Below are positions 1 through 64,000 of a stretch of DNA of 64,000 nt, piece after piece. The stretch is from NCBI GenBank assembly GCA_964016885.1, contig OZ024757.1, positions 23,188,001 to 23,252,000 on the forward strand, read 5' to 3'. The translations under genes were made by a program, and so were the position numbers. This DNA is from Eledone cirrhosa (taxonomy: Eukaryota). Within the stretch, counting starts at the first letter, position 1. Each line of letters opens with the position of its first letter. Under the pieces are notes generated by a model. It was given only the letters and a program-made list of their open reading frames with translations, was not told the origin of the DNA and did no database searches.

Positions 1-474
1 TTATCATTTTTTTTTACTCACCCCAAGAGAGGCAAGGCAAAAAAAATCATTAAAATGCAAAGGGTTACAGAGAAGGGAAGACAAGAGAGAGAGAACAATT
101 TTATATATATATATCTGGTTGGTGTTAGGAAATGCATCCAGACATAGAAACCAAGCCAAAATCACTTGTATGTGAGTGAATTCACAGTCCTCCGACCTGA
201 TCCCTCGCAAAGGGACAACCTGTCCTACCCATGCTAGCGTGGAAGATGGACATTAAATGATGATGGTGATATATATATATATATACTCACCACAAGCAAA
301 ACAATAAAACCACTAAAATGCAAGAGGTTACTGAGGAGAAAAGGACAAGAAAGAGAGAACACAATTCAAGGAGAGAGAAGATGTTGAGTTTGAAGTTTTG
401 TAAATTGTATTGGTCAGGAAAGTAAAAAGACTGGGAAGGGAATTCCATAGACGAGATGTGCAAGGGAAGAAGCT

Positions 475-978
475 ATCATCATCATCATCATTTTACGTCC
501 GCTTTTCCCTGCTTGCAAGGGTGGGACGGGTCTTATTCAGCACAGCATCTCTCCACTCGTCACGGTCCTTCGTCATCTCCACCGTGAGCTTCAATGATCT
601 GAGGTCTGTTCTCACCACCTCCGCCCATGTTTTTCGTGGTCTACCTCTACCACGTCTTCCTTCAACTGGCAATTCCTGGCACTTCTTCACCCATCGGTCA
701 TCCTCCATGTGCCTTCACATGTCCATACCACCTCAGTCTCCTCTCCTGTACACTACATTCTATCCCTCTCAGACACAGTTTCTCTCTCAACACATTTATG
801 CTGGGTCGTTCACGCACATTTACACTGCACATCCAACGGAGCATGCTTGCCTCATTTCTCTCCAGCCGTCGCATATCCTCTGCAGTTGCTGCCCATGTCT
901 CACTACCATGCAGCATCGCACTCCTCACACAGGCATCATACAACTGGCCTTTCGTATGCAGGGACAAACCCTTCTATC
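475..978 (-). mobile_element. RTE-clade LINE 3' fragment
   Basis: KGQLYDACVRSAMLHGSETW..RRLRWYGHV..GRRGRGRPRKTW..KTRPTLASREKRT* followed by a (TGA)n tail. Confidence 0.88.
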
Positions 979-2734
979 AGGATGGAATTTGTGATTGCAT
1001 TTACGATTGTATATATGTATGGAGCTGTAAGTCCTGATGGAATTGTAAGGATGGTGTAATGACAGGTAGCATGTTTTGGTCATTTTAAACTAGGCAGAAC
1101 CCATCCCCTCCTCATATCTGAACATAGATGTTTTCTTCTAGAGAAGGAGAGAGAAAGAGCGAGTGATAGAGAGAAAGTGCAAAAGCGATGTAGAGGAAAA
1201 GAATCAACCCTAGTTCTATACTAATACCTTTTTTTTTATAGACCTCAAAAGGATGAAATACAAAGCTGAACTCAGCAAGTTTTGAACTCATCATCATCTT
1301 GCGGCCTCAACCGAAATCAACTCAACAATTGATCTGTCTGTCATTCATTGACAGGGGGTGTGTGTGACCCCATGGGTCTGTCATTCATTGCCGTTGCCAA
1401 GTCCTGGATTTCAATACCAAAATCTCTGGAGATAACATCGGGATAGGAGAGCTTGCGCCCCCTGTTATTAATGACTGTTTGTGGTTTCCAAAGCACTAAT
1501 AGGGACACAGTCTCATAGGTGGCACGATGGCAGCGGCCAGCAAATCTTACTCTCCTTTTACATAAAACAACAGATATGTGTGGGAGACCGGCATATATTT
1601 CTTTTAAAGTCAGATGTCTCCAACTTATGTTCTAAAGGTGTTGAAGTGTAAGTGCCATCAAGGCGCTTTTGTTGTTTGGATGAAAGTGTCCATGTTTCAC
1701 TTCATAGTGCAGTGAGTCGGTATGAATACAACAAATCATTCGATCTAATACTCTCCACCCTCCACACACACTTTTTTTTAACAATTGACAAAATCCCAAT
1801 CCTCATGCAGTTACTGAGTGGGGAGGAACTAATAAAATCGGACCAAGGAAACAATGTTTCCATAAGTTCTTTCCTAGCTACAGTCATAACTCCTGGCAGA
1901 AAGATAATAGTTTCTGGAAGAAAAATAAAGTGTCTTGCTCAAGGACATAACACACTGCCTGGTCTGGGATTGGAACTCACAACCTCATAATTGTGAATCC
2001 AATTTTCTCACCACTAAGTCACGCACCTTCACATTTCCACCCTACTAGTGTCATAGGACCCCCACTAATTAGTGAATTATTCTAGGTTTAAGTTTACAAA
2101 ACCACACCTGAATGTAGGAGTATCAACAGCAACAACCAATATTTAATTTCAAATGTTGTTGCAGTATCGGTACATAGTTGAGAGATAATGCTATTTGCCA
2201 CCTCCTGATAATTTTTATTCCACTGATAAATATTTTTTTTCACACCAGATGGCATTCTTTCTACTGACAGCAAATTCAATTCTGAATGCAGAAAGAAATT
2301 GCATTGTTGTATCATTTGATATCTATCTGGAAGGAAATGATATCCTCCTTCTTATGAATAATATCCTCCTTCTTTGTGTCGAGAACTGGAATAACACATG
2401 AATGAAATTATTACATTTGCTCTGTTAATTCGTTAACAAAAGACAAGGAAAGGTTCAGTTTTCCTCAGGCCACTGTCTTAATATTCTAAGGTTTCAGAAT
2501 ATTGAAATATTACCCTTGCAGTCACTGCAACAACTGTCTATTATGAGGCAAGATTTTTCTTCACAGTAACAATCATTTATCAGAGTTCACTTGGCGAAAG
2601 TTTTCCAATAAAACCTCAAGCAACTGATAAATACAGATATCACAGGAATCTTATCAACTCACATTTTTTTATACTTCACACTTGACCATCTAAACTGTTA
2701 TTTGTTCTATATCTGAGAATTATTTCTTTGCCAT

Positions 2735-3375
2735 ATGTATCCCAGTTTTTGGAATACGTAGACTGTATCCAGATTTTTAGAATAGGTACACTGTGTCCCG
2801 ATTTTTAGAATAGGTACACTGTGTCCAGATTTTTAGAATAGGTACAGTGTGTCCTGGTTTTTAGAATAGGTACATTGTGTCCTGGTTTTTATAATAGGTA
2901 CACTGTATCCTGGTTTTTAGAATAGGAACACTGTATCTCTTTATGATGATAATGATGATATCTAAATATATGAGTGATGGCTAGATTGGGGCACTTTCCG
3001 TGAGTGTGTGTGTCTTTTATTTAAATATACATTTGATATGTGTGTCCCACTTCTTAGAATAGGTACACTGTATTTTAGTTTTTAGAATAGGTACACTGTA
3101 TCCTGGTTTTTAAAATAGGTATACTGTATCCCAGTTTTTAAAATAGGTACTGTATTCTAGTTTTTAGAATAGGTGCACTGTATCCCAGTTTTTAGAATAG
3201 GTACACTGTATCCCAGTTTTTAGAATAGGTGCACTGTATCCCCGTGTGATAATAATGATGACCATGTTATCTAAATATATGAGTGATGGCTACATTGGAG
3301 TAGTAACCATGTGTATGTCATCTAAATATATTTGCTGTATGTATCTTGGTTTTTAGAATAGGTTACGCTGTATCC
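2735..3375. repeat. 28-bp minisatellite arranged in ~310-bp higher-order blocks
   Basis: Unit ctgtatcccagtttttagaataggtaca; spacer tctaaatatatgagtgatggcta at 2961 and 3270. Confidence 0.85.
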
Positions 3376-4154
3376 GTTTGCTGTAAGAGGTCCAGCAATC
3401 GAACCCATGACCTTATGGACACAAGTTCAATAACCTAATCACTAGATTACATGTCTTCACAATAAAATACAGTACCTCAATCAATTTTGAAAATTTAGTA
3501 ACATAACTAAGTTTTTCATCAGTAGGCTGATATTTAGAACATTACATAACAAATATTTCTAAAATAAAATTATGATGATAGGTTTTAATATAAACATATT
3601 AAAATGAGCTGTTCTATATAACAAATCAAGGGCAGTTTAGAGTTTAGGGTGGTGTGGTATTAAAAGGGATAATAACTAAAAAAATAAATCTGTGACATCA
3701 ACTGACTCAGTGATTATCTACTCCAAAATGCAATGCATTAATAACAATGTAATAATACTTATTCGAAATCCAATAGATACTACAGTTTTAATGGAATACT
3801 ACATTATGCCTTTATAATGAAGAGATCAGATACATTAGGAGAGAAAAATACTCTAAATACATCTTCTGTACTCTATCACCAACAATTTCAACATTTCTAG
3901 ATTTTACGACACTAATATGATTTTTATTGATTTACGAAGCAAAGTATCCTCAGTTTTCAATATCTATACATTATTAGTTTATACTAAGTAACAAGTACAT
4001 TGAAATGCTAAAAACTTCTATCATTGAACCTAGAGCTGTGTGGACTGGAAGATATTAAAATGATGGAGATAATAATGACAGAAATGGTACTGTTAATCAA
4101 GAAAGGGGAGGGAAAACAGTCAAGTGAAAAACTTGTCATTCAATGCAATATGCT

Positions 4155-4157
<3 letters not shown>

Positions 4158-4192
<35 letters not shown>

Positions 4193-5619
4193 TTTGTATA
4201 TATATCTATATATATATAAATATTTGTATATATATATATACAAATATTTATATATATATACAAATATTTATATATATATATACAAATATTTATATATATA
4301 TATACAAATATTTATATATATATATATATATACAAATATTTATATATATATATATATACAAATATTTATATATATATATATATATATATAAATATTTGTA
4401 TATATATATATATATATATAAATATATAAATATTTGTATATATATATATATATATATAAATATTTGTATATATATCTATATATATATATAGGAAAAAGTA
4501 TGACCCCGACGGCAGAGCTCAAGCCGTTTCGAAGGCTATTTCTGGACTGAAATAGCCGTCGAAACAGCTTGAGCTCTGCCATCGGGATCATACTTTTTCC
4601 TATTTCCAACTCTACTACCCTAAGTATTGAGTACTCTGGTGCATTATGGTCCATCTAGTTCCTTACCACATTTCCTTTGTTATATATATATATATTTTGT
4701 ATATATACATATATATATTTTGTATATATACATATATATATATATATTTGTATATATATATATATTTTGAATATATACATATATATATATATTTGTATAT
4801 ATATATTTGTATATATATATATATTTGTATATATATATATATTTTGAATATATACATATATATATATTTATATTTTGAATATATATATATATATTTGTAT
4901 ATATACATATATATATATATTTGTATATATACATATATATATATATATTTGTATATATACATGTATATATATATTTGTATATATACATGTATATATATAT
5001 TTGTATATATACATGTATATATATATTTGTATATATACATATATATATTTGTATATATATACATATATATATATTTGTATATATATATATATTTGTATAT
5101 ATATATATATATATATTTGTATATATATATATATATATACAAATATATATATATATATATATATTTGTATATATATATATATATATATATATTTGTATAT
5201 ATATATATATATAATATATATTTTTGTATGCTGTGGTTGTATATATATTTGTATACTGTGCTTGTATATATATTAGTATATATATATATATATATTTGTA
5301 TACTGAGGTTGTATATATATTTATAAACTGTGATTGTATATATGTATGTCTGAGTGGTTGTGTGTATATATTTGTATATATATATTTGTATGTATAAATT
5401 TGTATACTGTAATTGTATATATTTGTATATATTTGTGTATACAGTGTATATATATTTGTACACTGTGATTGTATGTATATATTTGTTACTGTGATTGTAT
5501 ATATGTATGTATGCTGTGATTGTATATATATATATATATTAATTAAAATAACAGATTACAGTTTAAGCAAAGAATCGCTGCTTTCACCCTTAACGGGATA
5601 TTCTGAAACTTCTTATTAT

Positions 5620-5675
<56 letters not shown>

Positions 5676-5950
5676 ATACTGTGATTGTATCTGTATGTGT
5701 ATTTATATATATATATTTATATATATATATTTGTTACTGTGATTGTATATATGTGTGTGTATGCTATGGTTGTATATATATGTGTGTGTGTATGCTGTGA
5801 ATGTATACATATATGTGTGTACACTGTGGTTGTATGTATGTGTGTATGTGTGTATGCTGTGGTTGTATGTATGTGTGTATGCTGTGGTTGAGTATATATT
5901 TGTATATACAACCACAGCATACATACATACACATATACGTACAGATCTAC
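4158..5950. repeat. (TA)n-based compound microsatellite; similar tracts at 28255-28990 and 40512-41337
   Basis: Seen directly; source of the Y/I-rich spurious ORFs. Confidence 0.95.
4488..4681 (+). mobile_element. (TA)n-embedded fold-back element (Penelope-like terminus); second copy at 40308-40512 (-)
   Basis: ~116-bp hairpin 4488-4603 plus ~78-bp tail. Holds only the 3' half of a hammerhead (stem II, GAAA, stem III, NUC). Confidence 0.7.
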
Positions 5951-6078
5951 ATACATACAAAGAAATATAATAAAACACACACACAACATACTAGCAGAGG
6001 GTTATATTCAACCACTCACACACGCATGCATGCATGCATGCATGCATACATACATACATACATACATACATGCATACA

Positions 6079-6486
6079 TGGTGGCTGCCAAATCGTTTTC
6101 GAGTACGGCCACTACTTTATATCCATGTAGGAGAACCCCTACCGATGCGCTGAACGAATGTAACTTTTTAGTCCAGCCAGCGACTTGAAAACTCTGGTAC
6201 AAAGACTACAGTTGTGACCATTATTGACACATAGTGCAGGGCCCATGGTACCATGTGACGACAAGTGCAGAGAGATCTCCAGATATAAAGCAATGCCTGT
6301 GCTGTGAAGCTTTTATAGTGAGCAAAGGCACTGCACAAAGCCAGTCCCACTCTCTTAACCAAGATGATATTTACCAAAAAGAAGAACAAGTCAACATCAT
6401 TGGATACCATCAGGGTTGCAGGTGTTATATCAGAGTTTTCCTTCTCCTAGAATTCTGCCTTGACAAAGGCTAAGGGGTCATCTCTC

Positions 6487-6487
<1 letters not shown>
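6079..6487 (-). mobile_element. Bipartite non-autonomous RTE-like element; near-identical copy at 47064-47425 (+), relative at 56300-56620 (+)
   Basis: 5' part with ggagaaggaaaactctgatataa; 3' part encodes C2H2-like CSVCTRVFKSLAGLKSHTRSVH* followed by a (TATG)n tail. Confidence 0.6.
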
Positions 6488-6518
<31 letters not shown>

Positions 6519-8259
6519 CATACATACATATATGTATGTATGTATGTAATTTCACATGCATGTATGGGAATATACTTACAAAACACACAGAAATATACTC
6601 AAACAAATGACTCTACATTTGCAAACGTTAATCTATACAAAAGACTGATGATAATACACACACACACATATGCTTACACACATTCTCACACACATACACA
6701 CACATGCACACACACACACATTTGCAAACTTATACACAAACACATTCACAAATGCATGCACATACACAAATGTAAATATATACACAAACACACATTCACA
6801 AACACATACTCAAACACACACATACACAATCTCACACAACTCCACACACTCACAAACACTCATATACAAATATACATATTCACATACGACACCCAAAAAT
6901 AAACAACCAGAAAAACAACAGAAAAACAGTCACACCTAACACACACACACACACACAAATATATATAAACACAATGATAAACACATATGTCGGAGAAGCA
7001 GAAGTACCCACCGGACTATACCACAAACAAACCCAAACTAATAAATCAATTGTACACACAAACAATGCCATCTTTTTCTTTTTTCCAATAGCTTCACACT
7101 TTCTCCCTTTGTTTTCAGCTGTTGTCACACAAAGTATGGTTTGGTACATACAGTCCAGTAGTGACATAGATATGTTGTAGCTAAATGTCTCTGGAAACAT
7201 AATGTAATCCACCATGAACAGATTTATTGATTTCAAGTATGTTTTTTGTTGTTGTTGTTGTTGTTGTTGTTGTTTTGTTTTCTTGTCAGGGTGGGTTATA
7301 TGGAAGGTTTGGAGAAGAAAACCCTAGGAGATAAATAGGAAGGAGATATATGAGAAAGGTCAGTAGAGAATAAAAAAAATAGAAATATAGATTAAAATTG
7401 CAAAGAATTGTGCTTAGTCTCTAACTTTATCAGTTGAAAAATAATGTATTCTTTTAAGATAAAACTCCAGCATGGTCAGTGCCATGATGGGATAAACAAA
7501 TATAAATATATTTATGAGTTAAGCAGGTGTTGTAGATTGCTTGAAGCAGTGTGATAATTGTAGAAAATAAATGAAAATAGAACATTAAATGTAAAAATAA
7601 TCTTTTCTGATTTAGGCACAAGGCTAATAGTTTTAGAGGTGGGGAGAGGCGATTATATTGACCCCAGTGCACCACTGGTTATTTATTTTATCGACCATGT
7701 AAGGATGAAAGGCAAAGTTAACCTCGGTGAGATTTTAATTCAGAACTTAAAGGGATGTAACTATATGCCATTAAAATAATGCTTTCTGATATAGGCATAA
7801 TGCCAACAATTTGGAGGGAAAAGAAAATCAATTAAATCAGCCCAGTGTATTACTGGTACTTACTTCATAAGAATGAAAGGGAAAGTTACTCTTGATAGGA
7901 TTTGAACTCAGAACATAAAGGGATGTACCATATATACTCAAATATGTAACAAAAAAGATAACCTTTTAAAATAATGAGTTGATTAGCTACCTCGGCTTAT
8001 AAATGGGGTTTGGATTTTTGCCTGTTTCCTCAGACATAAAATAGGTTTACATTCAAGTGTATATGTCACAAAACGTGTTGTCCGACGCTCTACCGATATT
8101 GCCAATCCACTGCTTAAAATAATGAAAACAAAGATGTTGGAATGTTACTTTGGATTTGATTAATAGTCTTTAATATTTCAGGATAAAATCCCTTCATCAA
8201 ATGAAAAATTGAGTAAATTAATTCAAAGCAGGATATCTTGTGTCATTCTTAAGTTGGTA

Positions 8260-8840
8260 TTAAGGGTTGCGAACTTTAAATACCTTGGCTCTTGTGTCAT
8301 AGACTCCCAAAAAGATTTCAACATCCGTAAAGCTCTGGCATGGAATGCGTGCAACAGGCTTGACAAGACTTGGCTCAAATTTATCATCCTCCTTAAAAGT
8401 CCAAATCTTTCAAACATTGATTGAACCAGTACTATTGTATGGTCAGAAAGATGGACCTTATCTGTTCATCTTGAAAGATGGCTGGATGGAGCATATACAA
8501 ATCTGCTCAGAAGAATCCAAAACATAAGCTGGAGATCACATGCAACACTTGAAACTATCTACAGAGATTTAATTCCAATATCCCTCAGACTCAAGCAAAA
8601 ATAGACTACAGTTTGCTGGTCACTGTCATCGAGCTGACAAAAAACATTTCATCTCTCCTTCTGTGGCATCCCTCTGGATGTGTCTATTAATGGAAACTGA
8701 CTTTCCCAGACACCATAGCTCGGGACACATGGTTGGACATAAGGGATCTGGGGACAGCAATGCAGGACCGAACAGTGTAAAGGAAAGGGATTGTCAGGAG
8801 AATTCCAACTGCCCACAGAGGAATCAAAGGATGATGATGA
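8260..8840 (+). pseudogene. Degenerate RTE/RTE-X-like RT C-terminal fragment
   Basis: FKYLGS..IRKALAW..LIEPVLLYG..LQFAGHC, spread over several frames. Confidence 0.65.
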
Positions 8841-9020
8841 AGTTGGTATTTTTGTATAAAATATGGCAGAATAAGAAAGACACAAGAATGACAATACTTC
8901 GAAATAGTTGCCTCTCTTTTTGTATGTCGTTCTTAAACTGAAAATTCCTCCAAGATTTGCTGGCCTTGTGCATAAATTAAAAATCAATCTAACACTCTAA
9001 TTCATCACTTTATTGTACTA

Positions 9021-9247
9021 GATATGAATTTCTATCAATATTCTCTTTGGTTTTTTGTTTTTTTTGTATGTATATATATGGTTATATGAGAGAGAGAGAG
9101 AGCGAGGGAGAAAGAGAGATTATTGAAACCCAGTTTTTGACAAGCTACAATATACTGATATGAATTTCTATCAATATTCTATTTGATTTTTTTTTGTGTG
9201 TATGTATGTCTGTGTGTTTATATGTGCACATGTGGGTTTATATATGT

Positions 9248-9307
<60 letters not shown>

Positions 9308-9376
9308 GAGAGAGAGAGGCAGACAGATGGAGAGAGATTACTGAAACCCAGTTTTTGACAAGCTAGGATATACTGA
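9021..9376. repeat. Tandem duplication of a microsatellite-containing segment
   Basis: gatatgaatttctatcaatattct...(GA)n...tgaaacccagtttttgacaagcta occurs twice. Confidence 0.75.
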
Positions 9377-9544
9377 ATTAATTTAGAAAACCTTCATAAA
9401 ATGGAGTCACCTGGTGAAGTGTATGGCGCCTGAAGAATAATCTAGAACAATCAGAGAAGAGTTATTATAATTATAACAACTCTTATCATTAATTCTTCTC
9501 CTCCTTTTTCTTTTCTTCTTATTATTATTGTTTCAAAGAAATCA

Positions 9545-9657
9545 TTATTTTTTCCTCATCTAATTTCTATGTAACCCACCACATTTTATATAATTTGTCT
9601 TTGTAATATTTCCTCATTTGGTGCCCTTGTGGCAAATTAAAGAAATCATCATCATCA
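9545..9657 (+). mobile_element. Short 3'-UTR relic of a Tx1-like element
   Basis: GTGCCCTTGTGGCAAATTAAAGAAATC(ATC)n resembles the 3' end of the full-length element. Confidence 0.5.
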
Positions 9658-10016
9658 ACGTTATTACTATTACTATTATTATGGTCTGAGTTCAAATCCC
9701 GCCGAGGTGAACTTTGCCTTTCATCCTTACGGGGTCGATAAAATAAAGTACCAGTAATGTACTGGGTAATTGCTGGCCTTCTGCCAAAAGTAGAAACAAT
9801 TATTATTATTATTATTATTGTTTTGGCAGAGCGTCAGACACCATACTTTGCAGCATAGTTATGGCCCTTTACGTTCTGAGTTCAAATCCCGCCATGGTTA
9901 GCTTTGCCTTTCATCCTTACGGGGTTGATAAAATAAAATAAAGTACCAGTAATGCACTGGAGTAATTGATGGCCTTGGGCCAAAAGTAGAAACAATTATT
10001 ATTATCATTATTAGAG

Positions 10017-10212
10017 GGGCGGTGGATTGGCAGTATTGGTAGAGGGTCGGACGCCATGCTTTCCAGCATAGAATTACGGCCCTTTATGGTCTGAGTTCAA
10101 ATCCCGCCGCGGTTAACTTTGCCTTTCATCCTTACGGGGTCGATAAAATAAAGTACCAGTAATGCACTGGGTAATTGCTGGCCTTGTGCCAAAAGTAGAA
10201 ACAATTATTATC
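10017..10212 (+). mobile_element. tRNA-derived SINE family A (representative). Other copies near 9680-10000, 12375-12545, 24187-24750, 29377-29800, 34113-34305, 45455-45632, 46608-46995, 48538-48722, 55840-56022, 63608-64000
   Basis: A-box TGGCAGTAT(C/T)GG, B-box GAGTTCAAATCC, central GCCTTTCATCCTTACGGGGTCGATAAAATAAAGTACCAG, tail GCCTTGTGCCAAAAGTAGAAACA(ATT)n. Confidence 0.88.
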
Positions 10213-10341
10213 ATTCCATAGTCATTGTTGTGTGCCTTTACTTCATTACAGAGTGCAGTTCTCTGTACCTCGTGGATGTGAAGTGATTGGCTTTTGTTAA
10301 AAAATACTGTTTCATATTTTACAGAATAAATATATTCGCTG

Positions 10342-10541
10342 NNNNNNNNNNNNNNNNNNNNNNNNNNNNNNNNNNNNNNNNNNNNNNNNNNNNNNNNNNN
10401 NNNNNNNNNNNNNNNNNNNNNNNNNNNNNNNNNNNNNNNNNNNNNNNNNNNNNNNNNNNNNNNNNNNNNNNNNNNNNNNNNNNNNNNNNNNNNNNNNNNN
10501 NNNNNNNNNNNNNNNNNNNNNNNNNNNNNNNNNNNNNNNNN
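10342..10541. other. Assembly gap (200 N)
   Basis: Run of N. Confidence 0.99.
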
Positions 10542-11059
10542 ACATAAACAATCCACCTCTCTTTCATAGACACCCACATTTTCTCTCTTTCTCACTCTCT
10601 CACTGTGTTTCTCTCTCAACATCAACAACTTTTCATTCCTCTGCTTTACCCTCCTTTTATATGTTGTTAGAGCGTTCCACAAAATGCTTTGTTTGATTAT
10701 AATCCTTTATGCTCTGAATTCAAACAAAGATTTTGGCTAACAAGATTAAAAATAGAAATACCTAACAGGTCGCTCATCAAAATGCTAGAAATAGCAAAAA
10801 GATCTTCCTAAGACAGGCCACCATCTTAAAAAAGAGACGGATACATTGGAATAATGTAGTTGTAGTTACATTTCATCTGGAAAGAAATGATGAGATAGGA
10901 ATGGTTGGAATTCCTATGACCATAGCTCTATTTTATCAGGGTCGACCTAGGGTTAAACATTTATAACAACTAAAATAACATTTCCTAAATCTTCCAACAA
11001 CAAGAAATATGTCATAAAATTGTTTCTAATTCTTGACACAAGACCATCAATTTAGAGAC

Positions 11060-11460
11060 AACAAACAGCACCCAGTCCAGCTGGTAGAAGTGGTAGTGCT
11101 GGTGGCACTGAAAACATACCCAGTCCACCCACTAAGGTGGTTGTACAGGTACCACAACAAAAAGGCACCCAGTCCTCCATGTAAAATGTAGCCAGTCTAC
11201 CTTCTAATGTGGTGGCACTGGTGCCATAGAAAAAAAGCACCCAATCCACTCTGTGAGGTGGTCACACTGGTGACAGGGCAAAACAAATCCAGTCCATCCT
11301 GTAAGGTGCTAGTGCTGGTGACAAGTCAAAAGCACCAAGTCCACCCTATGAGGTGGTAATAATGGTTCAATGACATAAGGCATCCAATCCACTCTGTGGT
11401 CATACAGGTGCAATGACAAAAAGTACCCTACCCACCCTGTAAATTGTTTAGCGTTAGGAA
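11060..11460 (+). repeat. Degenerate ~40-bp tandem array from a SINE-B internal repeat; similar array at 31930-32270
   Basis: Recurring aaaagcacccagtccac.ctgtaaggtggt motif, leading into aggaagggcat. Confidence 0.6.
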
Positions 11461-12008
11461 GGGCATATGGCTATAGAAAAGTCTAAAGTCTGTTTCAAGC
11501 CTAAAAGCTCATCAGGTCAGTGCTTATCCTGGTTTCCATGTCATGAAACAACTGAGAGTAGAAAACTTCACCCCTGTACAGGACACCAGGTTTAAATCCC
11601 TGTACTGGAACAATGTGAAATGAAGTGTTTTGCTAAAGAACACAACATGCAATTCAGTCCAGGAATCGAACCCACGACATTATGATCGTAAGTCCAACAC
11701 TCTTACCACTAGGCCATGCACCTCTAGGGCTATAGAAAACCAAACCAAAAACAATGTTTATGAATATAACATCACTTGGACTGTCTGGTCCAGAACAGGA
11801 CAACACGTTTAGCCCATGCAAACATGGAAAATCCACATTAAATGGTGAGGATGATGATGATGATAAATCTAAGTTGATAACATCAACCCCAGTACATGAC
11901 AAGTGTTTTATTTTATGAACCTGAAAGCATAAAAGGGACCTGCCAACCTCACCTCCATGTGGTGGTCTCAAGCATTTGTTATAAGGCTTTGCTAATGATG
12001 CTTGGTGT

Positions 12009-12346
12009 ATCATCATCATCATTTTACGTCCGCTTTTCCCTGCTTGCAAGGGTGGGACGGGAACTGATTCGGGCTTGATTTCTACAGCTGGATGCCCTTC
12101 CTAACACCAACCTCATTTACAGTGAGTGCTGGGTGCTTTTTTTGCCATGGCACCTACACGTCGACTTTGCAGTGGAATGATAGGGACCCCAGTCCCTATC
12201 ATCTCATTTCTACAGCTGAGTAAACTGGAGCAATGTGAAATAAAGTGTCTTGCTCAAGGAAACAACACATCACCTGGTCTGAGAATTGAACTCACAACCT
12301 TTCGATTGCAAGTCCAATGCTCTAACCACTAAGCCATGTGCCTCCA
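12009..12346 (-). mobile_element. tRNA-derived CORE-like SINE family B (representative). Other copies near 35935-36275, 37755-38070, 42221-42450, 47470-47797, 53700-54035, 54043-54350, 55015-55335, 62518-62795
   Basis: A-box TGGCTTAGTGG, B-box GAGTTCAATTC, CCTTGAGCAAGACACTTTA..CAGCTGTAGAAATG resembling the MIR CORE; most copies end in an RTE-type 3' tail and (TGA)n. Confidence 0.85.
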
Positions 12347-13466
12347 TCGTGAAAAGATATATTGATAAATAATAATTGTTTCTACGTTTGGCACAAGGCC
12401 ACTAATTACCCAGAGCATTACTGGTACTTTATTTATCGACCCAGTAAGGATGAAAGGCAAAGTTAACCTCGGCGGGATTTGAACTCAGAATGGCAAGGGC
12501 CGTAACTCTATGCATCAAAGCATGACGTCCGACCCTCTACCGATAAATAATAATGACATACACACACATACACATTCATACATACATACGTGCATGTATA
12601 TGTACTACATATATACATAAATACATACATCCATCCATCCATATATATATATGCATACATACATAAATACATACATCCATACATATATATATGCATATAT
12701 ATATATGCATACATATATGCATACATACATCCATCCATATATATATATGCATACATACATCCATCCATACATATATATATATGTACACACACACACACAT
12801 ACATACATACATACATACATACATACGAGCAAGGAAACAATGTTTCCATTGGTCTTTCCATTACTGATAATTGTTTCTACTTTTGGCACAAGGCCAGCAA
12901 TTATCCAGTGTATTACTGGTACTTTATTTTATCGACCCCGTAAGGATGAAAGGCAAAGTTAACCTCGGCAGGATTTGAACTCATAATGGAAAACGCCGTA
13001 ACTCTGATAATATCTACCAGTTACAACTCCTTACAGAAGGACCAACATGAAATAAAGTGTCTTGCACAAGGACATGACACATCACACGGTCTGAGAATCG
13101 AACTTACAACATCACAATTGTGAATCCAACTCTCTTACTCCTAAGCCACATACATTCACTCTAGGGTATAACATTTATTAATAATTAGAAAGACCAACTA
13201 TGGATGCCACAATATTGTCAGTAATGGATGAATATTTTTTTTTTTTTTTTTTTTTTTTTTGTGCGTGAAGCATTTCAAAGACGAGGCTTTGATGAATTAG
13301 AATGTGGAAGTTCAAAGCTTGGCTTAATTACGTAATAGTACCTTTGCTCTGTGACGAGCTCCAGGAGAATTATCATGTTCTATTGCAACATAACTATTAC
13401 ATATAAGAATAAATCAATGAATTTGGTAGACTCATTAGCACATTGGATATTTGTTACAGGGTTCTG

Positions 13467-13735
13467 AGTTCAAACTCCACTGAGATATACTTTGCCTCTG
13501 ATGTTATGGTCAATTGCTGCCAGTGTCCGCACACTGTTGATACTGTATTGACTACTACTGCTACTGCAGCTGTTACTAGTTCAAACTCCACTGAGGTCTA
13601 CTTTGCCTCTGATGTTATGGTCAATTGCTGCCAGTGTCCGCACACTGTTGATACTGTATTGACTACTACTGCTACTACTACTGCAACTAATTCAAACTCC
13701 ACTGAGGTCTACTTTGACTTTCATCTTTTCAAGGT
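13467..13735 (+). repeat. 111-bp tandem duplication within a degenerate SINE-A
   Basis: ttcaaactccactgag recurs with a 111-bp period; 37-aa repeat in the ORF track. Confidence 0.8.
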
Positions 13736-13951
13736 TGATTATTAAAGTATTAGGCTTGTGCTGGTGTAATCATTTCCTCCCAGCTATAGCATCCTGTATG
13801 TTCACCTGTATTAACCCTTTACCATTTACATTACTCTATATATACTATTATATTTTTGCAGTAAAGGCTTTACCTCACATAATAATCTCCCATAATATTG
13901 AATCTATGAGATTTTGATATTTATTTTGAGAACAATACCTTTACCCTTTAG

Positions 13952-15610
13952 CATTCATATTGTTTTATATATACTATTATATTTTCATGGTAAATGCTTT
14001 ACCTCACATAATATCTCACATAACATTCACATTACTCTATATATACTATTATATTTTCATGGTAAAGGCTTTACCTCACATAATATCTCACATAACATTC
14101 ACATTACTCTAAATATACTATTATATTTTCAGAGTAATGGCTTTACCTCACATAATATCTCACATAACATTCACATTACTCTATATATACTATTGTATTT
14201 TCATGGTAAAGGCTTTACCTCACATAATATCTCACATAACATTCACATTACTCTATATATACTATTGTATTTTCATGGTAAAGGCTTTACCTCACATAAT
14301 ATCTCACATACCATTTACATTACTCTATATATACTATTGTATTTTCATGGTAAAGGCTTTACCTCACATAATATCTCACATAACATTCACATTACTCTAT
14401 ATTTACTATTATATTTTCATGGTAAAGGCTTTACCTAACATAATATCTCACATACCATTTACATTACTCTATATATACTATTGTATTTTCATTGTAAAGG
14501 CTTTACCTCACATAATATCTCACATAACATTCACATTACTCTGTATATACTATTATATTTTCATGGTAAAGGCTTTACCTCACATAATATCTCACATAAC
14601 ATTCACATTACTCTATATATACTATTGTATTTTCATGGTAAAGGCTTTACCTCACATAATATCTCACATAACATTCACATTACTCTATATATACTATTGT
14701 ATTTTCATGGTAAAGGCTTTACCTCACATAATATCTCACATACCATTTACATTACTCTATATATACTATTGTATTTTCATGGTAAAGGCTTTACCTCACA
14801 TAATATCTCACATAACATTCACATTACTCTATATTTACTATTATATTTTCATGGTAAAGGCTTTACCTAACATAATATCTCACATACCATTTACATTACT
14901 CTATATATACTATTGTATTTTCATGGTAAAGGCTTTACCTCACATAATATCTCACATAACATTCACATTACTCTGTATATGCTATTATATTTTCATGGTA
15001 AAGGCTTTACCTCACATAATATCTCACATAACATTCACATTACTCTATATATACTATTGTATTTTCATGGTAAAGGCTTTACCTCACATAATTATCTCAT
15101 AACATTCACATTACTCTGTATATACTATTATATTTTCATGGTAAAGGCTTTACCTCACATAATTATCTCACATAACATTCACATTACTCTATATATACTA
15201 TTATATTTTCATGGTAAAGGCTTTACCTAACATAATATCTCACATAACATTCACATTACTCTATATTTACTATTATATTTTCATGGTAAAGGCTTTACCT
15301 CACATAATATCTCACATAACATTCACATTACTCTATATATACTATTATATTTTCATGGTAAAGGCTTTACCTCACATAATATCTCACATAACATTCACAT
15401 TACTCTATATATACTATTATATTTTCATGGTAAAGGCTTTACCTCACATAATATCTCACATAACATTCACATTACTCTATATATACTATTGTATTTTCAT
15501 GGTAAAGGCTTTACCTCACATAATATCTCACATAACATTCACATTACTCTATATATACTATTATATTTTCATGGTAAAGGCTTTACCTCACATAATATCT
15601 CACATAACAT
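13952..15610 (+). repeat. 72-bp tandem satellite, left array (~23 units), containing a 432-bp higher-order repeat
   Basis: Unit cattcacattactctatatatactattatattttcatggtaaaggctttacctcacataatatctcacataa; translates as 24-aa repeats in the ORF track. Confidence 0.95.
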
Positions 15611-15821
15611 CTCGTATACGAGAGACGTGTGTTGACGTGTGTGAACAAGCTCGGCTACCGAGTCGGATTTACTTACTCAAAAAGTGAGTTTTGATTAATT
15701 TTTTTATACTGTAATATACGTTAACCCCTTGCCTTGGTCGTCAAACTTTGAGTTTATTTATTTTCGCCCCTTTTTGGGGCGAATTTTCCAGTTAAAAATT
15801 TATTACGGCAAACTAATAGAA

Positions 15822-17564
15822 ATGGACGGAATTTTCACATCTCATCCTAACGTGAAAGCCACGCCCCCTAAGAAAGGTGATACAGAGAAGCTAGAAGCAC
15901 AAGGCTCTAAGTCTTCCCTCCTCACTTCTGCAAAAGAAACATGGAACACGGAATTAAAAGAAAAATTTGTAGAAATGGGTGAAAACCCAGAAAGTCACAT
16001 AAACGCAGACAAAAACATCAACGACAATAACAGCAATAGTCACAACACCAACCAAGGAAAAAATAACGATAACACCAAACAAAGTGAACCCACTACTGGT
16101 ACCTCCTTTGCACAGGCGGTCCGGAAAACACAAACCTGCAAGCAACTGGACATTACAACTCTGAGAGAAAAGATGAAGGAAGCGAAACAGTATGTAACTT
16201 TCAAAGAAGGAGGAGACTTCACAATCACCTCCCCACAAGAAATCAAAAGAGACACGACGCTAAGAACGATATCTTTCAGAACAATTTCCAACATAACAAG
16301 GAAACCAACTCAATTATCCCAAAAAGAGATTGAGCTGGTCCTAAAAAATGTGTGGAGTGATATATCGTTCATACAAAAAGGGCCACTCTATGGGAATATA
16401 ACGGTCCTAATGAAGGATCAATTGACGGCCAGGAAATACTCTGTGGCACCAATTGTTTCCAAGATATATACATTTTTCCCCACATATTTAGGGAAAAGAA
16501 CGCAGAAGATAAGGGTCTCCGGAATCCGGCCAAATGCATGCATTTCCTGGGTACTAACAGGATTTTTAGAAGACGAGGACGGAATCCTCTCAGTAGGAGA
16601 AGTCACCACAGACGTTTTCGGCGGTTTGAGCGTGGAGGTTCTGGTCCAAATGAGACCAGAACGAATCGCTAGAATACCACAGAGGGTGTCCCTCGATGGA
16701 GAAACATTTATATATATTTCAGCCGAGGGTAGGAGGCCCATATGTTACTACTGTTCAAGCAGGGGTCATCTAAGGGCTGCTTGTCCTCAATTGACAAAAA
16801 AAAAGGCTCTTTTGCCTACACCCCACACACCACCACCGCCACCACCACCACCACCACCACCTCCACCACCACCACCACAACAACAACAAAAACAACAGGG
16901 AAAAATAACACAAGACACGGCCCCACCCAAAACAACTCCCAAAACACACACAAATACAACAAAACCCCAAAATACACCACTACCCGACAGCACGGACGAG
17001 GACCCAGCGGAAACGGCACCTAGTGACGAAGAGGGGGAACCCTTCCAACCTGTAAAAAGGAAAAAAAGAAAGCACCACTCGAACATAAACGAAACAAACA
17101 CACAACCACCAACAAAAACAAAACAAACAGAACAAACAAAATCCGCCCCACCCCAAAACATAACACATACAACAAAACGTAAGCACACACAAGAACAACA
17201 AACAAACACAACACAAATAAAACAGTATACATACATTAACACAAATAACAAAGAACTAGTAAAAACAATACACAAAGACCCTTTGGTGGAAACTGAAGGG
17301 CAATTCTTTGCAAGCGCGGCCAACAAACCGCATTTAAAAATGATAAGACTCCCAATGGACACCTATGCAAAACTAAGAGAGAACTTTCCTGAGGACGTGG
17401 GGAAAACATGTACTCGACCCTATAACCGCGTCCTCTTGAAACGTTTCCCCACCCACACCTCACCAAACACCCCCACTCCACCACAGAACAACACCCCACC
17501 AAACAACCCCTCCAATACGCCCATGGATATTGTGCAACCTGCTCCTCAGGAGCCGAACAGGTAG
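15822..17564 (+). CDS. Tx1-type ORF1 (gag-like nucleic-acid-binding protein), ~580 aa from the first ATG
   Basis: Open frame 15729-17564, first ATG at 15822. CX2CX4HX4C zinc knuckle (CYYCSSRGHLRAAC), poly-Pro/Gln tract, basic KRKKRK patch; lies directly upstream of ORF2. Confidence 0.88.
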   Translation: MDGIFTSHPNVKATPPKKGDTEKLEAQGSKSSLLTSAKETWNTELKEKFVEMGENPESHINADKNINDNNSNSHNTNQGKNNDNTKQSEPTTGTSFAQAVRKTQTCKQLDITTLREKMKEAKQYVTFKEGGDFTITSPQEIKRDTTLRTISFRTISNITRKPTQLSQKEIELVLKNVWSDISFIQKGPLYGNITVLMKDQLTARKYSVAPIVSKIYTFFPTYLGKRTQKIRVSGIRPNACISWVLTGFLEDEDGILSVGEVTTDVFGGLSVEVLVQMRPERIARIPQRVSLDGETFIYISAEGRRPICYYCSSRGHLRAACPQLTKKKALLPTPHTPPPPPPPPPPPPPPPPQQQQKQQGKITQDTAPPKTTPKTHTNTTKPQNTPLPDSTDEDPAETAPSDEEGEPFQPVKRKKRKHHSNINETNTQPPTKTKQTEQTKSAPPQNITHTTKRKHTQEQQTNTTQIKQYTYINTNNKELVKTIHKDPLVETEGQFFASAANKPHLKMIRLPMDTYAKLRENFPEDVGKTCTRPYNRVLLKRFPTHTSPNTPTPPQNNTPPNNPSNTPMDIVQPAPQEPNR

Positions 17565-17585
17565 GTCCTTCCTCTTTTAACCAAC

Positions 17586-20500
17586 ATGGCTGATATAAGA
17601 GTTGGGTTTCTGAATGTACGTGGCCTGGGACTGTCTTGGAAACAAGGCAAACTTTTAAACGATCTCAGGTCACATAGAATGGATGTAATGGCTATTTGCG
17701 AGTCCAGGATCAGCAGCGAGCACCAACTGGCGCCCCTCTTCGACGACTTTGAGATCTTCGCATCTCTCTGTCAACCGGGGGGTGGGGGTGGAGTTGTCGT
17801 TCTGCTGCGAAAACACCTGGGCCTCGCCATACAGAAGGTGCACCTGGACCCGGAGGGTCGACTGGTGGTTTTAGACGTCGGCAGTAGTGAAAGTGGAGCC
17901 CTTAGACTAATAGCTGTGTACGCCCCTTTTTGGGCAGCGCGGCCGGAATACTTCCAACGTCTGGAAACTTTTCTGGGAACGTCCCGCTCCTTGCTTTTAG
18001 TGGGGGACTGGAATGGTATCCTGGATGCACGTTGGGACTATGTAGGGGCATGTGCCAATAGAGGGGGGTGTAAAAGCCTCAAAAGGTTAATCGGCCGATT
18101 TGACCTGGCCGATAGATATCGACTAGATTTTCCGACTGTACCACTATGGACGTGGACCAATCGCAGTGGAACATCTAGGTCGTACCTAGATAGGGTCCTA
18201 GTTAGAGAGAACGATAGGGACACATTTAGCTGTCCAAAAATGTTCATGGTTGACTATTCGGATCACAAGTTAGTGACCTGCATAGCCAACCTTGATAGAA
18301 CCCATAGACAGGGACCCGGTTACTGGAAGCTGAACTTGTCCTTACCGAGAAGCAAAGCTTACAGTAAACGGATTAGCACGTTAGTTAAGCAGAATTTGAC
18401 AGGGGCAATTGTCAACAACAGGTGGTGGAGCTCTCTTAAGAGAGCAATTAGAATAGAATCGATAGGTTTTAGTCAGGAATTAGCAAGGGATAGGAACAAG
18501 ACGGAAAGGGAATTAGTAGATAGAGTAGAAGAGGCGATTAGGAGTGGCAATGTAGCCGGCGTGCTGGCATCAAGAATGGCCTTAGACCAGTTCTTTGAGG
18601 TGAAGCATGAAGGCTGCGTTGTCAGGAGTAAAATACGTGCTCTGGGTAATGAGGGAGCCAAAGCTGTAAGCTGGGCCCGAGTGACAGAGGCAAAAAGTGG
18701 GAACAAGTCCACGATTCGGTCTTTGAAGGACCAGGATGGGCGTGTGATCCTTGAACCTGGGCAGATGTGTGCGGCCTTTCAGCGGCACTTTGCACGACTG
18801 TTCGAGAGGGGCGGCGCGCCGGGTGAGACTATGGATTTCAATCCATACCTCGACGGTCTGCCGCGCCTCTCGGACGCGGAGGCGAAGTCCTGCGAAAGGA
18901 CGATTTCAGCTGCTGAGATAGGGGCGGCGCTGAGCCAATGCGGCAAACGCAAATCCCCGGGTCTCGATGGTCTACCATACGAGCTATATGTAGCGATGCC
19001 GGACTTGTTCTCCGATATCCTCGAAGCGGTCTACTGCAACTGGCAGCAGAACGGGAGAATTCCCAGTTCTGTGACCAAGGGCGTAGTTACGCTGGTGAGG
19101 AAGGATGAGAACAAGGGGGATGACATAAGTAACTTCAGGCCCATAACTCTGCTAAATACAGAGTTAAAGATTTTGGCCAAGGTGTTAGCGAAGAGGTTGG
19201 CGCTTGTCGTTGGAAACCTGGTGGGAGAAGCGCAGACATGCGCAATCCCGTCCAGGTCCATTCACGACAATCTCCACCTTATGCGATACATCATAGAGAG
19301 GGTAGGGAATGAACCCGGCTTTGGTGGGGCCCTGATCAACTTGGATCAATCTAAAGCTTTCGATAGGGTTGACCATCGTTACCTGGATGCGGTGCTCGCG
19401 GCGGCAGGCTTCGGACCCGTTTTCAGGGGTTGGATTGCTGCGATGCACAGCAGCAACGTCTGCTCAAGGGTCAAGGTGAACGGCCACCTCTCGGAGCCGT
19501 TCCAAATCATGCGATCCATCCGACAGGGATGCCCTCTCTCCTCCCTACTGTATGTGCTGGCTCTTGAGCCACTACTGCGGAAGTTGGAGCGGTTGCAGGG
19601 CATCCCTTTGGAACCGGGATTGCAGAAAGCGGCGTCGGCCTACGCCGATGACGTGACAGTAATGGTGTCGAAAACCTCGCAAATCGGTGAGATCGGCACC
19701 TTACTGGAGGAATATGAAAGGTTTACAGGAGCCAAGCTGAACCGGGACAAGTCCGTCGGTTTGCAACTCGGAACATGGAGAGGCAAACCGATGCCCTCCA
19801 ACGACGTCGTCGGACGCTGGACGGAGGGCCCGGTGAAGCTGCTTGGGGTCTGGTTCGGACCAGACCTCCAGGTGGAGAAAAACTGGAACGAGGTAACGGC
19901 CAGGGTGTTTGCACTCACCCAGAAGTGGGCCCAGTGCAAACTATCCCTGAAAGGTCGAGCGGAGGTGGCGAATACTTATATAGCATCCGTCATCTACTAC
20001 CGCTTGACCGTCGTGCCTTGCCCAGTGAAAAGACTCGCCAAAATGGAGTGCGCGCTGTTCCAATTTCTTTGGAACAAGCGGACCCCTTTGGTGAGGAGAT
20101 CCATCTGCTGTCAACACCCTTCGAAAGGAGGGCTGGGGATGCCGTGGCTACAGATGCGTAAACACGCATTAAGGCTACGGCACCTCCAGGTATTCCTCAC
20201 CGGTCAACCGGTGTGGGCCCCGTTTGTGAGGCGAGCCTTTCCCAGACTCGTCTCGCTCACCGAGCTGCAATCCTGGGTCAAGCAAAGACCGAGAAAAGTG
20301 GGCGACTGGCACATTGAATGTGCCCAGGCGCTCACGGCCCTCTGGAAAGCGGACCCGGCAATCAGTGGAGACTCCACCTCGACATTCTATAGAGGGTTGG
20401 TACGCAGCAGGTGCGACGATGCTCTCGGAGAAGCTCTAGGCATGGAGGAAGATGAACTGGCCAGTCTGTTCGGTAGGACGTTTGGCCCTGGACCGATGGA

Positions 20501-21023
20501 CAACTTCCAAAAGTCCCTGGCTTGGCAGTGCTACCGAGGGGCTCTACCCGTTCGAGACAAGCTCCACAGGCATGGGAGCCTGGGTAGAGATCCTTTGAAT
20601 AAGATCTGTCCGAGATGCGTGCATGATGACGAAACCGTTGCGCACGCATTCGTACACTGCCCAGGCATTGCTGACCTGTGGGGCTATGTGGAACGACTAC
20701 TGTCGAGGGTGGGACCAATCCGGTTGACCACCGAGTCCATTGTCACGATCAAACCGCCTCCCCCTTTCAAAAACGAAGGAGAGGCGGTTTTTCTCTGTGT
20801 GGTAGCCATGGCTAAAGAAGTTGTATGGTGGACGAGGCTGAAAGGGCTGAGGTCAGACACCTTTCTCTCCGGCCAACAACTGGTCCCCTTTTTCAAATAC
20901 CATTTTAAAAGAAGGATCAGAATGGAGAGAGAGGTGCTCTACCCCAGCAAGTTTTATGAAAGGTGGGTGAAAGTAGGGAGAATGGCCAGAGTGAATGGGT
21001 CTTCTCTCTATATCAGCCTGTAG
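17586..21023 (+). CDS. Tx1-type ORF2: APE endonuclease + reverse transcriptase + C-terminal zinc-binding domain, 1145 aa
   Basis: APE motifs (NVRGL, VYAP, GDWN, LDRV, SDH); RT motifs (KSPGLDG, FRPITLLN, DQSKAFDRV, RQGCPLS, YADD); C-terminal CPRC...HAFVHC; Tx1-like GYWKLN and KGGLG. No stops or frameshifts. Confidence 0.96.
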   Translation: MADIRVGFLNVRGLGLSWKQGKLLNDLRSHRMDVMAICESRISSEHQLAPLFDDFEIFASLCQPGGGGGVVVLLRKHLGLAIQKVHLDPEGRLVVLDVGSSESGALRLIAVYAPFWAARPEYFQRLETFLGTSRSLLLVGDWNGILDARWDYVGACANRGGCKSLKRLIGRFDLADRYRLDFPTVPLWTWTNRSGTSRSYLDRVLVRENDRDTFSCPKMFMVDYSDHKLVTCIANLDRTHRQGPGYWKLNLSLPRSKAYSKRISTLVKQNLTGAIVNNRWWSSLKRAIRIESIGFSQELARDRNKTERELVDRVEEAIRSGNVAGVLASRMALDQFFEVKHEGCVVRSKIRALGNEGAKAVSWARVTEAKSGNKSTIRSLKDQDGRVILEPGQMCAAFQRHFARLFERGGAPGETMDFNPYLDGLPRLSDAEAKSCERTISAAEIGAALSQCGKRKSPGLDGLPYELYVAMPDLFSDILEAVYCNWQQNGRIPSSVTKGVVTLVRKDENKGDDISNFRPITLLNTELKILAKVLAKRLALVVGNLVGEAQTCAIPSRSIHDNLHLMRYIIERVGNEPGFGGALINLDQSKAFDRVDHRYLDAVLAAAGFGPVFRGWIAAMHSSNVCSRVKVNGHLSEPFQIMRSIRQGCPLSSLLYVLALEPLLRKLERLQGIPLEPGLQKAASAYADDVTVMVSKTSQIGEIGTLLEEYERFTGAKLNRDKSVGLQLGTWRGKPMPSNDVVGRWTEGPVKLLGVWFGPDLQVEKNWNEVTARVFALTQKWAQCKLSLKGRAEVANTYIASVIYYRLTVVPCPVKRLAKMECALFQFLWNKRTPLVRRSICCQHPSKGGLGMPWLQMRKHALRLRHLQVFLTGQPVWAPFVRRAFPRLVSLTELQSWVKQRPRKVGDWHIECAQALTALWKADPAISGDSTSTFYRGLVRSRCDDALGEALGMEEDELASLFGRTFGPGPMDNFQKSLAWQCYRGALPVRDKLHRHGSLGRDPLNKICPRCVHDDETVAHAFVHCPGIADLWGYVERLLSRVGPIRLTTESIVTIKPPPPFKNEGEAVFLCVVAMAKEVVWWTRLKGLRSDTFLSGQQLVPFFKYHFKRRIRMEREVLYPSKFYERWVKVGRMARVNGSSLYISL

Positions 21024-21260
21024 GTGAAAGAAGAGGAAAAAGCGGAGACGAGGGAAGCACCTACTCTTTGTGCTCCTGAGGAGAAGGGTTACACATTTTT
21101 TCCGGGGTGTGTGCGACCCATGTTAATGCCCCCTCCCTATTGAGGACTTCGTTTGTTGTTGTTATTTCATTGTTATATTTTTGTACTCGTTAATTATATG
21201 TAAACTTCCCCCCTTGTATCTGTCCCTACCTTTTGTGCCCTAGTGGCAAATAAAGAAACC

Positions 21261-22100
21261 ACTCTATATATACTATTATATTTTCATGGTAAAGGCTTTA
21301 CCTAACATAATATCTCACATAACATTCACATTACTCTATATTTACTATTATATTTTCATGGTAAAGGCTTTACCTCACATAATATCTCACATAACATTTA
21401 CATTACTCTATATATACTATTATATTTTCATGGTAAAGGCTTTACCTAACATAATATCTCACATAACATTTACATTATATATACTATTGTATTTTCATGG
21501 TAAAGGCTTTACCTCACATAATATCTCACATAACATTCACATTACTCTATATATACTATTATATTTTCATGGTAAAGGCTTTACCTCACATAATATCTCA
21601 CATAACATTTACATTACTCTATATATACTATTATATTTTCATGGTAAAGGCTTTATCTCACATAATATCTCACATAACATTCACATTACTCTATATATAC
21701 TATTGTATTTTCATGGTAAAGGCTTTACCTCACATAATATCTCACATAACATTCACATTACTCTATATATACTATTGTATTTTCATGGTAAAGGCTTTAC
21801 CTCACATAATATCTCACATAACATTTACATTACTCTATAAATACTATTGTATTTTCACAGTAAAGGCTTTACCTCACATAACATTTACATTACTCTATAT
21901 TTACTATTATATTTTCATGGTAAAGGCTTTACCTCACATAATATCTCACATAACATTCACATTACTCTATATATACTATTGTATTTTCATGGTAAAGGCT
22001 TTACCTCACAATTACCTCACATAACATTTACATTACTCTATATATACTATTGTATTTTCATGGTAAATGCTTTACCTCACATAATTATCTCACATAATAT
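21261..22100 (+). repeat. 72-bp tandem satellite, right array (~11-12 units)
   Basis: Same unit resumes immediately after the LINE 3' end; a few units have internal deletions. Confidence 0.95.
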
Positions 22101-24860
22101 TGAATCTATGAGATTTCGAAAGTATTTATTTTGAGAACAATACCTTAACATCAGTTTGAGCAACCAGTTATGGCCAGTTTCAACAGAAAGAGGTAGAGAA
22201 TTGTGGCCGGTTCGTGCTGGTTTGAACACTAAAGGGTTAACATAAGTTTGAGTAGCCAGTTACAGCTGGTTATAGCTGGTTTGAACAGAGAGAATTCTGG
22301 CTGGATACGGCCAGTTAAAATACTAAACGGTTAAAGGAGGGAAGGTTGAGAGGGTATCTGTGTCTGCTCATGACTGCATGGGCACCTAAAACACATAACA
22401 AAAGCATGATACATACTACCAAGTCATACTCAATTGTGAGTGATGGCTGTAGACATATAAGAATACGATTCACTATCAAGATGTGGAATAATAACCAAGA
22501 ATATTTACTTAATGCACAGGTACAACAGCTGCTAAAACAGCTGTGAATTATGAATCCATGAGAGAGCCACTACATGGTCCTTATAGTGGCTAAAAAAAGC
22601 AGTTAAATATCTCTCAAATCACATCCTACCAAAGAACACATTGAGCACAGGTTGAAGCATACATCTAATGTGTACCTCCTCTTACCTCCCATGTCCTAAC
22701 ACTCTGCCCCTCATATATGCCAAAATACCCACCTCCCCAATCCCCACACACCTCTTCCACCAAAGTCCCCAGTCCACACTGTAAAGTGGTTAAGTAGATT
22801 TCACAACAAAAACACCCAGCTCACACTGTAAAGTGGTCATGTAGATGTCACAACAAAAAGCACCCAGTACTCATTGTAAATGAGGTTGGTGTTAGGAAGG
22901 GCATCCAGCCAGAAAAACCGAGCTAAAATCAGTTCTGTATGAGCAAGTCATGGTCACCTGACACAGCATTTTTCACAACAGGACAACTTGTCTAACCCAT
23001 GCAAGCATGGAATAAAATGGACGTTCAATAGTGATGATGATGATATATATATAACATCTTTGAGGATTTAGTGTTAAAGAATAAAAACTAATGATAAAAT
23101 AAAAATACACTTTTAAAAATGAGGCCCTTAAAGGTATGTGGCCCTAACCTATAGCTTATAGGTAAGTCCAGCATTTGACAGGGCAGACTTTCATCTAAAA
23201 AAATATTTTTTACATTAATGTTAATGATAAATAATAAATTATATTATATATTGTTTTTCATTGGGGATTTAGTGTCAAAGAATAAAAACTAATGTTAAAA
23301 TAAAAATGTTTTAAAATCATGAGGCCCATGAAGATGTGTGGTCCTAAGCTCTAACTTATTTAGCTCATAGAGAAGTCCAGCAGTGCAGGTAGGCTTCCAC
23401 ACAGTTTCCATCTACAAAATGTCACTGACAAAGCTTGGGTTGGCCTGAAACTATGGTAAATGACATTTGCCCAAGTTGTCACACAGTGGGATCTAACCAG
23501 GGACACCACAACTACAAAATAAACTTGTTAACCACTTGGCCATGATTTATAAACGACATGTCAGTATAAGTTATAACATTTCACATCAATTACTGCCATA
23601 TTAACTTAACATTAGATCTGCTGCTGTTGTTGTTGTTGTTTCTGCTAATTAATCTGCTGATGACTTAACTGTCAAGATGAGAAATCGGGAATTATTTAAA
23701 GGTTTATTCTATACTTGCACGTTTTGTTTTCAGTTGGTGTTTTAATATTTAGTTGTTTCTCTGATGTCATATATCCTGACATGTTTAGTTCACTTCAAGT
23801 ATGTATATAGAGAAGAATTAAATGTGTATGATGTGACAAAGGGATGAAGAAGATAGATGCTTGAAATGAGGTGAAAAAGAAACAGTAAAAACTAAAGGTC
23901 ATCAAGGTTTAGTGGCAATGTAGAAGACTTACTGTGGCATGAAATAAAGTGTGTAAGGATTGGGGAGTGGATATAAGGGGGTATAAGGGAGGAGTATATC
24001 TCAAACATGGTGGTTAATATTTGAAAATGTGAGAATGCCAAAATGCAGAAAATAACTGTAATAGTCGTTTTTACTTTTGGCATAAGGCCAGCAATTATCC
24101 CAGTGTAATAAAGTACCAGTAATACACTGGCATAATTTCTGGCATTGTGCCAAAAGTAGAAACAATTATTACAGTTATTTTCAAGGGTGGTAGATTGGCA
24201 GCATCGGTAGAGCGTCAATCACAACATGCTTTGCAGCATATGGTTACAGTCCTTTATGTTCTGACTTGAAATCCCGTTGAGGTTAACTTTGCCTTTCATC
24301 CTTACAGGCCAGTAATTTGGGAGGAGAGGGAAGTCAATTAAATCGACCCCCAGTACGTTACTGGTGCTTTATTTTATCAACCCCGTAAAGATGAAAGGCA
24401 AAACTAACCTCAGCAGGATTTGAACTCAGACCGTAAAGGGCCGTAACTCTATGCTGCAAGGCATGGTGTCTGACGCTCTACCAATACTGCCAATCCACCA
24501 CCCTATTAACCATATACATAATAATTGTTTCTACTTTTGGCACAAGGCCAGCAATTATCCCAGTGTATTACTGGTATTCAATCCGTAGGGCTGAAAGGCA
24601 TTACTGGTACTTTATTTTATTGACCCCACCCCCCTGTAAGGATGAAAGGCAAAGTTAACCTCGGTGGGATTTGAACTCAGAATGGCAAGGGCCGTAACTC
24701 TATGCGTCAAAGCATGGCGTCCGACCCTCTACCGATACTGCCAATCCACCGATAACTAAGAGTTGAGTAGAATATCTCTGGAGACAGAAAAATGTATCTT
24801 CTTTACTCTAGGAGTATTTTACCTGACCCCCAGCAATTATTTATGTTTCATAACTAGCCA

Positions 24861-25950
24861 TATGTGGGTTGGCTGAACAGTTCATAGGCTGACTAAGATA
24901 CTCTCTTGGAATAACAAAATGAGGTTTATTTTTCAACATAGTCTCTGGAAAGAAACATTGCAGTTCTTAATAAGAAGAATTGAAATTAATGCATGCAAGA
25001 TTTCACAGCACTTGCCTCACTCCTTCATAGTTAACCTATGACCAAGATACTCTCTTGGAATAACCAAATGAGGTTTATTTTTCAACATAGTCTCTGGAAA
25101 GAAACATTGCAGTTCTTAATAAGAAGAATTGAAATTAATGCATGCAAGATTTCACAGCACTTGCCTCACTCCTTCATAGTTAACCTATGACCAAGATACT
25201 CTCTTGGAATAACCAAATGAGGTTTATTTTTCAACATAGTCTCTGGAAAGAAACATTGCAGTTCTTAATAAGAAGAATTGAAATTAATGCATGCAAGATT
25301 TCACAGCACTTGCCTCACTCCTTCATAGTTAACCTATGACCAAGATACTCTCATGGAATAACCAAATGAGGTTTATTTTTCAACATAGTCTCTGGAAAGA
25401 AACATTGCAGTTCTTAATAAGAAGAGTTGAAATTAATGCATGCAAGATTTCACCGCCCTAGCCTCACTGCTTCAAAGTTAGTCTATGACCAAGATACTCT
25501 CTTGGAATAACCAAATGAGGTTTATTTTTCAACATAGTCTCTGGAAAGAAACATTGCAGTTATTAATAAGAAGAGTCGAAATTAATGCATGCAAGATTTC
25601 ACAGCTCTAGCCTACTTCCTTCATAGTTAACCTATGACCAAGATACTCTCATGGAATAACCAAATGAGGTTTATTTTTCAACATAGTCCCTCAAAAGAAA
25701 CATTGCAGTTCTTAATAAGAAGAGTTGAAATTAATGCATGCAAGATTTCACAGCTCCAGCATCAATCCTTCATAGGCTGACCAAGATACTCTCATGGAAT
25801 AACCAAATGAGGTTTATTTTTCAACATAGTCCCTGGAGAGAAACAATGCAGTTATTAATAAGAAGAGTTGAAATTAATGCATGCAAGATTTCCCAGCTCT
25901 TGCCTCACTGCTTCATAGTTAGCCTATGAACTTTTCAGCTCACCCTTGTA
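24861..25950. mobile_element. Tc1/mariner-type MITE internally expanded to ~7 x 149-bp tandem repeats
   Basis: Left end TA-tgtgggttggctgaacagttcataggctgac; right end reverse complement TA-caagggtgagctgaaaagttcataggctaac. Period 149 bp (accaagatac at 25041, 25190, 25339). Confidence 0.8.
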
Positions 25951-28654
25951 GTTAAACTGCAAAGCATTGTATCTGTCACTCTACCGATTCTGCCAATTCA
26001 CTGCACCTATTTTCTGGGGTAATGATAAAATAATCTGTGACTGATATATATTAGTGAAATAATCTCATAGATAAATAGTTCAAACAAGGAAATACATTTT
26101 ATACCCTTTCCTATGGAGAGGAGTCAAACTGTCTGGAAGTAAACACTTCTTTTCGGAGAGGGGGGTGGAGGGGGAGAGGGGTGAAGGAGAGAGGGAGGGG
26201 TGGGGAGAGGGAGGGGGATGTGCGATGGAGGGAGGGGGATGTGCGATGGAGGGGGGGGGAGAAGCTGAGAGAAAATAAATGAATGACTCTTGGTGTTGAA
26301 AGATGAATTATTTTGGATTTGTGAGAAAAGAGGAGCAGAGGGGGGGGGGGGGGTTAACAAATGTTAGTGGAGGGAGAGGAGGAGCAGAGGGGAGTAAGGA
26401 GGAGGAAGAGGAGAGGTATCAAGTGTTAGTGGGGGAGGGGTGGGGGGAGAAGCACAATATTCTCCATAAGAAGGAAATAAAGTGAATGCCAATAAACACC
26501 TACATATTCACACACACACACACGCACACACACGCACACACACACACACATACACATACACACAGTTTAAAGCTTCATAGTTGTACCTATTCTATACCAC
26601 ACACACACACACATGAGTGTGTGTGTGTCTCCACATGCATCTTGACACCAGTTGCTATGCTGGTGATATTTGTTTATGCCCCCCATAAAAAATATACCAC
26701 AGCTCACAAAACTTAAAATAGACAAAAGAAAAGTAAGGACTAGCATAAGAAAGGGGCTCTGGTCATACAATATTGCTTCAATAACTTCTCATCTCACCCA
26801 TGTCAGTCTGGAAAGCTGACGTCAAATCAGTTATGATGATGATGATGATGATGCTAAAAGTCTGTTCATCAGGGTGGTACTTATCCCTGGATTCCTTCAC
26901 ACTAAGCAGCTGAGAGTACAAGACTCTTCCTGGATAGGATGCCAGTCTGTCACATGTTTAACTCTTCAGCTTCTGCTGGTTCTAATTTCCAGCTGAGTTG
27001 ACTGAAGCAACATGAAATAAAATGTTTTGCTCAAAAACACAACACAGCACGCTGTCCAGGAATCAAACTGATGAAATTATGATCATATATCAAGAATGCT
27101 AACCATTAGGCCCTGTGGCTTCACGCTGTGGAGTGACAGTTATACAGACAGCCAACCTCTTAAAACCCAAACGAGGAGTACCATGATAAAAAGTGCCCGA
27201 AAACGGGGAGAAATGAGGCAAAATGAAGAGATTTTATATAATGAAAGCTATACCCATTTTCACAAGAGAAGACATCTGTCACCTACTCCAAAGTGGGTGA
27301 GAGATCTCCCTGTTGGACGGGGAGAGTTGACAGGTCTGGTTATGTTTTTCCTTATAGATTTTGATGTTTTGAACAAAAATGGCCTTCAAACCTGCTGGAA
27401 ATAATTTGCTTTTAGTTAATCAGGTTTGGGGATGTACACTAAACCCGTCTTGCTGTGTTGATTTCACAATCTGTTCTAAGCCCCTTAGCTTAGAACAGAT
27501 TTTTAAAATCCCTGGTTTTCTTGGTGCTAAGCAACTGAAAGTACAAGACTCTCCCTGGACAGGACTCTGGCCTATCTTAGGATTAACTCCCCAGCTACTG
27601 CTGGTACTCACTCCCAGCTTAGTGTACTAGAGCAACATGAACAGGAATCAAATCAACAACATTATTATCATAGTAAGTCCAACACCCTAACCATTAGGCT
27701 ATGCAGCTTCACATGATGATATGAATGATTATAATAGTACATTTGAAATATTCAATTCCACACTAAAAACAAATCTCTACTAGTTCATAACATGATCCAA
27801 TGATAACTGCAAGGAACTCTAAATTTGATTTTCTAATAGGTTAGCAGAAAAAGACTTTCACAAGTGACCCCAGGATAAATAAATTGTAAAATAGATTTTA
27901 ACATCAAATTGAATCACCATTTACAACTCATTCAGTTGGAAAAGAAAACATTTTATTTGATTTCTTCTTCAACAAAAATGGCTTGGTCAGTTAATTGAAT
28001 GTTCCAGTTATATCGCAAGACCTCTGGATATTATGAGGAAATTAGATAATTTATTTTTCCAAGACAAATCAATTTAGATTACTTCCTTCCTCGTTTTAAC
28101 AAATAAAACTCCATATAAAATCTAGTGTATAAATGTTCAATGATTGCCAACATGGTTGTTATATTCAAACCAATAGTGTCAATGTCAGCAAAGATAGTTT
28201 CCATTAGCCATCTAATTGTCAAGTGTGTGTGTGTCTCTATATATGCACACACACACACATATATATATATATATTTATATATATATATATATATATGATA
28301 TATATGTATATATATATGTTATATATATATGTATATATATTATATATATGTATATATATATATTATATATATATGTATATATATTATATATATGTATATA
28401 TATATATATTATATATATATGTATATATATTATATATATGTATATATATATGTATATATAATATATGTGTATATATATATACATATATATATATATATGC
28501 ATATATATATACATATATATATATATATGCATATATATATATACATATATATATATATATGCATATATATATATACATATAAATATATGCATATATATAC
28601 ATATATATGCATATATATATATATACATATATATATATACATAAATATATATAC

Positions 28655-28685
<31 letters not shown>

Positions 28686-28830
28686 CATATATATATATAC
28701 ATATATATACATATATATATACATACATATATATACATATATATATATATACGCATACATATATATACATATATATATGTGTGTGTGTATATATATATAT
28801 ATAAATATATATGCATGTATATATATATGC

Positions 28831-28871
<41 letters not shown>

Positions 28872-29153
28872 TATAAATACACATATAATTGTATGCACTT
28901 GTGTTAATTTCATGTGTATATGCACTCCAGTTTCCACCAAGCTTACACGCACACGCATATATATATATATATATATACACAATATATATATAGCTGTTGA
29001 ACTAATGTATGTTCGTGAAATTTTATCTGCATGTCTATATTCACATGTTGATGCGTCTCTCGGTCAATACGCATACATTTCTCTTTAAACATGTTTACAG
29101 ACATCATACAATGCCTACACCGCTATAAAAATATATATATCAGCTAAAGATAA

Positions 29154-29196
<43 letters not shown>

Positions 29197-29799
29197 TTTC
29201 TACAGAAATCAATATACCCATATAATTTTGTCTCGGTACAGAGAAAAACCAATGAAACAAAATAATGAGAAACTGTTATGATTTTTGCCTGTTTCTGATT
29301 TAAGCACAAGGCCAGCAATTTTGAGGGGGAGGGGAAAGTTGATTAAATCAAACCCAGTACATTGTGGTTTATTTTAGGTGGATTGGCAGTATCGGTAGAG
29401 GGTCGGACGCCATGCTTTCCAGCATAGTTACGTCCCTTTACGATCTGAGTTCAAATCCCGCCGAGGCTGACTTTGCCTTTCATCCTTTTACGGGGTCGAT
29501 AAAATAAAGTACCAGTAATACACTGGTTAATTGCTGGCCTTGTGCCTAAAGTAGAAACAATTATGTGGTTTATTTTATCGACCCTATACGGATGAAAGGC
29601 AAAGCTAACCTCAATGTAATAATAATTATTATTTTTACTTTTGGCACAAGGCCAGCAATTATCCCAGTGCATTACTGGTACTTTATGTTATCGACCCCGT
29701 AAGGATGAAAGGCAAAGTTAACCCTGGCAGGATTTGAACTCAGATCATAAAGGGCCGTAACTCTTTGCTGCAAAGCATGGCGTCCAACCCTCTACCGAT

Positions 29800-30192
29800 C
29801 CTGCCCAAATCGTGCCTAATTGCAGATGTAGCCTGCCCCTTTGACACGAGAGTGCAAGAAAAGGAGAGGGAGAAAATTAACGGATACCAGGATCTAAGGT
29901 GGGAGTTTAAAAGGATTTGAGACTGTCATGAGTTCAAGGTCGTCCCGATTGTCATAGGAGCCCTAGGTACTATCTCAAAGAGTTTCCATGTATGGTTAAA
30001 GAAGATTAGTCCAGCCCCGTTTTTTGGAACACTTCAAAAGGCATGCTTGCTGGGAACAGCAAGAACCCTCCGACACGTCCTGAATGTCTGAGGCTGCAGG
30101 TAGCAGCTTGATATCCATTTCAACAAACTTTCCAGTTAAATAACATCAATGACTGAGACTCAAAGAACAATAATGATAATAATAATAATAAT
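29800..30192 (+). mobile_element. 3' fragment of an R4/Dong-like LINE (restriction-like endonuclease C-terminus, 3'UTR, (AAT)n)
   Basis: Manual translation: IADVACPFD..EKEREK..YQDL..VVPIVIGALGT..LQKACLLGTARTLRHVL*. Confidence 0.75.
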
Positions 30193-30690
30193 GTGTTCTT
30201 TATTAACCACAAGGGTTGACAAAGTATAACATTAAGGAGAGCACAGGACGGTACAGGGCGGTACAAATGGGCATTTCTGTGTGTAAAAAACAAAAACAAA
30301 ATTGCATGTATAAGAAAGAAACAAGGAAAAATTCCCCCATACGAGGGAGACTTCCAAAGTTCACTCATGGAGAAAGCCCACAAAAAGGCCACAGTTTCCC
30401 TGACTGCAACAGCAAGCACCCTCTTCCAGTTTTCCTCTTATGATACTACAGGCACACGCTCAGGGCAGGCTCATACACACGGGCCATTCTTGCCTCTCTC
30501 ACTCCCCTTTCAACGAACTGGCTGGAAGGTAGCACTTCCCCGATTTTCCTTTTCAGGTGAAACCTGAAAAAGTTAATGAGGGTGTCACCAAAGAGGAAAG
30601 TACCCGTATTCAACCCTTGCTGACACGTCCACCATACGACCTCTTTTACCATGGCCACCAGGCAAATAAAAACTGCCTGCTCCTCCTGGA
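30193..30690 (-). mobile_element. 5'-truncated copy of a related Tx1 element inside an (AAT)n tract
   Basis: AVFICLVAMVKEVVWWT..TFLFG..FFRFHLKRK aligns with ORF2 C-terminus AVFLCVVAMAKEVVWWT..TFLSG..FFKYHFKRR; ends CCCTTGTGGTTAATAAAGAACAC(ATT)n. Confidence 0.85.
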
Positions 30691-31175
30691 TAATAATAAT
30701 AATAAGGATAATGATAATAATGATTTCTACTATAGGCACAAGGACAGCAATTTGGGGGAGGGGAAACTCAATTAAATCGACCCCAGTGAATCACTGGTGC
30801 TTTATTTTATCGACCAGGTAAGGAAGAAGGGCAAAGGTAACCCTGGCGGGATTTGAACTGTGGCTTCTGATATAGGCACAGGGCTAAAAATTTAAAGGGG
30901 AGGGGAAAATTTATTAAATCAACCACAGTACATTACTGGTACTTTATTTTATCAACCCTGTAAGGATGAAAGGCAAAGCTAAACTTGATGAGACTTGAAC
31001 TTAGAACATAAAAATGTTTGCCTGTAATAAGACCATTATTACTTACCGTTCAAATCCCGCCGAGGTTAACTTTGCCTTTCATCCTTACGGGATCAATAAA
31101 AATAAAGTACCAGCAATACTCTAATACTCTGGGATAATTGCTGGTTTTGTGCCAAAAGTAGAAACAATTATTACT

Positions 31176-31668
31176 TACCGTATATACTCGAATATAAGCC
31201 GATCGCAGCTCCACTCCCACCCACCATATTTTTTATCTAAATTATAAGTCAAGGCAGGTAACGAACATATTAGGTTTAGATTGAGTAGTTTTGAAATTCT
31301 CATGAATGGAGAATATATATATGAAGTTTTAATATTTTGACATTTAAAATATTTTTTGTACCGTTTAAAGTAAAGTTTTTGTTTCACAATTTCATTACAT
31401 AATGATTTTTTTACCAATTCCTAACCATTTTGAAGGCCATATTTCTACAAAACATCAAACATAATAGGAAATACAAATTTCATGTCGAAAGTGACACCAG
31501 TGTAATATTCAATTCCAAAGCAAATGTATTTTAGCACCTCATTTATTGGGAATTTTTAAGTTGGTGGGAATTGGCAAAATATTGGCTTCAAATGTAAGCC
31601 AACTTCTCATTTTATCATTGATTGTTTTTGTCACATATTTCCTAGTTCATATACAAATATATATGGTA
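31176..31668. mobile_element. Tc2/pogo-like non-autonomous DNA transposon (degenerate)
   Basis: TA-CCGTATATACTCGAATATAAGCCG on the left; degenerate inverted match (catatacaaatatatatgg-TA) on the right. Confidence 0.55.
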
Positions 31669-32514
31669 ATTTACATGCTTTATTTAAAACAGACATTGTG
31701 ATATAATATGGTAAAAAGAAATATTACAATCATTTTGTTTCAATTTCTTTATGCCAAATAAAAGATTGAGAAAACACTTCAGCAAACTCCTTAACATTCA
31801 GCACACTAGAAGGTTTTATTGTTTGTTTCCCTTGACACTGCATTATGTATTAAGGGGAGATTACTCTATTGGTGACATAAGGCTCCTAGAGTATACTAAA
31901 GATTAACCACACAGCCGTTCCTACACCTATGTATCCAGTCCACTCTGCAAGGCAGTGGTGTTGATCCCATGATTAAATACCCAGTCTACTCTGTAAACTG
32001 GTGGGGCTGATATAAAAACAATCCACCTAGTCCGCCCTGTAAGTTGTTTGTACTGGTACTATGGAAAAACAGCACCCTGTCCACTCTGTAAGGTGGTCAT
32101 ATTGGTGCAAAGTAAGACCACCCTGTAAGGTGTTTGTTACGGTGCCATGACAAAAAGCACTCAGTCCACACTCTAACATGCTCATAATGATTCCATGGAA
32201 AGAGCACACTGTCCAACATGTCACTTGTTAGTGCTTGTGCCATGAAAAAACTCACCCATTCCACTAGGATATAATAGGAATAAATTTACGAGATCCTAGA
32301 CCCCATTTGCTTACCAAGTGGAGTAATACTTGTCAAATTCGACACAGGAAACAAAGATAATATCTACCAGTCACAACTCCTGGCAGAAAGAGCAACATGA
32401 AATAAAGTGTCTTGCATAACACATTGCCCAGTCCAGGAATCAATGTCCCAACCTCATGATTATGAATCCAATTCTCTAACCACTAAGCCATGTCCCTTCA
32501 CTAATTACATAGAT

Positions 32515-32742
32515 AAGCCTTATATTTAATTCTTTGTCTGCCTTATATATATATTTAACTCTTTGTCTGCCTTATATATATTTAACTCTTTATCTGCCTT
32601 ATATATATTTAACTCTTTGTCTGCCTTATATATATTTAACTCTTTGTCTGCCTTATATATATTTAACTCTTTGTCTGCCTTATATATATATTTAACTCTG
32701 TCTGCCTTATATATATTTAACTCTTTATCTGCCTTATATATA
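32515..32742. repeat. 27-bp minisatellite (~8 units)
   Basis: Unit tttaactctttgtctgccttatatata. Confidence 0.9.
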
Positions 32743-33781
32743 ACTATAGTTCAAACGTTTGCTCTAATTAGCTCTCTACTCAGAAAGATGAAACAAATAA
32801 TTATTTCTTATGCACTTTAAGATCACCCATGATTACACTAGACTATCATTATTTGACTACTCAACATTGTCAGGTTAGGAATAAATAAATAAGTAAATAA
32901 TCAAATAAAAAAAAACAAAAGAACTATCTTATGTTTGTAAATTATCTCTCTCTCTCTCTCCCCACCTTGTCATTAAATTAGCTTCAAATGATGAGAGCGT
33001 CTGAAGTAGGAGAGCTGACCAGACAAATCTTTATTCTCCTCTAAACTAATAAAAATAGAAAAGTGGCTTATTTGATTAAAAGACTAAACTAACTGAATTC
33101 TTAAAATAATGTTGTTAGTCTTGTCAAACTAAAGAAGAAATTAAGAGTGTGATCTGTGTAAATATATAAATATATGCTCGTCAGAACCAGCAACAATGGC
33201 CTGTATTAGATTTGGAGCTGACAAAAGCAGCACCCAATATATGAATTCAGTGAGAGATTGGGAGAATTCACCTAAGACCCCCAGATACAGCATTCAAGCA
33301 TTAACTGAATAAATATTCAGTACTGATGGAGGGTAGAGTGTAGATAAGTAGCAATAGCTTTAAAGTTTCAACTTAATTACTTTAACTGTGTCTTGTAGAG
33401 GTCATAGATATATATATGTGTGTGTGAATGAAGTAATTCCGTCGGAAAAGTCCAGGAAAAAAGAGTGCTCTATGTAGGTAACAGAGCTTAATAGTTATGT
33501 AATAAACAACATAAGGCAATAATTGCCTTAATGTTGTTTATTACATAACTATATATATATAATTAAATTAAAAATGTACATCCACATATGTATACTGAAA
33601 TACTAGTATGCATATGAATACACACACGTGTACATATGTAGATGTACCGAGTTTTTCACTGGACACTTTACTGTGAGTGTCCAGCTATTCTGTATGTAAA
33701 CACACAGACAAACCGGTTTTTAGAGTCATACTGGTTTTCGAGGAAACACCTTTCCTCTATTCTCCAGAAAGCCAGACAAGG

Positions 33782-33826
33782 AATATTGGACTAGTTTCGA
33801 TGTTGTTACATCTCATCAGCAATATT
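33782..33826 (-). ncRNA. Type I minimal hammerhead ribozyme
   Basis: AATATTG-CTGATGA-GATGT(aaca)ACATC-GAAA-CTAG-TC-CAATATT: 7-bp stem I, intact core, 5-bp stem II, palindromic ACTAGT stem III, GUC site. Confidence 0.85.
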
Positions 33827-34794
33827 ATATATATATATACATTTATACATATTAGGTGATTCAGTAGATTTGTGGTTTGCTTAGCAAGGTACCAATATTA
33901 GCACTCTATGTTATAGCACAGTGTATATATATATAGACGTGAGTCTACATGTTAAAACATATCTGAGGAGCTCCTGATACCAGAGTCAGGTTCGATCATT
34001 AATCGATCGTTTCTTGAGCTGATTGACAGTGAAACATATGTAATTAAATATGTATATGATACAACACTGATTCTTTGTTCCCTTATATATCATTATATAT
34101 ATATATATGATAGGGCGGTGGATTGGCAGTATCGGTAGAGGGTCAGACACCATGCTTTGTAGCATAGAGTTACGTCCCTTTACGATCTGAGTTCAAATCC
34201 CGCCGAGGTTAACTTTGCCTTTCATCCTTACGGGGGCGATAAAATAAAGTACCAGTAATGTACTGGGTTATTGCTGGCCTTGTGCCCAAAATAGAAACAA
34301 TTATTATATATATATATTATATATATATATTATATATATATATCATCATCAACATCATGGTTTAACGTCTATCTTCCACACTAGCATGGGTTTAGACGGG
34401 AGTTGTCCCACTTGAGGCAAGATTGGTTTTCTCGCTCATATAGGACTCTGATATATATATATACATTAAGAAGAACAAAACGAGTTTTCACATTGAGATT
34501 TTTATTGATTAGGCTCAGTTAGGAACATCTCACAGACAGGTGGCTCAGGGTCCATTTTAGTGTGCATGTGTGTGTGTCTGTGTGTATACATCATTTGAGA
34601 TGGCATGCCCTCAGATGAGGTTCTGACTTTAGTTCATAGAGTATAGATATATTCATTTATTATAGAAATGATTTCTACAGGACTAGAACTGTTTCATTTG
34701 TAAGAAATCATTAGGAACGTCCTGATAATTTCTTACAAATTAAACAGTTCTAGTCCTGTAGAAGTCATTTCTGTAATAATATATATATATTATC

Positions 34795-35490
34795 CTCATC
34801 GTCATCATTTTACGTCCGCTTTTTCCTGCTTGCAAGGGTTGGATGGGTCCTATTCAGCACAGCATCTCTCCACTTGTCACAGTCCTTCGTCATCTCCTCG
34901 GTCAGTTTCAGTGATCTGAGGTCAGCTCTCACCACCTCCACCCATGTTTTTCGTTGTCTACCTCTACTACGTCTTCCTTCTACTGGGATTTGTTGGCACT
35001 TCTTTACCCAGCGGTCATCCTCCATGCGCATCACATGTCCATACCATCTCAGCCTTCTCTCCTGCACACCACAACTTATCCCTCTTATACCCAGTTTCTT
35101 TCTCAACTCGTCTATGGTTGGTCGTTCTCACACATTGACATTGGACATCCAATGGAGCATACTTGCTTCATTTCTCTCCAGCCATCGCATATCTTCTGCA
35201 GATACTGCCCATGTCTCACTACCATGCAGCATCGCGCATCTCACACAGGCATCATATAACTGTCCTTGCGTACACAGGGAGAAACCCTTCTTTGTCAACA
35301 GAGGAAGCAGCTCCCTACACTTCTTCCCACCAGTCCTTATTCTAGATACAATGGCCTAAGAACACCCCTCTCCCATGCTAATCTGATCACCTAGGTACCG
35401 GAAGCTATCAACCACTTCTATAGAACCCAACTGCATTGGAAAAATGTGTCTATCACTGCGATTACTACTGCCAACTCTCCCTGTACATCT
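34795..35490 (-). mobile_element. RTE-clade LINE 3' fragment, same family
   Basis: ERRLRWYGHVMRMEDDRWVKKC..GRQRKTW; same 3' tail as 475-978. Confidence 0.88.
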
Positions 35491-35584
35491 ACTGCTTGCA
35501 AGGGTGGAAGGAATCATCATCATCATCATCATCATCTATCTTCCACGCTAGCATAGGTTAACACTTGAAATAGCAGGAAGAGGG

Positions 35585-35620
35585 TCTTAACGTTTCGGAC
35601 GCTAGTCCTTCATCAGAAGA
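35585..35620 (-). ncRNA. Minimal hammerhead ribozyme (Penelope-type variant)
   Basis: TCTT-CTGATGA-A-GGAC(tagc)GTCC-GAAA-CG-TT-AAGA, with palindromic AACGTT. Confidence 0.7.
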
Positions 35621-36929
35621 AAGAATGAGAAATTAGAAAGACTGAAGGGACGGGCCGGGCGGAATCAGGAAAAATGTTGACACAAGAGACAAAGGGGTTT
35701 AGTGGATACACTCTGTAAAGTGGTTGATGATAGAGTTTGGCTTTTACACCTAGCTCCCTTCTGATGACTGAGTGTTAAAGCTGGCACATTACTGCTCCAG
35801 CTCCTGCAGTTCTTGCGTTTAATCTAGCCTCCTGCCTTCCATCCCTCGTGAAAAGGGCCCCCCCCCCCCCAAAAAAAAAAACCTATGTTGGCATGGAAAA
35901 ATAAAATGTTGTAAAAACAACTATGATGATGATGACGTAAAGACCCCGTTTGGTCATGAACGAATATGGGATTTGCATACAGAAAGTTCCCGTCCGAGGC
36001 ACTAGTCCAAGCAAGGTTGTTTGTGAAAGACCAGCAGTCACCCATGCATACCAGTCTCCCCTCTCCATGCCACCAATGTTGGCCAAGGGAAAGGCAACTG
36101 TTGATACAGCTTGGCACCTGTGACATTCGCAACTCATTTCTACAGCCGAGTGAACTGGAACGTGAAATAAAGTGTCTTGCTCAAGGACACAACACAAAGA
36201 CCGGTCTGAGAATCGAACTCACTGCCACACGATTGTAAACTCAATGCTTTAACCACTAAGCCATGCGCCTTTACATGAGGATGATGATTTACTTAAGACA
36301 CTTTGGTAATTTCAGTACCAATTTTGACTTATATCTTTGTTTTCATTAGTTAGAGTTAGTTGGGCCTGATAAACTACAAATACCATCAAGTCGTCAACAA
36401 AAGACTGCAACAATTGTTTGTTTGTTTGTTCTTTATCAGTGATATTTCATCCTCACAACCAGATAACTTCATACAGTGGAGCACTTCTGATATTAAATTA
36501 TGCACAAAGAAATGAATACACTGCAAACATTAAAACAATAATTTGGACAATAATAAATAGATGACTGATCAACAGATAACAAATACATGATGAGAAAATG
36601 AAATAAATACTAAAATAGAATAAAATAAAAGTATCATGCTAAATATAGATTCTTAATTTAGGCACAAGACTAGCAAATTTGGGGGAAGGTGAAGTTGATG
36701 AAATCAACCTCAGTAGTTGACTGGTACTTTATTTTATCAACCTCAGAAGAATGACAGGCAAAGTTGACCTCAACAGGATTTGAACTCAGAAGGTAGAGAG
36801 CCAGAAGAAATACCAAGCACTATGGTATATTATTTGAGGCTCTACCAATTCTGCTATAATTCATCATTGGCAGCATTTAAGGGCAACATAGAAAGTTTAC
36901 TACAAAAATCCAGTTGAAATAAATATCTA

Positions 36930-36977
<48 letters not shown>

Positions 36978-37022
36978 GAAAGTAAAACAAAGAAGCCTTC
37001 AATACATCAAAAGTCTTTATTA

Positions 37023-37060
37023 GCCGACAATGTTTCGTCCTATTAAGGACTCATCAGGGC
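37023..37060 (-). ncRNA. Type I minimal hammerhead ribozyme followed by AATAAA
   Basis: GCC-CTGATGA-GTCC(ttaata)GGAC-GAAA-CATTG-TC-GGC-taataaa, inside a (TA)n-flanked ~150-bp element (36975-37120). Confidence 0.85.
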
Positions 37061-37427
37061 AATTAAAACAACAAGAAGTATTATCGGCTGATACAAGCCG
37101 GAAGCTCCGGCTTGTAGTTATATATATATATATATATAACTCTGAGTTATATATATATATATATATAATCATCATCATCATCACCGTTTTACGTCCGTTC
37201 TTCCACACTAGCATGGGTTAGACGGGTTGTCCTGTTGTGGGCAGTGTCTGGTCGGCTGACCTTGCCTTGCTCATACAGGAACTGATTTGGCTTGATTTCT
37301 ACATCTGGATTCCCATTTCTAACACCAACCTCATTTACAGTGAGTGCTGGGTGCTTTTTCGTGGCGCCTACACGTCCACTTTACAGTGTGGGCTGGGCGC
37401 TTTTTTGCCGTGACACCTCCACGACCA

Positions 37428-37482
<55 letters not shown>

Positions 37483-38629
37483 GTATATATGTGTGTATAT
37501 CATCATCATCATTACCATTTAACGTCCATTTTCCATGCTAGCATGGGTTAGTTGAGTTGTCCCTTTGTGAGACAAGTCAGATCCAGTGACTGTGTCTTGC
37601 TCATACAGAACTCTTTCTGGATTGGTTTCAACTGCTGAGTGCCCTTCCTAATTTCAACCACATTTACAATGTGGCCTAGGTACATTTTATCCTGGCATCA
37701 AAAGAATCAACTGACAAGTTGGACTGGGTACTTTTTCATCATGTCACAAAAAAGGTATGTGGCTTAGTGGTTAGGCTGTTCAGCTCATGATCACAAAGTC
37801 CTAAGTTCAATTCCTGGACTGGGTGGCACATTGTGTTCTTGAGCAGCACACTCTATTTCATGTTGCTTCAGTCCATTCAGCTGGCAAAATATGAATTGTA
37901 CCTGTAATTCAAGGGGCCAGCATTTTCATACATTGGGCCACAATGAATCTCTTTACGAACTATGTTAAGAGTGTGGTATGATTCTGTAGAATGCTCAGCC
38001 ACTTACATGTTAATTTCAGTAGCTAGTTCTGTTGTTCGAATCAACTGGAGCACACGTCATCAGAAACAATGAAAGTCCAACAATGATTTGTATGTTATTG
38101 CTTCTTCTTCTTGAGTCATCCCTTTTTCGAAGGTGGAGCATTCATTTTGCTTTTTCTAAATATATACAGCTCACCACATCTGCTTAAATACCCACACCAC
38201 TGCTGTTGTCCAAGGGAAAGGCAATGGCCAGTACAGCTTGGCACCAGTGTTGTTGGAACTTATTTCGACAGCTGAGTAAACTTGAGCAAATTGAAATAGA
38301 TTGCCTTGCTCAAGGACACAATGCATCATCTGATCTGAGAATTGAACTCATAAACTCCTGATTGCAGGCCCAATGCTCTAACTACTAAGTCATGTGTCTT
38401 CTATATTATAGAGAGAATAAATTTTATTATTTACACGAGACATATTACAGTCGTACTTTATTGATTCTGGGCAATGTTTTCCTATGATCTGCAATTAATA
38501 AATACATCCTTGCAAGCAGGGAAAAGCGGATGTAAAATGATGATGATGATGATGATGATGATTCTCAGCTCCATTTAATCACATCTATAGATAATTGATG
38601 TTTTTTGTAGAACAGCTAAAACAACAGAC

Positions 38630-38670
<41 letters not shown>

Positions 38671-38678
<8 letters not shown>

Positions 38679-39061
38679 GGAGGTGAGTTTTATTGTAGCA
38701 CAATAAAGCAATGCAAATATCGGATAAGTAGCACTCTACAGTTTGTAGGACTGGAGTATAAATAATATAAGATCAAAAGATGGTTAAAAGAGTTCCAAGT
38801 ATTTTATTATGCACATTTCAAAAACAAATATCATCATGAGATGATATCTGCGTTTTCATCAGATAAAATAGGGATACATGATATGAAGGTTAAAAAACAA
38901 TATTTTGATTTAAAACTTCACTATTCACAAGTGTTTTTTAACCTTCATATCATGTATCCCTATTTTATCTGATGAAAACGCAGATATCAACTCATGATGA
39001 TATTTGTTTTTGAAATGCGCACAATAAAATACCTGGAACTCTTTTAACCATCTTTTGATCT

Positions 39062-39069
<8 letters not shown>
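38671..39069 (-). mobile_element. (TA)n-embedded element with ~137-bp inverted arms, each with a hammerhead core
   Basis: Arms 38762-38899 and 38932-39069, ~32-nt loop, single-copy tail 38671-38761. Confidence 0.7.
38801..38869 (-). ncRNA. Hammerhead with extended stem II; inverted twin at 38962-39030 (+) has U16.1 changed to C
   Basis: ATTTTAT-CTGATGA-aaacgcagatatca..tgatatttgttttt-GAAA-TGTGCA-TA-ATAAAAT. Confidence 0.65.
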
Positions 39070-39121
<52 letters not shown>

Positions 39122-39124
39122 TCA

Positions 39125-39515
39125 TCATCTTCATCATCATCGTTTAACATCCATCTTCCACGCTTGCATGGGTTTGGACAGGAGTTTTCCCAATTGAGGC
39201 AAGATTGGTTGTCCTGCTCGTATAGGACTGTCTGGCAGGTTTTCTACGGCTGGATGCCCTTCCTAACACCAACCACGTTTACAGTGTGGACTGGGAGGTT
39301 TTTACCATGTTACCTACACAGCCACATTACAGCGTGGACTGTGTGTTTTTTTTTTTGTTGTGACACCTACACGACCTCATTTGTTTCGGACTGGATGTTG
39401 TGGTACCAACATAGCTTCGCATTGAAGGGGGTGGTGTGGATGGGGTGGGGGGTAGTGGGACAGGGGTGTATTTTTGTTAGAGGTGCCTACTGACTGTAGG
39501 TTTCGCTTTGTACTA
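39125..39515 (-). mobile_element. SINE-like element with RTE-type tail; close copy at 54380-54790 (+)
   Basis: Colinear reverse-complement match over ~370 bp. Confidence 0.65.
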
Positions 39516-39904
39516 CTATATATATATATATAGAGTAGAATGATCAAGAATTGGAATATCGGCCCACGAAATCACGATAAACGATATCCGACATGTGTGT
39601 GGCAGAGGGCTCAATAATTTGGATAAACCAGAGCTATAACTATCGTTAAAATACCAACACACAGAGATCATGCCTAAAATCACCCGTGCAGCCGAAAAAG
39701 AACGACCAGGAAGATTCGGGTCACTCAGATATATATAAATGTATAACAATGTTAACAACAATTGAGTGTTTGTTACCAACACTATAGTGTTTGATAGTAC
39801 AAGTAGTGTGATATAGAACAGTCAAAGCAACAGAACATATATTAATGTTAGCAATGCTATAGTGTTTGCCAGTACATCTAGTGTGACAGAAAACAACTAA
39901 AACT

Positions 39905-40290
39905 ACAGTATCTTCTTCATCATTGTATTTACACTTGTTTTTCTATGCTTGCCTGGGTTGGACTGGTCCTTTTCACTGTAACATTTTTTCCACTCATAGT
40001 GTTCCTTTGTCATCTTCTTTGTGAGTCTCAGTGATTTGAAATCAGCTCTCACCACCTCTGCCCTGGTCTTTCTTGGTCTACCTCTACTGCGGCTTCCCTC
40101 CACTGAGATTTCCAGGCACTTCTTCACTCAGTGCTCATCATCCATGCACACCACATGTCCATACCACTGCAGTCTTCTCTCCTGTGCACCACTTTGGATT
40201 CCTCTTAAACTCCGTTTCTCCAAGCTCTGACTTTCTCTCACATTTACATTGCACCTCCAATGAAGCAGGGTTGCTTCATTTCTATCCAGT
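39905..40290 (-). mobile_element. Degenerate RTE 3' fragment
   Basis: ERRLQWYGHV, GRPRKTRAEVV. Confidence 0.75.
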
Positions 40291-40307
40291 CTATATATAT
40301 ATATATA

Positions 40308-40512
40308 TAACAAAGGAATTGTGGTAAGGAACCAGATGGACCATAACGCACCAAAGTACTCAATACTTAGGGTAGTAGAGTGGGTAATAGGAACAAGTAT
40401 GACCCCGACGGCAGAGCTCAAGCCATTTCGACGGCTATTTCTGGACTGAAATAGCCAGAAATAGCCGTCGAAACGGCTTGAGCTCTGCAATCGGGGTCAT
40501 ACTTGTTCCTAT
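40308..40512 (-). mobile_element. Second copy of the (TA)n-embedded fold-back element
   Basis: Colinear in reverse with 4488-4681; short duplication (gaaatagcc) next to the loop. Confidence 0.7.
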
Positions 40513-40513
40513 G

Positions 40514-40546
<33 letters not shown>

Positions 40547-40571
40547 GTATATATATGTATATATATATATG

Positions 40572-40625
<54 letters not shown>

Positions 40626-40632
40626 TACATAC

Positions 40633-40759
<127 letters not shown>

Positions 40760-40764
40760 CATAC

Positions 40765-40799
<35 letters not shown>

Positions 40800-40806
40800 T
40801 ACATAC

Positions 40807-40859
<53 letters not shown>

Positions 40860-40864
40860 CATAC

Positions 40865-40917
<53 letters not shown>

Positions 40918-40918
40918 C

Positions 40919-40953
<35 letters not shown>

Positions 40954-40966
40954 TATACATACATAC

Positions 40967-41001
<35 letters not shown>

Positions 41002-41037
41002 TATACATACATACATATATATATATGTATGTATATA

Positions 41038-41070
<33 letters not shown>

Positions 41071-41103
41071 GTATGTATATATATATATATATATGTATGT
41101 ATA

Positions 41104-41138
<35 letters not shown>

Positions 41139-41174
41139 GTATATATATACATATATATATGTATATATATATAC

Positions 41175-41207
<33 letters not shown>

Positions 41208-41270
41208 CATATATATACATACATATATATATACATACATACATATATATATACATACATACATACATAT

Positions 41271-41336
<66 letters not shown>

Positions 41337-42176
41337 GGATGAAATAAACAACAAAACAAAGATTACCAGGTAACTAAATTGTTTGTTACCTTCATCTTAC
41401 TGTCCATTTTGTCTTATATCACTTTCCACATAGATAGAGATTTTATATATATATAAACTAAGTTACTGCGTTTAACAACTAACCTCCAATATGATATAAC
41501 GACCAATTCTCTATTGATAAGAACAACAACAACAAAAATTCCTAGAACTGCTGCTATGATAAAATCGAAGTAGTAAAGCAATAAAAAAAAACAAAAAAAA
41601 AACAGATAAATTTGTATATACTTAGTTTCAAAGAACAACAAAATAACAAGAACAATAAGTTTATCTTTTATTTCAGATATTCTACCTAGAACTAAGATCA
41701 ACTATTGTCAAGTATTCAACTGATATTTTTTGACATTTAACACATTAGAGTTGGGGTTTGTGTTGGCAGTGGGGAGGGTTCAATGAAAAGATAGTTGTGA
41801 TAAGAGTATGAACTGCTCTTGACATTAAACTAAAGCAACAACCCTTTTGTTTTCATTTCTGTATTTCTGTCAATTGCTTACAGCATTATAAACTGATGCT
41901 TTCTAGAATACTTCAAATGTTTTAATAATTTACCAGAACCAGATTTACTGCAGTTAAGTTGCTTTACACAATAGGCTTTCTGTCGATTGCTTGTGTGCAC
42001 ATGTATGGTCTTTTAACTCCTTAGGGAGTCATAGAGCCGGCAACATATTGACATACAATGTTTCTAGGGCATGTTTAAAACCTGGTGGAGCCCATCTCCT
42101 CTTCAGGTCAGAGTACAGCAGATTTCTTCCAGAGAAGGAGAGAGTGGCAGGAAGTGTGAAAGATAGATATAGATAT

Positions 42177-42225
<49 letters not shown>

Positions 42226-42448
42226 GCTTAGTCGTTAGAGCATTGGCCTTGCAATCGAAAGGTTGTGAGTTCAATTCTCAGACCGGGTGATGTGTTGTTT
42301 CCTTGAGCAAGACACTTTATTTCACATTGCTCTAGTTTACTCAGCTGTAGAAATGAGATTATAGGACTGGGGTCCCTATCATTCCACTGCAAAGTGGTCG
42401 TGGAGGTGCCACAGCAAAAAAGCACCCAGCCCACACTGTAAAGTGGAC

Positions 42449-44650
42449 GTGTTGGCCAAAGCTGCTTGTATCCTTATACGAGCAGCTTTGGCCGACACTT
42501 TTTGCTTGATTATTTCTATCAGCATGTCTATGTCACTTGTTGATTTTATACTGTATTTTCTTTTCAATTTTCTAAGTTTAGTTTGTTTAACATGTTCACC
42601 TACTTTGTAGTTTGTTAAAATTTCTATGTCAGATCGGAGAAGGTTTATTTGGCGATTGATGTTCTCTTGCCAAGTAGATTTCTTGTGGGAATTTCTTTGT
42701 TTTTTTCATTTTCACTCCACATAAGTGAGTGGTGACTTTAGCCGATGCATAATAGAGATGATTTAAATCAGTAATGTTTAGTTTGTTTGTGATGATAATG
42801 TTTTTGAGAATTATGTTAGTCTTGTGTATTATCTTTTGGTTCTGTTTGGAGTTCTGGATCTTAGGGAGAGTGTCTCGTTCCCCCATGTCAGATTCTTTCA
42901 TTTTCATCCATTCGCTTTGAAAAACGATCTAGATTCTATAAGGACAATAAAATGTTCAAAAACAACCAAAGAAACTTCTCCAGAAAAATTGGCAAGTCAA
43001 CAATAACTGCTAAATCAATACCACCCAAGGAGGAAGTGCAAGAATTCTGGGAAAAGATCTGGGCCGAAGAAAAAGTTCATAATATACATGCCCCATGGAT
43101 AGACAGACAAATGAAAGATACAGCTCACCTTGAGGAACAAATATGGGAAAATATAACAGTTGAACAGTTGCGTTTGGCTTTTAGAAAAATCAGCAAATGG
43201 AAATCCCCAGGAAAAGACAAAATACCAAATGTTTGGATAAATGCCTTCACAGAGTCTCATGAGCTGTTAGCCCAACTTTACAATGAAATAGTTAAGATTC
43301 CGAAGAATGATGAGACAAACAATCCCAAAAATTACAGACCGCTAACTTGCTTGACCACAATGTATAAAATTTTAACATCAGTCCTAACTGAATATACATA
43401 TGACCACCTGATAACAAATGATCTATTTCCCAATGAGCAGAAAGGGTGTAAACGAGGCTCATATGGCTGTAAGGATCAGCTTTTGGTTAACAAAATGATA
43501 CTGGAAGATTGTCATAATAGACACAAATATCTATCAATTGCTTGGATAGATTATCAAAAAAGCATTCGATAGTTTGCCACATAGGTGGATTGAAAAGTGT
43601 TTAGAGATTTTCAAAATATCTCCTGTTGTCAGGAGGTTCCTGTCATTCAGTATGAAGACATGGAAAACAACACTCCTTTTGAATAGTGAAAAAAAAATCA
43701 CGAGAAGCTGGAGAAGTTAATATTAATTGTGGAATTTTTCAGGGTGACTCTTTATCACCGCTTTTATTCTGCATCGCACTTATACCATTAAGTAAAATGC
43801 TCAATGAAACAAAACATGGATATAAAGTCTATGACAAAACCATTAATCACTTATTCTACATGGATGACCTGAAACTATTTGCAAAAAATGATGAATAATT
43901 GCAAGGGCTATTATCCACTGTGGAGCAGTTCAGTGATGACATTAAAATGGAGTTTGGACTAGATAAATGCGCCAAAGAAACGTTCACCAGAGGAAAGCAG
44001 CTGAAAAGTTCAGACATTAATCTTGATCGGGGGAATGTGATAAGAGAACTTGATCAAGAGGAAACTTACAAATATCTAGGTGTTTGTGAAGGAGACAGAA
44101 TCAAGCACTTGACAATGAGGGAAAGGATAAGGAAGGAATGTTACCGCAGAGTAAGAGCAATCTTAAGAACGGAATTGAATGCAAGGAATAGGATCGATGC
44201 CATAAACACACTTGCCATACCAGTAGTAACTTACAGTTACAATGTCATCAACTGGTCAAGCACAGAGATCCGTAAGCTCGATACAAAAATTAGAAAATTC
44301 TTAACCATGCACAGAATGCATCACCCTAAAGCAGATACAGATAGAATATATCTCCCTAGGAAAGAAGGAGGACGTGGGTTAATCCAGTTAGATATTGCGT
44401 TGAAAACTGCAACAATTGGATTATCTACATATCTAAGGGAATCACATGATTGGATGATCAAACTCGTTTTGAAACACGAAAGCATCAAAAGATCATACTC
44501 CATTACAAATGATGCACAAAGATACAGTAATGGACTCCAAATTTCAGAAGTCCAATTTACTGCTGAAAGAAATTTATATTATTTAATCCATCCAGATTCT
44601 AGAAATATAAAATATACAGAAACGGAAACCAACTCAAAAACCAAACAGTG
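42449..44650 (+). pseudogene. R4/Dong-clade non-LTR RT relic with 5' inversion
   Basis: KWKSPGKDKI, NYRPLTCL, EQKGCKRGSYGCKDQL, AWIDY, GIFQGDSLSPLLF, HLFYMDDLKLFA, YLPRKEGGRGL, broken by frameshifts and stops; segment 42472-42912 is inverted. Confidence 0.88.
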
Positions 44651-47600
44651 GGTGTGTTTTATTATATATTTCTGGCAATATTATAACAACATGACCCTCC
44701 CCAAATATAACAAGATTCTAGATTATTTTCCAAATTATTTAAAAACCATATACAGTGTTTTTCATAAGAAATATGGCACCAAAAGGGTTAAAGATAGTCT
44801 GGATATTTTCTTTCATTTACAAACCTCGCAACACAGATTTTCTCTTATTATTTGCTTCTCTTCTTCTATCAGATTTCCTTTCTGATCACCAGCAGCTGAT
44901 AGTTTCCTGCTTTATGTCAAACAGAATTATATTCATTAAGCATTTTCCTTCGTGCTTCATTGTGCTCAAGTGTAATGTAATTCTACAGTCGCCAGTCATA
45001 AGTATAACGCTAATGAACATTCAATCAACTGATAATTTCCAATGATGACATTTTTTTTCTTCTTCTAGAAATGGCAGGAGGTTCTTTTGTACATCTATCT
45101 GGCTATTGTATGGCTGGATGTAAAGCAGCAACCATAAGAGAGGAACAAATATGAGAAGTTGGTGTACTGGGTTAACCCTTGTGAAACAAACAAACTGAAA
45201 CTGCCCCGGTTTCAACAATACAAAGCTGTTTATTTTATGTGTTTATATTTATCTAAAAAAAACTCTTCCATCATAATTTTATGTAAGGACCTTTGTTAAG
45301 TTATGTTCCAACCACTAGCTTAATAACGAGAAAGCTACTTACATTTCTAAATACTTCCACATTCATTGAAAATCATAAACCGTGTCTTTAATACAGTAAT
45401 GAAAGGTTTAATGTATCTATATATATCTAAAATCCTTCCATCATAATTTAATTCTTTCTACTTTTGGCACAAGGCCAGCAATTACCCCAGTGCATTACTG
45501 GTACTTTATTTTATTGACCCCCGTAACGATGAAAGGCAAAGTTAACTTCGGCGGGATTTGTATTCAGATCATAAAGGCCCGTAACTCTATGCTGCAAAGC
45601 ATGGCGTCTGACCCTCTACCGATACTGCCAAACCAAATGTTAGCACATTTGTTAAGTTATGTTCCATACATCAACTCGATAAAAGAGAAATTTGGTGATG
45701 TTACTAAATCATTCCAAATTCTTGATTATTTGAAAATTATATGCAGTGTCTTCCATTAGAAATGTGGTAATGAAATGGTGAATTTCTAGATATCAATTTC
45801 AGCAATGAAAATGATTATCTGGAGAAATTTATTTAAAGTGTCAAAGGTTTCTGTGTTTTTGTCAATTATACTGATGTGAGAGATATTGGAAGAGCCAAGG
45901 GGGACTGTGGACATTGAAATTTCTAAGTATGATTATATTAGAGTTGAAAAAGGTTTAACTGTTGACCTCAAAGCAGGAAATGACATGCGTGATAGAAGTA
46001 TTAGGAGATAATTTCGAAGGAAGGAAAGCAAAGAATAATTGAAACCTAAAACCTTTTCCACCTTGAATACAACACAGAAGTGTGCAAGAGAGTGAATGTG
46101 GTCTGCAAGGTCACATGTAAAACATGTAAAACATGTAATATATCAGAAGAACTGCCTGGGTGTTGCATATACACATCAAGTAGCACATGATGACAAGAGC
46201 TTCTTCTGTTAAAAAACATCTTAACAGATGTCATAGCCAAGACATTGAGATCACCATAGACGCAATGGAAAAGAATATGGGCAATTTAAGAATCAAAGCG
46301 GCCATTATCATCAACTAGAAAAAACACAGATAATAGATTATGAATGCACAAAGCTGACTGGTTACTATAAAGACTTCACACTTGTGTATTACAGACATGA
46401 AGGCCAGATAAGGAAGAAGACATCAATTATTCATTTTGTTTTGAACTGTTTCAGCTCCACATTTGACAAAGGGGTTAAGACCCTGAAATATCATGTTGAA
46501 ATATACTGGGTAAAACATTACTTTGTTTTGTTATATTTGTCATCATTTACCCTTTATATATTTCTACCACATTGTACTGGCTTTTTGAAACCTATCAGTC
46601 ATTTATTATTGGCAGTATCGGTAGAAGGTCGAACGAACGCCATGCTTTGCAGCACAGAGTTACGGCCCTTTGCGGTCTGAGTTCCAATCTCGCCGAGGTT
46701 AACTTTGCCTTTCATCCTTACGGGGTCAATAAAATAGAGTACCAGTAATACACTGGGATAATTGCAGGCCTTGTGCCAAAAGTAGAAACAATTATATATT
46801 GAACTCACATCATAAAGGGCCGTAACGCTATGCTCGGATGCCATGCTTTGCAGCATAGAGTTACGGCCCTTTGTGATCTGAGTTCAAATCCCACAGAGGT
46901 TAACTCTGCCTTTCATCCTTACGGGGTCAATAAAATAAAGTACCAGTAATGCACTGGGATAATTGCTGGCCTTGTGCCAAAAGTAGAAACAATTATATAT
47001 CTCACAATACTTTTGTATTAACTATACTACTTTAGAATTGAAATAGAAGCTTTACTATAATATAACTCTGATATAACACCTGCAACCCTGATGGTATCCA
47101 ATGATGTTGACTTGTTCTTCTTTTTGGTAAATATCATCTTGGTTAAGAGAGTGGGACTGGCTTTAGGCAGTGCCTTTGCTCACCATAAAAAGCTTCACGG
47201 CACAGGCATTGCTTTATATCTGGAGATCTCTCTGCACTTGTCATCACATGGTACCATGGGCCTAGCACTATGTGTCAATAATTGTCACAAATGTAGTGTT
47301 TGTACCAGAGTTTTCAAGTCGCTGGCTGGACTAAAAAGTCACACTCGTTCAGTGCATCGGTAGGGGTTCTCCTACATGGATATAAAGTAGTGGCCGTACT
47401 CGAAAACGAGTTGGCAGCCACCAGGTATGTATATATATACATATCATCATCATCATCATCATCATCATTTCATTTTACGTCTGCTATTCCCTGCTTGCAA
47501 GGGTGGGACGGGAACTGATTCTGGCTTGATTTCTACAGCTGGATGCCCTTCCTAACACCAACCTCATTTACAGTGAGTGCTGGGTGCTTTGTTTGCCGTG

Positions 47601-47849
47601 GCACCTCCACGACCGCTTTGCAGTGGAATGATATGGACCCCAGTCCCTATCATCTCATTTCTACAGCTGAGTAAACTGGAGCAATGTGAAATAAAGTGTC
47701 TTGCTCAAGGAAACAACACATCACCAGGTCTGAGAATTGAACTCACAACCTTTCGATTGCAAGGCCAATGCTCTAACCACTAAGCCATGTGCCTCCATAT
47801 ATATATATGTATATATGTATGTATATGTATGTATATGTATATATATATG

Positions 47850-47882
<33 letters not shown>

Positions 47883-48034
47883 GTGTGCATATCAGGAAAC
47901 AATTGAAACCAACTGCAAGCCAGTAATATTTTATTCTTCATTGACAGACGAAATTCTCAACAGGAAAGTTTATTCCATAAACCAAGATTACTCTTATAAT
48001 ATATTTCTATTGCAATTGTAACAGTGGTAATGTA

Positions 48035-49965
<1,931 letters not shown>

Positions 49966-50410
49966 GGAAGGTAAGAAATCTCATTAAAGTTGATTGATAA
50001 CTTGCTACATTTCTACAAAGGCTGCTCAATAAATTACACTTGACTGTTACTGAGGGAACGCTGAGATGTGGAATTAAAGCAGGGTAAAGGTGAGCAGGGG
50101 GGGGGGGGGGGCAGGAGCTGAGGGTGATTAAATGAGGGATCTTAAATAATTAATTCTCTGCCCTTCCCTACCTCCTTTTCAGAGGGGTAAAAACAATAAA
50201 CACATACACAGATATATACACACATATATACACACTCATACACACACACATATATATATGTGCTTATATATATACTCATATAGACACACATATATATATA
50301 TACTTGTGTGTCTCTCTCTCTATATATATAGACCTATATATATATATATATATATATAGACCTATATATATATATATATATAGACCTATATATATATATA
50401 TATATATATA

Positions 50411-50606
50411 CGTAGGTCCCGGGTTGAGTCGGGGATAACCACAGTAAGTAAGGTACTCAATACATGGCAGAGTAAAATTTTTTTATTTTATAGAAGGAGC
50501 TTCTACAGGACTAGTACTGTTTCATTCAGATGAAATCTTCAGGAAGATTTCATCTGAATGAAACAGTACTAGTCCTGTAGAAGCTCCTTCTATAAAATAA
50601 AAAAAT
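50411..50606 (-). mobile_element. (TA)n-embedded fold-back element with hammerhead; degenerate relative at 34466-34780
   Basis: Perfect ~63-bp arms with a 2-nt loop (50541-50542) and a tail containing gtattgagtac. Shares ttctacaggactag..ctgtttcatt with the 34657-34780 hairpin. Confidence 0.7.
50500..50546 (-). ncRNA. Hammerhead ribozyme within a perfect fold-back
   Basis: CTTC-CTGAAGA-tttcatctgaat-GAAA-CAG(tactagtc)CTG-TA-GAAG. Confidence 0.65.
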
Positions 50607-51929
50607 ATATATATATATATATAGACCTATATATATATATAGACCTATACCTATATATATATATAGACCTATATATAGGCCAATGCTCTAACCACTAAGC
50701 GATGGGCCTCCATATATATATATATATACAAATGGAAGTTTAGTAAAATCAAAGTTTCAGCTGTAGCCAAGCTAACGAAATACAATTAGGAATTATGAAG
50801 CCAAGCACTCAATGAGGCTGTGCTCAGAGTAATAACATACGTTAGATAGCATGACACATTGAAAATTGTGGCAGGCAAGACAAGCAACAACACCAAAGCA
50901 ACGAAAAAAACTTTCAGGCTAGACAACAAACCTGAACCGTCTCGGAAGGCACTGCGCCGTGCCTCTGATAGGTTTCTTTGAATCCAAAATCAACAATCCT
51001 ACTCGCGCAATTATGCAAGTTGTTGGTGTTTGATAACCGAACTGAGGATCCATGTTATCAACAGGTTTCTGTTCAGTGCCTTGACCCGGTGTGAGATGAA
51101 GGAGTAGGCCACTGCTTCAACTATCACATGCTTTTTCCCAACAAGGGAATTAACCCTGGGTTTTTGGCGGGCAAATTCAAAATGTGGACAAAGGAACTGT
51201 TTTCCCTGCACAAACGGGATAAGAAGCACTCAACCAGACATTATTAAACAAGCATAAATAATTAATCAATCAATAGAATTGTCTAATTAGATTAATTAAT
51301 TTATATATATATGGTTATGTATATAAATCAATCACTAGATCACACTGCTTACACAGATTCCCTTGATTCTGTCATCGTTCAATTCTATTGTTCATCATAT
51401 TCAGCAGGTCAGAGAGATTGTAGTTTATGACATCACAAATCAGCTTAATATAAGTCTTGGCTTGTCATCCTCTGATAGTTCTTCCTTGTGTAGGCCCCCA
51501 CTAAACAACTTCACTAATAATTTCATATTTAGATCCCCAGCAATGCCCTACAAATCTGACTTTACACTCTTTGATGATGTCTGACACACAACAAAGGCTC
51601 CCATGAAGTCTCTCATTGGTCAGACCAACTTTCCAAGTGACATTCAAAGCCACTCTTAACAAGTGAGTGTAGACTCTATCTAATCTTCTCTCCAGTTTTC
51701 AGACAAGGGTCCATGCTGAGTAGCCATACAATAGAACAGAGGTAACAGTTGCTGGAATGAGGCTCTTTCTCATATTGTCTGGAAGTCTAGATTTCCACCC
51801 TAGAGATAACTTGTCAATGGTACTCTAGGCCTTACTAATGCATGTATTTACATTGCTTTCACAGCTAGAGAGTTTACTACCAGATACGTGTGTGTGTGTG
51901 AAAATATATGTGTGTGTGTATATATATAT

Positions 51930-53075
51930 ATAAGGAGAATTATCTAGCTAAAAGTAAACCCTTCTACTTAGCTTTCGTTGACTTGGAGAAAGCCTTTGAC
52001 AGTTCCTCATTCCAATTTCTGGTGGGCTCTTAGAAAACTAGGAGTAGATGAGTGGCTTGTGAAAGCTATTCAAGCCATATATAGAGGAACAGTCAGCAAG
52101 GTTAGAATTAACAATGAATATAGTAAAGAATTTAGCATGCAGGTAGATGTCCATCAGGGCTCTGTCCTTAGCCTTCTACTGGTTATTATAACAGAAGAGT
52201 TTAAGACTGGCTGCCCATGAGAATTCTTGTATGCAGATGATTTAATCCTCATAGTTGAATCTAAGGCAGAATTAGAGAAGAAATTCCAAACCTCGAAGCA
52301 TGGCTTAGAATCAAAAAGTCTTAAAGTTAACTTGTCAAAGACTAAAGTCCTAGTATGTAGAAAGGAAAACAAGGTCCAGATTCACTCAGGAAAATGGCCT
52401 TGCTCAGTGAGCAGGAAATGAGTAGGTAGAAATTCACTCCTATGCATAAGCTATGGCTATATAGAGAGCTATGGCTCTCAAAGAATGTAGGTATTTATAC
52501 GCGACCAATACAGAGGTGCAGTAATTAGCATATGCCCACAGGGTACTAGCTCCTTCAAATGCCCCAAGGGCTCTGTAGAAAGAGTGGATAGTTTCCATTA
52601 TCTGGGTCACCAAATCAGCAGTGGAGGACGGTGTTCCAAAAGTACAGTAGTCAGAATAAGAACATGATGGAGAAATTTCAGAGAGCTACTACCGCTGCTA
52701 GCTGGAAAAGGCGTTTCCCTTAAAATGAAGAGCAGATTGTATGATGCCTGTATACGAACAGCAATATTGCATGGGATTGAGACCTGGGCACTGCGTACAG
52801 AGGACCTGTGTAGATTGGAAAGAAACTAAGCTTGCATACTCTGATGGATGTGGCATATACACAAACGGCAAACCGTAAATAAACTGAAAGAGAAATTGGG
52901 CAGAAGTGGGATAAGATGCAGTGTTCACGAGAGTTGACTGTGTTGGTATAGCCATGTTATATATATGAAGTATGACTTATATAAAAAGGTGCAGGGCAAT
53001 CAAATTTGATGGAAGCTATGGAGTCGTCAGAAGACCCAAGAAGGCCTGGGTGAGGTGATAAAAGCTGACCTTGCA
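51930..53075 (+). pseudogene. Degenerate RTE RT fragment
   Basis: AFVDLEKAFD, VHQGSVLS, YADDL, LKVNLSKTKV, LYDACIRTAILHG; many stops. Confidence 0.82.
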
Positions 53076-55381
53076 CACCTTACCCACACCTAATCACAGC
53101 ACTTTACACTGTAAAGTTGTTGTGTTCATATCACAACAAAAAGCACCCAGCCCACACTGTAAAGTGGTCGTGTAGGTGTCATGACAAAAAGCACCCAGCC
53201 CACACTATAAATATCGTTGGCATTAGGAAGTGCATCCAGCCATAGAAACTAAGCCAGAAACAGTTCTGTATGAGCAAGACAGTCACCCAACCTAATTTGC
53301 CTCAAACGGGACAACCCATATAACCCATGCTAGCATGGAAAATAGACAATAAACGATGATGATGATATATATATACACACGCACACACACAAAGCAATTG
53401 AATATAAGCTTTTCAATAAGCACTAAGCAATATGACTATCACTTTCCAACCAAAATAACAATGTGATTGCCTTAGTTTGATAGGAAATATCTTGTAGAAC
53501 AAAGACAACAAAAGAAAGCTGTTGGGATATTTACTATGAAATATATTTTCTGTTCATTTCTTTTCTGTCATTTCAAAAAAATACTGACAGGAGTGGAGAG
53601 GTGCCCTGTTGTGATTTCATAACTGACAAAATGTAAAAACTATTTTCTTTCCCTTCTTTCCCTAGATATTTATTAATTTTTGTTTTTATATATATTGGTT
53701 GAGAGTTCAATTCTCAGACCAGGTGATGTGTTGTTTCCTTGAGCAAGCCACTTTATTTCATATTGCTCCAGTTTACTCAGCTGTAGAAATGAGATGATAG
53801 GGACTGGGGTCCATATCATTCCACTGCAAAGTGGTCGTGGAGGTGCCACGGCAAAAAAGCACCCAGCACTCACTGTAAAGTGGACGTGTAGGCGCCACAG
53901 AAAAAAGCACCCAGCACTCACTGTAAATGAGGTGGGTGTCAGGAAGGGCATCCAGCTGTAGAAATCAAGCCAGAATCAGTTCCCGTCCCACGCTTGCATG
54001 CAGGGAAAAGCAGACGTAAAATGATGATGATGATGATATATGAAGGCACATGGCTTAGCGGTTAGAGTGTCAGGCTTACAATTGTGAGGTTATGAGGTTG
54101 ATTCTTGGATTGGACTTTGCATTGTGTTCTCGAGCAAAACACTTTATTTCACTCAGCTGTAGAAATGAGTTGCAACATCACTGATGCCAAGCTGCATTGG
54201 CCTTTGCCTTTCCCTTGGACAACATTGGTGGTGTGGTGAGGGTTGACTGGTACGTATGGGTGACTGCTGGTCTTCCACAAACAACCTTGCTCGGACTTGT
54301 GCTTCTAGGTGCAAATTCCATGGTCATTCATGACCGAGGGGGTTCTTTACGCTTCATATATATATAAATATAGAGAAGACCCGCCTTACCTAAATACATA
54401 GTAAAACCTACTACAGCCAGTAGGCATCTCTAACAAAATACACCCCCGTCCCACCACCCCCACCCCATCCACACCACCCCGTTCTATGTAAAGTTATGTT
54501 GGTGCCACACCATCCAGGCCGAAACAAATGAGATCGTGTAGGTGTCACGACAAAAAAACACACAGTCCACGCTGTAATGTGGCCGTGTAGGCAACACGGT
54601 AAAAACCTCCCAGACCCACACTGTAAATGTGGTTGGTGTTAGGAAGGGCATCCAACTGTAGAATACCTGCCAGACAGTCCTATGCGAGCAAGACAATCAC
54701 TCTTGCCTCAAGTGGGAATACCCCCATCCAAACCCATGCAAGCGTGGAACACGGACGTTAAACGTTGATGATGATGATGATGATGATGATATATGTGTGT
54801 GTGTGTGTGTGAGCATGTTTGTGTGCCTGTCTGTATATGTATGTGTATAATTTTATGAACCTTTATCAATTTCTACTTCAAACACCAATTTAATAACGGT
54901 GAAGTTATACATACTACTAAATCACTCCAAAATCTGGACTATTTGAAAATTATTTGCAATGTTTGGCATCAGAAATATAGTAAGGAAAGGGTTAACCATT
55001 TTCATCATCATCATCACCGTTTTATGTCCGTTCTTCCATGCTAGCATGGGTTAGATGGGTTGTCCTGTTGTGGGAAGTGTCCGGTCGGCTGACCTTGTCT
55101 TGTTCATACAGGAATTGATTCTGGCTTGATTTCTAAAGCTGGATGCCCTTCCTAACACCAACCTCATTTACAGAGAGTGCTAGGTGCTTTTTTTTTCTGT
55201 GGCGCCTACACGTCCACTTTGCAGTGGAATGATAGAGACCCCAGTCCTATCATCTCATTTCTACAGCTGAGTAAACTGGAGCAATGTGAAATAAATTCTC
55301 TTGCTCAAGGAAACAACACAGCACCCGGTCGAGAATCATCATAATTGTCATTTTCCATATGAGAAATAAAAGTACTTCTTT

Positions 55382-55597
55382 TTAACACTTTAGCATTTAA
55401 ACTGATCGCATCTAACCAGAATTCTCTCACCCCTTTCTGTTCAAACCGACTGTACCTGGCTACTCATACTTATGTGAAGGTATTGTTCTCAAAATAAATA
55501 ATATCAAAATCACATAGCTTCGATATTATGTGAGATAAAGCCTTTACCATGAAAATACGATAGTAAATATAGAGTGATGCACATACTAAAGGGTTAA
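55382..55597 (-). mobile_element. Unexpanded ~216-bp TTAA MITE monomer, same family as 13811-22334
   Basis: Reverse complement: TTAACCCTTTAG...cactctatatttactatcgtattttcatggtaaaggctttatctcacataatatc...gagaacaatacc...CTAAAGTGTTAA, with one copy of the satellite-unit sequence. Confidence 0.85.
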
Positions 55598-55753
55598 GTG
55601 TTTCATTACCAAACAATCTAACCTAACTGCAACTATAATCCTATGTAATGAGCAATGCAATTTTGTGACATATATATGTATAAGGTTTATCTAATGTTTA
55701 CAACCCAGCTATGATGTTTCGCTAAAATTCTTCAAGGAAGTACTACAGTTTGG

Positions 55754-56121
55754 CAGACCTGCCAACCCCTAAAACGAGGAGTACCATGAAAAAAAGTGCC
55801 CCAAACCGGGGAGAATGGGGCAAAATGGGGAGATTTTACATAATTGTTTCTACTTTAGGCACAAGGCCAGCAATTACCCAGTGCATTACTGGTACTTTAT
55901 TTTATCGACCCCGTAAGGATGAAAGGCAAAGTCAACCTCGGCGGGATTTGAACTCAGATCGTAAAGGGACGTAACTATGCTGGAAAGCATGGCGTCCGAC
56001 CCTCTACCGATACTGCCAATCCTAATGAAAGCCATACCTATTTTCACAAGAGAAGACATCTCTCACCCACCCCAAAATGGTTGGGAGGTCTACCCGTTGG
56101 AAAGGAAGTGTTAACAGGTCT
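55754..56121. mobile_element. MITE with CAGACCTGCCAAC-like TIR, interrupted by a SINE; uninterrupted copy at 27146-27337
   Basis: CAGACCTGCCAACC...GTTAACAGGTCTG; matches 27146-27337 once the SINE (55840-56022) is removed. Confidence 0.65.
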
Positions 56122-57484
56122 GGTATGGGCTATGTATGAGAATTACGTACTTGATAGATAAATGTCTTTATTGTATGTATGTATGTAAGTGATTTTGGAC
56201 ACCCTGCAGGACAAAAAACAAAACTTGACAAAGGGCGGAAGGACTCGTAAGAGTCAACAGCCATCCAAAAGTGTGTAAATATGTATATACACATGTACTG
56301 CATGGTTAAACCACTGGGAGTGAAGGACCCCTAGCCTTTGTCAGGGCATTCTTCTAGGAGAAGGCAACTCAGGAAACTGGGATAACTCCGATATAAAACC
56401 TGCGGCTCAGTAGTTACCAATGATGTTGATCTTTTCTTCTTTTCGGGTTATAGCTACTGTCGCTCAGAGAGTGGGATTGGCTCAGTGCACAGTCTTACCT
56501 CACTTTAAAAGATATCTTCATGCACAGGCATTGCACGATAGAATTAATTAATAATTATTAATAATGGTATATCGTGCAATGGCCATACTCGATAACGAGG
56601 GGGCAGCCATCATCATGTATGTAAGTGTGTATGTAAGTATGTATGCATATGTGTGTTGTCCAAACGAGTATCCTCCATCTCCAACTATCATACTCTCCAC
56701 TTCTTGGTCCCAGTTGATAGGCTGGAGATATCAACCCACCATAAAATTTGACCAAATTTTAACATTTTTGTTACCAACCCACCCAAAACCACCTCTGGTT
56801 CAATAAAACAAAACCATTTATTTGAAATGGTTTTTCCTATTTAAATTAAAATCTTCCAGTATAATTTGTTATAACATTTAGCTATGTTGCAAGACAGTGA
56901 ATTGGCAGAGTTGTTAGAATGTCAAATAGAATGCTTTGTGCTATTTGTTCTGGTTCTCAGAATTCAAATCCTGCTGAGATCAACTTTGCTTTTCATCCAT
57001 TCAAGGATAAAAAAAATAAAAAAGTACCAGTCAAGTACTGGAGTCAATTCTTCCTCCATATCTCTTTTTTACTTCCATTATCTCACTCTCTATTTATCCT
57101 TCTCTGGAAGAATTCTGCTGCATTCAGACCTGGAGGCAGGACGAGTGCCACCAGTTTTTTTTAAATGCCCTAGAAACACTATGTTAACACGACCTCCATA
57201 CAACTCCCTCAGGAGTTATATGATCATGCATGCATTAGCTATGTTACAAATATAATTTTAATAGTGAAGTAGTTAATAACTTTATTAAATCCTTCCAAAT
57301 TCTTTACTAACTGGCTGACATTCTTTCATTTACTCGCCCCAATCATGGCAATAAAACCACTAGAATGGAAGAGGTTACTGAGAAGGGAAAAGTACAAGAC
57401 AGATAGAACATTGTTACATATATATATATATATATATATATATAGGAATTTGTAAATTTGTTGGTTACATATATATTTTTTTAA

Positions 57485-57592
57485 CAGTTTCTGATGATCT
57501 AATAGAGTTAACATCGTATTTAAAATTGAGTGGCACTGCTTTTAGTGTTCAGCAATTTTTAGAAAACTATCAGTGAAACAATTGTTCGACTG
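57485..57592 (+). ncRNA. Putative hammerhead with a long stem II insertion
   Basis: CAGTTT-CTGATGA-tctaatag...ctatcagt-GAAA-CAATTG-TT-CGACTG then AATAAA; in a (TA)n-flanked element. Confidence 0.45.
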
Positions 57593-58404
57593 CAAATAAA
57601 TCCCCTTTTTTGTACTGTTAACCATGTTATTCTCCACTTTCTCAATTTTATATATATATATATATATTAACTATAATAAAGAAAGGAGTGCAGGACTGCG
57701 TCCAGAATATATTTTTTTACCCCGTTAGTAAAATAAGTTGGATTACTTTGAATAAATAATGAATGAATATTACATAATTTATCTACTAAATTTCGTGGCT
57801 GTTGATTAAATATATTTTGTTTATTTAAAGATTCACTTCTTTAAAATTTCTGAAATGTCAACCCTTCCGGTTGGCCATCGCTTAAATAAACATACTAATT
57901 TTCTGTCACTAATTTTCTCCTAATGCAGTTTATATATAATATTGTCTTTTTTAATGTATCATGGATTACGTTACTGATTACAGAAGACAGTGTAACACAG
58001 TCTTCGTTCAATTTCTGTGTATATTGTCAATTACGATTTTATTTGATGTATCATATATACTTGTGTATAATATCAATATACACACTACACATGCTAGCAG
58101 AAAACCACCCGAAGGGTGGTTTTTCTGCTAGTATATATAATGGGTTGACGAGACTAACATGGATTTCACTGCTAGCACCGGCTACATCTCAGCATACTCA
58201 ATAGGTAATGTTAAATAAACTCCCAGAGTAGACACATAGTTATTCGCTTTAACACAACACTCATAAATGGGTACCTTCAATCTATACCCATACTCGAGTT
58301 TTGGCTACACTTAATGCAGCAATCCACTGTTTGCATTTATTATGCAACAATGCACAATTGGCACATGTGACTTCATCAGCCATATATATATATACTCAGC
58401 TATA

Positions 58405-58457
<53 letters not shown>

Positions 58458-58538
58458 TCACCCCAAGCAAGGCAATAAAGCCACTAAAGATTTTAACATT
58501 TTAGTAAAGGGAAAAAGACAAGACGGAGCGAACCTAAT

Positions 58539-58584
<46 letters not shown>

Positions 58585-58585
<1 letters not shown>

Positions 58586-58880
58586 ACTCACTGCAAGCTA
58601 CTAGAGTGCAAGGTTGTTCTTGAGAAGGGAAAAGGACAACACAGAGAAAACATAATTCAAGGAGGAAAACGAAGAAAGTTGATGTTGCTTTTGAATGTCT
58701 GTAAAACTTAAGTGGTTAGGAAAGCAAGAAGCTGGAAGAGAATTCCATAGGTGAGATATGTAAGAGAGGAAACTATCAGAATAGAATTTGTGATTATATT
58801 TAGAAACTTCATCTGTAAATGGATGAGAACTAGCTGCCAATCTGGTGCTCTGTTTAAACTCGTGAAGACAAGTCAACATG
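58585..58880 (-). mobile_element. CR1/L2/Jockey-group LINE 3' fragment; related 3' ends at 16-95, 285-474 and 58455-58530
   Basis: FYSDSFLSYISHLWNSLPASCFP; the 285-474 copy reads SFFPCTSRLWNSLP; shared tactcac..caagc terminus. Confidence 0.65.
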
Positions 58881-59217
58881 CAAATATTTAATTCATTGAA
58901 AATCTAGTCACGAAAGAGTTAAATGTTTGTATTTAAATTGATATCTTAATTAAAATCATATTACAAACATTGAAAAATAGAACTAACATCATTCTATGCA
59001 GAAACCACTCCATTAAGACATAACAAATGCCAGTTTAATATCATCATCATCATCATCATGGTCCTTTAACCTGTCGACTGCCACATATATTTTACACAGC
59101 TACAGTTGCTGTGCTGGGTTTCCTTTTCAATAAAATGACTTTTTTTAAACAAACATTTATTAACAACACATATCTGAATGATTGACAGACGTCACAATAA
59201 ACTAGTAACCCCATCTA

Positions 59218-59315
59218 GCTTTGAAGTTATGAACTGTTGGAAACGGGTTCATAACTTTGAAGTTATGAACTGTTGGACACAAATTCATAACTTTGAAGTT
59301 ATGAACTGTCGGAAG
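59218..59315. repeat. 36-bp x 3 repeat with internal palindromes
   Basis: ttgaagttatgaactg at 59221, 59257, 59293; GTTCATAACT-ttga-AGTTATGAAC. Confidence 0.8.
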
Positions 59316-59779
59316 AGAATTCAAACATGTTAGGACGAGTAATCATTGGGTCACCGCAATACCAAATGCTTCAACAACTGCCTCCATCTCTGCTGGTCAT
59401 GGGTGAGTGCCTGGGTTGTGGTAGAGTTCCTCCCCATCCACTCAGCTATGTTGTCAGTTCATCACCTCTGCCTGCACTCCTTTCTCTTCTCTGCACTGTT
59501 TCTTGGAGAATCATCTTAGAGAGTCTGTCCAATCTTGTCACATGCCCAAACCACCTCAAATTTATCCTCATCACCAGCAGATCTTGAAAGTGACTCACGT
59601 GCTGGCTGATTCTGTTGTTCATGACGTGTCCTGTGTGGGAGATTCCTATTATTCTTCTATAACATTTCATCTCCACTGTTTAACATGAAAGTAAACAAAC
59701 ACCTTTCCACCTCTTTACATCATTTTAAAAACAAAATGAAACACAGTCTTTTCTTGTTAGAAACATGGTCATAAATAGG

Positions 59780-60586
59780 TTTACCATTTTGATATCAACC
59801 CCCTGAAACTGTCCCAGGCTCTCTGGTAGAAAGCTGGTTATTTTAAAGTGTTTACATTTATCTAAATATTTTCCATCATAATATTATGAAAGAACATTTG
59901 TTAAGTTATGTTCTACACCAGCTTTTTAATGAGAAAATTATGTTACGGAATACATCAAAATTCTTCATTATGTTCAAAATTATTTGAAAACCATCGGCAA
60001 TGTCTTTCATAATTAAAGTGTCAAAGTCTTTATATTTATCAAAAAACCATCCAACATAATTTTATATAAGAACATTTGATAAGTTATGTTCCAAACACCA
60101 ACTTAATAATGAGAAGGTTAGTTATATTACTAAAGCTTTCCAAATTCTTGGTTATTTTTAAAAAGATTTGAAAATCAAAGACAATGTCTTTGATTAGAAA
60201 TATGGTAAGGAATGGATTAAAATGTTTATATGAATCTAAAAACTTTCCATCATAAATTTATATGAAAACCTTTGATAGTACAAACACCAATTTCATAATA
60301 AGAAATTTAGTTAAATTACTAAATCATTCCAAATACTTGATTATTTAAAAATCATAGACAGTGTCCTTCATTAGAAATATGGCAAAGAATGGATTAAAAT
60401 GTTGATATTAATCTAAAATTTTCCATCATAAATTTATGTGAAAACCTTTATTAAGTTATATTCTGAATACCATCTTCATAATGAGAAAATGATGTTACTA
60501 AATCCATCAAAATTCTTCATTTTCGAAATTATTTGAAAATCTTAGGCATCGTCTTTCATTAGAAATATGGTTTACAAAAGGGTTAA
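59780..60586 (+). mobile_element. Second TTAA-type MITE family with ~4 degenerate ~180-bp internal tandem units
   Basis: Ends CAAAAGGG-TTAA. Motif tctaaa..ttccatcataa recurs near 59861, 60039, 60235, 60412. Related pieces at 45172-45785, 44700-44791, 54850-54995, 56758-56890. Confidence 0.6.
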
Positions 60587-61549
60587 CTTTTATTCCAAAC
60601 TGGGAGAGTTTGAAAACTACTAAAAGCTGAATGCTGCTCTATTTTAGCGACATATTTGATTTATCATCTCATCCTAGAGAAAAACTTAAATATTAAATAA
60701 TGGAGATTGAGTTAGGAAACAAGATTGCAAACTTCTGAAGATTATTTATTGATAACATACATAAAATTTAAAGGTGAAAAAAATATAATAATAAATATAA
60801 TGAAATATAGAATATTTAAATATATAAAATAATGCGAGGAAATGATCTCAGAAAATGACTGGGTGATTTGATTTATATTTTAATATTTCATGTAGAATGT
60901 TTTTCATTTATTAACAACGAAATATGATTTGAAAATTGATTAAATAGCTATGTATGTAAGTATATATACATGTGTGTGTATGTATAACTGCTTGTATATA
61001 TGTATATAAATATTATGTATGTTAGGGCTTCATATGGTTTGTAAATTAATCCATATATATATAAATATATAAATATGTTTTATATATACATATAAATGTA
61101 TGTTATAAATATTTATATATATGTGTGTGTGTGTATATATATATAAAGCATACATACTTATTTATGATTAATATGTATATGAAATGTATAAATATATATA
61201 AGTGCACACAATGTGTTTGAAAATATGGATTTCGTATTTTGAGTGTACACAATATGTGTGTGCATACATGTATAGACACTTATATAATTACATGTCACCA
61301 TACATATTTATATATGTGTATATGTATGTGGAAAAGTTTGTTTTTGTTTTTAATTTCCTGATAATTTCACATTTATTTTTATGGCTTTAAACAAAGAGTT
61401 TTCCTTCAGAATTTTTGGAATCCTTACTTTATATTAAAGATGGCTAGGATTAAATATTTAAGATAAGAAAAGAATATAGAATTATCGTCATTTTAGTTTT
61501 AGTTTAAGAGGTTAGTAATGTTATGGGGTTAATGATAGATTTTGCTTTA

Positions 61550-62865
61550 TCTTTCTGTGTTCAGAGAAAAGACTGGCATAGTTGCGTTTCTGAATAGGTT
61601 TTGGGGTTTTTAAGATAGTTTCAGAGAAAAGGAAAGAGATAAAACGATAAGATAGAATGGTGAGAAAGAGATGTGAGTTATGTGTGTATATGTTTTATCT
61701 TTTAGAAATAGGAGCATGAAGGGGGAAGTTATTTTTAAGTTATCAAAGAAGCATCTGGCACGGTTGCCTTCTTCGGTCAGTGTTGAGGTTTTTAAGATGG
61801 TTTCAGACAAGCGGGAAAACATAAAACAATGAGAAAGAATGATGAGACATATGTGGGGTATGGCTATATATTTCTATGTAAGAGGAACAAAAGCCAGAGA
61901 GAAGATGTCTTTAATTTATCAGAGAAGAGCCTAGCATAGTTGCTTTCTTGGGTCAGTGTTGGGGCTCTTAAGATAGTTTCAGAGAAGGAAGAGACAGAAT
62001 GGTGAGAAAGAATGGTGAGGTATGAGTATACGTTTTATCTGAAACAGCAACAAGGGAGAAGGTGTCTTTAAGTTATCAGAGAAGAGCCTAGCATAGTTGT
62101 ATTTCTGGATCAATGTTGGGTTTTTGAAGAGAAGACAGAAGAAATGGGATGGTTTGAAAAATATGAGGAATGAGTATGGGTTTTATTGGAGATAAACAGC
62201 AGCTAGGGAGAAGTTATCAGGGCAGGATCTGACATTGTTGCATTTCTGAATCAGCCTTGAGGTTTTAGAGATAGTTTCAGAGACAAGGAAAAAATAGAAT
62301 GGCAAGAAAGAATGGTAAGAGTATATATTTCTATGTAAGAGGAACAGGAGCAAGGTAGAAGTCATCTTTAAGTTAACAGAGAAGGATCTGGCATGGTTGT
62401 CCTCTTGGGTCAGTGTTGAGGTTCTTAAGAAAGTGAAGAAGGAAGAGATATTATGATGAAAAAGAATGGTGAGATGGTGACGTATGAGGTATGAGTATAT
62501 ATTTCCACGTGAGAGGGATTGTGAGTTCAATTCTCAGACCGGGTGATGTGTTGTTTCCTTGAGCAAGACACTTTATTTTACATTGCTCCAGTTTACTCAG
62601 CTGTAGAAATGAGATGATAGGGACTGGGGTCCCTATCATTCCACTGCAAAGTGGTCGTGGAGGTGCCACGGCAAAAAAGCACCCAGCACTCACTGTAAAT
62701 GAGGTTGGTTAGGAAGGGCATCCAGCTGTAGAAATCAAGCCAGAATTAGTTCCCGCCCCACCCTTGCAAGCAGGGAGAAGCGGACATAAAATGAAATGAG
62801 GGATGTGAGAGATGTGAGTATATATTTCTATGTAAAGGAGAAGTTATGAGAGAAGAATCTGACAT
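61550..62865. repeat. Old degenerate ~180-bp purine-rich tandem array, interrupted by SINE-B
   Basis: Recurring agttatcagagaaga..tggcatagttg..tcagtgttg.gg..ttaagatagtttcagag. Confidence 0.65.
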
Positions 62866-63169
62866 CAAATTTCACCCCCAACACCCTTAGAAAAACAAGT
62901 GCACATTGGACAAACTACATAGTCCCAGATATACAAAAATGCAAGATGGTCATCACTGGAAATGGCCTCATTCATTAGTCAGTTTGACCAGAGCTAATCA
63001 AGACAGGGTATTGCCAAATGATTAAGAAGTTATCTTTGTAATGATCAGGTCCCAGGTTCGATCCAACTGCATGGCATCTTGGGTAAATGTTATTTACCAT
63101 AACTTTAGGCTAACATATGTCTTGTGACAGAAATTGGGTTTAGTATAATTCACTTGTCATCTCAGTTGC

Positions 63170-63596
63170 TACCTATGCCAGTGAAGTGGGGAAGATGACA
63201 GCAGGAGCTGCCCATAAACTAGATGTAGTCCACCAGAGGTGCCTCCAAAAATTTCTTAACATCTCTTGGCCAGACAAAATAACCAATGAAGAAATCTATG
63301 GAAGAACCAAACAGAAACCACTAAGCATCTCAGTGAAAGATCGTTGTCTGAGATTTCTTGGACATGTCTTTAGAAGGCCATCAACAAGACATATAAGGCT
63401 CTCCTTTGACTGGAAGCCAGAAGGTGGAAAAAGGAAATGCGGTTGCCCATTAACAAAATGGAAGAGGATAACAGTCTTGAAGGATCTAGATGTGGAAGAG
63501 CTGAGCTGGGAGGATGCCATATCTCTTGCAGAAGACCACAGAAGATGGAGATCTTTTGTTGCTGCCCAATGTTTTACATGGAATGGGAGGACCTAA
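63170..63596 (+). mobile_element. RTE-like LINE C-terminal fragment; similar relic at 59330-59680 (-)
   Basis: LDVVHQRCLQKFLNISWPDKITNEE..LRFLGHV..WKPEGGKRK..AEDHRRWRSFVAA. Confidence 0.75.
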
Positions 63597-63767
63597 TTAA
63601 CTATTAGGGCAGTGGATTGGCAGAATCAGTAGAGCATCGGAAACATGCTTTGTGGCATAGTGTTCCAACCCTGTAGGTTCTGATTTCAAATCCTAACAAG
63701 GTTAGCTTAGCATTTCATCCTTACGGGGGTCAATAAAATAAAGTACCACTAATGCACTGAGGTCCAT

Positions 63768-63882
63768 TTAACCTTTAGTGTGTTAATAATTTTTATGAAT
63801 TGTTTCTCTTGACATTGCATTATTTATTAAGGGGAGATCAGTCTATGGTGCATTATATTGCCATTAGCGTGCTAAGGGTTAA
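63768..63882. mobile_element. Small TTAA MITE inserted in a SINE; related copy at 31791-31906
   Basis: TTAA-CCTTTAG...CTAAGGG-TTAA interrupts SINE sequence; internal cttgaca..gcatta..tattaaggggagat shared with the 31791 copy. Confidence 0.65.
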
Positions 63883-64000
63883 TCAACTTTCCCCTCCCCA
63901 AAATTGTTGGCCTTGTGCCTAAATAAGAAACCATTATCATCCCATTGAAGTTAACTTTGCCTTTCATCCTTATGGGGCTAATAAAATAAAGTACCAGTAA

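What the first reader, a model, noticed from the sequence alone, without database searches (positions are those of the whole stretch)
13811..22334. Four-level composite: TTAA MITE > same MITE > 72-bp satellite > intact Tx1 LINE, paralleling Xenopus Tx1C
Seen: outer MITE halves rejoin at a TTAA; the inner MITE has CCCTTTAG/CTAAAGGG termini, its 5' segment is tandemly amplified, and a complete Tx1 sits in the array. Known: Xenopus Tx1L/Tx2L LINEs insert specifically into internal tandem repeats of TTAA-duplicating DNA elements (Tx1D/Tx2D), forming composite elements. Inference: this may be an independent invertebrate case of a Tx1 LINE using a DNA-transposon-borne satellite as target, possibly mobile as an ~8.3-kb unit because both inner termini remain. 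One locus cannot separate targeting from chance.
Basis: partly seen in the sequence, partly recalled or inferred. Interest (0 to 1): 0.85.

Follow-up and report, generated by a model that had tools for sequence, protein, structure and literature searches.

The report
Octopod LINE targeting a MITE satellite
An intact jumping gene (LINE) sits in a 72-base repeat that likely grew inside a small DNA transposon nested in another copy of itself; data from other samples show this LINE family running into the same spot of the repeat, so it likely seeks the repeat as its landing site, as a frog element does, while movement of the whole 8.3-kb stack is untested.

Summary
The four-level anatomy is real: a TTAA/CCCTTTAG (piggyBac-type) MITE sits at the internal TTAA of a same-family MITE; its positions 9-80 are amplified to about 35 units of 72 bp; an intact L1/Tx1-type LINE (15611-21258) interrupts one unit, with no short duplication (7 bp lost). 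The host is likely an octopod (Argonauta RT, 68%). No genome was held, so I laid public runs on it. In run X5, 84-92% of the family-specific 3'-UTR depth continues into the repeat at the same base. In X1 (another organism label), contigs lacking this copy's private changes enter the repeat at both ends, though by only 30 and 24 letters. Sister LINEs end in (ATT)n, (ATC)n or (ATCT)n. Best reading: a young site-specific LINE using the MITE-born repeat as target, convergent with Xenopus Tx1L/Tx1D and crocodilian Tx1-Mar. Movement as an 8.3-kb composite is neither shown nor excluded; here the LINE (0.6% diverged) looks much younger than the MITE ends (7-8%). Against: X2 shows no crossing, and one X11 locus leaves the repeat after 17 letters. 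This scan noted the same targeting on other pieces of this genome (e1-8671301, e1-9516603).

The parts
13811..13814 (.). TTAA target duplication of outer MITE (left)
   Evidence: sequence
13815..13939 (+). outer MITE, 5' half (decayed terminus CCCTTTAC; one 72-bp-type unit, 6 of 72 off the array majority)
13940..13943 (.). left copy of inner target site, reads TTTA (internal TTAA position of the outer MITE)
13944..22236 (+). inner MITE, CCCTTTAG...CTAAAGGG, 8,293 bp with array and LINE
13952..15610 (+). left 72-bp array, 23 units, with 432-bp (6-unit) block repeats
15611..21258 (+). full-length L1/Tx1-type LINE; 5' boundary uncertain by about 4 bp; 3' end at AAAGAAA, no poly(A)
   Evidence: both X2 contigs end at 21258; sister tails diverge behind 21259
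15822..17564 (+). ORF1, 580 aa, one CX2CX4HX4C knuckle at aa 308-321 (Pfam score below cut-off); look-alikes are CCHC/ZCCHC3-type RNA-binding proteins
17586..21023 (+). ORF2, 1145 aa: APE endonuclease, RT (YADD), C-terminal zinc motif; no RNase H match
21259..21260 (+). two bases (CC) between LINE end and repeat, also read in X5; part of the element's tail or of a target variant
21261..22101 (+). right 72-bp array, about 12 units, starting 7 bp downstream of the phase at which the left array stops
22102..22236 (+). inner MITE 3' body with its own internal TTAA (22145-22148) and right terminus
22237..22240 (.). TTAA, right copy of inner target site
22241..22330 (+). outer MITE, 3' half (decayed terminus CTAAACGG)
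22331..22334 (.). TTAA target duplication of outer MITE (right)
55382..55597 (-). unexpanded monomeric member of the same MITE family (208 bp plus TTAA on both sides); reference for the unit's origin

Best explanation
A full-length L1/Tx1-type LINE sits in a 72-bp repeat inside a piggyBac-type MITE, and its family likely inserts by target-primed reverse transcription at one position of that repeat, with its own endonuclease predicted to choose the site. Shown: the anatomy; the monomeric MITE that carries the unit once; the same 3' junction in most of the family's depth in X5; the same 5' and 3' phase in X1. Inferred order at this locus: outer MITE, then inner MITE at the internal TTAA, then expansion of MITE positions 9-80 with 432-bp block duplications, then LINE insertion in place. 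Inferred chemistry: a first nick in front of ACTCTAT and a second nick 7 bp upstream, giving a small deletion rather than a duplication. The RNA likely carries about 17 nt of target at its 3' end to prime the reaction. The lineage likely came from microsatellite-targeting relatives by a shift to a similar motif in an abundant non-coding repeat, a safe-haven strategy. The 8.3-kb stack is then a by-product, not a unit of transposition.
For:: X5 depth 2560-2583 at 21163-21186, then 2569, 2374, 2160 past the end (0.84-0.92 in the last two bins); only 249 of 2551 differ at 21261. X1 contigs 15581-16183 and 20945-21282 enter the repeat in the window's phase; all 9 differences in X1's first two ORF1-region contigs are shared with X4 and X5, so X1 is unlikely to be this copy's orthologue (0.5^9 = 0.002 under equal rates); the X4 3' contig runs to 21272. 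The family is young (0.55-0.68% from long contigs) and mostly full length (ORF1-region contigs 1959-2244 against 2487 in the 3' UTR). Chance is low: the family covers 0.4% of the rest of the window, and tandem joints are 108 reads against 5,773 monomer starts in X11 (the two counts follow different rules). Sister 3' ends are followed by (ATC)n, (ATT)n and (ATCT)n. Insertion in place: the variant pair seen at units 15176/15248 recurs six units later across the LINE (noticed after the fact); MITE terminal units are 5 of 72 and 6 of 72 from the array majority.
Against: No assembly was held, so no copies were counted; summed contig depth is not a copy number, and the kind of X4 and X5 is not on record. 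X1 and X4 reach only 30, 24 and 14 letters into the repeat, short of the tool's 31-letter rule for a bridge. X2 (organism B) has a 0-difference contig that stops at 21258 with no crossing, and X8 gave nothing. In X11 raw reads, 16 go into (ATCT)n behind 21259 and 12 leave the repeat behind 21275; only about 7 reads of depth reach the last bin. I assign the first group to sister families because reads there carry other letters at 21227-21248, but did not prove it. Near-uniform full length and a uniform junction also fit DNA-level copying. No endonuclease assay.
Confidence: 0.7

Rival explanations
1. Hitchhiking composite: the LINE entered the array once or a few times, and a piggyBac transposase then moved MITE + array + LINE as one unit, which made most copies.
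For: Both inner termini are intact; copies are mostly full length with a uniform junction; TAAA, the complement of TTTA, is a reported piggyBac target variant (PMC10813416 passages), so the imperfect left site does not exclude a recent move; old-looking ends could come from an old donor.
Against: No second composite was seen. This copy's private LINE letters are absent from X1, X4 and X5 contigs at 16085, 16101 and 16715 (contigs drop rare variants). The 3'-UTR depth exceeds the ORF1 depth by about one sixth in X5, as truncated insertions would give, but X4 shows the opposite trend. One X11 locus has the LINE end plus 17 target letters outside the MITE.
Confidence: 0.12
2. Motif-level targeting: the endonuclease and an RNA tail recognise only about 15 bp (ACTCTATATATACTA-like); the MITE is merely the commonest supplier of that motif, and neither array nor transposon context matters.
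For: 12 X11 reads follow the repeat to 21275 and then enter a different sequence; sister tails share TCTAT or CACATT seeds with the site.
Against: Both 5' junctions seen (window, X1) have the tandem-type flank (unit end + CAT), although monomers dominate the family; the X11 case is probably one RAD locus and may be a diverged sister.
Confidence: 0.1
3. One or a few LINE-bearing arrays were multiplied by unequal crossing-over or segmental duplication, or the high depth comes from one enriched or transcribed locus.
For: The array shows block duplications; the library kind of X4 and X5 is unknown; depth is not copy number.
Against: The window copy is embedded in non-tandem flanks and is 0.6% from the letters in the runs; the junction is seen in two organism labels and, weakly, in genomic RAD reads.
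Confidence: 0.06
4. Chance: an unspecific or microsatellite-seeking LINE fell once into an AT-rich array.
For: X2 shows no crossing; (ATCT)n tails occur in X11.
Against: 84-92% of family-specific depth in X5 continues into the repeat; X1 has the same phase at both ends.
Confidence: 0.02

Closest known systems
Xenopus laevis Tx1L in Tx1D (Tx1C composite)
   Same: APE-type LINE inserted in a non-autonomous piggyBac-type element (PMC4494074, PMC1950540, PMC6719617 passages). That Tx1L sits in an internal tandem repeat is recalled from Garrett 1989 / Christensen 2000, which I could not read (for the latter).
   Different: Likely octopod host; about 210-bp MITE with a 72-bp unit; no short target duplication (Tx1L's 23 bp is recalled); the endonuclease beta-hairpin is L1-length, two residues shorter than the Tx1L loop grafted in PDB 2v0r; sisters end in microsatellites, so convergence is likelier than shared descent (inference).
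Crocodilian Tx1-Mar (Mariner-N4_AMi) and Tx1-9_AMi (Harbinger)
   Same: Tx1 families that prefer a DNA transposon; hitchhiking was raised and tested there with 5'-truncated SINEU-3 copies (PMC4494074 sections 14, 15).
   Different: Different target superfamily; those targets are not described as tandem arrays in the sections read; the elements there are old, this family is about 0.6% diverged.
Microsatellite-targeting Tx1 (Kibi, Koshi, crocodilian (TTCC)n families)
   Same: Same behaviour as the sister LINEs here, which end in (ATT)n, (ATC)n, (ATCT)n (PMC4494074 passages).
   Different: This family's junction is a complex 72-bp unit.
MITE-born satellites: Xmix/Xstir and miDNA4 of Xenopus
   Same: An internal MITE segment amplified into a tandem array (PMC6004289, PMC9659126 passages).
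   Different: Xmix is Kolobok-type (AGGRR ends) and miDNA4 Tc1/Mariner-type; no LINE targeting is mentioned in the passages read.
Coral CMITEs; Tourist-in-Tourist nesting
   Same: piggyBac-related MITEs that form arrays (PMC2872659 abstract); MITEs that insert into their own kind (PMC6719617 passage).
   Different: No LINE layer.

Membership tests
Tx1 clade LINE | ORF2 with N-terminal APE, RT and C-terminal zinc motif, no RNase H | tested here: met
   Pfam Exo_endo_phos 2e-12, RVT_1 1.7e-27, zf-RVT 2e-6, no RNase H hit; best PDB match human L1 ORF2p, E 3e-53. Shared with the L1 clade, so not specific.
Tx1 clade LINE | ORF1 with gag-like CCHC knuckle (feature recalled) | tested here: met
   One CX2CX4HX4C; zf-CCHC E 0.007, below Pfam cut-off; Atlas look-alikes at 0.90-0.93 carry zf-CCHC / ZCCHC3 RBD (a lead).
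Tx1 clade LINE | RT groups with named Tx1 elements in a tree | tested here: inconclusive
   31 rows (30 of 31 chosen homologues kept; the Coffea row was too short). The window groups with Argonauta and one NCBI protein (99/98), inside an animal-plus-unnamed group with carp and Muraenolepis rows, apart from plant rows; no named Tx1 or human L1 row was available (searches gave no such names).
Tx1 clade LINE | Target-sequence preference (Kojima's rule: over 20% of flanks of one type) | tested here: met
   84-92% of family-specific depth in X5; a depth proxy, not a count of copies.
Xenopus Tx1L/Tx1D system | Target is a non-autonomous piggyBac-type element | tested here: met
   TTAA plus CCCTT ends; Tx1D so classed in PMC4494074.
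Xenopus Tx1L/Tx1D system | Insertion in an internal tandem repeat of the target (recalled) | tested here: met
   X1 5' flank is of the tandem type
Xenopus Tx1L/Tx1D system | Defined target-site duplication (23 bp, recalled) | tested here: not met
   7 bp of the unit are missing; the alternative 65-bp duplication differs at a recurring array variant.
Xenopus Tx1L/Tx1D system | Extended 11-residue endonuclease beta-hairpin | tested here: not met
   Aligns without gaps to the L1-EN loop and with a two-residue gap to the Tx1L loop in 2v0r (PMC1950540 passages).
Xenopus Tx1L/Tx1D system | Endonuclease nicks the target specifically in vitro | not testable with these tools
   needs purified protein
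Mobile composite (Tx1C-like unit) | Whole composites at several TTAA sites with shared ends | not testable with these tools
   no genome; short-read contigs do not span it
piggyBac-type MITE | TTAA duplication and CCC(TT) termini | tested here: met
   three copies in the window; CCCTT is the most conserved TIR start in PMC10813416
piggyBac-type MITE | High copy number of short non-coding copies | tested here: met
   5,773 X11 reads carry the TTAA + terminus directly before the unit; RAD reads, so not a copy count
piggyBac-type MITE | Autonomous partner with matching termini | not tested
   no genome held; not searched
Kolobok / T2-MITE (Xmix) | Terminal AGGRR motif | tested here: not met
   termini start CCC (definition in PMC6004289)

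The most novel reading that the evidence does not exclude
The LINE targets only the tandem form of the MITE repeat, and LINE-bearing MITEs are then moved whole by a piggyBac transposase, so that one retrotransposon family spreads by two routes, copy-and-paste and cut-and-paste. This would be an invertebrate case of the mobile composite proposed for Xenopus Tx1C, young enough to test from one assembly.
Probability: 0.12. Interest if true: 0.78.

Novelty: new member of a known kind. Interest (0 to 1): 0.5.

Why it matters
Tx1 LINEs that target DNA transposons were found in my searches only for Xenopus and crocodilians; ten paper searches and passages of two cephalopod repeat papers showed no octopod case, but Repbase, Dfam and most subscription papers were not searchable. 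If right, it is an independent return to the Tx1L/Tx1D arrangement in a mollusc. Close sisters with microsatellite targets make it a natural series for asking how an APE endonuclease changes target. An intact, young copy offers a candidate site-specific endonuclease. The family is young enough that one long-read assembly can separate repeated targeting from hitchhiking of composites.

Tried and rejected
The LINE 3'-end pattern had 0 matches in metagenome contigs; ORF2 had no relative in viral contigs; the 71 metagenome loci are distant (mostly under 35% identity) and 0 of 71 hold the repeat motif. X8 gave no record at the 3' end. Cluster look-ups gave no Tx1-named protein. Christensen 2000 is not held; 'Tx1C' occurs in no held paper together with 'composite' and 'Xenopus'. 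Folding of the 3' junction, 5' junction and unit gave nothing beyond shuffles (z -0.06, -1.69, -0.80). The element behind the off-target X11 locus has no copy in the window. Rejected: a 65-bp target duplication (the unit right of the LINE carries an array variant absent from the unit on its left, and fits the 6-unit period); Kolobok/T2 class; the LINE remnants at 9.6 and 30 kb as refuting copies (the 30-kb one is 52% identical over 83 aa; both are sisters); TTTA as proof of old age (it is a known target variant). Sequence look-ups in earlier findings gave nothing relevant. No supplements were opened; figs S3-S5 of PMC4494074 list Tx1 targets and may bear on novelty.
Full report
Anatomy. An outer element starts after TTAA at 13815, breaks at 13939, resumes at 22241 and ends at 22330 before TTAA. 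Rejoined it is 219 bp and aligns end to end with a 208-bp unexpanded copy at 55386-55593(-), itself flanked by TTAA. The inner element (13944-22236, 8,293 bp) has perfect 8-bp termini CCCTTTAG/CTAAAGGG and sits at the family's internal TTAA position; the left copy of that site reads TTTA. TTAA with CCCTT ends is the piggyBac signature (PMC10813416, passages) and not the AGGRR of Kolobok/T2-MITEs (PMC6004289, passages). The 72-bp unit is MITE positions 9-80, present once in the outer copy and, without its 12-bp sub-repeat, once in the monomer; here it stands as 23.0 + 11.9 copies. The 27 units of exactly 72 bp differ 2.3% from their majority, and variants recur at a 432-bp period. In raw reads of X11, 5,773 reads have the TTAA and terminus directly before the unit, and 108 show the tandem joint (different detection rules), so arrays are likely the minority form. 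Satellites born inside MITEs are known (Xmix/Xstir, miDNA4, passages).

The LINE. It runs 15611-21258. ORF1 (580 aa) has one CCHC knuckle; ORF2 (1145 aa) has APE, RT and a C-terminal zinc motif, with catalytic motifs present and no RNase H hit. The best solved relative is human L1 ORF2p. The nearest named RT is from Argonauta hians, 68%, so the host is likely an octopod; L1-Tx1 families are listed as recently active in Octopus vulgaris (PMC13282606, passages). A tree of 31 RT rows puts it with Argonauta and apart from plant rows but holds no named Tx1, so Tx1 membership is likely, not proven. The 3' end is fixed at AAAGAAA by both X2 contigs ending at 21258 and by sister tails. The interrupted unit lacks 7 bp and has CC after the LINE. 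A 65-bp duplication would look the same in an array, but the right-hand unit carries an array variant that the left-hand one lacks, and with the next unit it repeats the pair seen six units earlier. I noticed this after the fact; it suggests insertion into an existing array.

Is it targeted? No genome was held, so I used public runs: 13 listed, 6 laid, from four studies. On 21043-21282, X5 has depth 2560-2583 in the family-specific part of the 3' UTR and 2569, 2374, 2160 in the three bins past the LINE end, that is 0.92 and 0.84 in the last two; 249 of 2551 read another letter at 21261. In X1, a different organism label, contigs cover 15581-16183 and 20945-21282, entering the repeat in the window's phase at both ends; X4's 3' contig reaches 21272. 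All 9 differences of X1's first two ORF1-region contigs from the window are shared with X4 and X5, so these are other copies or the family majority, not this locus (0.002 under equal rates). The window copy is 0.55-0.68% from the long contigs, and ORF1-region depth in X5 is 0.84 of 3'-UTR depth, so the family is young and mostly full length. Limits: depth is not copy number; the library kind of X4 and X5 is not recorded; the crossings reach 30, 24 and 14 letters, under the tool's 31-letter rule. Results against: X2 (organism B) shows a perfect 3'-UTR contig that stops at the LINE end with no crossing; X8 gave nothing; in X11, 16 reads continue into (ATCT)n, 12 leave the repeat behind 21275, and only about 7 reads of depth reach the last bin. 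Other letters at 21227-21248 suggest sister families for many of those reads, unproven.

Mechanism. I commit to site-specific target-primed reverse transcription (0.70). Established for the group: APE-encoding Tx1 elements often have target preference set mainly by the endonuclease (PMC4494074 and PMC4640811, passages), and Tx1L-EN nicks its site almost exclusively (PMC1950540, passages). Inferred here: a first nick in front of ACTCTAT, a second 7 bp upstream, and a short target-derived RNA tail. Both 5' junctions seen have the tandem-type flank although monomers dominate, which hints that the array junction matters, but n is 2. The sisters' tails share short seeds with the site, so a shift from a microsatellite target is plausible (inference).

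The composite. Nothing here shows the 8.3-kb unit moving. The MITE terminal units are 5 and 6 of 72 from the array majority against 0.6% for the LINE, and this copy's private LINE letters are not seen in contigs of three runs. Both fit late insertion in place, but an old donor composite would also have old ends, and TTTA/TAAA is a reported target variant. Hitchhiking was excluded for crocodilian SINEU-3 by 5'-truncated copies (PMC4494074 section 14); the same test needs an assembly here. I give it 0.12. The MITE-in-MITE level needs no special cause; nesting of like MITEs is known (PMC6719617, passage).

Comparison and novelty. It works like Xenopus Tx1L in Tx1D, a non-autonomous piggyBac element, and like crocodilian Tx1-Mar and Tx1-9_AMi. 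It is not filed as a member of the Tx1L system: no short duplication, and an L1-length endonuclease hairpin. Details of Tx1C, its internal repeats and the 23-bp duplication are recalled; Christensen 2000 was not held and Garrett 1989 was seen only as a reference. PMC2872659 was seen as abstract and outline, PMC8967140 as passages. Ten searches showed no octopod case; Repbase, Dfam and supplements were not seen. Earlier notes of this scan report the same targeting on two other pieces of this genome; they are unchecked AI notes whose loci I could not read, and I do not count them as support.

Verdict. Observation confirmed; targeting likely; composite mobility open. New member of a known kind, likely convergent; interest 0.5.

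Noticed in passing
window 17531-17572 and 21053-21095: The end of ORF1 and the start of the LINE 3' UTR are reverse-complementary (43 bp, 79%), and the ORF1 stop lies in a splice-donor-like AG|GTAGGT.
   Followed up: no
window 30165-30720 (-): 5'-truncated sister LINE (52% over the last 83 aa of ORF2) with (ATT)n on both sides.
   Followed up: partly
window 9560-9660 (+): Short 3' end of a sister LINE (or a SINE with such a tail) followed by (ATC)n.
   Followed up: partly
window 15610-15623: A perfect 14-bp palindrome at the LINE 5' junction; X1's contig has it too.
   Followed up: partly
run X11, behind window 21275: 12 reads follow the LINE end and 17 target letters, then enter another sequence that recalls a Helitron-type start (from memory, untested); probably one RAD locus.
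   Followed up: partly
window 9680-10200: Four near-tandem copies of a SINE-like unit separated by (ATT)n.
   Followed up: no
window 24890-25929; 13467-13716: Other tandem arrays: 7 copies of 149 bp and 2.3 copies of 111 bp, the latter just left of the outer MITE.
   Followed up: no
window 10342-10541: 200-base N gap, outside the finding.
   Followed up: no
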